The notes under the pieces are model-generated. The model did not search any database. It had not been told where the DNA came from and saw only the letters and a program-made list of their open reading frames with translations. The translations under genes were made by a program, and so were the position numbers. A stretch of 63,010 nucleotides of DNA, filler included, from Folioceros fuciformis (Eukaryota), in assembly GCA_049999805.1 (NCBI GenBank). It is 39 parts of 39 records of this genome, joined end to end, with 100 filler letters (N's around TTAATTAATTAA, not from the genome) between each part and the next. Parts side by side here need not be neighbours in the genome. Positions count along the whole stretch, not along the records: positions 45,401 to 52,097 come from JBNGIO010002487.1; 38 more parts are not named here. The stretch is one strand, 5' to 3'. Of the stretch, positions 1-63,010 are shown piece after piece. How positions within the stretch are numbered: position 1 is the first letter of the stretch; each line of letters opens with the position of its first letter.

Positions 1-1040
1 TGCTTACACAGTCTTCCCCCACAGCCAGATTCTCCTAAATGACGCTTCTGGCCACCTTGAAACCCCGGAAGGGGTTCGACCTGGGTCTTCTCAGACTTGG
101 CCTTCCAATCTTTTGGACCTGAGCGGAGCGGACACTCAAGCTTGAGACGATTAAATAGGCCACAGATTTCACACCTTAAAGGAAGACCTAGGTAGTCGAA
201 GAGCTGGGTATAACTCTTTGAGGGATCAGCCGGATCTCGAACCACCACCCTAGCGGGTAAGGTAGTGAGATCGTCCACCCTTACACCGAATCAAGGAGGT
301 TTTCTTCTGTCGAAAAAACGGGAGTTCACCCGTGGGACCTCAACCCCCCACTCAATGGTTTCCAGCATCCTGTCAATCAATGAAATGAGTTGTACCGGTA
401 GGGCAGGCAATCGCACGCAGATAAAATGCTTCTTGATCTGGGAATGCATGATTGTGCTTCTTGGAGACCACGCCTCGACCATCACCGGGGTTGAGTCTCT
501 GAAGGGCCGTGTTGTTTGTAGAAGCGCAAGAGCTCCAGCTACTTCATCACACTTGACCTGAAAGGAGCCGTCTTCTTTCAGGAAGACGTAAGCGCGGGGT
601 ACCCCGTGACTTTGGTTACCCACTCCTCAAGCTCGCCTACCGAGGGCGGCCCTCCGGCAGATAGCCTCCCCACCACCGAGCTACCCGACAGCCTAAACTC
701 TTCCTGTTGGAAGAAACGTTCCTCGGTCAAGAGGTCTGCCAGAGGGCCGAGGTAGATGTCGATGACCCCCTTCGTCGGGGCGGAGGCAGGATCTATACTT
801 GTGTCCTCGTTTGACCTTTCACGAGCGGTTTCCTTCCCAAGACTCCGTACCTGATCCTCCTTCTCAGGTACTGCTCCCTTGCTCCTAAGCTCATCCGGAT
901 TAGTTCCTTGCGCACCCTTGTTAGACTTCTGTCCGTTCTGCCCATCTGCACCCATACCGGCCACTTGGGCCCATGTGTGGACTGTCAAGCCCCCCCATGG
1001 GGGGGCCAATGCTTCCACCAGGCCGCCACGCCGTCAATTT
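1..1040 (-). mobile_element. Degenerate L1-type LINE ORF1 (DUF4283 + zf-CCHC_4)
   Basis: Minus-strand segments SVVGRLSAGGPPSVGELEEW, VMVEAWSP and FICVRLPALP, then FDYLGLPLRCEICGLFNRLKLECP (about 130-200; knuckle His replaced by Arg). Frameshift near 600 and stop at 291. Confidence 0.7.
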
Positions 1041-1429
1041 TTTTGATGTTTTTAACATCTTCTAATTATTTTGTGCCTCTTTGTAAGATCTCAACAATGT
1101 TTTCATCGAGTCTCGAGAGATAAATTCTACTTTAATGTGAATGTCATTAATTGAAGTCAATGGATACTAAGGATTAACAAGGATGAATATATTTGGAGCT
1201 TCCACTTCAAGGTAATTTGAGCGTGTTATGCTTTTGGTAATTAGCCATGTTTTATGAAAGTTAGGATAGCCTTCCCCATCGCGATGACTCATCTTCTATT
1301 TGTAGATCTACCTTGAGATCTTTAAAGCCTTCCACTCAATGTTGATGCCTATTTAGCATAATTGTTCGCTATCGCATATAAATAGGCACAATTGTTCGCT
1401 ATCGCATATGTTGCTTTACTAACTTCTTG

Positions 1430-1600
1430 CAGCATTTGAGGATTTGTCAATGCAACTATATAACGAGCCCTCCTTTGAAGTCCACTTCCAAAGATTAAAA
1501 CCATGAACTAATTTTCTCTAAATCATGTTGACTCTTGTAATATTTAGGAGCCTACATGCTCAACCTCATCTTCGTTGCAGACTTCTTTGCATCACTGCTC
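1430..1600 (-). mobile_element. Possible decayed Ty3/gypsy gag fragment
   Basis: MRLSM*APKYYKSQHDLEKISSWF*SLEVDF resembles the P..Y.G..D...L..W...E..F start of retrotransposon gag. It contains in-frame stops. Confidence 0.35.
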
Positions 1601-1954
1601 TTAGGTTCAAGCTCCACCTTTACTTGATCATCATATGTGAACGCTCCATTAATCGTTTGATCCATAACATCTAAGCGCAAAATTTTTTTTGTAGCTATTT
1701 TTGGATCACGGTTTTGGTTGACTGCTTTAAAGCTCTTTTCTTTGTTGGTATCATTGTGGAGTCGGAGGCCGTACATGATACAGTTATTGTGATAGCTCCT
1801 ATTTGGGGCCCAATGGCTTTTTCATCCTTCTCCGACGTCTCAACTCCACGTATTCGTCACCAAATTCTAGTTCATGATGTCCCTGTCAGCTTATCAATGG
1901 AGGAATCCAAGGAAGAAGTTCTCGAAGACAATTACATCACCTTTGAGGATGAGC

Positions 1955-2054
1955 NNNNNNNNNNNNNNNNNNNNNNNNNNNNNNNNNNNNNNNNNNNNTT
2001 AATTAATTAANNNNNNNNNNNNNNNNNNNNNNNNNNNNNNNNNNNNNNNNNNNN
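1955..2054. other. Artificial contig-joining linker (first of 38 identical ones)
   Basis: N44-TTAATTAATTAA-N44, which has stops in all six frames. It recurs identically between blocks of unrelated composition. Confidence 0.97.
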
Positions 2055-3616
2055 TCTCTGCTTCACCAGAGCACGGCACTTACAGGCACGTTCTCGAGGG
2101 AGGCCCATCCCTCCTGCCAGCGCTTTCGGAGTGGGAGTCGGAACCGGAGGCGGAGACACGATCCGTGACAAGTCCACTCACGCCACCAGCGCTCAAACGC
2201 GCTCTCCAAATTCCGCCATCGCCGCTAGCTCGCAGGAACAAATTCCTCCATTCTCACCTGGATCCACCACGAGCACGCGGCGTGGAGAAAAGAAGAGGCA
2301 AAAATAGAAGACCTTCCTCCACTCCCGGAATTCTGCGCAACGCAACGCAGCGCAGCCCCGCTCCGGCCCGCCGAGCCCCCGGAATTCCTCAAACCGGCGT
2401 GAAAGAACAAAGAGCGGAGCAGAGCAGACGCAACGAGGAAGCAGACGCAAGTGCGGGCATTGGCGATGGCGCAGGCGGAGAAGGCAGCGCAATCGTGAGC
2501 AGAGAAATGTGAGGCCCGTCGGTGATCGGGAGCGGGCGTGGGGAAGGACCTGGTCCCGGCCCGGCTGGTTCCAGGCAGGCTGGCCTTCCCCAGGGCCACC
2601 CTCCATGCCCGTGCAATCCTGCGGCAAGCCCGTGCCCGATTCGACTACCTTGGCCATCCTCCATTACAGGGCGGCGAAAACGGCGCAACAAGAATCGCCT
2701 CGTCTTGCCAAATGCGACCGCGGATGGTGTACGGCAAGGTACATGTGGACGTACTTGGACCTTGGGCCACTTGGGTCACGGTTTTTGTCAGTGCCCAGTT
2801 CCTCCTCCACAAGACCCGACCTGGCGTCACTGTCCCGTGCCCCTGTCAGCACCACACCGCCCCCCCCATGGCTCCCAAATTTACCCCACCCTTCCCACTC
2901 CATCTGCTCTCTACTTCACATACCTCACATCTTCTCTCTACCGGTACCGCGCGCCGCGCGCTCGCTGTCGGTCACTCAAACCGCTCTGGTAACGCCAACG
3001 CACGGTTGTTCAATGAGCGCACGGTAAGGCATGCCCATGGGCGCCAAAAACAACATCACACGTGCCATGCATTCATCGGAGCGTGAAACGCAGGCGATAT
3101 GTTCTCTTGTACAATACAATGCAGTACACATCGTACAGTAGCCGTAACTGGCATTTCCAATTTGGGGAATAGCTCTGCAGTGTGGTTGAACATGGACTTG
3201 CCTCTAACTCGGGTTACCTCCAGTTGGGTGAGTTTCTTTCTCAGTATTTTTATTTTTATTTTTATTTTTATTTTAACATTGCTCCTCTGTACCTGGAGTC
3301 TGGTCTCCAGATGGTGCAGAGCACGGAAGGGAGGAAAAGCTGGAGGATGAAGAGTGGAGCTTGTGGCGGGAAGGATAAAACAACATTTTATCTTGCGAGC
3401 CGATGGTAGTCGTGGAAGGCATGCCGATGCAGCATCAAGTGCCTGTGAAAGGTCCTGAAGACGAGAGAAGAGAAAGGAGTGTGAGAAGTTGCGATCGAAG
3501 TTTCGGATGGATGGTGTACTTGTTGGCTGAGAGGGAAGTGGCATTGGCTGTTGAGCATACACGGAGCGGGATGTTGATTTGGGAGAGTGGAGGACAGGAG
3601 GCAGCAGCAGTGGAGG

Positions 3617-3893
3617 ATGGGGGCGGCAGGAGAAGATTCTGGTTGTGAGTGCTACGGGGTTCATCGGGAAGCATCTGAGAAGGCCCGGCTGCTGGGGTCC
3701 TTTGAAGCGGCGGGCGTCACTCTGCTCGATGCAATGCTCGGATTGTTTCTGCGGCGTGACAGTTTGGAGTGGAAATGGTGGTTTTGGGTTTGATGGGAAG
3801 TGGGTTTGGGTGGAATGGGACAGGGGAGTTTGGAGGATCGCGGCAGCCTGGTCCAGGCGCTGAAGCAGGTGGATGTGGTGATCTCGACTGTGG
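3617..3893 (+). pseudogene. Isoflavone-reductase/PCBER-like (NmrA family) gene, disrupted, 3' truncated by gap
   Basis: EKILVVSATGFIGKH (one frame), EKARLLGSFEAAGVTLLD (another frame), intron 3731-3823, then GSLEDRGSLVQALKQVDVVISTV. Extra G after the ATG, an internal deletion and a GC splice donor. Confidence 0.8.
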
Positions 3894-6800
3894 NNNNNNN
3901 NNNNNNNNNNNNNNNNNNNNNNNNNNNNNNNNNNNNNTTAATTAATTAANNNNNNNNNNNNNNNNNNNNNNNNNNNNNNNNNNNNNNNNNNNNCTCTTAG
4001 ATATATATAGAATGGTACTTTTATTATTGATAACTTATTGCATGAATAATAGAAAATATTTTTTAGATAAAAATACAAACTTTTTATATTATATAAATTA
4101 ATAAGTACTATTTCCTAAATTGAAATATATATTTTTGATGTCTTACAAATATTTGATTTACACTTATTTTTTCAAATAAGAAGTTTCAATTGGGATGCTT
4201 AACTTTGGGTAAACATAAACATCACAATTTTCTTTCCTATCTTAGAAGTTTTGAGTCCCCTACATAGTTCTTAGCAAGGTAAGGTTTCTTCATTTTTTCT
4301 TCAATAATTTTTATTTATTTATTAAAATTTAGATTAATTTTTATTATTTAATATGAGATAGATAAAACATATTTTGTTCCATAAATCCATAGATAAAATA
4401 CCTTCTTTAATTATGAGAAAGGAAAGGAAATCCCAAAATATACCATGAGGTCATAAAACTTGACAAATCAAATATTAGTCAAGAAACGATAGTTTGTAGA
4501 TGATACTGGAGTATTACCATGTAGATTATATAACGAGAAAATTAGACTTTATAAGGAAAAAAAATGGAACAAATCAATTACTCCAAGACAAAAGAACAAT
4601 TTTATGAGGGATGGTGTAGATAATTGGATATTTATTTTGTAGTTTAATACACATATTTTAAAACTAATTGAATATAGCCCTACAAATATTGATACTCCTT
4701 AAATTTCAAAGCTCAAACCCCTCTATTCCATAGCATACTTTGGTGATACATCTTAAAATTTTGAATTTCCATTATAGAATAATTTTACACATCCATAGTG
4801 GATAAAAATTATGGAAAGCCTTTATGGAGGACAGAGGCAAAAACTCCGTGACTCGTATTTTGTATGGAGCTAGTCAAAAGTATAGACTGGTGAAATCTTA
4901 CCGTAATTGCTTGTCAGACAATCATATGAGCAAACCCTTATTAGTCACAACGTACTTCTGTGCTTAACAAATAGCTTGCTCAATAGAAAGGTACCTATGT
5001 ACATAGAATGAGGAAACCTGTGTACTATTGTTTAGGCTTAGGACAACTTTCTTTGGCAACTGTATTGCTAACAATAAGCCCCAGGGGTATGAAGTTGGTT
5101 GGAGTCAAGTTGTGGAGACTGGAATGTAGCACCAACCAATGCCAAAAGGTGGTCAAGATGCAAGTTGACTTCATCAGGAGATATGTTAGCAAAGTTTTAG
5201 GGCTAGAACACTCGCTATCATAGCTGGGATCTGCTATAGTAATCCAGACCCTCAACAAGCCTATGCTATCTAGAGACGACTTGTACAACACAAACAACAC
5301 ACTGCAACCACTAATATTTACATTGGCTTCAGTTGGGAATACTTTCAAATTGGCCAATAATCTTGTATGGCAAGCAAAATCACCAAGATGGGTAGCATAT
5401 CCTCTAAAAGTAGAGGCCTTCCAACAAGCTATGAGATTTAAAGACACGCTCTAACACATACAACAACTCCCCAAGGTTGTAGGCTCTTCTATTAGTAGCT
5501 CAAATGCCCAAATGAGCATGAAAAAGTTATATCGTTGCTTATTTATCTTAGCCAATTGGTTGGCGAGGAGACGACCACCATTTAATCTCTTAGCTGGATT
5601 ACACACAAGGAAGGACATTGAAAGAGCCTATCATAGAATATCATGTGGAATCTGTGTAGGAGGAGCCTTTTGTCTTGAGAGGGTGGTCCTTGTTGAGATG
5701 TCACCCCCGCCATGCTCAAAGGAGGTTAAAACAAGTTAGTTGAAGCAAGATGCAGAATCCCAAAACTAAGAGCACTATAACAAGGCTCTTAAACTAAAAT
5801 AAAAANNNNNNNNNNNNNNNNNNNNNNNNNNNNNNNNNNNNNNNNNNNNTTAATTAATTAANNNNNNNNNNNNNNNNNNNNNNNNNNNNNNNNNNNNNNN
5901 NNNNNACGTGATGTACAAAATTTAATACTATTCATATGTATACGTATCTTCTAAATCATTTCATATCTTCTAAATCATTTCATTGTATGGAATAGTTTCC
6001 ATCATTATTTCATAGTTGGTCTAAGGTTTATGATGATCGCAAAATTTACAATTCTACATAATGTCAAAAAATCTCTTTGCTTCTTTTTTTTTTTACTAAT
6101 CTTATATTTGTATTTGTTATGTCAATTTTGTATGTGCATTTGTTATGTCAATTTTAGATGTATATTTGTTTCTTTCAAGTTTTTTACAAAGTGAAGCTAA
6201 TCTGCAATATCTCTCCACCAAAGAGTTCTCCACCAAAGAGTGAAGCTAATATGCAATATCTCTCCACCAAAGCGTATATTTACTAAGAGTTCTACAATAT
6301 TGTAATGTACGGCAAGCAATTCTTTGGCTAAGCATATAGTAATATGATTCATGTCGTTTATTATGTATTGTTATGAAATGCTTTATTAATTATTCTCTAA
6401 CTAAAGAGCTATGGTAGCGTAGGTGTAAATAGTAGTTTTAAGTTAGAGAGCAACTAGTTAAAGGATAAGATAGATAGAGTGAGTGACTACCTTGGTGGTA
6501 ACTAACTATAATTAGACAATTTAGGGTTTTATGTATGCAAATTATGCGATTTTATAGAACCCTCTGGTCAAGTTTGCTATGCATGTAATGTGCCAACATT
6601 GTGTATATTATCATTCCGTTTTTTAATGTAATTATAGTGATGTCGTGAATAGAGAGGATAGGCTCTGAAGTGCATATAAAATATGATCTAACTTTTATTA
6701 CAAAAATGTTGGTGTAGAGAAAGACTATTTTACCATCTTGAAAAGCATGAACACATTGCAATGCAACCAAAATGTTCTACAAATTTTAATTTTCTCACCA

Positions 6801-7397
6801 TCCTATTCTAAGACACTAGATACAGCAAGGGCAAGTTCTTAAGCTTTGCCATCTATTACCAACATGCTACTTCCAAGGTGCACTCTTGTTAAATACCTAG
6901 TTTTGAGGGTGCAAGATGTAATCTCTTTGTCAATCACAATTTGATATTAAGTACTTATATAATAATTTACACCACGAAGGAACACGCTATATAACTACAT
7001 TGCTATAACTATCTCCACTAGCTTTAACATCCAATAGTTCCTCTAGTGTTGTCTTTGAAATCAACATAACCTATAGACTAGTAACTCAACCTTATTGTAT
7101 GCGAATTGATATCAGATTTTAATGTTTTAATGTGAAGAAATTTATAGAGTTGAATTACTACGTCACAACAATAGTGATTACATACCCACAATTTGTTGCT
7201 AGTATGCTAAGCACGGGTCTTAAAGTGTATTCTAATTTAGATCTAGATCTGTCCACAACAAAGGAGCCATCCTTATTAAGGGATAGATTATTATAACTTA
7301 AATAGTATTACACTCCTTTCCAGCCATGCTTATTAAGGGGGATAGATTATGATAAATTAATTAGTATCACACTTCTTTCCATTGTTGATTTAGTCAA

Positions 7398-7617
7398 ACT
7401 CCAATTGATCGAGGTTTATCAATAAATTAATATAGTTGTAACTAAGCACCAAGAAAGGCTTACATACATTTTGCTCTATATATTGCATGTTGCTTGTTCC
7501 TACCCTACTCCAATTGATCGAGGTTTATCAATAAATTAATATAGTTGTAGCTAAGTACCAAGAAAGGCTTATATGCATTTTGCTCTACATATTGCATATT
7601 GCTTGTTCCTACCCTAC
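7398..7617. repeat. 109-bp direct tandem duplication (2 copies)
   Basis: ACTCCAATTGATCGAGGTTTATC... starts at 7398 and 7507. Confidence 0.9.
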
Positions 7618-7719
7618 AAAAGGTTCAAAATGCAACTTGGTGCTCTATTACTACATGAATGGTATTTTTTATTATTGAAAAAGAAATGGAAAGTGCTATC
7701 TACTTCAAAGATCGGACGG

Positions 7720-7943
7720 AGGAACAACTTAAGCAAGGCCAAAAGGTACTAGCCCCTTTGAATATCATACTTAAAAACTACTTACTACTCCCTTTCGATA
7801 TCATACTGAAAAACTGCTTACTCCAAAGATCGAAGGAACAACTTAAGCAAGGCCAAAAGGTACTAGCCCCTTTGAATATCATACTTAAAAACTACTTACT
7901 ACTCCCTTTGGATATCATATTGAAAAACTGCTTACTACTCCCA
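7720..7943. repeat. 114-bp tandem duplication with internal ~36-bp subrepeat
   Basis: AGGAACAACTTAAGCAAGGCC at 7720 and 7834; ATATCATAC/TT.AAAAACT occurs four times. Confidence 0.88.
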
Positions 7944-9448
7944 AAATGTTATGATATGGAATAATAAAAGACCTACCTACCACTGGTGCCGAAGAAGCAG
8001 CTTAACTTGCACTTGTTGTTGTTCTAAACCAAAGAAATGGATATGCATTGTCGAAAAAAGGCCATCACAGCGGAAAGAGGGAGAACACCATTTCTATTAC
8101 TTAGATAAACCTTGATGGACTCCTTAATCTTAAAAAGTCCTTGCCCATAGCCCCATGAATCTCAAGAGCAAGGGGATGAAAGTATGCCCGTCTTGCAGGG
8201 GAGAATGTTTATGGACTTCAGCATTTGCATAACCCTTTGCCACCCAACCAGAGGGTTGATGATAACGTGCTCGTAAATTGAATCCCTAGTAGGACCTATA
8301 ACAACCATATCAACAACACAAACTTGTTTCTCCATAGTGGAAAAAAATTTAATTCTAAGTGAAACCCCTATGCACAAAGTATCGCTACATACTATGGTCT
8401 AATTCTCTAAGTACTACATACTATGGTCTAATTCTCTAAGTAAGAATATGATCCTAAGGAGAGTTCATCCTATCAAGCTACAAACTTAGGTCAGGCGAGT
8501 AAGAAAATGATCCCAAAGAGCGTCGATCCTATCGAGCCACAATCTCTGCTCGGTCAGTCAAAACGTGTGAGCCATAGATTGTGAGCTTTAAAAAATAAAA
8601 AGAAATAAAAATATAACAGTTTCAAATATATTTATATGCAAATGTCGAAGAATTAGAGGAGGGTGATGCTTTGACCAAGCAAGGATGTGCTGCAAGACGT
8701 CGTTGGCGCGCGGCTCCCGAGCCTCCGCTGGTAACGCGCCGCCATAGTAAAGGACAAGCAAAGCTGAGCAGAAGGCCTGTCACCTACCCAAATACGGAAG
8801 GGGAAAGGAAAAAAAAGTAGCGGAGGTAGTTTGGGTCCATTCATTGCATCAAAGGTTCGAGAGTGTGGATTCTGGATCAAAATGCCCGGGCTTTACCTGG
8901 CCTCAGGCTGAAGGCGTCAAGTTAACGACGTTGGGGAGTCTGGAGACGGACTGTCCTCCCTCCTCGGGCTAGGTAGACTGGGAGGACGTGCAGTCTCGGA
9001 ATCCACAGTGCAGCAGCGTGGCTTGCGGCTGCAGGTGCGAGGAAGGGGGCTTCCTGCCGGAAGCCTGCTGGACGACGGCGCACCTTCTGGATTCCGCGAT
9101 TCCCTCTCGGGGTGTTTCATCGATTCATCAGTGAGTGGGCCTTCTTGAAGCTGGATCTGTCCCGTGCTGGCGCGGGGAGACAAGTATGTCGGCGGGCTCG
9201 CGGGTCGGAGTTGTGCTGCTGGATTCGGCTTACTTCACCAGAATCGCTGTGAGGGAAATTTGTATTTCCCCGGCCGCGCCTCGGAGGAGGTGACCTGTCT
9301 GGGCTGGCTNNNNNNNNNNNNNNNNNNNNNNNNNNNNNNNNNNNNNNNNNNNNTTAATTAATTAANNNNNNNNNNNNNNNNNNNNNNNNNNNNNNNNNNN
9401 NNNNNNNNNCCCCCCACAAAGTCGGTACACGGGTTGCTCACAACTCAC

Positions 9449-10334
9449 CTAGCTCTGTTTCCTGCAACTTCACGATCTCTGGGTTCTTCTGCGTGGCTAG
9501 AATTGCACTCTCAATTTTCTGCAGACGGAGGTACAAGGTGAAGGTTGAGGAACTTGCTACCATCAGGGGTAGGGAGAAGCAGGATGCACAGCAACGCAGA
9601 CCTTGACAGCGTTGGAGGAGCTGGTTTCCGGCACAATCCAGGGAAATGCATAGCCGGAATTGTTGGAGGAGGTGGAAACACAGTTGGGATTGATGTCCAG
9701 AGGGCAGGCCTGGATCCTCCTACAGGCCCCAAACCACACGACATCAGCTCCTTGAGCAGCAGCAGAACAGAGCACTCCTCTCTCAAACTGCAGACTCTTC
9801 ATCTGACAGAAACAGCAAAGGGAGGAGAGACTCATCCACGACATTCGTGTCTTCTCTCAGACTTAAAGCTTTCATTTTGGAACGCAAGAGACACGCGCTC
9901 GGTCCAAGCCATCCCGAACCTTGTGTGTTCAGAGCAAGCATGTCGCCAGCCGAGAGATGCAGGAATCCTCACCCATCGCGAAGCCCTAATTGCAGGCCCT
10001 CAGACTGCGAGTACGGCGTGCTGGCCGAGGCCGGAGGAGGCACAGCGGCAGCCATAGCAGGTAAATCGGCCCACAAAGCCGCAGCAGCCACCATCACAGC
10101 ACAAACTCCCCCGAGACTACCTCCCAGGAAGAAGCGACCGCTCCCATCAATACTCCCGGAGCCCCAAAGCGGCAGGGACTGACCCACCGGCCTGCCACGC
10201 GCCCCCGCCTGCTTCAATTGCCGCCTCCCGGGCAGAGACGTGCCGAGATCGAAGCCCAGAATCAACGACGAACCGGGCCTGGGCGGCAGTAGGCGGGCGC
10301 AGCAGGACAGGGGCGTGCACACAGACCTCTCCAT
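9449..10334 (-). CDS. Thylakoid lumenal 17.9 kDa protein (At4g24930-like), 3' part missing
   Basis: Exons 10334-9973, 9719-9602 and 9518-9449 with GT-AG introns give a transit peptide followed by TPYSQSEGLQLGLRDG/RIQACPLDINPNCVSTSSNNSGYAFPWIVPE.../KIESAILATQKNPEIV. Confidence 0.85.
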
Positions 10335-11135
10335 TCCCTGAGAGGAGAGCAGAGAGCAACGGTGCCTGGAGGCTGGACAACGACAGGCAGGCTACAAAGA
10401 CATACAACTGGCCGTACAACAGAGCTCGATCGAAACCCGTAACAGTGATGTCTTACGCAAGACAGGGGCTCGAGGTTCCGTGGCCGGCCAGACACCGCTG
10501 CCGCTATCGGGCCGCACCGACCACCTGGAATGGCTGTCAGAGTGAGAGCGAGTCCCCCACCAACCCCTGGGACGACAGCTCTGTTCCCGCGACAGGATGA
10601 GCCCGGAGAAAGGCGGAGGCGGGCCACGGCTGCTGGGCTTCCCGACACGCAGGCGACGCACCTTGGGAAGACGTGGGATGGCGTGCCGGGAGCAGGAAGC
10701 GGCTGCGAATCTGCCCTAGGATTGCCCACCTGCAGGAAGAGTGGCTGGGGAGGTGGGGGCAGGAGATCGGCGTGCAGCAGCCCCGGTGCCGGGCCGCGGG
10801 GACCAGGGCCTGGATGCGCGTGACGCTGACCGCAACAACGTGCTGCAACATGGCTCCTTACCCGCCTGCCCTGCCCATCTGTGCCCGGGATGTTCCGAAT
10901 TTGGTGATCTCCCTGCACGCATTCCGGAGTCCTACCTTGCCCTACGGGATACAAAGGGCCGGGACTGTTGCTTGCGCTCCTGGGTTCTTCTGATCTGGGC
11001 TGCACTGCCAGATCGAGATTTGGTCTGTCTGAAGTNNNNNNNNNNNNNNNNNNNNNNNNNNNNNNNNNNNNNNNNNNNNTTAATTAATTAANNNNNNNNN
11101 NNNNNNNNNNNNNNNNNNNNNNNNNNNNNNNNNNN

Positions 11136-12112
11136 TGCTTATCGGGGGTTGTCGCTGAACGTGCTGGTGTCGTGGGGACGGGGGTGGGCAGCAGAGGGGC
11201 GGCCAGCGTCTCCGGTGTCGGAGCTGCCAAGGGCAACTGGGGTACCACAGGGGCCGCCAAAATTCCAGGGCCATTGGAGACCCCAGGACCTGCGTTGGCC
11301 CTCACCTTCCAAACGGTCTTCCCGGCGTAGACAGTATCACTCTTGGGCAGAAGAGGATGGAAGCTTGAAATCCATTTCCGAAGGTCCGCCATGAAAGGCC
11401 AAACCATGAAATACTTGATCCCAGTAGGGCCCCTGTTATGGGACGTCTCGTTGCTAGCTGTGGGAAGCTCATCAACTCTGTGCCATGCAATCTCGCTAAT
11501 CTCCTTCCTGGTCTGCGGCTCAAACACCGTATCACTCTTCACCCCTCCAATAATGTACAACCGCAGTCTCTGCCCCGCCATGGTCACCTCCACGAAATCG
11601 TTCAACTGTATGAGCCCCGCTATGTCGAACCCTGTCTCCTCCCACACCTCCCTGGCCGCGCACCTGTGGTCCTCCTCATCCTTGTTCTTCTTGCCTCTAG
11701 GAAAACTCCAACTAGCCCCAGCCTTCCAGCCCTTTACCAGCAGGCACCTCTCGAATGACTCGTCCAGAATGATGGCCCCCGTCACCGGCACTCGAACCTT
11801 GTACGTGGTGAAATCCTTGTAGATGTCGTCGATGTGCGAAATATATGGCCGCAGCGCACCGCAGCTCTGGAACATGAGGCTGGCAAACTCTCGCAGAGTC
11901 AGGGTCTTGAGTCCCGGGTTCTGGTCCACCGTGTTGTCTTCGTAGAACCAGTGCGCCTGCTCCACCAGAAAGAAGATCCTCTCAAACGCTTGCAACTCCT
12001 CCTCCGGTGCATTCAACACAAACCTGCTGCACAAGTCATCCAGCAGCTCCTGCGATGGCAGGTTGCGGCCTGTTGTCGCAGCGCTAGCCCTTCCAACCCC
12101 GGCTCCCGCCAT
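11136..12112 (-). CDS. DCP2: mRNA decapping enzyme DCP2 (Box A + Nudix), no intron in visible part, 3' truncated
   Basis: LDDLCSRFVLN, FFLVEQAHWFYED, Nudix box GKKNKDEEDHRCAAREVWEETG, FEPQTRKEISEIAWH. An alternative in-frame ATG lies slightly upstream (MPVTANAK). Confidence 0.95.
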
Positions 12113-14621
12113 CTTCGCGTTCGCAGTTACAGGCATAGCAGTCCAATAGCACAAACCCTTCCACAAGGGCCTTCATGCATCACTTCGCTCTCCCGTAGGG
12201 CACTCTGGAGTCTGCTGGACTTCCTCACATCGTATTCACCTGTTGAGTTGCTTAGGTCATCGAGAAAGCTTTTTACTCTGCAGTAAAAAACGCTTGAACT
12301 TTACAGGCCGGAATAAGCATGGATGTTCAAGTGCAATAGGCTCCCTGTAAAGAGAGAGATGAACTATGACATTAAGTACCGTATGCATTCAGCATAACAT
12401 CAACGTAAGGACGCTGTTCAAACTAAAAGGGACGTTGGCAACTGCATGCCTAGCAGAGGATGGCAACAAACTTTTTACTGTAATGTTTCAACAGCAAGCA
12501 TGTTGGCTCTGGAAGTAGCCTCGCTGCTTCTGGCAATCGGGGCAGTACACACGGAATATCACAGCAGTCCAGAGAAGCTCGTTTACAATGATTATCAATG
12601 ACAGAGCTCAATCTTCCGGGGAAAAGAAGTGCTTCCCGAAAGATGGCCTAAAGAAATGCTTTTGTTCACCGCATGAAAGGAATGAGGAGGTACTCTGCGT
12701 AGAAGAGCTTCCAAATGAACATGTAGAAGGAGGTTATGGAAGATTTACTTCTCAGGTCCACGGCCTTGGATCGCTGTAAGAGAGCCCCTGCCAGGACTGT
12801 GTGACCGGCGATCATGGCGATTTTACTCCACAAGACGGGAGAGGAGGCCCCTAGCAGNNNNNNNNNNNNNNNNNNNNNNNNNNNNNNNNNNNNNNNNNNN
12901 NTTAATTAATTAANNNNNNNNNNNNNNNNNNNNNNNNNNNNNNNNNNNNNNNNNNNNAGAAATGTGTGACCAAAGACTTTGCACATTTTGAAGAATGTAG
13001 TTTCTTTTACTTCTAAACCTAGTTTTTTTTTGCGTTTAGCATCAAACAAAACCTTTGGCAATCCTTTAAGATTCTTTAGAATCTTAATTAATATCTTATG
13101 TTGTATCATAAAATTAATAAAATAACCCTTATCTATCCTCTTTTTTTTTTAGTTCTATATTATTCTCCTTTTAGTCCTTGTTCACTACTTTTTAATGTAT
13201 CATAAAATTAGTACTTAACACTTTGAAAGTTAGGACATGGTATTCATGGTCTTAAACTTTCTCTCAAAGGCTCTAAAATAAACATGAATGCGCATGCACA
13301 TGTAGTAGATGAATGATTGTGTGTGAAGACAAGTCATGTATGAGTGATTACGTGAGGATGTAGGAGGATATAGAATGGAGAGATGATAAGGTAAAGTGAT
13401 TGTGGGAGAATGTAGGAGGTTTTGAAAGGAGATAATTGTGGATGTGAAGTAGACAAAGTATTATGAGCACGAAAAAATGAGCGATGTTTAGTCATAGGAT
13501 ATCTAGCAAAGGTTTGGAAGTGTTGGAATTCTTGGAGATTTAATTTGCACACCTTTCTTCTATAATCATTAGCAACCAAATTTGCTATGCCTATTATTAC
13601 CATCCAAACCTAGTTTTTGTTTTTAAAATTTATATTATTTGAATATCATACAATATATTATCAGTCTCTTCAATCCTTTGATTTAATTAAAATAATAATT
13701 TATTTTTCATATTAATTATATATTATAGAATATACAATTAATTTTAGAAGAAGAAGCAAATGAAAAAAAACTCTTGGCCCACAGAAACGTTCTCGACTCA
13801 GCAGGGCCTTCAACTAGACATCTTGGGTTGTGTTTTTTAATATTGTCGTGCACTCCATCACATTGGATTACATCGCTAAATTGTGGATGAGATTGTTGCT
13901 AATGATAGCATATGCAATCAAATCATCTTTAGGGCTATGTTAATGTGCTTTGTCTAGGATGTGAACTTTTAAATGTCTCTCAAGGCAAATACATGACAAT
14001 GCATAAGATTCATGGGATGAGGCAGGTACATGTGGCGTTCTACCACTAAAATATCTTAAAGGTCGCATATAATGCTTCTTGTTGTGAAGCCAAACTCCAG
14101 TGTTAGGAATCTACACTTCTCATCCACACTAATCCATGGTCGTTGTAGTTACAACCCAAGTCCGATTTAGCAAATCTATAGTTTGCCATGAAGGTTATAC
14201 CTTACTTAGCCCAACCTAACTCAACCTTTTTCTAAAGATATGTTTTTATCACTACTTTGCACTTTCCCTTGCCAACAACCACACACTAGCCAACATCCAT
14301 TTTAGGAACCATTGGGCCAAACAGTGTCACAATCGATTAGGTCCATTGTGGCTCTGTGTCATTTGCAAAGACACGAACAACGGTGGAAGGGAAAGGAGGA
14401 GTGGGAACGGAGAGTAGGGAGAGTGGATGGCGGGGCGGAAGGGTGTCTTCGGCACGAGAGGCAAGGGGGNNNNNNNNNNNNNNNNNNNNNNNNNNNNNNN
14501 NNNNNNNNNNNNNTTAATTAATTAANNNNNNNNNNNNNNNNNNNNNNNNNNNNNNNNNNNNNNNNNNNNTATATATATATATACTGAATAAGAGATAAAA
14601 AAGATTCTAGCAACCCCAAAG

Positions 14622-15119
14622 ATGAGGAGGAACAACCCAAAGATTCTAAGGATAGGGAATCAATTCTTTAGGGTTTTGAAAGTGGTATCAAACAAACCAA
14701 TTCATGGTAGTATGGTCATAATACCGGACTACATGTTATATGCTTTGAATCAAGTTATGTCACTTGAAATGAGCGATTATTTTGTTTCAAATGGATGTAC
14801 ATTTGGTCTCAGTAGAGATTACAACTTACTTCTTACAAAAGGATAAGACCCACAAATGGAGGTATAGAAATTGAATCCAAGTGTTTTCATGACCAAAGGG
14901 TCAAATGATGGGTGCAAAGTCACCTTGGGTAGCGATGGAAACTTCGTTATCTAGACTAAAACAGTCCCTATAGGTTGGGAATCTAGTAGTGCAAGTGAAC
15001 GGAAAAATGTGTTGTATTAAGCTATGTTGGATGCTAGTGACCTAAATCATGTTTACGCAAAAATCATTGCTATAGATTATTTAACATCAAATATCACAAT
15101 CATATGGTTTGCATCTTAA
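14622..15119 (+). pseudogene. Bulb-type (GNA-like) lectin pseudogene
   Basis: One frame reads ...FGLSRDYNLLLTKG*DPQMEV*K...CKVTLGSDGNFVI*T...GWESSSA...Y*AML. It is collinear with the neighbouring lectin and has four internal stops. Confidence 0.7.
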
Positions 15120-15505
15120 CATGTAGAATAAATGAATCATATCGTAGCTAATTTTCTCACATTGAGTTATTCTTAAACAGGCTATTTGTGAACAGATAGT
15201 GTTTTGTGAGCTTTAGCCTTCGAAAGTCAATGATTCAGAGCCACAAATCAAAGTAAAACAAAAGTCAAACAACAAACAACAAAGTCAAACAACAATCACT
15301 TTGCTATCGTTGACTTTAGAGCTGCTATGTGGTGAACCTTTAGAGCTACTATGTAGTGAACCTAAGATATGTCCATCGAATGTTAGGCTACGTAATTAAA
15401 TATATATATATATATATATATAAAATTTATTATTACGATCAATTCCAATAATAAATCAAGATTTACCCATTGGACGAATATTTGAATCTAGCTTATCAAC
15501 ACAAC

Positions 15506-15961
15506 TTAATTATAAATCTTCACAGGTTGAGACCAAACTTGAAATGTGAGTTTGTCAGTATCTGTTGTGGCGTAAATAACAATCCTTGCAACATCCTCTT
15601 CCAATTGAAGCTTATATGTAAGATTGTTTGAGGTACCAGCACTATTTGATCCCCAAACATATGAGTTGTATAAACTAAAAATAATTAATTCTCCGTTGTA
15701 ATTCATGAACAATGAGCAATATACTCCTTGGTTTGATGTGTAAGTAGCCCAGATCGCTGAAGCTACCCCATCTTTTGTTAGCATTAAGTTGCAATCGGTA
15801 CCCATTGTCAATCGATAAGGCCCACGTTTAAGGTAGTCTCCAGGCTGTAAATGCTCGCCCTCATCCAAATGGTCTGAGACTTGATTCAAGCTGAATGCTA
15901 ATTCAATCGTAACCCATATTGCACAAAGGAGAACTAAGGTTGATTGTTGCAAATTCGCCAT
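15506..15961 (-). CDS. Secreted single-domain bulb-type (GNA-like) lectin
   Basis: Signal peptide, then LQPGDYL...YRLTMGTDCNLML...IWATYT...CSLFMNYNGELII...VWGSNS...YKLQL...VW. Intronless, 151 aa. Confidence 0.85.
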   Translation of the reverse strand: MANLQQSTLVLLCAIWVTIELAFSLNQVSDHLDEGEHLQPGDYLKRGPYRLTMGTDCNLMLTKDGVASAIWATYTSNQGVYCSLFMNYNGELIIFSLYNSYVWGSNSAGTSNNLTYKLQLEEDVARIVIYATTDTDKLTFQVWSQPVKIYN

Positions 15962-17497
15962 GGTAGGAACGTAGAGACATATTTTGTTCGTGTTTTGTTT
16001 TGTTTTGTTTTGTATAACGAAAATTAAACTGTCATTAGATTGGTAANNNNNNNNNNNNNNNNNNNNNNNNNNNNNNNNNNNNNNNNNNNNTTAATTAATT
16101 AANNNNNNNNNNNNNNNNNNNNNNNNNNNNNNNNNNNNNNNNNNNNTCAACAACTGTAAAGGCCCTCATCTCCATCCAAGCCCTCCCTATTTCTGTCCTG
16201 GCCAGCCACTCCCAACAAAGGCGAAGAGCAGGCACAACACTCGCGCGCGCAGCACATGACATACAGGTGGCCACGTACCCTCGAGCTCAGGTGATAGGCC
16301 TGACTGGTGCATCCGCCAGTTTCCCCCGGTTACTGGGCGTGTGAAAGTGTGGGCGTTGTGACGACGTAAAGCACCGAGCCCCGAAAGGAGCGTGTACGTG
16401 GACCATCCCACACCCCATCATTAAAATACCATATCTCCTGGCGTCAGGGTGCGATTTGCCTGCCAGTGTCTGCACATTCCAGTCTGCCATCTCGCTTCTT
16501 GTGTACGAGACTGAACTTACAATCGGACGCAGCCACGAGTTTCAGCACGCCGTGGTCTGCTCCTGTACTGTACTTGCCCCAGCCTTAGCTTTGTCACTCA
16601 TCATTCCCACCGGTCCCCCCTCCACGTACACCAGCAACCCATGTTTTTTCCCCTACCGAAATTGTACACCAGCAACCCCCATCTCCCTCTTCCTGGATAC
16701 GTGCAGATCCTCCGGAGACGCGTTCCGTGGACGCTACCATACAATCGCAAAGCCGCAACAGATGGCATGATGCTCCCGTTTCCCTGCCGACACCAGCCGG
16801 GTCTCCGTAACGTGCCCGGAAATAAAAACGCCAGCCCGATACAGCATCCGGTACTTCATTTTCCTGTCCCTCCATTGCACCGTCCTCCGCCATGCCCGGC
16901 AAGCTAGGATCCCTCCGATCTCTCTCCTGCACAGGCCTGCCCTAATTGAAAGACGGGAAGCCCTAACCCGGGCCCACCGCGGGAGTATATTTGGGGCGCA
17001 CTCAGCGCATGCGACGACCGGCTGGTAGTTGTGCAGCCCGGTCGGCGTCTTCCGGTCGCCCAGTCAAGCCCGAGTCTCCAGAAAGATTGAGAGGGCTGGT
17101 AATTCCGTTGCCCCGTCGGGCCGGTTACCTAACACGGGACCGGCTTGCAGTCACCCGACCCGGGGCTGAATTAGCGACGTGGGCGGGCGGATTCAGAATC
17201 GGAATCGGATAGGCCGACGGGCCAGCGACGGCGTTCAATGCCGTGGGCCCGTTCTCGACTCCTGCCTTCCTCGTCCCGGGCGCGGGGCATGGCTGCCGGT
17301 GCCTTGGGCCGGCCTCCGGAGCCGCATTGACGACCCAGGCGCTCGGGACTGGAGCGTGGAGCATGGAAGTTGGCTCTCGCGTCGCGACCGCGACCTCNNN
17401 NNNNNNNNNNNNNNNNNNNNNNNNNNNNNNNNNNNNNNNNNTTAATTAATTAANNNNNNNNNNNNNNNNNNNNNNNNNNNNNNNNNNNNNNNNNNNN

Positions 17498-17625
17498 GCT
17501 GGGGTGGAGTGGAGCGGAGCGGAGCGGAGTGCGATGGGGTGAGGTGGTCTGGGCTGGGCTGGCCTGGCCTGGGCTGGCCTGGCCTGGCCTGGCATGGTCC
17601 TGCCTGGCCTGGCTTGGACTGGAGA
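17498..17625. repeat. Compound pentanucleotide microsatellite (GGAGT/GGAGC, GGCTG/GCCTG)
   Basis: Directly visible. Confidence 0.9.
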
Positions 17626-18067
17626 GGTCACTGGTTGCTAGGCCGGTTGGTGGCAGTAGGAGCCTGCTGCGTCTCTGCTGTGTCTGTCTCCGCCTCTGCC
17701 TCTGCGTCTGCTGCCTCTGCCTCTGCGCCTGCGCTTGCCTCTTGCAGCGAATGTTATGTTTTAGGTTGCAGGAGCAGCTGGGACCAGGGCCAATGAGAGC
17801 GCAGAAGCTCCACCCCTAGGACGAGCCTGTCTCCGCCTACTACCCCCACGTACTACATACACAGACAGACACACCCGTATCTACCTGCCCGACCACACAC
17901 ACACACACACACGCAAGACATCACAGGTCAGGCCCAGGCAGGCCAGGGCTGCGATGCTCTACGCATGCACAGGATAAACGGACGTCCCCAATTCGCTGCT
18001 CCTCCTTGCCTCTTAGGCTCTTGCCCATACATACTGTAGTAGGCTAGGTGGTGAGTGGCGGCGTCCC

Positions 18068-18230
18068 GGAGAGGAGAGGAGAGGAGAGGTGAGGAGAGGA
18101 GAGGAGAGGTGAGGAGAGGAGAGGAGAGGAGAGGAGAGGAGAGGAGAGGAGAGGTGAGGAGAGGAGAGGTGAGGAGAGGAGGGGAGAGGCGAGCAGAGGA
18201 GTGGAGTGGAGCGGAGTGGAGTGCAGTGGC
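18068..18230. repeat. (AGAGG)n/(TGAGG)n microsatellite grading into (AGTGG)n
   Basis: Directly visible. Confidence 0.95.
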
Positions 18231-18835
18231 GTGGGAGCAATCTGCGAGAGTCACACCGCCTCCGCCAAGGCCATGAATTGGAGCATTAAAGGCAGGATAA
18301 TCATCACTAATGGCACCGCCACATAGTATAAGATGGGATGGTGGTGGCGGGATGATGGTTGCCTCATCCGACACGCTCTTTTATGTAACCAACCACCTTT
18401 GTGCCTGTGCGCCTGCCTGTGCGTCTGCCTCTGGGCCTGCCATTCCTTCCCTCGTTTCTTGCTCCTGCAGCTGTTGGTGTTGGTGTTTCTGGTGGTACCA
18501 GCTCAGTACGTATGTATGTGTGTGGTTGGGCCAGTGTTACAGCATGATCATGATTCCGTGGTTCCAATGTTGGGAGGGTCCGTTGGCAGGCCCTCCTTCC
18601 CTCCCCTCCATGGCCCATGAGCCTCTAGAGTGCCCCTGGCTGGTCTGGTGGAGAGCAGCGCAGCTCAGGTTGTAGGTTGTACTGAAAACTAGAGGAGAGG
18701 CGGTGGNNNNNNNNNNNNNNNNNNNNNNNNNNNNNNNNNNNNNNNNNNNNTTAATTAATTAANNNNNNNNNNNNNNNNNNNNNNNNNNNNNNNNNNNNNN
18801 NNNNNNTAACAACGACCTAATGGGGAGTAGAAAAT

Positions 18836-20325
18836 TTATGATGCACTTAAACTTGCAAATCGACTCTTTTGATTTGTTTGTCTTGAGCTTGGCAAAAGAT
18901 TTGTCTCATTAATCTCTGATCTTGGTGACTCGGGTGCGTTTGGTGATCCATTTTGAATTGTGATGTGTCTTCTAGCATCTTCATTTGGGGAACTTTGAGT
19001 TCGAGCTTGCCCTACCAAGCTCGAGTTATGAATGTGCAAAGCATGTCCAATAGTTTCCATGGATGGTTTAACCTCTTTGTCAATTATATTATCAATTCTT
19101 TTCTGCATTTGGTTGATGTTTTGTTGAACTCTTTGCATTCTTTGCTGCACCACTTCATCTGGGTGGATACCATGTTGAGTAGCTAATTCTTTGCCTATGT
19201 AGGCAAGTATTGCACATGTGGACCCTGTAGGATGGAGTCCAGAAACATAAAATAAGGTATCAAAATTTATGAAAAATAAACAGAGGCTCATCGTTCTCAA
19301 GAGGACAAGAACAAGAACTTACATATGAGAGCGATGCCATGAGCCCGTTCCGATGACAGAAATATCATGGCAATACATAATGCGATTGGAATTGATGCTA
19401 AAGCTGTTGAACACTAACATGGTTAATGGGTATTACTTATTTGACAAAACTTCAAATTTTTGGCAAGTTTGCATGAAACACATGTACCTGTAATCTGCCA
19501 AGTTTCCAATGGAATCTTGTATGCCCTGAAAGCATCCGGCTCAGTAACTCTCAGTTGTATGAGGGCACCGAACTTCAGCATAGTTGATAAAGCATAAAAT
19601 AACATATCGGCCTTACATATGAATAAGTCTTAGATGATATTATAACAGAGCTTCAAATCAAAAGATTATCACCCAGTTATGGTAGTACCTCAGAAAGTGA
19701 GTATGAACTGAAACCGCTCAAGAAAAGGGTAATCACAGATGTTAATGTGATGGCTGTCCATGGTGTTCCATACTTAGGATGAATTTTAGTAAACACAGGA
19801 GGTAACTGTGAATACCAAACATGCATTAGCAAAGATAATGGAAGCCATTTATGGTACCTACAATGTCATACAATAAGTACAAATTAGTAGGTCAATATTC
19901 AACATAAATTTAAAGTGATAATTAAAAAACTAATGATAAAGTGATGATAACCTTACTTGATCCACCAATGCCATGCCATAGATAATTCTTGAGTTGGTAC
20001 AAAGTCTGGTGAGCAGAAGTCCCAAAGCGCTTAGAGTTGCTGAGATTCCTATTAAAACCTTGTTAGCATGAAGTACATAATTAGGTTTCGGGTTGAAAGA
20101 GGATAACGGATTCTGAGAGAAAAAACATGCTCCTCATCCATTCCCCAAGTCCTGGGATCGTAGGAAGAACAAAGACGTACTTTGAGGAATTGACCTCCAA
20201 TCTTTCTGGCTGCAAGGATATAAGTTCCTTTTGTCCATTGCTGATAGTTGGGAATCACGCTAGCTCCTATGAAGGACGGGAGACAGTAAACTCCAAGAAT
20301 AAGACCCACACTCACACCCAGAGCT
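18836..20325 (-). CDS. APC-superfamily amino-acid/polyamine transporter (PUT/LAT-like), last six exons
   Basis: Exons 20325-20181, 20058-19957, 19805-19689, 19611-19488, 19403-19323 and 19224-18836 splice in frame (GT-AG). Motifs: NSRIIYGMA, LPPVFTKIHPKYGTPWTAI, KFGALIQLRVTEPDAFRAYKIP. Confidence 0.85.
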
Positions 20326-20434
20326 NNNNNNNNNNNNNNNNNNNNNNNNNNNNNNNNNNNNNNNNNNNNTTAATTAATTAANNNNNNNNNNNNNNNNNNN
20401 NNNNNNNNNNNNNNNNNNNNNNNNNTCATCTCAG

Positions 20435-20962
20435 ATTGTCTATCAGAAGCCAAGCATTTTGAACATTGAAAATAAAGAAAGAAATGATGAAAATGAGCTT
20501 ATAATCTCAAAACCAAGTCAAGTTTGGAGCACTCTTGCAGAGCTGACTACACAAAAGCTAATAATAGGAATTCTTGTTCTCATTATTATAACTCCTTTTT
20601 TAAGCAAGTGTGACAAAGACTTAGCACCGGTGATGTCCCTTAATACTTTTGAAGATGTTCAATTGAACACTCAAGAATTTGAATCAATTTTGCAATATGC
20701 CATTAAGTTTTATAACATGCATAATTACAAGATTCTTTACCTTGGAATAAAACCATCTTGTGATCTACTTGGTAATTTTTGCTCTTATTATAATACAACA
20801 TATGTTCAAGTTATTCCTAATTCTACAATCGAAAATAAAGGAAAAAAAGAGATTGAAAAGAAGTATCGACAAGTAGAGTTACTAAGTGCTAGCAGTGATG
20901 ATGGACGAAGTGAAGCATATTTTACGATAAAAAAATCAAGTGTTAAAAAATATAGCATGAAT
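20435..20962 (+). CDS. Internal exon resembling the S5/pore-loop region of ion-channel-adenylyl-cyclase fusion proteins (ciliate/Plasmodium ACalpha type; possibly CAPE)
   Basis: 528-nt phase-0 exon (CAG|ATT...AAT|GTAAGT). SQVWSTLAELTTQKLIIGILVLIIITPFL and KYRQVELLSASSDDGRSEAYF resemble the remembered S.VG..L.ELTT..VII.VL and LR..E.....A.FD motifs of that family. Confidence 0.55.
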
Positions 20963-23542
20963 GTAAGTTTAGTGAAGAGAAATCTACATAAACACTATAC
21001 TAGCTTATTGCTTCTTATTGATGAAAGAGAAAGATAAAATTGGAGTTGCGTTTTTGCTCCATAAAATGCTGGCTGTTTGAGATAATTGTTTGAGTGAGCA
21101 CTTCGTTTGGTACTAGATCCCGATAGGATCAGGTCTACGGCTCATCTAATCTCTCAATAGAATCTATTTGAAGGCATAATCATTTTGAATACTTGTGAAG
21201 GTCTCGTGTGAACCTCCAAAGTTTGGGGTAGTAGTTTGTTTTGATTGAAAAAGGGTTGATAGTGGTATAGTTTCGTTTTCTTTTTCTACTTGTTTTCCCT
21301 AATTTTCCTTTATTTTCTGGTCATTTTTCCTATTTTTATTTTTACTAATTAGGTTAATTGACCAAGAAATAGTTGGTTTGGTTATTAGAGTGGGTATAGG
21401 TTTGGTCCCAGACCTGGGAAAGTTTAGGTCCAGTACCGGGCCATAGGGTCGGGAAAGTTTGAATCTAGGTTTGGGGATTNNNNNNNNNNNNNNNNNNNNN
21501 NNNNNNNNNNNNNNNNNNNNNNNTTAATTAATTAANNNNNNNNNNNNNNNNNNNNNNNNNNNNNNNNNNNNNNNNNNNNTCCTACACCCGAAGAACCTTC
21601 ATCATCGGCAAATGAACCTACATCACCGGCAAATGAATATGACCATGTTGCCATTGACATTAAGGAATAGGTTCACATCATGCTAGAATTGTAGATAAAT
21701 TCTTTGAGATGGAAAAAGTTGATTATTAAGAAAGCTATATATGTCTTTATGTATTTATTCATTTGAAATACATGATTTCAATTATTTTTGGAGGAAGTTA
21801 GAGATGGATCGAGGGACAATGCAACTCAAAATATTTTAAGAAACCTTTTGAAATTTTTGTGTACATGTAGGTTTAGGATTTAGGGTTATGTAGTGTAACA
21901 AAAATTTAAGATAGGGCTTTGTTTGTAAACTTGTTTCTTTGTATGCTATGTTTTCTTTATAAACTTTTCTAAGAACTATAAGGATTTTAAAAAAATTTAT
22001 ACTTGTTGTTTGTATGCAATGTAACAAGTTGTGCGCCTCATGGTCGCATTCCGCTAAATTGGGCTTCGGGTCATTTTCTACGTTATTTTTCGTGCCAAAT
22101 ATCTAGGATTCATGCTATTTGGTGTGGATTACCCCCTAATATACGGAACAACGGTCACAACGAACTTTGTATTCATCATGTTTACCTAGAAACTAGGCGA
22201 AATTGCAAGTTGCCAACCGTAACAGTTCCACGGTTGGTCTGACACTATCGACTGTATATAGACGGAACGATAATTTTCGAAATCGGAATTACTAGAAGTT
22301 GAAAAATGTTAAGGGTTTTTCAATATCCTAAACCCATTTACGCATAGACGGAAGGAAAGCGCCGGTTTACCGGCGCACTCCTTGCTTCAGTGCGTGGTAG
22401 ACCGGTGGACTCCTTCAGGAAGTGCACTGAGTAGCTGGTGAACACCCAGATCGGGTATTGGGAAAGTACAACACAACTATTCAAAATGGTTTAGAGTTAC
22501 GCTGGCGCACACATAGGCCAAGTTCGCCGCTTTATATGAGCACCCCCACCAGGGTACTTATGAATAGCCAACCACAACTCTCTGCAAACAGTGTTCATAT
22601 ATATGAAGTGTGATATATATGAAAGTACTTAACCAATATAGTCTAAGTTTCTGCAAGTTGGTCGTCGATTTCATCTAGACGATTTTCTTGATCCCGCTTA
22701 AGCACATACAAGTTCTTTCTAATAAGGTTTCGAGTGCGAGCGNNNNNNNNNNNNNNNNNNNNNNNNNNNNNNNNNNNNNNNNNNNNTTAATTAATTAANN
22801 NNNNNNNNNNNNNNNNNNNNNNNNNNNNNNNNNNNNNNNNNNGCAGAATGTTCGCAGTGCCGTGCTGCGGCTGCATGTGTGCTGGCCTTTCGGTGCAGAG
22901 AATGTTGCTTCTTGGAGAACTGGCTGAACCAGGGGCAGGAGGTTTGCGAGCCTCGCATTTCGTGCTGAGGAAGGCTAGGGGATGGATAGTGAAGGCGATG
23001 TTTCTATCAGGAGAGGCTCCTGCTTCAGCGTCCTGTGCAAGCAGCTCAGAACGAGCAGCAGAAGCTGACTCAAGGAAGGAAGGAAGGACCCCGGTCGGAT
23101 GCACCATTACGCACGAGAGACTTCGTAAGATGAGTCGATTAGGTCTGAGCGAGGCTGCAGCGAATGCGTCTGGATTACGGCCACTGAAATGCACAATACT
23201 GGCGCGGGGGATTTGCTGTGCCGGTCGCCGATGAGAGTCAGAGGACGAGCGTTTGGCGCTCCATTTCCTGGCTTGGATATGATTTTTAAGCGAATTCCTT
23301 CTTCCCTGTTGCGGGAGTGTTCTGTTCACGCGGGCATCAACTTGTGCCTAATCTACCTACTTGCCCGCACACATAGGTAAGGATGACACGCACAAATCGA
23401 GAAATGGCGAGAAATGGTTCCATTGTTTGCATCGTGGAGTTCGATTCTAGCAAGTTTGAATTTATTATTTATTTGAATTTATTATTTATTTTTCGTTGAA
23501 GTACGAGGAATCAACAAAGGTTGTACTCTTTTGTATTCTTTC

Positions 23543-23714
23543 GTTACCCGATGGTTCCCTTGTACTCTATTGTTACCCGATGGTTCCCTTGTACTTTATT
23601 GTTACCCGATGGTTCCCTTGTACTCTATTGTTACCCTATGGTTCCCTTTCGTTACCCGATGGTTCCCTTGTACTCTTTCGTTACCCTATGGTTCCCTTGC
23701 ACTCTTTCGTTACC
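23543..23714. repeat. 29-bp minisatellite GTTACCCGATGGTTCCCTTGTACTCTATT (~6 units)
   Basis: GTTACC at 23543, 23572, 23601, 23630, 23651, 23680 and 23709. No spacers between units. Confidence 0.95.
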
Positions 23715-23960
23715 TGAGTGTATTAGGTTATTGGGCTTCTATTTGGATTCCAAGTTAACTTGGAACACGCATGTTCATCAGGTTTTGGCTTCCGCAATGT
23801 GCACTTTGTCAGCTATAATCTCTCTTGGGAATTCAGTTTGGGCCTCGATGCCAAGCTTCTTCGACAATCATACATCAGTGTTGTCCAGCCCAAGCTCAAT
23901 TACGACAACAATTTCTGGTTCAACGGAGGTCGTACACACATTCAACACCTCCAACGGGTC
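23713..23960 (+). mobile_element. Non-LTR retrotransposon RT C-terminal fragment, Tad1/I-group-like, frameshifted
   Basis: IRLLGFYLDSKLTWNTHV...IISLGNSVW/GLDAKLLRQSYISVVQPKLNY...W, with a 1-nt frameshift near 23841. Confidence 0.75.
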
Positions 23961-25489
23961 NNNNNNNNNNNNNNNNNNNNNNNNNNNNNNNNNNNNNNNN
24001 NNNNTTAATTAATTAANNNNNNNNNNNNNNNNNNNNNNNNNNNNNNNNNNNNNNNNNNNNCCCCGATCCCGATCCCCAGTCCGCACTCCGTAAATCCGCA
24101 GTCTGCTGTCCGCAGTCCACAGTCCGCAGTTGGCAGTCCGCACGTTGGTGCTGTGTAAGGCGATGGCGCCAAAGCCAAGCACCCGTGCCCCGCTCCCCGG
24201 AGTCGTATCCGGAAAGGTATGCACAGTATGTACGCAACGTGGGGCCCGGGCCCGCGCCCTGTACAGTGTACAAGTGTACACACAGGCATACTGTACACAT
24301 GTATTTATGCACACTGCAGTATAGTACAGTAGTCCACACCACGCGTACGCACCATGCACAATACATATGTACATACATCTGTATGTACGACAATGTCGCT
24401 CTCCTTCCTTCCTTCCTTCCTTCCTTCCTTCCTGCCTTCCTTACCGCCAGGCAATGGAGCCCTGGAGTGAGTGGAGCCTGCAGGATTTGTGTGAATTATG
24501 TGGCCTCCAGCTCCGGCGCCAGCTCGGGCCGGGGCTGGGGTTCGGGCTGGGCCTGCGGCTCGGCCGATGCTTGCGGACGTTACGCAAAGACACCTTGTGC
24601 GAGAGAGAGTGTGCGCGGGAAATACCCACATACGGGGAATAATAATGCGGTAGGTGACGACGACGACGAGCTGGTACAAGCGGGCCGTAGGCGAAGGCGT
24701 AGCCGTTGTTGGGGCCCGTTGCAACGGCAGAGGGCAGAGGGCAGAGGGACTACCCCCCCCACCGTTGCCCGTTCCGTCCGGCTGTCCTTGCCGCTTCCGC
24801 TGCGGAAGTGGCTGCTGCTGCTGCTGCTGCCGCGACACACTCTCCATGCTAGTGACGGTGCGGTGGCAGTGCTGTCGTTTGACTTTGATGTCGGGGAGGG
24901 ACAGACGGAGATGGTGGAGATGGAGATGGAGATGGCGAAGAATGGGAGGGGGAGTTGGAGGCGTGGCTAACGTGGGAGGCGACAATTTGGTATAGGGGGG
25001 CTACTGGCGCCAAATGGCGCGTCCCTCCTGTCCCGATTACCAATGCCAAGCCGGATTTAGATGCGGTGCGGGGTGCGGTGCAGTGCTAAACATGGATTTG
25101 CGACGCGGCAGCAAGGCAAAGGCAGGATAAAGGCTCCTGGGCCCTGGCTTGCCTGCCTGCCTCGAGATATTTTGTTGCTCCTGCCGGCGGCATCGGCTTC
25201 GGCTTCGGCATTGGCATTGCCCTCCTGCTTCCGCCGCGATTCCGCCAACGGGACGGGTTGGCAAAACCCGGCGCGACGCTGCCCCGAGTCCATCTCGCAC
25301 ACCTGGGCCGCTAAACTTGCACACCACTGCGACTGGTGTGATGCACAAATATCTAGACTTACGTACGCTACGACACGAGGTGGCCCCCANNNNNNNNNNN
25401 NNNNNNNNNNNNNNNNNNNNNNNNNNNNNNNNNTTAATTAATTAANNNNNNNNNNNNNNNNNNNNNNNNNNNNNNNNNNNNNNNNNNNN

Positions 25490-26054
25490 CAATAAGGCCC
25501 AACAATAAATTCCCGAAAAGCTCCGGATAACCGCCGGCTGCAGCGAAGCTCATGTCCTCCCCTTTGACATATCCGTCGATGCCAAGCGCCAGCACCGATT
25601 GCCAGTTGTGGGCATCGGGGTCACGCAATTCGATCACGTCCTGAGACAACGCCCAGCCAGCATTGACTACGCGGGCAAATTCCGCGCCGTCGCGACTGGC
25701 GAGCAAATGCCTGGCTGTCCTGGACCATAACGGGATTTCTTCGATCACGTATTCAGCCTCGAACGAAGAAGAGATGATCGTCCCAACGAGGAAAGCGAAC
25801 GCCAGTACGACCTCATGATCGAGCGGCAAAGCGACGTGTGGAGGATAGCGAAATTCGCGCCCGATATGGATGCAGGCCTTAGCGACAATCTCGTTTGTCG
25901 CTCGAATGCAGCAGTCGAGAAGCGGCAGCGGGGCCGTCCTTCGACGGAATAGCGCCAACACCCTGGCACGGAATGACGTGGATGTGCCCGGCGCGGAACC
26001 GCTGAAACGCCTCAGCATCGCGTCCCGGAAAGGATCGTCGCTCATCTGCTGCAT
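25490..26054 (-). CDS. Hypothetical protein, bacterial-like, 3' truncated
   Basis: Intron-free open frame MQQMSDDPFRDAML... in a GC-rich, CpG-rich contig. Start codon uncertain (26054 or 26045). Confidence 0.5.
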
Positions 26055-26366
26055 TCGGCAATCATGCGGAAGGTCGACAGACGAAGATGACGTTCGTGCG
26101 CATCTGCCGCGAATACCTGTTGCGGAAAGCGATATCGAAGAGCCCGATGCACGAACAGGGTCGCCGACCGCCGGAAACACCAGACTTCCGATTTTCGCCC
26201 TGCCGGACGGTTCGCCGCTCGCCGAAAGATCGGACACCCCGATCATTGGCTGCATCCCATGCAGCCAGACACAACCCCAATCCCGGTCGTGACACCTCAG
26301 TCATTTCAGCATTGGCGACAGGATCTATGCCCGTCTGCTGGATACAGACGGGCATGAAGTCCCTCA

Positions 26367-26796
26367 TCACATACCCGCCGGCCGTGCGAACGACCAGTGC
26401 AGACGATCGCGCTCGATGCCGTTCTGATTGGCGGCCTCGAGATCGGAGCCGAGTTTGCCGATGAACGATGCGTGAGCCTCGATGAAGCGTTGCGCATCGA
26501 TCATGGCGTGCGACTGGTCGGATACCGCCGCTGGCTGGGTTTCGTCATCCGGCAGACGGACATTCAGCGGCTCTCCGCTGATGATAGACTCGACCGGGAG
26601 GACTTGATTCCGATCATCACCATCCGCTTCGCCCGTTGTGGTGGGAGCACCGGAACCCGGATCGATCTGCACCCTGGCCGGGCCGCCCGTGAGCACCGCC
26701 TTGATCGGAAGCGGAGCTACTCCATAGCTGAACGCGACATCATCGAAGCCACCGGTCGTACCGTCAGCGCGGGTGAACGATCCGGTGTTGACGACC
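26367..26796 (-). CDS. C-terminus of an RTX/type I-secreted calcium-binding protein (alphaproteobacterial-like)
   Basis: Frame open from the contig edge: VVNTGSFTRADGTTGGFDDVAFSY...IDAQRFIEAHASF...AGM*. GSFTRADG..G..DV.F and a terminal 'LIEAMASF'-like helix are typical of such proteins. Confidence 0.6.
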
Positions 26797-28328
26797 NNNN
26801 NNNNNNNNNNNNNNNNNNNNNNNNNNNNNNNNNNNNNNNNTTAATTAATTAANNNNNNNNNNNNNNNNNNNNNNNNNNNNNNNNNNNNNNNNNNNNGTCC
26901 GGTTGCTTGCCGGTTGCCCATGCTACTGGGGCGCCTGCCAGCCCCAACCTCCTAACTAGCCGCTGCAGGCCATCCTACCGACGCTTGATCCGGCCTCCTG
27001 GGCCTGCCAGCCAGGCGCCTTTCAGCCCCGATCTCGCCAGCCCGCCGGCACCTTGGAGCTAGTCCACACCACCTTCTGCCTCTAGTTGCGACCAGCCAGC
27101 TAGTGCCTTGATCCCGCCAGCGTGGTCTCCACCGCAGGCTGTGCTAGCTACTCGCCTGCATCCCCCTGGCGAGGTCAATCTATCCTAATCTGGCCAGGCC
27201 CCCTAGTGATTGCCAGCCAGGCACCCTCCAGCCCTGACTAGCGACTGCCAGGAGCCTACCACCGACCTGCCTGGCTGCTAACTCGGCCACCTGTGCTCTC
27301 GTGAGCCTTGTCTAGCCGGTAAACCAGGAGCAAGGGCGCGTCATCCCCATCCTTACCCCGAGAGCCCCGACTCGCCCTTCGCACGCACAGTCCTAGGATC
27401 CTACACTCATCTAGACACCCTAGCCAAGGGGGCCCAGACCCGTGACCTACCTGCCACACTTCCCTCTTAGACCCTATCGACTTACCGTTAATCTACCTTT
27501 AATCTAACCTAATCTCCTAACCACTCCTCTACGAAATTCAATCAGAAACCCAAAAAAAAACAAACTCTGCTATTTTCTAGGGGGTTTGTTCACCATGTGG
27601 ACTCCATAGTAGCCAGCCAGCGAAGATGCGCCGCCGAGGGAGAGTTCTTCTGTGGCACCGACAGCAGGAGAGGGAGACGCCCTGCTAGTGAAAGGATCAT
27701 TAGAGGAGCATGGTGAAGGAGAGGAGAGAAGAAGGGAGGAGGAGAGGAGAGGAGAAAGAGAGGTCTCACAGTGTCTCTCACAGCTCAATTGCAAAGGGAG
27801 CTCAAGAGGGTATTTATACCCTCTAGAAAAGCTCCCAAGGAAGCTTCATAAGAAGCTCACAAGAAGCTCACAGGAAGCTATGTAGGAAGCTTCCTGAAGA
27901 TTAGCTTAAGCTAATGATACTTAATTAAACACTTATCTTAGACTAATTACATTAGTCTAATTAAACTTATCACACTAGTTTNNNNNNNNNNNNNNNNNNN
28001 NNNNNNNNNNNNNNNNNNNNNNNNNTTAATTAATTAANNNNNNNNNNNNNNNNNNNNNNNNNNNNNNNNNNNNNNNNNNNNGGGTTGTCCGCGAGTTTAG
28101 GTTAATAGAGACGTCTTGGGACACTTTAGTAAATGTTACGAAAGCCAAAAGAATTGGGTTTCTAGAAAGGGATGTTGAATCAGGGTCAGTGGTTGGGTTT
28201 GGTTAGGTCAGATGGTGTGGGGTTAGGCTCACGTCTGCCCTAGAACAAAACGGGTGTCTCTAGACTGTGTCGATCCCTTTGAACACGCAGAGGAGGCCGG
28301 GAGTGGCAGCGCCGTTGCTGTAGCCACC

Positions 28329-29103
28329 ATGAGGTATGTGGGAAGTGGATTCTGTGGAGTTTGCGCGGGTCGGGGGCGCGTAGCTGTGGAGATGACTAAG
28401 ATTTGTGGTGGCATGTTGCAGTAAGTTGCAGGCCGAGGTTGTGAGGGAGACAATCTCCCAGATTCTGGCTGACGTGAAGGAAAAACCGAAGAAGTTTTCT
28501 CAGACTGTGGAGCTGCAGATAGGGCTGAAGAACTATGATCCGCAGAAGGATAAACGTTTCAGCGGCTCTGTCCGGCTGCCGCATGAACCGCGCCCGAAGA
28601 TGAAGGTTTGCATGCTCGGAGACGCGCAGCATATTGAGGAGGTAGGTTATGTTTCGGCGGCCTCTCGTCAGCCGGTTCGGAGTGATGGTATGGTTCGTCA
28701 GTTGTTTATTTGTTCGCCTCGGTGGACGCAGGCGGAGAAGATCGGATTGGACAACATGGATGTGGAGAGCTTGAAGAAGCTCAACAAGAACAAAAAGCTG
28801 GTGAAGAAGCTGGCCAAGAAGTATCACGCGTTTCTGGCTTCCGAGGCTGTGATCAAGCAAATTCCTAGGCTTCTCGGCCCTGGTTTGAACAAAGCCGGCA
28901 AGTTTCCGGCTCTCGTGTCGCACCAGGAATCGCTCGAGTCCAAGGTTGCTGAGACCAAGTCCATGGTGAAGTTTCAGTTGAAGAAGGTGCTGTGCATGGG
29001 GGTGGCCGTCGGAAACTGTGATATGGAGGAGAAGCAGATCTTTCAAAACGTGCAGCTTAGTGTCAACTTCCTCGTCTCCTTATTGAAGAAGAATTGGCAA
29101 AAC
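28329..29103 (+). CDS. RPL10A: 60S ribosomal protein L10a (uL1), last exon missing
   Basis: Exons 28329-28333, 28422-28641 and 28732-29103. Motifs: [48 protein letters not shown]. Confidence 0.97.
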
Positions 29104-29251
29104 GTGAGTTTTGGATTCTCCCGTCCTTACCTCTTCTCTCTATTGCGTTGCNNNNNNNNNNNNNNNNNNNNNNNNNNNNNNNNNNNNNNNNNNNNTTAAT
29201 TAATTAANNNNNNNNNNNNNNNNNNNNNNNNNNNNNNNNNNNNNNNNNNNN

Positions 29252-29492
29252 TCCAGGAAAGAAACATGGATGATTCATACAAATTACTCAGAGGGAAATG
29301 TTTTGGGAGTATCCGACGAGTTGATGGAAATCCCGTCATGCATGAATAAGCAGGTATCATACTCATTTTTCCAAAAATATTCAGTGTTTGATTATTCGTA
29401 TATACGGATTTACCCCAGTAAATAAGAGTAGCGGGGAGGAGAAGGAGAAAAGATGCACGAGCCAAAATCTGTTCCGAAATTGTGAATATCGT
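29252..29492 (-). CDS. ccsA: Plastid cytochrome c biogenesis protein CcsA, 5' part, ACG start
   Basis: ACG-ATA-TTC-ACA...IYWGK...HFPLSNLYESSMFLSW, located downstream of trnL-UAG as in land-plant plastomes. Confidence 0.93.
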
Positions 29493-29619
29493 AATTAAAG
29501 ATTCGAAAGTTTCTTTTTGAAAATTGTGAGACGAAGTTGATCGACCGGGAAGGGATACCTCTCCCATTATAAATCGGATAAGAGTCGGAAGATACTAGAA
29601 ATTCGGAGAGTGGAGATGA

Positions 29620-29699
29620 TGCCGCTACTCGGATTCGAACCGAGATGCGTTAGCACTGCTTCCTAAGAGCAACGTGTCTACCAATTTCACCATAGCGGC
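29620..29699 (-). tRNA. trnL-UAG: tRNA-Leu(UAG), plastid
   Basis: GCCGCTATGGTGAAATTGGTAGACACGTTGCTCTTAGGAAGCAGTGCTAACGCATCTCGGTTCGAATCCGAGTAGCGGCA folds as a cloverleaf with anticodon TAG. Confidence 0.96.
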
Positions 29700-29776
29700 T
29701 TGCTTGACTAAATAATACCAAAAAGGAGAAGAAAAAACTCTTTATTTCTGGGGAAAGTCATGGGAAATATTAGTGA

Positions 29777-29850
29777 CGGGGTATAGCACAGTTTGGTAGT
29801 GTACCATCTTGGGGTGATGGAAGTCGTGGGTTCGATTCCCGCTACCCCGA
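29777..29850 (+). tRNA. trnP-GGG: tRNA-Pro(GGG), plastid
   Basis: Acceptor stem CGGGGTA/TACCCCG, anticodon arm CCATC-TTGGGGT-GATGG, T-loop GGTTCGATTCC. 74 nt. Confidence 0.94.
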
Positions 29851-29880
29851 GAGCTAATGGATAATTGTTTCATTCTCCCC

Positions 29881-29919
29881 CTCTCCCCGTTCAATTTTGA
29901 AAGAAAAAAGGGGGGAGAG
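29881..29919. terminator. Inverted repeat between convergent trnP and rpl32 (possible 3' stem-loop)
   Basis: CTCTCCCC (29881-29888) is complementary to GGGGAGAG (29912-29919). Confidence 0.35.
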
Positions 29920-29947
29920 GTAAGGAAATTACGATTTCATACTTGCA

Positions 29948-30154
29948 TTATATATCATCCCTACCCACCGATATAGATTCGGATGAATTAGATAATTCAT
30001 CATTTACTGAATAATAAAAACTTTTGGAACGATTTGTTAAGATGGATTTGGCCAGGGAAAAAGCCCTAATTGCTGTTTCCTTAGCCTTATCCCTCCATAT
30101 ACTTTTACGGATTCGTGTTTTAGCTTTGGAAGTACGTTTCTTCGGGACCGCCAT
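29948..30154 (-). CDS. rpl32: Plastid ribosomal protein L32
   Basis: [20 protein letters not shown]...[16 protein letters not shown]. Confidence 0.97.
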
Positions 30155-30305
30155 GATGGGGAATACCTCACCTTATTATTGCTATTATTATCGATACCAT
30201 CACCAAGAATTCACGGAGCTTTTTTCTTTCTCTCCGTTTCGTGTTCTATCTCCCGATCGTGAATTTGATTATTTGATCATATATCTTTACTATTTATTCA
30301 TACCA

Positions 30306-30662
30306 CTAGCCGTATATTTCTTTCCCATCCAAAAAAATAGAATCGACTAGAAATCGGGTAGATTTTTGTCGATGGCCCGATTTCCTTCGCGTTTTCTTCT
30401 TGGAGATCATTTTATAAATCAAGATTTTCTTTCCCAGGCAGGGGTGTAGAATCCTACCCTTGACCACTGCACCCTCCAACCAGGGGTTCCCAATACTTAT
30501 ATCGGATTCTTGACGAATCATTAATACACGATGAATCAGTATCTTCGTGTTTTGTTCCAATCGATTCGGTGTCAGTGAAGCGAAGTGGCAAATATTATAG
30601 AATCTTCCAGGCTCTACTCGGAGTTGCTGACCCCCGGTTTCTATTATTGCATATGTACCCAT
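30306..30662 (-). CDS. rpl21: Plastid ribosomal protein L21
   Basis: [19 protein letters not shown]...[17 protein letters not shown]. Confidence 0.97.
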
Positions 30663-30835
30663 TATTTTATAAATTCCCGGTAGGTCTATCGATTAATCAA
30701 TTGTGAATAGAAAGAAAAGGTATGAGATTTATGGACCGGAATGGAACCAGTGGAACCAATCCCGCGGATCTCTATCTGGCCCGGATCGAATGAAGTAGAA
30801 AAAAACTTCTTTGTATTCAATGAGGTATACAAACT

Positions 30836-30857
30836 ATATATATAGTTATATATATAG

Positions 30858-30893
<36 letters not shown>

Positions 30894-30898
30894 CTATA
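30836..30898. repeat. (TA)n microsatellite at contig end
   Basis: Directly visible. Confidence 0.9.
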
Positions 30899-30998
30899 NN
30901 NNNNNNNNNNNNNNNNNNNNNNNNNNNNNNNNNNNNNNNNNNTTAATTAATTAANNNNNNNNNNNNNNNNNNNNNNNNNNNNNNNNNNNNNNNNNNNN

Positions 30999-31829
30999 AC
31001 CACTCCATTTCCACCAACATTGTATACAAGAACCAAGTTAAACCACGGATTGCCATTCATCACAAAACCCAATCCTCCTTGTCTTGTACAAGAGACCCTA
31101 TTCATAAGAAAAAAAAATATTTGGATAGTCAATAAAAAATTGAATTATCAAATTAAAACACATAAAAAAACCAAAACTTATGTACACATTACGTACCTTC
31201 TATATTGGACTGGTACAATGCCAGCATGCCAATCAGCAATTTTCCGAAAAGCTGGCTGAGCCATGTCAAAATGCTGCAGAGGAGGGTTGCACCAACCACC
31301 ATTATCACTTGGTTTATCAGACGGTGGGCAAAAGTTAGTACCAGTGATAATTGTGGAAGGGTTGCCCTTGTTGCACGCATTGTCTCCCCAAAGTGTTTTG
31401 CCCCAGCAACGAATTTCGAAACAAGCGCCACATGTTGACCCATTTAAAAACAAAGCTGTACTCAAAGCAGCATTTTGTGTGCCATAAACTTTCCCATATG
31501 TATCTTGATACCCACAAGCACTCCCTGCAATATGGTAAATCATATATAACCATTAGGAATACACATACATATATATATAAGAAAAATAAATAAATAACTT
31601 GACATCATGGAATCACATAAACATAAGCGCTTATTTAAAAAAAAAAAGTGAATAGATACATACCATCCGTGCCGCTTCCATCATATTCTCCATAAAATGT
31701 TGCATGAGCCTTCTTCCAACCTTGTTCACCACTTTTTCCTTCAGCTCCTTCGTGTAGACCATGCGCATGTGCTAATGAAAGCCATGCCAAAATACAAAGA
31801 ACAAGAATGTTCATCATGAAATGACTCAT
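30999..31829 (-). CDS. EXPA: Alpha-expansin, 3' truncated
   Basis: Exons 31829-31664, 31524-31197 and 31097-30999. Motifs: signal peptide, AHATFYG, ACGY, AALSTALF, CGACFEIRC, TNFCPP, GGWCNPP..HFDM, GIVPVQYRRVSC. Confidence 0.95.
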
Positions 31830-34800
31830 AATCTACGAGACAAATTACAAATCATTAATTTGGATATGAAAAAGAAAAAATCATAAGCCTTAACAATACA
31901 ACCAATTCTAAGAAATTCTAAATGCTATAATTATAACAGAGAAACTATAAAAAGCTGAACAAAACAAGCTACTGTCACATAAAGTAGCTTTCTAACAACT
32001 CTAGCATATATGCACCTGCACAAAGTTGGAGGATACAAACTAGTGCATCTGCATCTACATATATAGGACTNNNNNNNNNNNNNNNNNNNNNNNNNNNNNN
32101 NNNNNNNNNNNNNNTTAATTAATTAANNNNNNNNNNNNNNNNNNNNNNNNNNNNNNNNNNNNNNNNNNNNCTAACAACTTAGGCACGTTGGTAACCATAT
32201 TGGTTACATGGCGTTTCTTGGCATACGGCCAAACGCACCTGCTTGTACTGAGAATTATGAGAAATTAGAAAGCCAATTTTCCTGAGCTCAACTCTACACA
32301 GCCAACAACAAATCCGAACCCACGAGGTGTGGCAGCTCATGAGCTATCGAAGCGTCTAAAAAAAGAAACAAGTGATTAACTACATTGACCATAACTTTGT
32401 ACAACCCATTTAGCAAGTTGGTGGGGCCTCTATTTATTTGTTGATAGAGAGATCATTCTCTTATTTAGGCATCAAAGTGATCGATTTTTATTTAAGCTGG
32501 GGCCTATACTTCCTCTCCTAGATATCCTACGATGCGAGCAAGAGTAAGTTCTTTATGGAATCCCAACCCCATTTACAAATTTGAGTTTGGGGTTACTAAG
32601 TTCGTAATCACCTCATTTGATCGCTCACACACATATTTAAATGAACAAGTATCAATTTATTTTCATCTGTGGAATTAGATTTATTAAATATGAGAAGGGT
32701 TTTTATCAGATGGTTCATTTTTTATGTGTAAAGTATGTTCCCTCTTTCGTCAATGACTCCTCCATCACTTTATTCTATAAGAATATCCATTTCATTGAAG
32801 ATACTGGAAATAAAATTATAACCAAATGTGTATTGGTGAAATTATCTTCATAAGTTCCTCTTTTTGGAAAGAGAAGATTTTATAATACCATCTTTAACAG
32901 ATTAAAAAAAAAAGAATGTAATATTCTGTTTGTCATTATCATTGCACATTTATACTTGAAATCTTGAGAAGAAATCTTAGTTTAAGAAACTATAAAGATC
33001 TTCTCATTGTAATCTTTAGTTTAGAAATTCTTAGTTGTGATCATATCCACTCTCATATTTAGTTGAATAGTGTAGAACTTTCTTATTGTTCAAACTTGCA
33101 TGTTAATTAATTGTTGTTGAAATGAAAAACCCTTGTGTCTTCATGTCTTCCAAAGCTACTTTATAGCATAGTTCCGATTCCAACATAGTATTCACAAAGT
33201 CTTAAGCCTAGTAAAATCATTTGTAAAGCTAAGAAAGAATACTTGTAATTTCATTTTTCATAACAAATCTGTTACTTGCTCAAAGTAAGAGTAGACAATA
33301 GGATTCTATTACATGACCTTGAAAGATATGAGTACTTCAATTGGGATTACTTAATATTATATTGTTAGTTTTTAATGGAATTACTTTATCGTATCATGAA
33401 GGTAAATTGTAATAGCAATTATAATCTCTTGTTGATCATTAGCCTTAAAGTGAAGTTATAGTTCTTATAAAAGTTGTTAAACTTTGTTTTGCCCCACCCT
33501 AAACCCTAAACCNNNNNNNNNNNNNNNNNNNNNNNNNNNNNNNNNNNNNNNNNNNNTTAATTAATTAANNNNNNNNNNNNNNNNNNNNNNNNNNNNNNNN
33601 NNNNNNNNNNNNCTTTGAAGCAGGGCAAGGGCAGGCAGAGCAGGCTTTGAGAGATGAGATGCTCCTCCAGAGGGACCGTCCCAATCATGCTCATGCCATG
33701 CGCGCCGCGCCCTTCGTTTATTCTACGCCTTTATCAGATATTCCTCACCGCCCCCTCCACTTGTCTTATCGAATTTATAAGGCGTCCGTTACGTGGAAGC
33801 CACCCACGTGGAGGCCCCCGTCTCCCGCCTGCAGCAAGGCACAGCACCAGCTGCTGCTGCTGGCTCTCCTCCTCCTCCTCCTGCTGTGCCAAATTTTTAC
33901 ACTCTCTTTCTGTATCTCTTCTCTCTTCTTCTTCCCCACCCGTGCCCGAGCGAGCCCGACACCTGCACACACCTGCTGCTGCTGCACAGACTATATATTC
34001 CCTCTTCTGCGCGCTTCCGCACCGACACCAGATTTCGAACCCGCGATCGGCTCCGTGAAAGACGACTCGCCCGACCACCTCGCCTTCTCCACCAGCTATT
34101 TTCCACTATCTCTGCACTGTTATCGCCACGTCCCAACGGCACCACGTTGCGCCTCAAGTTTTTTTTCACTCGGTCACACCAGCAGCAGCAGCAGGAGAGG
34201 GGAAGAGGCGGGAGGAGCATGATCTGCATGGAAGGCCCCCAGGCTGAAGAGCCTGCAATGCAATGCAATGCAATGTAATAAGATGCACTGGCACCAACAG
34301 CTACTTGAGATTGAGCGCGCGCTAAAATTGCAGTAGCCGAGGAGGAGGACATGGGAGGGAGGGAGTAATGTCCGAAACGGGGCTCGACTCCCTTGTCTGT
34401 GCACTGCACCTGCGCCTGCCACAGCGCCTGGGCCTGGGCCTGGGCCGGGGCCGGGGCCGGGGCCTTGGAAAGGGCGACAACGTGAGCTCCATGGCGTTCC
34501 AGTGGCTGCCATTGGCGGGCTGGAAAGGAGGTGGACATTGAAGCGGGGTGGGCATTCGTTTTTTTGGGTGATGTTTACGGGGATGATAGACCCTTGTTTA
34601 TTGTAGAATAGGGGAGATGTCATAATGGGTGTGAGCCCTCGATATGCGGCTTTGCAGCAGGCCTGGTGCGAAATGTTCACCTCTTTCCGTGCGCTCTACG
34701 GTTGTCGATGACAGACACGTAGCCTAGCGGGGGAAAGAAAAAGGCTGTTGGAACCTGGGGGCGGGTGCCTCGGTCGGGACTCCGCCGCCCAGCCTCTTTA

Positions 34801-35344
34801 TTATATGGTGTCTCGCCAGAGCCTTTCCCGGCTCCCATGCTTCGTGCTCTGCTCCTGGCCCACATACGTTTCTGATCCGTACTTTATACGGTTGCGGCTG
34901 TGATGAGCTTCATGGCATATAGATTCTCTCCGTCCTGCGATGGCCGTTGCGGTTGCCTTCTGCCCAACTTGCAAGGGGCCATGNNNNNNNNNNNNNNNNN
35001 NNNNNNNNNNNNNNNNNNNNNNNNNNNTTAATTAATTAANNNNNNNNNNNNNNNNNNNNNNNNNNNNNNNNNNNNNNNNNNNNTAACCTGGAAGAAATGT
35101 ACAAGTAAAAACAAATTTGTAAGCAATTTCTACACAACAAGATTGTTACAACAACAATTGTAAGCCTTTACTCATGCTCTCCAGGAGGTTGGAATTTTTT
35201 TTCTTTTTCATTTTGTAGAAAAAATATGATTATCATAACTTATACTATCTACAAGAATATGTATGATGCAAGGCATTCATTCTCTATCTATAACTTTGGT
35301 TTCACTTAGAGCGTACTTTTTTTTTTTTTTTTTTTTTCATAGGG

Positions 35345-35680
35345 GGACAAGGTTTGTATCGCTCATGTTGTTATTATCAGTTCCAATAGGAATTCGATTT
35401 GCAAGGACATCATTATCAACCCTTGGATGGACGGCAACGGGTTGTGTGAGCGCTTAAGTCCATAAGTATTCCCCCTTGGAAGACGAGCATATTTGCATTC
35501 CCTATGCTCTTAAGACTCATGGGGCCATGAGCAAGGACTTTTCAAGGTTTATCAAGGAGTGCGCAAAGGTTTATCAGAGTCATAAAATTGGTGTTCTTCC
35601 TATTTCGTATGTGGTGGTCTTCTATCGATAATGCACATCCATTGCTTTGCAAAGACTATTGGTGAATGTGGTATTGGTGA
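35345..35680 (+). mobile_element. Decayed 3' end of a CRE-clade non-LTR retrotransposon (restriction-like endonuclease)
   Basis: IAHVVII/...GCVSA*VHKYSPLEDEHICIPYALKTHGAMSKDFSRFIKECA...FYR*CTSIALQR follows the D-V...K..KY...F.P.A.E..G...SI.LQR pattern. Stops and a frameshift present. Confidence 0.7.
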
Positions 35681-37549
35681 AGTGCAGGTCAAGCTGCTTC
35701 TTTTACAACGGTGGTAGGTAGGCCTTTTATTATTCCACATCATCATAACATTTTGGGAGCAGTAGGTAGTTTTTAAGAATTATGTTTGAGGGTCTTATAC
35801 CCCTTTTGGTCTTTGGCCCTATTTATGTTGTTCCTCGTATCTTTAGAGTAGATGAGACTTTCTATCTCTTTTTTAATATTGGAAAAAATATTTATGATAT
35901 CCCTTAATTCTAAGAAGGTTGGTACTTTAGATCATATGATTGCAAGGTTTCACGATTATCAACGTTTTGAATTATATGATTATATCTTCCAAATTTAATG
36001 TACACGAAATTTTTGTTTCTCATAACTTATGGGAGTTGTGCAAGTGAAAATAAGGTCTCTTGATTATTTTTAAAAATATTTTGATGGGCCTAAATCATCC
36101 CCACGGATTGGGATGTAGTNNNNNNNNNNNNNNNNNNNNNNNNNNNNNNNNNNNNNNNNNNNNTTAATTAATTAANNNNNNNNNNNNNNNNNNNNNNNNN
36201 NNNNNNNNNNNNNNNNNNNGAGTGTGCTAGTAGACCTGCGTACGTAGACTGCTTGTTTTTCTATTTTTGAATTAAGAAGTCGAAGCACTGATTAATATAG
36301 ACGAATAAAAAATTGATAAATAATCAATGTAGATATGTTCATGCATGTAATGTCTTCCAAAAATGGTAAAAAGCGAATACAAAGTTAGGATCGTACCAAC
36401 AATAGAATGTACCAAACGGGCTTTATGGAATCCAACTATTCTGACTCGACCTTGTTCATGGCTACCTCGTTACTGTATAGTTTGTGGGAGCTCTATGTAG
36501 CATATCCAACATAATACTTTGCATATATAATTCTAATTGTTTACTATACATATAATAATTTATATGTGTTTGTATTGCAAAGACTTGAGGGCATGAGAAT
36601 TCTTAAGTGTGTCTTAGTTGAAAGCATGAGACTTGTGCATTGTAAAGTGAATAGGCAGGGTGGAGACTTGTGTATTACGGTTTTTTATGGAGCGAATGGT
36701 TGGAGAAGAAACCTCTTTTCTAATTAGACTTGTGTACTAAGGTTTCTTGTGGAGAAAATGATTGGAGAAGAAACCTCTTTTCTAATTTCTGTCGTAGAGT
36801 GAATGGATGGACGAGTTGCTAAGCCGAATGAGATGAAGTGAAAGGGTGCTAGGCTAGTGGCATGGAGCTAAGGGTCAAGATCCGTATATATTTGGTAACC
36901 TAATTTGAAAAAGAATTTACCATTTATAATGATATTCTAAATAAACTCTCAATACTTAAGCAATTTTTATAAACTCTCTTAAATTAGAAGATTTTAGTGA
37001 AGGCTCTATATATATGTGTGCAAAGCTTGTACTCATAGTCTTGGTATGCCTCTAGGAATCTCTTATAAACCTATCTTTATAAACAACCATGGGATTTTGG
37101 GGAATATAGTGTTGTGTGTGTGGCTCTATCCCAAAGCGTGACGAGACAATGCAACTAACTCCAACGTTGTCTACACGCAGCAACCTTTCACCTGACCATG
37201 ACACAAGCATAATGACTAGAACATAGGAAGTACTTTGTTCCATGGAGGCTAGTTCTTCAAGACATGGAAATCCTTTGCTCACTTGCAGGAAAAAAAACTA
37301 GAAGAAAACCTTAAGCAACATCAAAAAACTTGTGTGGGTGCGATTGTTACGATTTTGTACTTGCAAAGCTACGAACGAAGAATCTCTCACTTACAGAACA
37401 ACGAACGAGGAATCTCTTACTTGTGGAGTCATGAATGAAGAATTCTCCTNNNNNNNNNNNNNNNNNNNNNNNNNNNNNNNNNNNNNNNNNNNNTTAATTA
37501 ATTAANNNNNNNNNNNNNNNNNNNNNNNNNNNNNNNNNNNNNNNNNNNN

Positions 37550-38090
37550 ACTTGCTCCACAAGGCATCCTTCCCTAATTGTAGGGAGTACCAAACGGTAT
37601 CGTTCCCTACACCCACCCAATTGTAGGGAATACCAAAGGCTATCCTTCCCTACACCCACCTACTTGCTCCAAAAGGCATCCTTTCCTAATTAAGGGAATG
37701 CCAAAGGGTATCCTACCCTAGATCTAGCTACTTGCTCCACAAGGCATCCTTGCCTAATTGTATGTAGTACCAAAGGGTATCCTTCCCTAATAGTAAGGAA
37801 TGCCAAAGGATATATCCTTCCCTAGATATAGCTAATTGCATCCTTCCTAAACCTAGTTATTTACACTTAAGGACATCCTTCTCTTTGGGAACCTAAACCA
37901 AGCTATTTGCTCTTAAGGGTATCTTACTCTTTGGTAACCTGCTTACGTACTTGCTCTCAAGAGCATCCTTCCCTAAACCTAACTTTTTGCTTCAAAAGAT
38001 ATCCCTTTAGGAACCTCCTACATGCTTTCAAAATGCATCTTTTCCTTTAGGACCCGTCTAAATTTTGAAAGCATCTTTTCCTTTAGGACG
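37550..38090. repeat. Degenerate tandem array built on ACTTGCTC..AAGGCATCCTTCCCTA
   Basis: Variants of (G)GCATCCTTCCCTA / GGTATCCTTCCCTA recur many times with irregular spacing. Confidence 0.8.
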
Positions 38091-39703
38091 AGTCTAAGTA
38101 TGAACCGAACCCATCAGCAACTCTAGTGGTAGGTACACTTTTTTTTTCTCCTAGACCATGATGTTTTAGGGCGCTTGGTAGTCCCAAGAATAAGTGCTAA
38201 GCCACTACTAAAGCTTTGAATGATACACACCACTCATGGTCAAGTGGCCTCCATGAGGCATGGTGGGTGGGAGGATGATTCTGGAAGAGGTTTTTCCTTA
38301 TTTTATTTTAAATAAAATCTAAATCTTTAGTACGATCCATGAAGACTGGAGTAGGTGGCGAGACTCCCTAGAAGATATCTTGAATGCGATACTTTGAAAC
38401 TAATCTTTTAGTTTGAAGTGCAACCCTTCCTTCCCCCTTTCTCTTCCCGTTACTCAAACAGTCCGTACGTTTTTTTCTTTTATTTGCTGCATGGTATGGC
38501 CGTAGGAGGCATTATTCCAGGATTTCCGCGAATTGCCGACGCCACGCATACGAGGATACGCATCTGATATAAATAAGGTTTTGTGGGTTGGGAAACACGG
38601 GATATGGGATATCCTGGGGCGTTGAGCTGTCAGGCGGCGCTGGGTGTAGTGTAGATAAGATAGTGCCGGCCAGGCTCAGAAATAATCGGCGACACTTGGC
38701 CCCTCCAAGCTACGACGCCTGGTAACTAGTCATCTCATCGGGGCTGCCCCGAGCCGGGAAGTATCGGACCAGACCGGACCCCGACGGCCCTGCCTCCGCT
38801 CCCCCTCTAGGTTTTCCGGATTCCCTCGCGACAGTGGAACGTGGGTGCCGTAGGCTGGCTGCTCCTGCCTGCCTTCCTGCCTGCCTGTGAATTGGTCGAT
38901 GTCTTTGAGGTTGTGATCGCGAAGGGTTAGCGGGAGTCGGGATCTCTTCCCCTCTGAAGCTGTCTGTTTGGGGAAGGGGTTTGTTTGGTGTGGTGCTCGG
39001 CCGAGTGCGTTGTGCTTGTGTCGTGTCGCATGTGGAGGAGNNNNNNNNNNNNNNNNNNNNNNNNNNNNNNNNNNNNNNNNNNNNTTAATTAATTAANNNN
39101 NNNNNNNNNNNNNNNNNNNNNNNNNNNNNNNNNNNNNNNNACTCGGTCTATATATGTGGTGATATATATTTACAGATGTGGTCCAAGGTGTATTAGAAAG
39201 GAAAGATTAAAGTCTGCAGGTTAGTGAAATACTTGAGTACGATAGAGCGGTGAATGCGATGCCCTGGTGGCGATTGCATGGGAAAGAGAAGATTGGATCC
39301 AAGTGGAAGTGGATCATATTAGGCTTGTTTGGACTGTAAAACGCGGACGCGCTTGGCGAGACTTTCGTTTTCCTTTCACATTCCCGTTGCTGTTACGGGA
39401 AGACCTTTTCAGACGGCAATCAGGACGAAGGGCCTGAGCATCAAAGACGGACTGCAGGGCGTCCGAAAGCCTCCGAAGGCGTGGTGTTGTGTTGTGTAGT
39501 GTAGGGTGCGCGATGATGGGAGGGTTGGTGTGAGTCCCCGGGTTGGGTTGCGTCGCGTCGCGTTGCTACGGCCATCTTCCGTCTCCCTTTCCGTGTTCCT
39601 GTTCTGGCCTGAGGCAGGCACGCAGGCAGGCAGGCACGCAGTCAGGGTAGCTTCCTGCGTTGGTTGCTGGCGCGGGGTGGGGAGCTTTGGACTGGCAGGG
39701 CCC

Positions 39704-40242
39704 ATGGGGTTCATGGATAATGGAGACGACGAACTGGACTACGAGGACGAGGACTTTGGCGAGCGGGGCCAGGCCGGGGGCTCCGGCTACGGGGGCGGTG
39801 CAATTGCTGCTCTGGCCGATGAGGATGTGGAGGACGAGGAGGACTTCGATGACCTCTACAACGACGTGAACGTGGATTTGTTCCCGGCTCCTGCCGCTCC
39901 GGCTCCAGCCGCTGGTGCTGGTGCTGGGGTTGTGAGGCATGCGTCCGGGAGGTTCAAAGTCGGGGAGAACGGGGTTGCGGCTGCTTCTGCGGCTGCGGGG
40001 GCTCCTGGTGGTGGTGCAGTTGGTGGTGGCGGGAGCGGTGCTGGTTCTGGTGCTGCTGCTCCTGTTGTTGCCGCTGTGCCCTCTTCCGCTGCCCCCGCCG
40101 CCCCTAAGGTGGAGTTTGGGGAGGAGGAGTACGACAGTAGGGCAGGCGACGCGGTGTACGGGGACGAGGCGGAGGTGGTGTTTTCCGCGCAGGAATCAAG
40201 AAGGGCCCCTCAGCAGGGGTTTGGTGGCAGAGGGGGCGGGGC
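39704..40242 (+). CDS. CFIm68/CPSF6-like cleavage factor, N-terminus
   Basis: DELDYEDEDFG...GAIAALADED...DFDDLYNDVNV matches the conserved N-terminus of plant CFIm59/68 RRM proteins. The RRM lies beyond the gap. Confidence 0.75.
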
Positions 40243-42930
40243 NNNNNNNNNNNNNNNNNNNNNNNNNNNNNNNNNNNNNNNNNNNNTTAATTAATTAANN
40301 NNNNNNNNNNNNNNNNNNNNNNNNNNNNNNNNNNNNNNNNNNGGAAGCAAGCTGTTGAGCCTTCTAGAATGAGTTAAAGAAGTTGTGAGAGAGTTCTGGA
40401 AGGACTTTAGAAAGATTAGTATGAAGAATAGTAGAAGTGGAGTATGTGGGTGAAGAGTAGGTGGATGATGTTCTAGGATAATGCATAAGTGTGAGAGAAG
40501 ATCAAGAAATTAAGTAGGAGAAGAAGAAGAAAGAATAGATGGAAGAGGTTTTATTTTAAAAGTAAGGGTGTGAATCTGTAGGTGTGTGTGAGAGGGAAGT
40601 TTTGTGGCAGGATGCAATAAGTGAGTAGGTTGGATATTTTATGAGTTGTGGATTGGTTGGAGCACAATGGTACTAAGAGGGGACCTTGGATAATGGTTCG
40701 AATGTGCATGATGAGTATTATAAATGGTGTGGATGAAGTCTGATAACAACATACTCCAGGAGTTACTATGACTACAATTGGGAGTGTTGAGGGAGAGCTC
40801 AGGCTCCTGGTATGAAGTGAATGGTGTAAGGTAGAGGGAGCGAGGAGAGGCCCCTGGCCCCTGCGTGCCGAACAGGAGAGGCCCCTGCCTACCGAACAAG
40901 GGAGAGTCCCTGTCCAAGTCCAAAGATGGAGAGAAGCCTTAAACTGGGACTACAGTTGAACTTCTCAGTAGGCAGAACCTTGCATGACAAAAATTTAACT
41001 CACAAGTTTCAAAGGCTTGAGGTGTGGAAAGTAATAGGAAGAATGTTAGAGAAATACAGGAGTGTGTGGAAATATAGTGTTGTTAGTGTAGACTATGCAC
41101 TAGGCATGTTGTGGGCAAATAAAATTATTGCCATAACATAGGGGAGTAAAGACATGGGTGTAACTACTTGTAATAACTCATGCAAGTATAATAGTGTTTT
41201 CAACACTTGTGCTTTGTGGGATTAATAAAAAGAGTGGTGTGGTTTTAATTAAATCTGAAGTATAAATTAGAGGATACCCTAAACTAAAGACAAGAACGCC
41301 AATTGCATGAGCATCTCGAGTCATCAACAACAACAACATGTTAATCATGAACTTCCCCCTGGACTAAAGACGCACACAAGAGGGGGAGGTTTGTGGTTGA
41401 CAANNNNNNNNNNNNNNNNNNNNNNNNNNNNNNNNNNNNNNNNNNNNTTAATTAATTAANNNNNNNNNNNNNNNNNNNNNNNNNNNNNNNNNNNNNNNNN
41501 NNNCCGGGCCCACCCCACCCCTTAAACCCTTAACGTAACCGATTCTTAACAGCCGGGCTTTCCTAACCGCGTTACCGTAACCACTTCCTTCCCCACACAC
41601 TCACTCCATGGACACCATGGTGTGTGAGTTGTGTACCAAAGAAGAGAAGGAGCAGGGATGCGAGGTGGCTGGCTGGCGTCATCATCATCTTTCCCACAAT
41701 TATCACCCACATTCATGTACTATTAGAGGCGTACGCCCCGGTCCCATGCCCCCATGCCCCCATGCCCGGGACCCGGAACCCGGAACCCGGCCCGGCCCCG
41801 TTCCCGGTACGCACACCCCAGTAATCATCACCTCACCTTTCATTTGTGATCTCCGTCAAACCCTAATCCCGCGGGATTCCCTCCCTTTGACCATGTCCCC
41901 TATCCGTCGTGCTTGCTCTCTGGATCATCCCAACTCCGCTTCTTTCTCCGTTAATGAAAAGAAAAGCATGCAGTACGGTTGTATGCATACATGCATGCAT
42001 GCATACATACATACATACATACATACATAGGAGGGAGAAAGAGGATAGGGCAGCGAGGAAAGAGAAGTAAGTAAGTAAGTAAGAGATAGATTAGGGCCAG
42101 GGGCAATGGGCTGGCCAAATCCTTCGGGAGGGGGAGGCCGTGAGCTGAGAATGGGGACACCGCCACAGCCCAGCCCCAGCCCGATGTGGCACAGAGAGCG
42201 ACACATTAGAGGTAGGTAGGCATGATGCATGCACAACAATCTGACATATTCTATTTGGATTGAGGCTTGTGGCCTGGGGCTCATCAAATTTAGGAGACGT
42301 GTAATGGCCCTTAAGGGCAGGGCAGGGCAGGGCAAGGCAGGGCAGGGAAGGGAAGGGCCCGGCTCCGGGCCCGGGGCCGGGGCCGGGGCCCTCTCCTGGG
42401 CCCAGGCTCGGGCCCGGCCCCGTCCCCGGCCGGCTTTCAGGTCGGTGGGGCCTGCCTTTTGTTTATCAATTGCTAACAGGAGCTTGTGCAGGCGCGACAC
42501 GTATGCGGTTAGGTCCGCTCACGTGGCACGAAGTCTCAGCACGTGTCGCGGGCCAGTAGGGCCAGCCAAGTAGGGCCTGGCTGGGCGTCCCACACCGACG
42601 GCATGGGCCACCGTCGCCTCGTCTTGACCATGACAGCATCCCATCCTCTCCCATTCCACCCTTCCTTCCTTCCTTCCCACCATTATTGTTGCCCGCCTTT
42701 CCTCTCTTTTTTTTTAATATTTCTTTATTCCCCATGCCCATGCTGCTGCTTACGCATGCATGAGCATGTATGTATGTACTACGATCCAGTACCCTTGGAA
42801 GCCTTCGTGAAGCCTGCGCTCATCTTCCTTNNNNNNNNNNNNNNNNNNNNNNNNNNNNNNNNNNNNNNNNNNNNTTAATTAATTAANNNNNNNNNNNNNN
42901 NNNNNNNNNNNNNNNNNNNNNNNNNNNNNN

Positions 42931-43095
42931 CACGGTCACGCCCAGGAGGGCATGCCTGCGGCCACGATCCATAGCGCTCGCGTGCTGAGGCAGAGGTAGC
43001 GCAGCCAGTTCAGCGGGCACCTTGTCGTTATCATTAGCGGGCGCCGGCAACTTCAGATCGGATTCGGGACCAGATGAAGTGAACTTGATCGACAC
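42931..43095 (-). CDS. Bacterial hypothetical protein, N-terminus (possible twin-arginine signal)
   Basis: GGAGG 5 nt before GTG. MSIKFTSSG...PANDNDK...DRGRRHALLGVTV; the ANDN motif is common in alphaproteobacterial proteins. Confidence 0.55.
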
Positions 43096-43335
43096 ATTAA
43101 CCTCCAATGTTTAGGAGGCCATCAAAACATATCGACAGGCAATAAACTTGTTCCATTCGGGGTAGAGTTTGAATTATCTCAATAAATAAAAATACATGAC
43201 GATACTGAACGCCAATATGGGGATAGTTTTCTTGACGTATACATGTAGACTCCCGCGCATCGCCCACGCGGGTGCACGACCCGACACTCCCCCCACATCG
43301 GGAATAGTCCGTTGGCCACAAGCGATGTATGATCA

Positions 43336-44037
43336 ATGGTGAGGATTTCGAGATCGGGGAACTTTATGCCTGCTGATCGCCCGCCACCTAAAGCATTGTC
43401 ATCCAAAGAACTCGTCGACATAGAACTCTTGGCCAGTGATGTTTGCCGGGAAATGAAAGAGAACAAGTACAGCGTCGACCATGATGGATATAAAGTGGAT
43501 CCACCCAGACCCTGGAATCCACGCCGAGAAATCCTTCATCGCAGTGATCCGGATCTACTCGAGCTTCGCCTGTCGGATTTAAGAACGAAGGTGTTCGGGG
43601 TTGGGATGCGTTTGTATCTGCGCGCCCTGAGGGACAAGGGCGTCATTCCAGGAGACACCGCGCTGAAGCAACTGGTGACCTTCGCTACGTTGGCACTGCA
43701 TAATGCGCTGATGACTCGGGTACGTATCAAGGAACTTTGTGACGCGGATGGAACGCCGGTCCCAAACCTGACGCTCACCCGAAACCAAGCGATCATGCAA
43801 TACGACACAGGCTCCATGCCGCACCCGGAGCGATCGATCATCTCCAAGATGGAAAAATGCCATCTTGTGACAAAAGTGAAGATTAACGACACAAGGCTTG
43901 ATCTTCACGCCGGCCCTATCATGAAGAGTTTCCATAAACATATATTCAAGCCGGTAATGGAAGAATTTTCTAAAGAACTGCACGACGTTGATAAGGAGAA
44001 GAAAGATGAGCAGCAGAAAGATCGGAATCGGCCCTGA
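43336..44037 (+). CDS. Bacterial-like hypothetical protein, 233 aa
   Basis: Uninterrupted ORF divergent from the 43095 gene across an AT-richer spacer. The C-terminal half is loosely winged-helix-like. No family recognised. Confidence 0.6.
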   Translation: MVRISRSGNFMPADRPPPKALSSKELVDIELLASDVCREMKENKYSVDHDGYKVDPPRPWNPRREILHRSDPDLLELRLSDLRTKVFGVGMRLYLRALRDKGVIPGDTALKQLVTFATLALHNALMTRVRIKELCDADGTPVPNLTLTRNQAIMQYDTGSMPHPERSIISKMEKCHLVTKVKINDTRLDLHAGPIMKSFHKHIFKPVMEEFSKELHDVDKEKKDEQQKDRNRP

Positions 44038-44065
44038 CGATATCATCCTGGTCGGGCCACAATAG
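44006..44065 (+). CDS. Candidate 19-aa peptide MSSRKIGIGPDDIILVGPQ
   Basis: AAGGAG (43993-43998) 7 nt upstream of the ATG; overlaps the end of the 233-aa ORF. Confidence 0.35.
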   Translation: MSSRKIGIGPDDIILVGPQ

Positions 44066-44677
44066 GAATTGACCGATGCGATAGAGATCTTGGCAACAAC
44101 GTGCGTGCCGAGGGGCAATACGCTTGGGTGTTTCGGCTGAATAAGGCGTCACCCTTTGCAGTCACGATCCTAGCGCGGCTTCTGTCCGCGNNNNNNNNNN
44201 NNNNNNNNNNNNNNNNNNNNNNNNNNNNNNNNNNTTAATTAATTAANNNNNNNNNNNNNNNNNNNNNNNNNNNNNNNNNNNNNNNNNNNNTGTGGGGATA
44301 ACCCCCTTACCGAACCTGTTAATACTTATCGACTACAGGTTGACATCACTATACTTTTATATGTTTTTTTAAATATTTTTAAATAATATTAGAAAGAAAA
44401 TGTTATAATCACCTATTTATTTTCAGCCAATTGACAAATTGAAAGAATATCTAAAAGATTTGCGTGAACAACAAAGGCTTGAGGAGTTAGCACGCAACAA
44501 ACCCAAGGGTGTGCCAGAAGGTAGGATTTGCATGAAAAGAGTGAGGTGAACTTTTTCTCTGTTGAATACGTGTTCAGAACTAAATGCGAAATCACAAGAG
44601 GTTAAAGATTATTTTCTATAAATCTCTTCACATGAATGTTTTTCGTTTTTGCGATACATAATGATTCTAATTCACAG

Positions 44678-45210
44678 GTCCTTACATGAGTTATCTAACG
44701 AAATCGGAATTTGAGCATGGCGCTGTAATAAGAACTGGTTATAGTATTACACAAGTAGGAACCATTTCTTACATTTTTGGAGGTCTTCTTAACAATTATG
44801 GACAGGTACTTAACACATGTTTAGATTATATTGCACAAAGGATGACTTTTTTTTTTTTGCATAGCTTAAGCCCTTTGCTTTCTAATCATAAATAATTGCA
44901 GACAGATGACCTTTTTGCAATCGATGCTCAAACTTTAGTTTGGACAAAACCTGTTACTACAGGCTCAGCACCTGCCCCTCGTGATGGCCATTCTGCTGCA
45001 TTTGATCGTTATAGAGGGTGAGTTATTAGAAGTGTTACCATTTTCCAATCAATAATATTTAAGGAAAATATCATTTAAATTATATTATTTTTAAAAATAT
45101 TCTAATAGTTTCTGTATGATAGTCTATATATATTTGGAGGAAGAAATGAGGAACATAAGCTCTTAAATGACATTGCTTTCCTTGATCTTCACCATTGGGT
45201 GTGGACTAAG
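44678..45210 (+). CDS. Kelch-repeat protein, three internal exons
   Basis: Exons 44678-44805, 44902-45017 and 45123-45210: RTGYSITQVGTISYIFGG, WTKPVTTGSAPAPRDGHSA, LYIFGGRN...LNDI...W.W. Confidence 0.85.
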
Positions 45211-45464
45211 GTAATTAGGCTTTCACAAATGGACAATTGAAAAGATTTGATAAAAAACATCGGCATCTTTATCGTCCAGCGCGTGCATGAACTTTAATCA
45301 NNNNNNNNNNNNNNNNNNNNNNNNNNNNNNNNNNNNNNNNNNNNTTAATTAATTAANNNNNNNNNNNNNNNNNNNNNNNNNNNNNNNNNNNNNNNNNNNN
45401 CCCCGGCACGGAGTGTGGGGGGGGGGGCACACAACAGCACCCGCACCAGAGCACACCTGGTAAT

Positions 45465-45653
45465 TGTTAGATGAATAATAGATTGTACCCCGTCCTAGGG
45501 TTAGATATTTAACTAAGGGTACAAGTCACATAAGTGACCTAGGTTTAACGCGAAACGTTTTTGTATTTAAGGACCTTTTTGCCTTTTGATAATTATTCTT
45601 ACTTGTGCACTTCTGGTTTTTGTGTGCAAGAGCTTCCGCTCTTTTTCTTAACA
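45465..45653 (+). repeat. 5' LTR (189 bp)
   Basis: Begins TGTTAG and ends TTAACA (short terminal inverted repeat), directly followed by the PBS. The second LTR is not in the contig, so the left boundary is inferred. Confidence 0.75.
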
Positions 45654-45666
45654 TGGTATCAGAGCC
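45654..45666 (+). promoter_or_regulatory. Primer binding site complementary to initiator tRNA-Met
   Basis: TGGTATCAGAGCC. Confidence 0.93.
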
Positions 45667-45832
45667 ATTTATTTCTTTGTCTAGATAGTGCATTTACAGA
45701 TGGCATTATTCACATGTGTTAGCAATTTGTTTGTTGCTATGTGTGTAATGAATTGTAATATGCTGCTGCTAGACAAGAGGTTTAATAATTCATGGAATTT
45801 GAAAAATCTACAATGCTAGTAAGCTTGTCTAG

Positions 45833-46456
45833 ATGTTTCGTGTCGATATGCCTCGCAGAAATTTGAGTCGCCCTCAGTGGGCTCCTGCTTATTTCTGCAG
45901 TCACAGATCCAGACGTCAGATACCTTGTGGTCTTCAACAGAATGAGGTAGAAGCACATTGCTTACCTGCTCTTCTGTCACACAGGTTGGCTGAGTCTGTC
46001 TTAGAGTCTCGATCATCTGCTTCATTAAGTAGGGCTCAGCGAAGAGCCATAGCAAGAAGGGACTCTGCAGCATATCGACAACAAATATCTCAGTTAGTGG
46101 ATGATCCAAGTTTGCAACGTACCAGTGTGACTCTGAATTCAAGCATTCTTGAGCGCCTTTCAGCCCTGGATCAGGCTATATCGGAATTGACAGTAGCGAG
46201 CTCCAGAATTGGAACGGTTTCTACATCAATTCTGCGCTTCATTCAACATTCAGAGAGGTGTAATGTTGAGATTCTGAGGCGCCTGACAGATGTGTGTGAA
46301 ATGGTTACTCAACTTGCACATAAACAAGGTTCAGTACTGGTTACCTCTGGCACATCAAAACCTGGATCGTTACTGGCTGATGATTTGAGTATGGAATTCG
46401 GTCAAGCTTTACTGTCTGCAATGCCTCAGAGACAGCAGACAGTGCAGGCGCCCTGA
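45833..46456 (+). CDS. Accessory ORF (207 aa) between PBS and gag, helical/coiled-coil-like
   Basis: Complete ATG-to-TGA ORF with heptad-like ILERLSALDQAISELTV and ILRRLTDVCEMVTQL. No family recognised. Confidence 0.6.
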   Translation: MFRVDMPRRNLSRPQWAPAYFCSHRSRRQIPCGLQQNEVEAHCLPALLSHRLAESVLESRSSASLSRAQRRAIARRDSAAYRQQISQLVDDPSLQRTSVTLNSSILERLSALDQAISELTVASSRIGTVSTSILRFIQHSERCNVEILRRLTDVCEMVTQLAHKQGSVLVTSGTSKPGSLLADDLSMEFGQALLSAMPQRQQTVQAP

Positions 46457-46721
46457 ATTTCCCTGCCTCTGTGGTGATCTGGTGTGTGCATGTTGCGCTG
46501 CCATCTTAGTTTGCTTCAGCATCCAGGTGCAGTGCCTGCGCAGCCAGCTACCAAGAGTCACTGTGACAAGTCGCAGCGGTTGGGTGGTCTTGCCACCTGG
46601 CGATTTTTTTTAAATTAAAACTTAAGGAAACAAATTCAAGGCAGCGTTTCATATTACTTACACTCAATTTAGGGTTACAGTTAGCCTGAAACGTTGTTTG
46701 ATAAAGGGAACGCGCCTGTTC

Positions 46722-49700
46722 ATGTTCTCCTCGTCTTGGGAGAATTCAGACAGTGACGCTGATGGATCTTCCGATGTAGATGAGAGTCTCCTGCAGAACC
46801 TTACAGCGCAGTTCTCTCATCTGCATTTAACACAACCATCTATTAGTTCTCTTACAATGGGAACAAACCTAGCCAGTCAGCTTGTTCCCTCTGGCTCTGT
46901 CTACTCTGGAGAATTCAAAGAGAAAGACAGATTCGATGGGAAACCATCTAGATTCGAAAGTTGGAAAGCCAGAATGAAAGCAAATCTCAATGCTAGAGAT
47001 GTGTGGGAATATGTAGACGGTACTATTCCCAACCCATTTACCATCCCTTCGACTGCTGCACAGCAACCAACAGCTGAGGACAAGTTGAAATGGACAAAAG
47101 GAAACAAAGTGGCCTTTGCCATCATTCTGAGTGGCCTGGATGAAACTACAGTCACTGAAGTAGAGTTCCTGGAAACAGCAGCAGCTGTTTGGAATCAACT
47201 GGTGGACACTTACCAGGTTCATAACGTTTGCACCTTGATCCATGTTCGAGAAGCCTTCCACAGCTTGAGGATGAAGGAAGGGGATCCAGTTGGAGCCTAT
47301 GTCACTAAGCTGAGGTACCTCCGAGCACAGTTGGCTGCGGTTGGTGCCAAGACGTCTGATGTGGAGATGGTTGCCCAACTGCTTACCGGCTTGCCTCCAT
47401 CCTATCAAACCTTCATCTCTGGTCAAAATGCAACTCTACGTGCTGCATATCAGGCTGCTGCAAGTGGGCAGCCAACTTCTCTGAATCTCAATGAGGTCAT
47501 TGGAGCGCTCCTACAGGAGGAGCAGAGCAGACGTAAGGACGGTGGCACTAGACTAAGAGGTGAAAAGGTCCTTTATGCATCAAAGAACAAAGGACCTTGG
47601 AAGGGGAAAGGAAAGAAAGGTGCATTCTTACCTAATGTCACATCTTCCTCAACTGCTACTCCCAAACGCCAAGGTAACTGCAATTGGTGTCAGTTGCCGG
47701 GTCACTGGGAACGCGACTGTCGTAAGAAGAAGGCCGGTGAAGCAAAGAGGGAGCCTAAACCAGAGGCTCATGTCACGGCCAACGACAAGATTAGTTCGTC
47801 GCAACAGCATCGACATAAAAGCAGCAGCACTGTACTTACAGTGTGCTTGACATCCTACAGGGAAAATTCGTTCTCATGGTTTGTTGACTCCGGTGCTACT
47901 GCCCATGTGTGCAACAATCGCAAGCTTTTCTCCACTCTGCACAAACAGCATTCACCACAATTAGTTTATGTTGGTGATTCTCGTGGAGTTGAAGTCAAGG
48001 GCTCTGGTAATGTGAGCATACCTTTGCTTGGAGGTGCTACATTGCACTTGGAAGACGTGCTGTATGTACCTGCCATGAGCAAGAATTTACTCAGCATTAG
48101 AGCTGTTGCACAAAGCAAGAAGTATGGCTTCCGGTTTGAGGACAGAAAGTGTTACATCTATGACCTAAGCTGCCCTCATGACAATATCGCTAAAGCTATC
48201 TTAGTAAACGACCTGTATCAGTTGGTTTCTGATACGAAGTTTAAAACTAGAGCTTTGGTTGCAGCAGCCCAGGCTCAGGCTAATCTATGGCACGCTAGAT
48301 TAGGACATGTAAACAAATTTAAGCTCAATGTCATGGCAAGCTCAGATCTTTACAAAGATAAGTTACCTTGTGGGTTTAAGCTCTTGGACTCATGCAGCTC
48401 ATGCATTCTGTCTAAACAGAAAGAGCTGCCTTTCAAGAACCCTGCTCCCACCAGAGCTACTGCCTTGCTGGAGCTGATACATGCCGATATCTCTGGAAGG
48501 ATTCAGGTAAAGTCGTTAGGAGGTGCAGAATACTACTTGACACTTACTGATGATTTCTCAAGGTATACGTGGACATTTCCTATCAAGCACAAGAACGAGG
48601 TGTATGATCACCTGGTGTCATGGATACCTATGGTTCAACGTCAGACTGGACACTTGGTGAAGTGTGTCAGGTCTGACAATGGTGGAGAGTTTACCGGACA
48701 GAAAATTGATGAGCTGTTCAACAAGTTCGGGATCATTCGACAGCTTGCAGTCCCCTACACACAGCAACAAAACGGCATTGCTGAGAGAAGAAACCAAACG
48801 ATTATGGGCATGACAAGGAGTATGCTTTCATATTCGGGACTACCTAAACCCTACTGGGCTGAAGCTGCAGTGACTGCAACATACCTTTTGAACAGAGTTG
48901 TTACATCTGCACTGAAAGGAAAAACTCCCTATGAAGCCTTCTGGGGAAGAAAACCTAGTCTTCAGCACTTGAGGGTGTTTGGATCACCTGCGTTTGCTTT
49001 CATTCCTAAAGCCAAGAGACAGAAGTTAGACAACCGTGCATGTCAACTTGTGTTTGTGGGCTATTCAGAGGAGTCGAAAGCTTACAAGCTACTTGATCCA
49101 ACTACTTTGAAGATCACTCTGTCTCGGAGTGCTACGTTTCAGGAGATTACCCACCCACGTACTGAACAGGATACTTCAGTCTTACCTGTCGGTAATTCAG
49201 CAGCTCGGGCATCGATGGAAGATGATGCTATTCAGTCTCCTTCTACTTATCCATTGTCTGATGGTGATTCAGACACTGGTGATCACGCTGCAGTGGGTGA
49301 CACCTTTGATGCTCCTGAAATTCATGATCCAGATGCTGGTGGTCAGGCAGTTGTCGATGCTGATGTACAAAATGAGCCGGTTAATCAACTTCAGGAGCCT
49401 GAGCATGTTACTTACTCTGAATCAGACGAAGAAGATGCTGTAGTTGATGAGGACGACGATTCAGGAGATGCTTCTCCTCGTGCCCCATCTCCTGCTGCTT
49501 CAGACGCCATTGATTCAGAGGGAGCTCCGACTGCCCCTGCAGTGGGGGATACCTCTTCCCGCTATCCCGTCAGAGAACGACGTGCTAGGGCAGACTGGTT
49601 GGAGCCTCCTTATAAGGCCATTGATTTCCGTCGTCCTTCTACACATGTAGCTGATGTACATGTTCCCGACGTTCGTCCTGATCCCCAGAGCTACAAAGAA

Positions 49701-51266
49701 GCCCTTGAAGGGCCTGATGGTGAGCATTGGCGGAAATCCATCCAAGACGAATACAACTCACTTATCAAAAACCATACCTGGGAGTTAGCTGATCTTCCTC
49801 CTGGACGCAAACCTATAACCTGCAAGTGGGTATTCAAAACGAAGTTAAAAGCTGATGGGACTATTGCTAGGTATAAGTCTCGACTGGTTGCTCGGGGATT
49901 TTCTCAGATTCCTGGCATCGACTACGGGGATACATTCTCACCTGTGGTGAAGCCTCCATCCGTCCGTATTCTCTTGGCTATGGCTGCTCAGTTCGACCTT
50001 GAGCTTGAGCAAATGGATGTATGTACAGCCTTTCTTCATGGAGAGCTTGAGGAAGTGCTGTACATGGTACAGCCTGAGGGCTTTGTTGACCCGAAGTTTC
50101 CTGCCAAAGTCTGCAAACTGTTAAAAACACTTTATGGGCTTAAGCAGAGCCCTCGTGCCTGGTACAAACGCATCATGAAATTCCTGAAGAAACATGGTTT
50201 TGTACAGTCACCAGCAGACTCTAATGTATTTTACCTCGATTCTGATGGTTTGTTCGTGATCTTGGCTCTCTATGTTGACGATGCCATCCTCCTCAGCAAT
50301 CACCCGTCACAGCTGGCTAAGGTGAAGGCCCTGCTTCGCTCTGAATTCGAGATGACTGATCAGGGCCCACTTGCCTTCTGCTTGGGCATTCAGATATTAA
50401 GAGACAGGTCACAGGGCAGCGTCGTTCTGCATCAAACCAAATACATTAAGGAGATTCTGAAACGTTTCCATCTTGACTTTGCTAAGTCTGTAGCTACGCC
50501 TACAGCAGTGGGGGAGAAACTTACGGCAGCACAGTCGCCGCAGGACAGTGAAGAGTTGGCTGCTATGACTGGTGTGCCTTATGCTGAAGCTGTAGGCTGC
50601 TTGATCTTTCTTGCCAACTGGACAAGGCCAGACATCAGCTATGCTGTCAGCGTTGTTTCCCAGTTCCTGCAGTCTCCTGGCAAAGTTCATTGGGGAGCTG
50701 TTAAAAGGATCTATCGATATCTGCGAGGTACAATGCAATATGGGCTACAGTATACCAAGGCTGCTGCCAAGGACTTTACCTTGCTTTCATACTCTGATGC
50801 TGACTGGGCCTCTGATGCCGACACCCGGAAAAGTCTCTCGGCTCATGTCTTCTTGCTGGCTCAGGGTGCTGTCAACTGGTCGTGCAAAAAGCAGACCACT
50901 CTAGCTCTGTCTTCAACTGAAGCAGAGTATAAGGCCCTGACAGACGCATGTAAGGAGTTAGAATGGGAAAGACAGTTCCTGGCTGCAGTTCACTTACCTC
51001 AGAAATGCCCCACTGTTCTTATGTGTGATAACATGTCGGCCATAGCTTTGGTCTCCAACCCACGTTTTCACGCCAGAACCAAACACATCGACTTGTATCA
51101 TCACTACATTCGTGATGTGGCTGAAAGGAGCATTGTTAAAGTGCAGTATGTTAGTACTGATCAAAATGTAGCCGATGTACTTACAAAGGGCTTAACCAAG
51201 CCTAAACACTACAAACATCTTGCAGCACTTGGGCTGCGAGTTTTCTCTATGCCAGCTAAAGTCTGA
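46722..51266 (+). CDS. Copia Gag-Pol polyprotein
   Basis: Zn knuckle CNWCQLPGHWERDC, protease WFVDSGATAH, integrase LWHARLGH/LELIHADISG/VRSDNGGEF/NGIAERRN, RT LYVDD, RNase H YSDADWA. Start is ATG 46722 or 46857. Confidence 0.97.
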   Translation: MFSSSWENSDSDADGSSDVDESLLQNLTAQFSHLHLTQPSISSLTMGTNLASQLVPSGSVYSGEFKEKDRFDGKPSRFESWKARMKANLNARDVWEYVDGTIPNPFTIPSTAAQQPTAEDKLKWTKGNKVAFAIILSGLDETTVTEVEFLETAAAVWNQLVDTYQVHNVCTLIHVREAFHSLRMKEGDPVGAYVTKLRYLRAQLAAVGAKTSDVEMVAQLLTGLPPSYQTFISGQNATLRAAYQAAASGQPTSLNLNEVIGALLQEEQSRRKDGGTRLRGEKVLYASKNKGPWKGKGKKGAFLPNVTSSSTATPKRQGNCNWCQLPGHWERDCRKKKAGEAKREPKPEAHVTANDKISSSQQHRHKSSSTVLTVCLTSYRENSFSWFVDSGATAHVCNNRKLFSTLHKQHSPQLVYVGDSRGVEVKGSGNVSIPLLGGATLHLEDVLYVPAMSKNLLSIRAVAQSKKYGFRFEDRKCYIYDLSCPHDNIAKAILVNDLYQLVSDTKFKTRALVAAAQAQANLWHARLGHVNKFKLNVMASSDLYKDKLPCGFKLLDSCSSCILSKQKELPFKNPAPTRATALLELIHADISGRIQVKSLGGAEYYLTLTDDFSRYTWTFPIKHKNEVYDHLVSWIPMVQRQTGHLVKCVRSDNGGEFTGQKIDELFNKFGIIRQLAVPYTQQQNGIAERRNQTIMGMTRSMLSYSGLPKPYWAEAAVTATYLLNRVVTSALKGKTPYEAFWGRKPSLQHLRVFGSPAFAFIPKAKRQKLDNRACQLVFVGYSEESKAYKLLDPTTLKITLSRSATFQEITHPRTEQDTSVLPVGNSAARASMEDDAIQSPSTYPLSDGDSDTGDHAAVGDTFDAPEIHDPDAGGQAVVDADVQNEPVNQLQEPEHVTYSESDEEDAVVDEDDDSGDASPRAPSPAASDAIDSEGAPTAPAVGDTSSRYPVRERRARADWLEPPYKAIDFRRPSTHVADVHVPDVRPDPQSYKEALEGPDGEHWRKSIQDEYNSLIKNHTWELADLPPGRKPITCKWVFKTKLKADGTIARYKSRLVARGFSQIPGIDYGDTFSPVVKPPSVRILLAMAAQFDLELEQMDVCTAFLHGELEEVLYMVQPEGFVDPKFPAKVCKLLKTLYGLKQSPRAWYKRIMKFLKKHGFVQSPADSNVFYLDSDGLFVILALYVDDAILLSNHPSQLAKVKALLRSEFEMTDQGPLAFCLGIQILRDRSQGSVVLHQTKYIKEILKRFHLDFAKSVATPTAVGEKLTAAQSPQDSEELAAMTGVPYAEAVGCLIFLANWTRPDISYAVSVVSQFLQSPGKVHWGAVKRIYRYLRGTMQYGLQYTKAAAKDFTLLSYSDADWASDADTRKSLSAHVFLLAQGAVNWSCKKQTTLALSSTEAEYKALTDACKELEWERQFLAAVHLPQKCPTVLMCDNMSAIALVSNPRFHARTKHIDLYHHYIRDVAERSIVKVQYVSTDQNVADVLTKGLTKPKHYKHLAALGLRVFSMPAKV

Positions 51267-51489
51267 AAAATCTCTCAACCTAGATTGCAGAAACGACAGC
51301 TATCTAGAACTCTGTTCTCGCAGGAAACAGATGTGTTGAGCTGACCTCTGGATGCTCAGCTTGCTCCTCTATAGCTGGTGGCTATCTGCATACAGGTTGA
51401 TGAGTGCAGCAGTCAGTGGATGAAGCTTCAGAGCTTAACCTAATCGTGGCTGCTGCAACAGAAGACTATGGAATTTTCTGCTTACCATG

Positions 51490-52097
51490 TCAGGCTGGAG
51501 GCCTATAGACGTACCCGAGAAGCTCTAACTCACTGATGACTGCGCGACACTCAGCAGGTGTAAGCGGATGAGCCAAGAGGTCTTTGGGTTGCGTCTCCTC
51601 CAGTAACTTCTCAAGCTCGAGCGTCCTCTCTCGGGCTGCGTTTAGCACCTTTTTTTCAATTCATCGCACTTCTCCAAGGTCTTGTGGAGGTGCCAAAGCA
51701 GGTTGCGGTCAGCCTGGTTCTGCCACCAGGAAACAGAGCTGGCGTTCTGGGTTGCAGCAGACGACGTCCTGATCCGAGTTGGCTTCGAGAAAGGAGAGGT
51801 CTTGATGTCGCTGCGCCTGGAATTCCCATGCTTGGACAGTTTCAGCTGACGCTCCTCCTGGTCGCTGTCGACTTCATCCGTGCTATATCGAGAAGTCGGT
51901 TCCCTCTGCCTCTCTGGAGATCGTAGCCGCTTGTGCCCACTGAGTTTGCAGTGTTTGAGATGCGCCTTTGTGCTGGCGAGGTTTCCATGAGGCGTAATGG
52001 GGAAGATGAGCCGGCCTCCGCGAGGACCATCTGAAGCTTGGGGCGTAATGCGATGTGCGGTGCTGAGTGACTCGTCCCGTCCTAACCCTACTGACGG
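51490..52097 (-). CDS. Antisense accessory ORF downstream of pol (5' end in gap; one frameshift in an A7 run)
   Basis: Minus frame open from 52097 to TAA at 51642 (151 aa: ...KLSGHKRLRSPERQ...WWQNQADRNLLWHLHKTLEKCDELKK). The -1 frame continues KVLNAARERTLELEKLLEE...VISELELLGYVYRPPA* to 51490. Confidence 0.55.
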
Positions 52098-52532
52098 NNN
52101 NNNNNNNNNNNNNNNNNNNNNNNNNNNNNNNNNNNNNNNNNTTAATTAATTAANNNNNNNNNNNNNNNNNNNNNNNNNNNNNNNNNNNNNNNNNNNNTGT
52201 GCTGCATTCATGAGCATTAGGATTTCTGCTGGTATGAGCTCAACAATGTCTGATGTGCTGAGCTGAATTTGCAAGCATTTCGGCCGCTTTGGCACGATGC
52301 TTTGAGCGTCCCCCCGGTATGCTAAGGTTGCTGCAACTTCTTAGTGCCGCACAGTGGACTCGTTAGCATGGCATGTAATGCAAGGAACACCGTGCAACCT
52401 GTTTTGTGATCCGCCAGAGTCGGATGAACTGAATTACACCTTGAACGTTAACATTAGCAAGTGATCTCTCCATGGAAACATCATAAAGTGAACCCTAATC
52501 CCTAAGGCTTTTTCAATACCCAACCATCTTTC

Positions 52533-53132
52533 CTACAGCCAGAAATCATTTAAATCCTGGTCATCTATACGCTTGTCCCCTCGATTTCGAAGAAGAAAAA
52601 GCCAAACTAAACAAAAACATATGGATACAAAACTCAGTATTCCTGCGCAAATGACGCACACAAGCTTTCCATATTTCTTTGCGCTGTTCCGAAATTTGTC
52701 AATGCGGATCTGATCCTCTTGTTGTTTGAACCTAAGCTGACGTTCAAAATTGGATGCAATATCTAGTTGAGGGTTGCGCATTCGCTCTCGGGCACGTCTT
52801 TCTTCAAATTTAGATATAATGTCCCGTAATTCTTGCTCATTTGATTGGCCAAATCTTCTTTCTTCTGCTTTGCGTTGTTGTCTATCCCTTTCACATTCTT
52901 CCTGTTCACGAGCTAATAGCTCAATAATGGATTTGAATTCCACCATAGAAGACTCATTCTCAATTGGTGGGTTGGTGATGACAACTTGTGCATTGGGTTG
53001 GGGCTCCAAATTCGCTGTAGAGACCATTTGAGGGTTGAGTATTGGCTCTTGTGTGTGCCAGAGTTTAAGACAATGTACACTCTCCTGTAACTCTTCTTTG
53101 TTTGATGCGATCATTTCTTCTTTCTTCGTCAT
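52533..53132 (-). CDS. Hypothetical coiled-coil protein with C-terminal transmembrane helix
   Basis: E/R/Q-rich helix followed by LVCVICAGILSFVSICFCLVWLFLL and a short tail. Intronless. Confidence 0.5.
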   Translation of the reverse strand: MTKKEEMIASNKEELQESVHCLKLWHTQEPILNPQMVSTANLEPQPNAQVVITNPPIENESSMVEFKSIIELLAREQEECERDRQQRKAEERRFGQSNEQELRDIISKFEERRARERMRNPQLDIASNFERQLRFKQQEDQIRIDKFRNSAKKYGKLVCVICAGILSFVSICFCLVWLFLLRNRGDKRIDDQDLNDFWL

Positions 53133-53608
53133 CTGATTGGTCAGTTGATGAGTTGTATTTTTCTTCTTCTACTTGGCTTTCTCTTCTTTCCCCTTCACAC
53201 TCTTGGTATTCTCGACCTTCTCAAGCTAGTTGATTAGCCATGAAGTCAAGATTCACCACACTTAATGAAGATGCATTCTCTTCTAAAATGCTAGTATTGT
53301 TAACAACATATGCATCACTTAGTGGTTCTATAAAGTTATAAACTATTGAAAGATAACTATGTTGACTTTAGTTAAAAAATATCTCTATATCTTATACAAA
53401 CCTTCAAAGATATATCAAAGAAAGGATATTTTATTAAATAATATAATTAAAATAAATAAAAAAGAAGTATGGCTTAACTACTTACCTAATTTTAGTGGAA
53501 GCTGGTTANNNNNNNNNNNNNNNNNNNNNNNNNNNNNNNNNNNNNNNNNNNNTTAATTAATTAANNNNNNNNNNNNNNNNNNNNNNNNNNNNNNNNNNNN
53601 NNNNNNNN

Positions 53609-54783
53609 TGGAGAGCAGGGGCCGAAGTCTGTGAAGGACAGACTATTGCAGCGCGGCAAGAGCCCCGCTAACTCCACACCTTGACTGATGGTAGCATCCA
53701 CCTGCATCGAGCACCACAGTTCGATTTACCAAAACGGCTACGGCTGCGAAGCACAAAAAGGGAGAATTTGAAGGCAGAATTCACTGCTGCTCACCTTGCA
53801 GGCAACGGAACAGTAGCGGTAGGCGTCCTGGAGGCTCCTGTCGCAGGTTTCGCACGCATTACCCTGCAATTTGGTAGGCCGGGGCTGAGGCCTCTGGTTC
53901 AGGAACACCACTCGTGCGCTGTTGATGATGTAAGTCTGCACAGCGAGCGGGAGCGGCCAGGCAGTGAGGCGATGAATTGTGCAGCCTGCGGTGTGGCGAG
54001 GCCTCATCTCAAGACTTGGCCTAGATGCGGATGAGCAGGGAAGGCAGATCTGGACGGCATTAGACTGAATCCAATCCACCACATTACATGAGTCCCCGAT
54101 TCCATACCTGAACTAAGGAGCAGTCCACCAATTTCTGAATGTCCTGCAGTCGAATGACATCGTGGTAAACGTATCTCCGGATCTGAAAGCAAACACCGAA
54201 AATTGAGGCGAGGAACTTGAGTTGAGCCCCGAGCTCCACATCGAGCTAAATTGGCCAGCCACTGCAACTCCGGATCTGAATTTTCAGGCGCTCCGGATCC
54301 GCTGTGCACAGCTTTCGGAGATCTACTCGCGGCAAACAAGTTGAGCGAGCTCAAGCTCAAAACGTCGCAAATTCGGCATGAGCAAGAGCTGCAGAAACGG
54401 CAGTAAGAGTGATCACCTGGAGTAGACGGTGCGTACTGTGCGGCGAGAGGCAATGCTGACAGATGCCGTCACTGCAATCGAGGCAGAAGACGTTCCTCTC
54501 ATTCTTCTTAGCGGCGGCGTGCTTGAGGCAGGGACTGAAGAACTTCTCGGTGAGCAGCGCCGCCAACCAACTCGGCCTTTGAGGCACTAGAGTAATAGCA
54601 TATCCCACCTGCACAGCCGCCATAATTGAGCACACAGGAGCGATCCTGGAGCAAAAGGCCGCCAATTCCGCATTCCACTCCCCGACTTCACCACTGACAC
54701 TGCCAAGCGGATTCCGCAAGAAGCAAAGCAGCCCAGCAGCGGAAGCGACGAGAGCGGTAGCAGCAGAGCAGAGCGAGTACCAT
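53609..54783 (-). CDS. PLATZ transcription factor, 3' truncated
   Basis: Exons 54783-54781 (ATG, inferred), 54608-54417, 54182-54108, 53935-53795 and 53701-gap. Motifs: NVFCLDC...CQHC...[39 protein letters not shown]...YCSVACK. Confidence 0.95.
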
Positions 54784-55087
54784 GTCTCCGGTCGGCTGCC
54801 GTTGCGCAAGGGCCCGTCCGGTGAGCGGTGGCGCAAACGCGAGCCTGTGGGCGGGCAGGCGGGACTGCGCAGCCAGCTCACGCGGGANNNNNNNNNNNNN
54901 NNNNNNNNNNNNNNNNNNNNNNNNNNNNNNNTTAATTAATTAANNNNNNNNNNNNNNNNNNNNNNNNNNNNNNNNNNNNNNNNNNNNCTAGTGTATAGTG
55001 CCTTAAAAGTAAGTTATTTCATCAGGTAAAGATAGAGAATGCATTTACATTGTTGAAGAATAAGTAGAGAATTTTGAAGAACTTTTC

Positions 55088-55326
55088 TTATTATTTTAAT
55101 TATAAATAATTTTCTTCAGTTTTTATATTTATCAATATTTCACAAGCACAACGTGTGATAACATAAGAAGATTTTTATTAACTTTAATTATAAATAATTT
55201 TCTTTAGTTCTTATATTTATCAATATTTCACAAGCACAACGTGTGATAACATAAATATATTGTTATTAACTTTAATCATGAATATTTTTCTTTAGTTCTT
55301 ATATTTATCAATATTTTGCAAGCACC
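55088..55326. repeat. 88-bp AT-rich tandem repeat (~2.7 copies)
   Basis: TTAATTATAAATAATTTT-like starts at 55096, 55184 and 55272. Confidence 0.88.
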
Positions 55327-56602
55327 GTTATGCCTGAGCACTGAGCTCCGGTAAAGCTCACAAGCACCGAAGTCCATGAGCACTAGGCTATAGTGGAGCT
55401 AATAAGCACCGTAGTCGTGAGCACTATGCTCTGGTGCTCATAAGCACTTGGCCTTGACATTTGCAAAACTACAAGTCTCGTGCACTTAGGAGTCTGGTGG
55501 TCACAAGCACACATGCATGGACACCCACAAGCACAAGCATGCAATTGCCTGAGGACATGCACACATAAGTTTGCCATTATGAAAAAACACAACAAATATT
55601 CCACAAAAAAAACACACACACAACAAATACATCTAAGCTCTACGTATAGTTAGAAGAAAAAGCAGACCACATTGGTTTTGTACCACATTGGTTAGTCTAA
55701 CTAGGCCTTAGCTTTAAATGTAGTTAGTTAACTAGCAAGCTAGCGAAGGACACAACCCTTCGTAACTCTTTAAAAGCCCACCTATGAACCTAAACCTTAG
55801 TTGATTGTTTATTCTTCTTAGTAAAGCATATGCTTGATGCAAGACACTTCCGCATGGCATTTCTAACTTGGTATTAGAGCAATGCTCCTCCATGGACTTG
55901 CTAGCTATTTCTTCCTTGTTTCTCGTGGTAGAGAGAAAAGGAAATAGCATATTAAATTAGATTTGTGTTTTTCTATAGAGTATGAGAGACTCTAATGGTC
56001 CTAGATATACATCTTATAAGAAGAAAAAAAAAGGATAAGAAAAATCACTGCAAAATATCATTGAGGATTTCAATAATCCAAGATGTGAGTCTTAAGTGTT
56101 TGTNNNNNNNNNNNNNNNNNNNNNNNNNNNNNNNNNNNNNNNNNNNNTTAATTAATTAANNNNNNNNNNNNNNNNNNNNNNNNNNNNNNNNNNNNNNNNN
56201 NNNCCCAATCCCCATCCGCGCTCACGTGCCCTGCGTGACTCTCACGTGTCTCCCCGCCACGCCTGTCCCAATCGCCCATCAACCCTTCCTTCCTTCCTCC
56301 CTTCCCACCGCCCATCGCTTTCTCTCTCTACGCTTGCAGGATTTGCTCTCTCTCTACCCTTGCAGGATTTCGCATCCAGGTTAGGGAGGCCTGGTTTTTT
56401 TTCTTTTTTTTTATTATGACCCTTTTTATTACTATTATTATAGAAGATTATCCAAACGGATGATGGGCGTCTATCATCACTTAGTCTCTCCTTCTTTTCC
56501 CATGTGGGTTCTCCTGCTTTTGCCATGTGGGCGTGTTGTGGCTTAGGATCCTCTTGTGATAATTTTTTTGTCTAAAAAATTCTTTATGCTTTAGGTATCT
56601 GC

Positions 56603-57352
56603 TGAGGTATTGTAAAGTGGATTCATGATAATGAGGTATTATAAAGTGGATTCATGATAATGAGGTATTATAAAGTGGATTCACACATATTGATTCATGA
56701 CAGGTATTATATATGGAATATCGATTCGGTCCGGTCTCTTTCACACAAACTTTAGGCCGCCGCCGGTATACAGTCCAAACATTCTGGACATAACAGATGT
56801 GCCTGCTTCGGTTGTAGGGCATAAAGTAGGTGTCCCAATTGGGCCATTTACTTTGTGCCCTACGACTGATTCGGGGACAGGGGCAAAGTGCCACCCACCC
56901 ACGGTAGACCAGGGGTGATGTGCAACAGCGGGAGGCAGCAAAGGAAGCAATGTCACGGATACCAATGCATGTCAAATCGGGAGCCCTCACTCATAGCAGT
57001 GTCAATGGGGACCCCTCATGGCTGTGTCAATCACGATGAATTTTAAAACATTGTGTGTATGACTTAAAAAACTTTGTGTATGAACCGAAATAAAAAACAA
57101 AGGATGTATCTCTTTCGATCCACATACTGGTTACAATTGGAAAAAAAATTCCCTATATAGTGGTTAGGTTGAGTACGGAAATATTTTTGAGATGCCACAA
57201 TATATTCCCATAGGAAATACGTATTTTTTTTAAAAAACATCAATGTGTAGCCCCGTCCAAATTGGTGTTCCATAATTATAAAGTGGATTCAGACATATTG
57301 ATTCATGATAATGAGGTATTATGAAGTGGATTCAGACATATCAATTCATGAC
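56603..57352. repeat. 29-bp minisatellite TGAGGTATTATAAAGTGGATTCATGATAA, split by an insertion
   Basis: Units at 56603, 56632 and 56661; the array resumes at 57275. Confidence 0.9.
56712..57274. mobile_element. Non-autonomous TIR element (MITE-like), 563 bp, TSD ATTATA
   Basis: Left end TATGGAATATCGATTCGGTCCGGTCT versus reverse complement of right end TATGGAACACCAATTTGGACGGGGCT (19/26 match). ATTATA at 56706-56711 and 57275-57280. Confidence 0.8.
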
Positions 57353-58422
57353 AATCTGTTCAAAACAAAAAAAATTATATATAAATATTAAACAGGTTTT
57401 TAGAAAATGTTGGCAGATGAATAAAGAGCTCATANNNNNNNNNNNNNNNNNNNNNNNNNNNNNNNNNNNNNNNNNNNNTTAATTAATTAANNNNNNNNNN
57501 NNNNNNNNNNNNNNNNNNNNNNNNNNNNNNNNNNTGGCGGAGGAGGACGAGGCGGTGGAGGCAGGGGCCGTGGAAACAAGAGGCAGGCTTCCCGACTTGG
57601 CAGCGCGCGCACCTTGGCGGGGGGTCCGGTCCCTTCAACACTCCCTCGCGGGCGATAGCAGAGTGGCCCGCGGGGAGAGCGAGGGGCGGGCCGCGGAGGC
57701 ACGCTCTGGAGGATGAGGACGGGCAAATGCAGGCCGAAGGGAAGGGAAGGGTGTGGGAGGCCAGCAGAGCTAGATATAACGCGGTGCATGCAGGGCCTTT
57801 GTTGACTGCCCCAACGGGCAGCCGGGCAGGGCCACCTCGGGCTGCCCGCTCCCTGCTCGCACATTTTGCTCTTTCACTGCAAGTTCCAGTTCGGCGGGCA
57901 GCAGGAGGCCGGGCCCGGGCATCCACCCGTTTGGGTTCGGCCCCGGCCTGGGCCTGGCTTTGGGGGAATTTAATACGGCGACTTGCGAGGCACGCTACGT
58001 AGATACATGCGATTGCGCAGTGGAGTGGCCTGGGCTGCGCCGGGCCTGCCCAGACCCGGACCACACCGTGATGCAACGTTGCCTGATGCCCATCTGGGCA
58101 CATGCGTATGGGATGGGGCATCCATCGTGTGGACAGTCCACCTCGCCCATCTCCATCACAAAAGATGGAGGAAGAAGAAGGCGAAGGAGTAGTTGGGTGC
58201 GCACTCAAAGAAAGCACATGGCCGACCCAGCGGCCGACACATGCGTCTGGGAGTGCGACTCTCCCCTCCCATGAGAATCGACAACTCCAGTCCTCCAGGC
58301 CCACAACGACATTACGATCACCCATCGCCCATCTCCTCCTCCTCCGTTTCATTTCTCGTTTCCTCGCAGGAGACCGGGTTTGAGTAATCCAGGACTCGGT
58401 TACATGCGGGACCGCAATGCAC

Positions 58423-58453
<31 letters not shown>

Positions 58454-59808
58454 TCGAATAGAGGGACGGGCCCAACTCTGGGAAGCGCTGCTTCCCTCGT
58501 ATGGAGAAGCAGCTGCGTCCCTGCTTCTGCTTGTGTGAAACCGCGGTCCATGTGCAGACGTCGTGTTTATACATTGTACGTACCAGGAGAGTTGGAGGCG
58601 TGCGTAACTGGACATCTCTGTACATGTAAAGAAAGGTCCACACATTTGGAGGAGGCAGCAGAGGCCGAGGCTGCAGAGCCCATCAATCTTGGGGATATCA
58701 AATCAACAAAGGTAGGATTTCCCGCTACACGAAAGCCCCGCACCTCCGCAACCGCAATTGCTGTTGTGCCTNNNNNNNNNNNNNNNNNNNNNNNNNNNNN
58801 NNNNNNNNNNNNNNNTTAATTAATTAANNNNNNNNNNNNNNNNNNNNNNNNNNNNNNNNNNNNNNNNNNNNTCCTTACATTTTCTTTTTTAGTGTATCTT
58901 GAGGTGTGTGCGGTGGTCATATGGCATTTGTATACTAAAATATCCAACGTGAAGGGTTCTATCTTATATTCAAGCAAAACCCCTCTCTCTCTCTCTCTCT
59001 CACACACACACATCAATCGTCACAACTTTGTGTTCATAGATATTTTTAATATATTTTTAAAAACTATATATTATTTTTATTATATCACTATAAAATTAAA
59101 AATATGGCACCCATCTTCGAATTTACTACATCCTAACATGTAATATAAAATCCATTCATTGTATAATTTGCTCATCAGGTAATATTTAAATTTTGTTAAG
59201 CAATAGTTCTTTTTTTTGGTAATTTTTAACATCATAATAAACAAATCTTGAAATTTAATTAAATATTAATACTAAGAATATTTGTCTTCTGGATCTCATA
59301 AGGAATCCTACATGTTTTAAGTACCTAGGTTATAACTTTGTCAAGGAAATGTATTACCAAAAGTTCTTATACGGATGATGTGTCACAAAAATTCATGTAC
59401 CAATAACAATGTCACCAAAAAATTCTTATACACCATTCAAAATGACATCAAAATTTCTTACAGCAATGACAATGTCACCAAAAATGTTCTTGTACCAATG
59501 AAAAAGTTACCAAAAATTTTACTTAGTCAAAGACAATGTCTATTCCCCATTAAAATTGCTTGTTTCCAAGAACACTATGCATATGCATAAAAAACACTTA
59601 TGTAAAAAAATCTTATGATTCATTCCCTCCCAACTGCTGAGGAGATAATCTCAAGATATGTGAAAATCCAAGATAATTACATGAATCCATATAAGTCAAA
59701 TAATCTATCCAAAATTCAAGTACATTCTCATGCCTTCAAAGTATTCGATGAAATATGCAATTATTTCACTGATTTGTGAAATGTGTGACACATTAAATGT
59801 CTTGAATT

Positions 59809-60078
59809 CTATATTTGGTCCAATTCTTTATGTGCTTGAAGTTCATGGTACTTGTCTCCCATCTTTTCATCATATGGGCTATGAGTATGTTCCGGTGTCA
59901 AGTGAGCTACATCACATTGATGTTCTTGAGGTGTATGCACACCCATATCAGTTTTAGCTTTTGGAGGAGGTAGTTCAAGGTCCTCTGCTTTATCTTTTCC
60001 TTTTTTCTTCTTCTTTTTCTTTGGCTTTGGGATGTCAACAACTTGCTCTTCAACCTTTGGGGATCCTCCACAGCCCAA
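59809..60078 (-). CDS. Small lysine-rich ORF or terminal exon beginning (L)GCGGSPK
   Basis: Protein-like frame with a poly-Lys tract. First codon is TTG, 7 nt from the contig edge. Confidence 0.35.
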   Translation of the reverse strand: MGCGGSPKVEEQVVDIPKPKKKKKKKGKDKAEDLELPPPKAKTDMGVHTPQEHQCDVAHLTPEHTHSPYDEKMGDKYHELQAHKELDQI

Positions 60079-60185
60079 TTTGGAGNNNNNNNNNNNNNNN
60101 NNNNNNNNNNNNNNNNNNNNNNNNNNNNNTTAATTAATTAANNNNNNNNNNNNNNNNNNNNNNNNNNNNNNNNNNNNNNNNNNNN

Positions 60186-61413
60186 AATACTATTATAATA
60201 GTATATAGTAGCTTTATAAGAACTAATTCTACTAAGAAACTATTAGAATAGTTTAGAATAGCCTAGAATAGGCTTATAAAAACTACTTACTTCTTAATAA
60301 TATAAGAAAAAGATTTTAGAAAATCTATAACTTATATCTAAGCTTTATAAAACTCTAATTCTATTTTATAATACTTCTTATATCTTATAACTCTAAGCTT
60401 ATTAATACTAAGCTCTAGAAGTATAATATAAGTAATAGTATATTTAGAAATAATTTCTTTACTCTTACTAGCTTTCTTAGTAGAAAGAGTAATCTAATAG
60501 TATTTAGTAAGTTCCTAGTATTTTAGAAGAGTACTAAAATAGTACTTATTATTATACTAGTACTAAATAATATATATAGATACTATAATCTCTTTAAAGA
60601 TCTTTTTATATTATACTAGAATTTATAGAGAGTTAGAATAAGCTAGAATAAATTATTCTAGTCTTTACTAGAGTATAGTACTTATTAAAAAGTATTCTAA
60701 GCCTAGTCTATAATAGTATATATATTTCTAGTACTTTAACTTTATATCTTTAACTATAGTAAATACCTAATTAATAATTTTTTTAAAACTAGAAATAGTA
60801 AAGTCTAAGAAGATATAACTTACTTTACTATACTAATAGAAGTTATTCTTAATAAACTAGTCTATATAATAAGTATAGAGAAGCTTACTATATATACTAT
60901 AGTTAACTAACTTATTAAAGTAGACTTTATTACTAATAAATACTATAGTAGATTAAAGTAGCCTATAATAAACTTATAAAGACTTCTACTAGTTATAGTA
61001 AGCTATAAAAGTATAAACTAGGCTTAAATAGTTAGTAGATAGCTATATTAGAAGAAGTATAATTAAAAGAACTTACTATCTAATAGTTAATATTAAGATT
61101 AATAAAAAGGCGAAAAAATAGTCTAAAGTAAGCTATTCTAGTCTAGAATAGACTAGATCTACTTAAAGCTAGAAAGATAAGAAGTAGACTATTCTACTAC
61201 TAAAACTAGAAGAAAAACGTACTAAAAATTCTAATTAGTAAATTAAGAAAGTAAGAAATATAGATTTATAAAACTTATAAAAAAGCTTATTATAGTCTAT
61301 ATTTATACTAATATAAGTAAGAGCTACTAACCTAATCTAATATAAATTTATAAGTAAGAGTATAACTTAACTAAAGTAAAAGAAAATTTATAAAGTAAGC
61401 TATTATAGAGTAT
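60186..61413. mobile_element. RIP-mutated repeat, probably from a filamentous ascomycete
   Basis: Very AT-rich; by eye I found no CpA or TpG dinucleotide, with a large TpA excess. Nearly every C is followed by T and nearly every G is preceded by A. Confidence 0.85.
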
Positions 61414-62242
61414 NNNNNNNNNNNNNNNNNNNNNNNNNNNNNNNNNNNNNNNNNNNNTTAATTAATTAANNNNNNNNNNNNNNNNNNNNNNNNNNNNNNN
61501 NNNNNNNNNNNNNACAGCATTCTGTTTGCTTCACACAACACAGCATTCTGTTTGCTTCACGCAACACAGCATTTTTTTGCCTTCCTCAGCCAAATAGAAT
61601 GGTGTTCAGTATGCAACAATTAGCAAAGACTGGAGAAAGAACTGAATACTCAAAGTATACAATAATCAGCAAAGACTGGAGGAAAAACTGAACACTCAAA
61701 ATAGGATGTGAAGAAAATCTTTTCTTGAAAGATTAGAGAAAAAACTAAACACTCAAAAATAGGAAAGACTGGAAAAAGAACTAAACACTTAACACTTAAA
61801 GTAGGATATGAAGAAAATCTTTTCTTGCAGCATCCTGCTTAAATGTGCTTCAAAACACACAAACAAAATTGACCAGGGAAAAAAATAGTATTCAGAATGC
61901 AATAATTAAGAACTAAACAGTCAAAGTCAAGATACGAAAAAAACAACATCCTGCTCAAATGTACTCTAAAACGCACACAAAATACACCTTTTTTGTGTGC
62001 ATTTTATCCCCCTCTGGAAACAACAAAATACGCCATGAGCTGCCGATGCCATCTCATACGACACAGACAAAAACTGTTACGAGCGCCATGGAGCCAAGGC
62101 AGGCCCCAAAGAGGCCCACAGCGCCTCGAAAACATCGGGCCACTCTCCTCCACTATTTCTTCCTCACGGCGTCAGTGCCCCGTTCGCAGCTGCAGCTAGC
62201 ACTGTACAGAACCCGACCGGTACTTGGATGTCTTCCGGGGAG

Positions 62243-63010
62243 CTACTTCGGTAAATCTGGCCTCTTGTTTTGATTCGGAGATGGAAGCTGTAAGAATTGA
62301 TAGGCCCAGGCTCCTGCGACAGCTCCGATGACAGGGCCAAGAATGTAAATCCAGAGTCCTTTGTAGAAGCTGGCAGCCACAGCTGGACCAATCGATCTGG
62401 CCGGGTTCATGGACGCTCCCGAAACAGGCCTGGTAGAAAGGATTCACAAGGAACAAGGAAAGTGAGCCCATGGAGTTGAGCGAAATTGCTGCAGAAAGAG
62501 ATGCCATTGGCGTTTGCAGGGAGGACGACGCACCCCGCAAACAAGGCATCAAGTCCCACTGTGGATCCCACGGCCAGACCTGCGAACCCGGGAGCCTGTA
62601 ACAGTGCACGAATCATAAAAATCATGAAGATGCTGCCGTGTTCAAGCTTCCCTATTTGATCCCGATTGGCTTCACGCAACATGGAATTTGGTTGAATGAC
62701 GAGCTCGGAAACAAAAGACTTCACACGTTAGCTGCCAGTGATGCATTCACTAGCAATATGATGGAGCTCTACGTAGATCGCATGCAATTTTGGATAGAAG
62801 CAACTACTGTTGTCATGGGCAGGAAACACGGATTGCGGTAGACGTGAGAAGGGACGGAGAGATTTATTGACTGCTGTGCATGACAAAAATTTGGACGAGA
62901 ATCTGGTAGTTGGATTCGAATTTGAGCTTACCGCCATAGGATCAGTGGTGCCTGCGGCGACAAACATGAGGATGAACGTGGTGATGATCTCCAGCACTAA
63001 GGACTGCCAG
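62243..63010 (-). CDS. NIP-subfamily aquaporin, last three exons
   Basis: Exons 63010-62932, 62595-62534 (62 nt) and 62429-62243: [53 protein letters not shown]...LWIYILGP. Confidence 0.93.

Follow-up and report, generated by a model that had tools for sequence, protein, structure and literature searches.

Folioceros fuciformis carries a three-ORF group of plant copia retrotransposons with a lineage-wide antisense accessory gene behind pol, a gene of the aORF-3R kind (antisense extra ORFs on the 3′ side) that is apparently undescribed in such elements. What antisense extra ORFs do for LTR elements is not settled, and those of plants are regarded as a gypsy trait; here a short antisense ORF is the rule in a copia group. 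The first-pass annotation had proposed a short-LTR copia with both a 5′ sense and a 3′ antisense ORF, and this layout is supported, both in the annotated copy and across its relatives.

Element architecture and the three-gene layout

The window, by which we mean the whole 63,010-nt stretch of DNA that was analysed, consists of short contigs strung together with spacers (N44, 12 letters, N44), so sequences on the two sides of a gap are unrelated. The antisense ORF sits at the end of the contig at 45401–52097 (C2487 of G000, the genome contig set), which contains a near-complete copia element of about 6.8 kb. Two features on other contigs are unrelated to it: short exons at 44930–45230, on the preceding contig, read by eye as a probable Kelch-repeat gene, and a PLATZ transcription factor exon on the minus strand at 53741–54112 (E 1.7e-19), a hint of a plant host.

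On the plus strand, the element is flanked by the 5-bp target-site duplication GTAAT (45460–45464) and opens with a 189-bp 5′ LTR of the TG...CA type (45465–45653), whose ends are matched at 100% on other contigs and whose depth in run X2 is about twice the internal depth. A primer-binding site for initiator tRNA-Met follows (45654–45665, +), recognised from the sequence and from matches to tRNA-Met genes. Within U5, the letters at 45632–45640 (+) complement the D-loop of the host's initiator tRNA-Met, and tRNA-Met genes in G000 are retrieved by a pattern that combines the complements of these letters and of the primer-binding site. The region 45632–45665 is thus complementary to two parts of one host tRNA-Met, an extended primer contact; of the 17 LTR ends examined, about 6 have a recognisable U5 stretch. 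The LTRs of the window element's group also contain telomere-like AGGGTT(A) repeats, located at 45490–45525 in the window.

A 5′ sense ORF of 207 aa (45833–46456, +), with a basic N-terminus and a leucine-rich helical C-terminal half, precedes the intact gag-protease-integrase-RT-RNase H frame (46626–51266, +; 1546 codons stop to stop). The Pfam domain order (Retrotran_gag_2, Pol_BBD, rve, RVT_2) places integrase ahead of RT/RNase H in one polyprotein. With this order, two TG...CA LTRs, a primer-binding site, a polypurine tract (PPT) and a 5-bp duplication, the element belongs to Ty1/copia. Its named relatives are at most about 55% identical in RT, and it possesses a full tRNA-Met primer-binding site, whereas that of Bryco is a half-tRNA site.

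Neither a PPT nor a 3′ LTR follows the pol stop inside the window, as was noted initially. Both fall within 12 nt past the contig edge: in contigs from runs X1 and X2, which come from a single sample that may also underlie the assembly and hence are not independent, position 52097 is joined to the first base of the 3′ LTR through 12 letters. The pol stop and the 3′ LTR are therefore separated by 843 nt, and the LTR lies beyond the antisense ORF, the placement on which the first-pass annotation had made its reading depend. A small hairpin ahead of the PPT starts at 52083–52097 (+), and the same order of hairpin, PPT and LTR is found in sister elements; the hairpin, with a variable loop, occurs in main-clade elements and is missing in the far clade.

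The predicted target-site duplication was recovered on contig C3793 (locus L015), where an LTR end identical to that of the window is followed by GTAAT, the letters of the window's 5′ flank. Contigs C1237 and C969 form a second insertion pair with the duplication GCAAC, and, counting C5778 and a single loose end from the runs, at least four insertions carry the window LTR. Over 6.7 kb, the assembly and the run contigs differ by five single bases and in the length of one homopolymer, which marks the subfamily as young. The window copy is likely a decaying member of it.

The 5′ sense ORF has 12 matches in G000, with pN/pS of 0.62–0.64 against two relatives; it matches no Pfam family at cut-off. 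Pairs of 5′ ORFs within the group have pN/pS of 0.25–0.70. A Met-started non-gag sense ORF of more than 70 codons is present in 15 of the 18 elements with a readable primer-binding region, the exceptions being L080 and L087, without a 5′ ORF, and L090, which runs straight into gag. The 5′ ORFs differ greatly between clades. The three-gene layout, namely a 5′ sense ORF, gag-pol and a 3′ antisense ORF, holds for the group. Far-clade elements L089, L075 and L081 have LTRs opening with TA, not TG, and a 5′ ORF of 190–250 aa with a Cys-rich C-terminal motif, evolving under purifying selection.

An antisense gene family under purifying selection

The open natural ORF of the sister copy L005 (176 aa) served as the query, and at least 103 places in G000 match it (120 candidates scored; some copies counted twice). 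From these places 40 stretches were fetched, chosen by protein likeness with long contigs favoured. The conserved domain is present in all 40, and a copia RNase H lies just upstream on the opposite strand in 38 (exceptions L088 and L094). A second selection, made to avoid circularity, started from RNase H, taking the top 30 of 150 listed matches and excluding the window and one locus without downstream DNA; the antisense domain is present in 27 of these 28 loci. Another locus, L142 (G000:C3257), has a divergent and apparently truncated antisense ORF behind a main-clade RNase H (profile E 0.13).

Among 43 rows, 56 pairs are 3–30% apart; over these pairs the antisense frame has a pN/pS of 0.32, versus 0.41–1.29 in the other five. 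The same rows contain 19 stops in the antisense frame versus 97–233 in the others, a count that is biased because protein likeness guided the choice of the 40 stretches. The value of 0.41, with 97 stops, belongs to the sense frame that shares wobble positions with the antisense one. The window copy and L005 have 76% amino-acid identity (pN 0.15, pS 0.78), their differences falling 21/11/49 by codon position; the N-terminal half is constrained more weakly (pN/pS 0.41–0.58). The antisense ORF is a real gene family under purifying selection in the antisense frame, and the conservation among copies that was to be checked by a dN/dS-type comparison is there.

The shared domain comprises about 85 residues in the C-terminal part of the ORF. 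An AlphaFold model of a natural sister protein (mean pLDDT 84.5; pTM only 0.44) contains a long helix at 17–57, a proline-rich loop and a short helix at 69–81. Hydrophobic columns 22, 26, 33, 36, 40, 43, 47, 50 and 54 follow a 3-4 pattern, accompanied by conserved H, K and E residues, and the long helix is predicted to form a five-heptad coiled coil. Upstream of the domain lies a variable polar linker, and an in-frame Met is found in 35 of 40 relatives. A strong basic cluster (at least four K/R in six residues) occurs in only 9 of 40, which weakens the nuclear function suggested in the first-pass annotation. Further upstream, 25 of 40 relatives encode a hydrophobic stretch (mean Kyte-Doolittle value of at least 2.0 over 17 residues), whereas the opposite strand does so in 8 of 40. 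Of the 25 stretches, 13 are in frame with the domain, and the other 12 form a short upstream ORF or have been shifted by decay. Across families, the length of the protein ranges from about 90 to 260 aa.

Searches with a single sister protein against a 5.8-billion protein set matched none of 109 candidates, and the domain alignment matched none of 7991 longer proteins. A profile search of 1.84 billion representatives returned four matches (E 2e-6 to 5e-4), partial and in multiple stretches, which we read as generic coiled-coil repeats. The domain matches no Pfam family, its best match among PDB sequences is the c-Fos zipper (E 0.13, not significant), and it is absent from all 595 metagenome loci. 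In the ESM Atlas we found unnamed clusters, at 0.89–0.90 for the antisense domain and 0.78 for the 5′ ORF. Fold searches returned generic helices only (top Z 5.0, with rows tied at Z 4.7–5.0) and, in BFVD, nothing at E 0.001; the homodimer prediction score is 0.08. A winged-helix reading was discarded, as DprA_WH reached E 0.022 on a short piece where the model has one helix. These collections are poor in unannotated plant repeat DNA, so the blanks are not evidence that the protein is absent in other plants.

In the window itself the gene is in two pieces. The upstream piece (51642–52097, −) is open for 151 codons, from 52097 at the contig edge down to the stop at 51642–51644; the sequence motifs quoted for it initially are present, and the conserved domain begins near 51731. 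The downstream piece (51490–51657, −), 80% identical to the L005 sister protein, carries the second half of the domain and, after 56 codons, the stop at 51490–51492. The frame changes at a T7 run (51650–51656, −), as the first-pass annotation had described. For the comparison of A7 with A8 proposed there, the X2 contig has one extra T (depth 49.9 of 49.9), the X1 contigs break at this position, and the shift is private, with a gap in 0 of 42 other copies. As the break is missing from the X2 contig and from the 42 other copies, it reflects either an error in the assembly or a change confined to one copy, and not recoding; programmed frameshifting was rejected because none of those 42 has the gap. 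A further 2-nt loss at 51813 was seen in one contig from another sample (depth 6.8).

An open frame of 151 codons was reached by 9.7% of 2000 simulated sequences (p ~0.10); its length alone is within chance, and the conservation of the frame is beyond it. The start had been placed in the assembly gap, but there are only the 12 junction letters between 52097 and the LTR. No in-frame Met is found in the 151 codons or in these 12 letters, and with the 5′ LTR as a stand-in the frame ends at a stop after 10 codons of LTR, with no Met before it. The counterpart of the sisters' second start codon (51966–51968, −) is not ATG in the aligned window copy, X1 and X2 agreeing. The ATG aligned with their first start (51986–51988, −) is out of frame because the segment after it is missing; this segment, absent relative to four sisters, amounts to 40 nt relative to L005 and lies between short direct repeats. 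Its loss has also removed the hydrophobic stretch. Ahead of the last helix there are five antisense ATGs, all of them in another frame, and the X1 and X2 contigs contain no alternative letters at the lost-start positions. Splicing into the domain was rejected for this copy, as a donor-like site is absent from the first 450 nt; the window LTR has one donor-like site, whose counterpart was not seen in L005. Lacking an in-frame AUG and a segment that the sisters retain, the window copy is not the intact gene that had been implied, and the antisense gene is probably dead in the window subfamily.

Distribution among copia lineages and the 3′ motif

The antisense ORF adjoins pol genes of three kinds: a main RT clade with support 100 that comprises 25 rows, a middle group, and a far group about 40% identical in RT/RNase H. 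Trees were built from quick searches, and rows with short pol cover were dropped. In the tree of the antisense ORF, L066 and L076 join L059, L061 and L065 (100), L093 and L096 join L092 and L095 (100), and the far group weakly joins L067 and L091 (82). This tree rejects keeping the 27-member RT main clade together (p-AU 7e-7), and the reverse AU tests on RT/RNase H trees, made one grouping at a time, are not significant (p 0.10, 0.32, 0.20 and 0.25). Pairwise identities point the same way as the first test: L066 and L059 are 70% identical in the antisense ORF and 39–61% in RT, whereas L059 and the window are 42% identical in the ORF and 64–87% in RT. L066 and L065 share LTR and 3′ DNA at 79–89% and little of pol, and Gag proteins encoded beside the antisense ORF are only about 27–48% identical. 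The ORF lies beside the polyproteins of at least three RT groups, likely through cassette swapping; as the pol-tree AU tests are not significant, the argument for swapping is one of distances and a single test.

A conserved non-coding two-block motif (51414–51448, +), present in 39 of 40 stretches, occupies part of the interval that separates the stops of pol and of the antisense ORF. It consists of 13 nt, a spacer of 15–21 nt and 5 nt, with 56 exact matches in G000 and 0 in the control. Copia families both with and without the antisense ORF carry it, which rules it out as a site belonging to that ORF. A conserved fold was rejected as well (alifold −3.2 kcal). The motif has no Rfam match, we found no description of it in the literature, and none of its 22 metagenome matches lies beside a copia pol or an antisense domain. 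Its first block resembles the initiator-tRNA D-loop plus three extra bases and so could pair with U5 at 45632–45640.

Among 29 loci selected by the motif, 8 contain RNase H, the motif and a PPT within about 35–210 nt, and no antisense ORF; the ORF looks like an insert between the motif and the PPT. Copia families without the ORF (L130, L141, L143 and L151–L155) have LTR-like ends that start with TAG and end near CGAAA, not TG...CA.

Possible role and relation to known systems

The antisense gene is accessory, since the window subfamily has at least four near-identical insertions and an intact gag-pol and no AUG for this gene. We tentatively favour, at a little below even confidence, a small coiled-coil accessory protein acting in trans on a host partner, the window copy being likely broken. 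An antisense transcript would start in or near the 3′ LTR and be translated from the gene's own AUG, and the putative five-heptad coiled coil would bind a protein partner. The hydrophobic segment at the N-terminus may, in some families, anchor a longer form in the membrane; in others it may be a separate upstream peptide. The likely benefit would be help against host control of the element, at the level of transcription, silencing or RNA fate. A trans-acting helper was chosen because the gene is under selection beside divergent Gag-Pol, yet absent or broken in mobile families, and its retention next to such dissimilar Gag proteins makes a host partner preferable to Gag or Pol. Recent movement of the window subfamily without a working copy weakens the case for a large benefit, unless the protein is supplied in trans or the loss postdates the insertions. 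A fuller version, in which an undescribed plant copia group has a retrovirus-like pair of accessory genes and the antisense cassette is passed between unrelated copia lineages because it specifies a new host-directed counter-silencing protein with membrane-bound long and soluble short forms from two starts, seems to us unlikely as a whole.

The loss of the start in a young subfamily with intact gag-pol would also be expected if the product were a self-limiting copy-number factor, or a chaperone, binding the element's own Gag, integrase or particle, so that its loss permits expansion. Self-encoded copy-number factors have been described (PMC11624286; PMC7264820), and in the tail-to-tail layout the antisense RNA is complementary to the genomic RNA, so that a convergent transcript may add dsRNA silencing. 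We consider this rather improbable, as a factor binding its cognate partner should not tolerate the very divergent Gag-Pol beside which the gene is kept, and copies of the window subfamily are few (at least four flanks), which is no burst. The frame might, on the other hand, not be a gene at all but an RNA structure, a sense-strand signal or a once-captured fragment that is drifting, as the stops and frameshifts in many copies, the missing start in the window and the roughly one-in-ten simulations reaching 151 open codons might suggest. This is highly improbable and already largely refuted by the third-position excess and the low pN/pS in exactly the antisense frame, by the fivefold number of stops in the wobble-sharing sense frame and by protein-level conservation across RT groups only about 40% identical.

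Two further alternatives take one part of the protein as decisive. A Met-Glu start, about 19 hydrophobic residues, a polar linker and the coiled coil recur in several families, and extra ORFs of rotifer elements with a short TM segment and a coiled coil have been read as env-like (PMC5408684). A membrane-anchored long form could then be the main product, with an env-like or movement role in moving or tethering particles at membranes or plasmodesmata. We regard this as quite unlikely, given that the stretch is out of frame in 12 of 25 cases, including the young pair L092/L095 (the L095 LTRs are 99.4% alike), that in-frame deletions shorten it in L005, and that plant env-like ORFs are sense, not antisense. 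Similarly doubtful is a nuclear DNA-binding or bZIP-like regulator of LTR transcription, comparable to maize Grande GENE23 or HTLV-1 HBZ. Basic clusters in the window and its close sisters, the non-significant c-Fos zipper match, the nuclear location of GENE23 (PMC7264820), shown in the aORF-3R class for Grande only, and an L066 LTR 79–89% like those of its ORF donors all fit such a regulator; the rarity of strong basic clusters, the mere eight codons ahead of the domain core in L092/L095, the presence of the 3′ motif without the ORF, which makes it no dedicated site, and the retention of the gene beside unrelated LTRs in the far clade do not. One small genome thus holds a set of natural contrasts (gains and swaps of the gene, its split and fused versions, families that lack the ORF and a young start-less subfamily), which makes function testable.

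Extra ORFs with parts of this layout are known in other elements. On the 5′ side they include Ogre eORF-5′F, Retrosat2 ORF0 and those in 4–5% of Ikeros and Bianca (PMC6317226 supplement; PMC4093653); likened by position and strand, they share the sense orientation and the place between primer-binding site and gag, and the window element adds a 3′ antisense ORF. The env-like eORF-3′F of SIRE is, as here, an extra copia ORF behind pol with hydrophobic segments; however, in SIRE it is sense in 74% and antisense in 1%, in elements averaging 9.9 kb, whereas the window element is 6.8 kb with a 189-bp LTR and its ORF is antisense (PMC6317226). A SIRE-type sense ORF does not fit, with selection acting on the antisense frame. 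In the REXdb table, 3′ reverse ORFs are given for 1% of SIRE and for none of the other copia lineages whose cell is filled, in a survey that counts eORFs from 250 codons, leaves Bianca and Ikeros cells partly empty and could hold copia cases among its per-element entries (PMC6317226). Size cut-offs, this suggests, conceal short accessory genes in copia annotation. In the literature outside subscription papers we found no plant copia group described with this layout.

A small antisense helical protein behind pol is likewise the product of retroviral accessory genes such as HTLV-1 HBZ (PMC11963269); the window protein has no significant bZIP match, and the likeness is an analogy only. Closer is Retand TRP28 (PF04195), a lineage-wide conserved antisense domain behind pol; however, it belongs to gypsy elements and lies in a region of 2.9–6.6 kb with tandem arrays (PMC11963269), whereas the window element has copia order and 843 nt, and none of 22 domain rows and none of 6 longer ORFs matches PF04195 (Transposase_28). 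Antisense ORFs of the aORF-3R class are reported in maize Grande (gene23), rice RIRE2, Silene Retand, bean pvRetro13 and Botrytis Boty, with function given as unknown (PMC7264820; PMC4093653). The window group shares with them the position between pol and the 3′ LTR, the orientation antisense to gag-pol, the presence in most copies and the conservation; the checkable named examples are gypsy, with bean ORF2s of 211–939 aa, whereas the window group is copia, with proteins of about 90–260 aa in a short 3′ region, a domain without a Pfam match and signs of swapping between RT groups.
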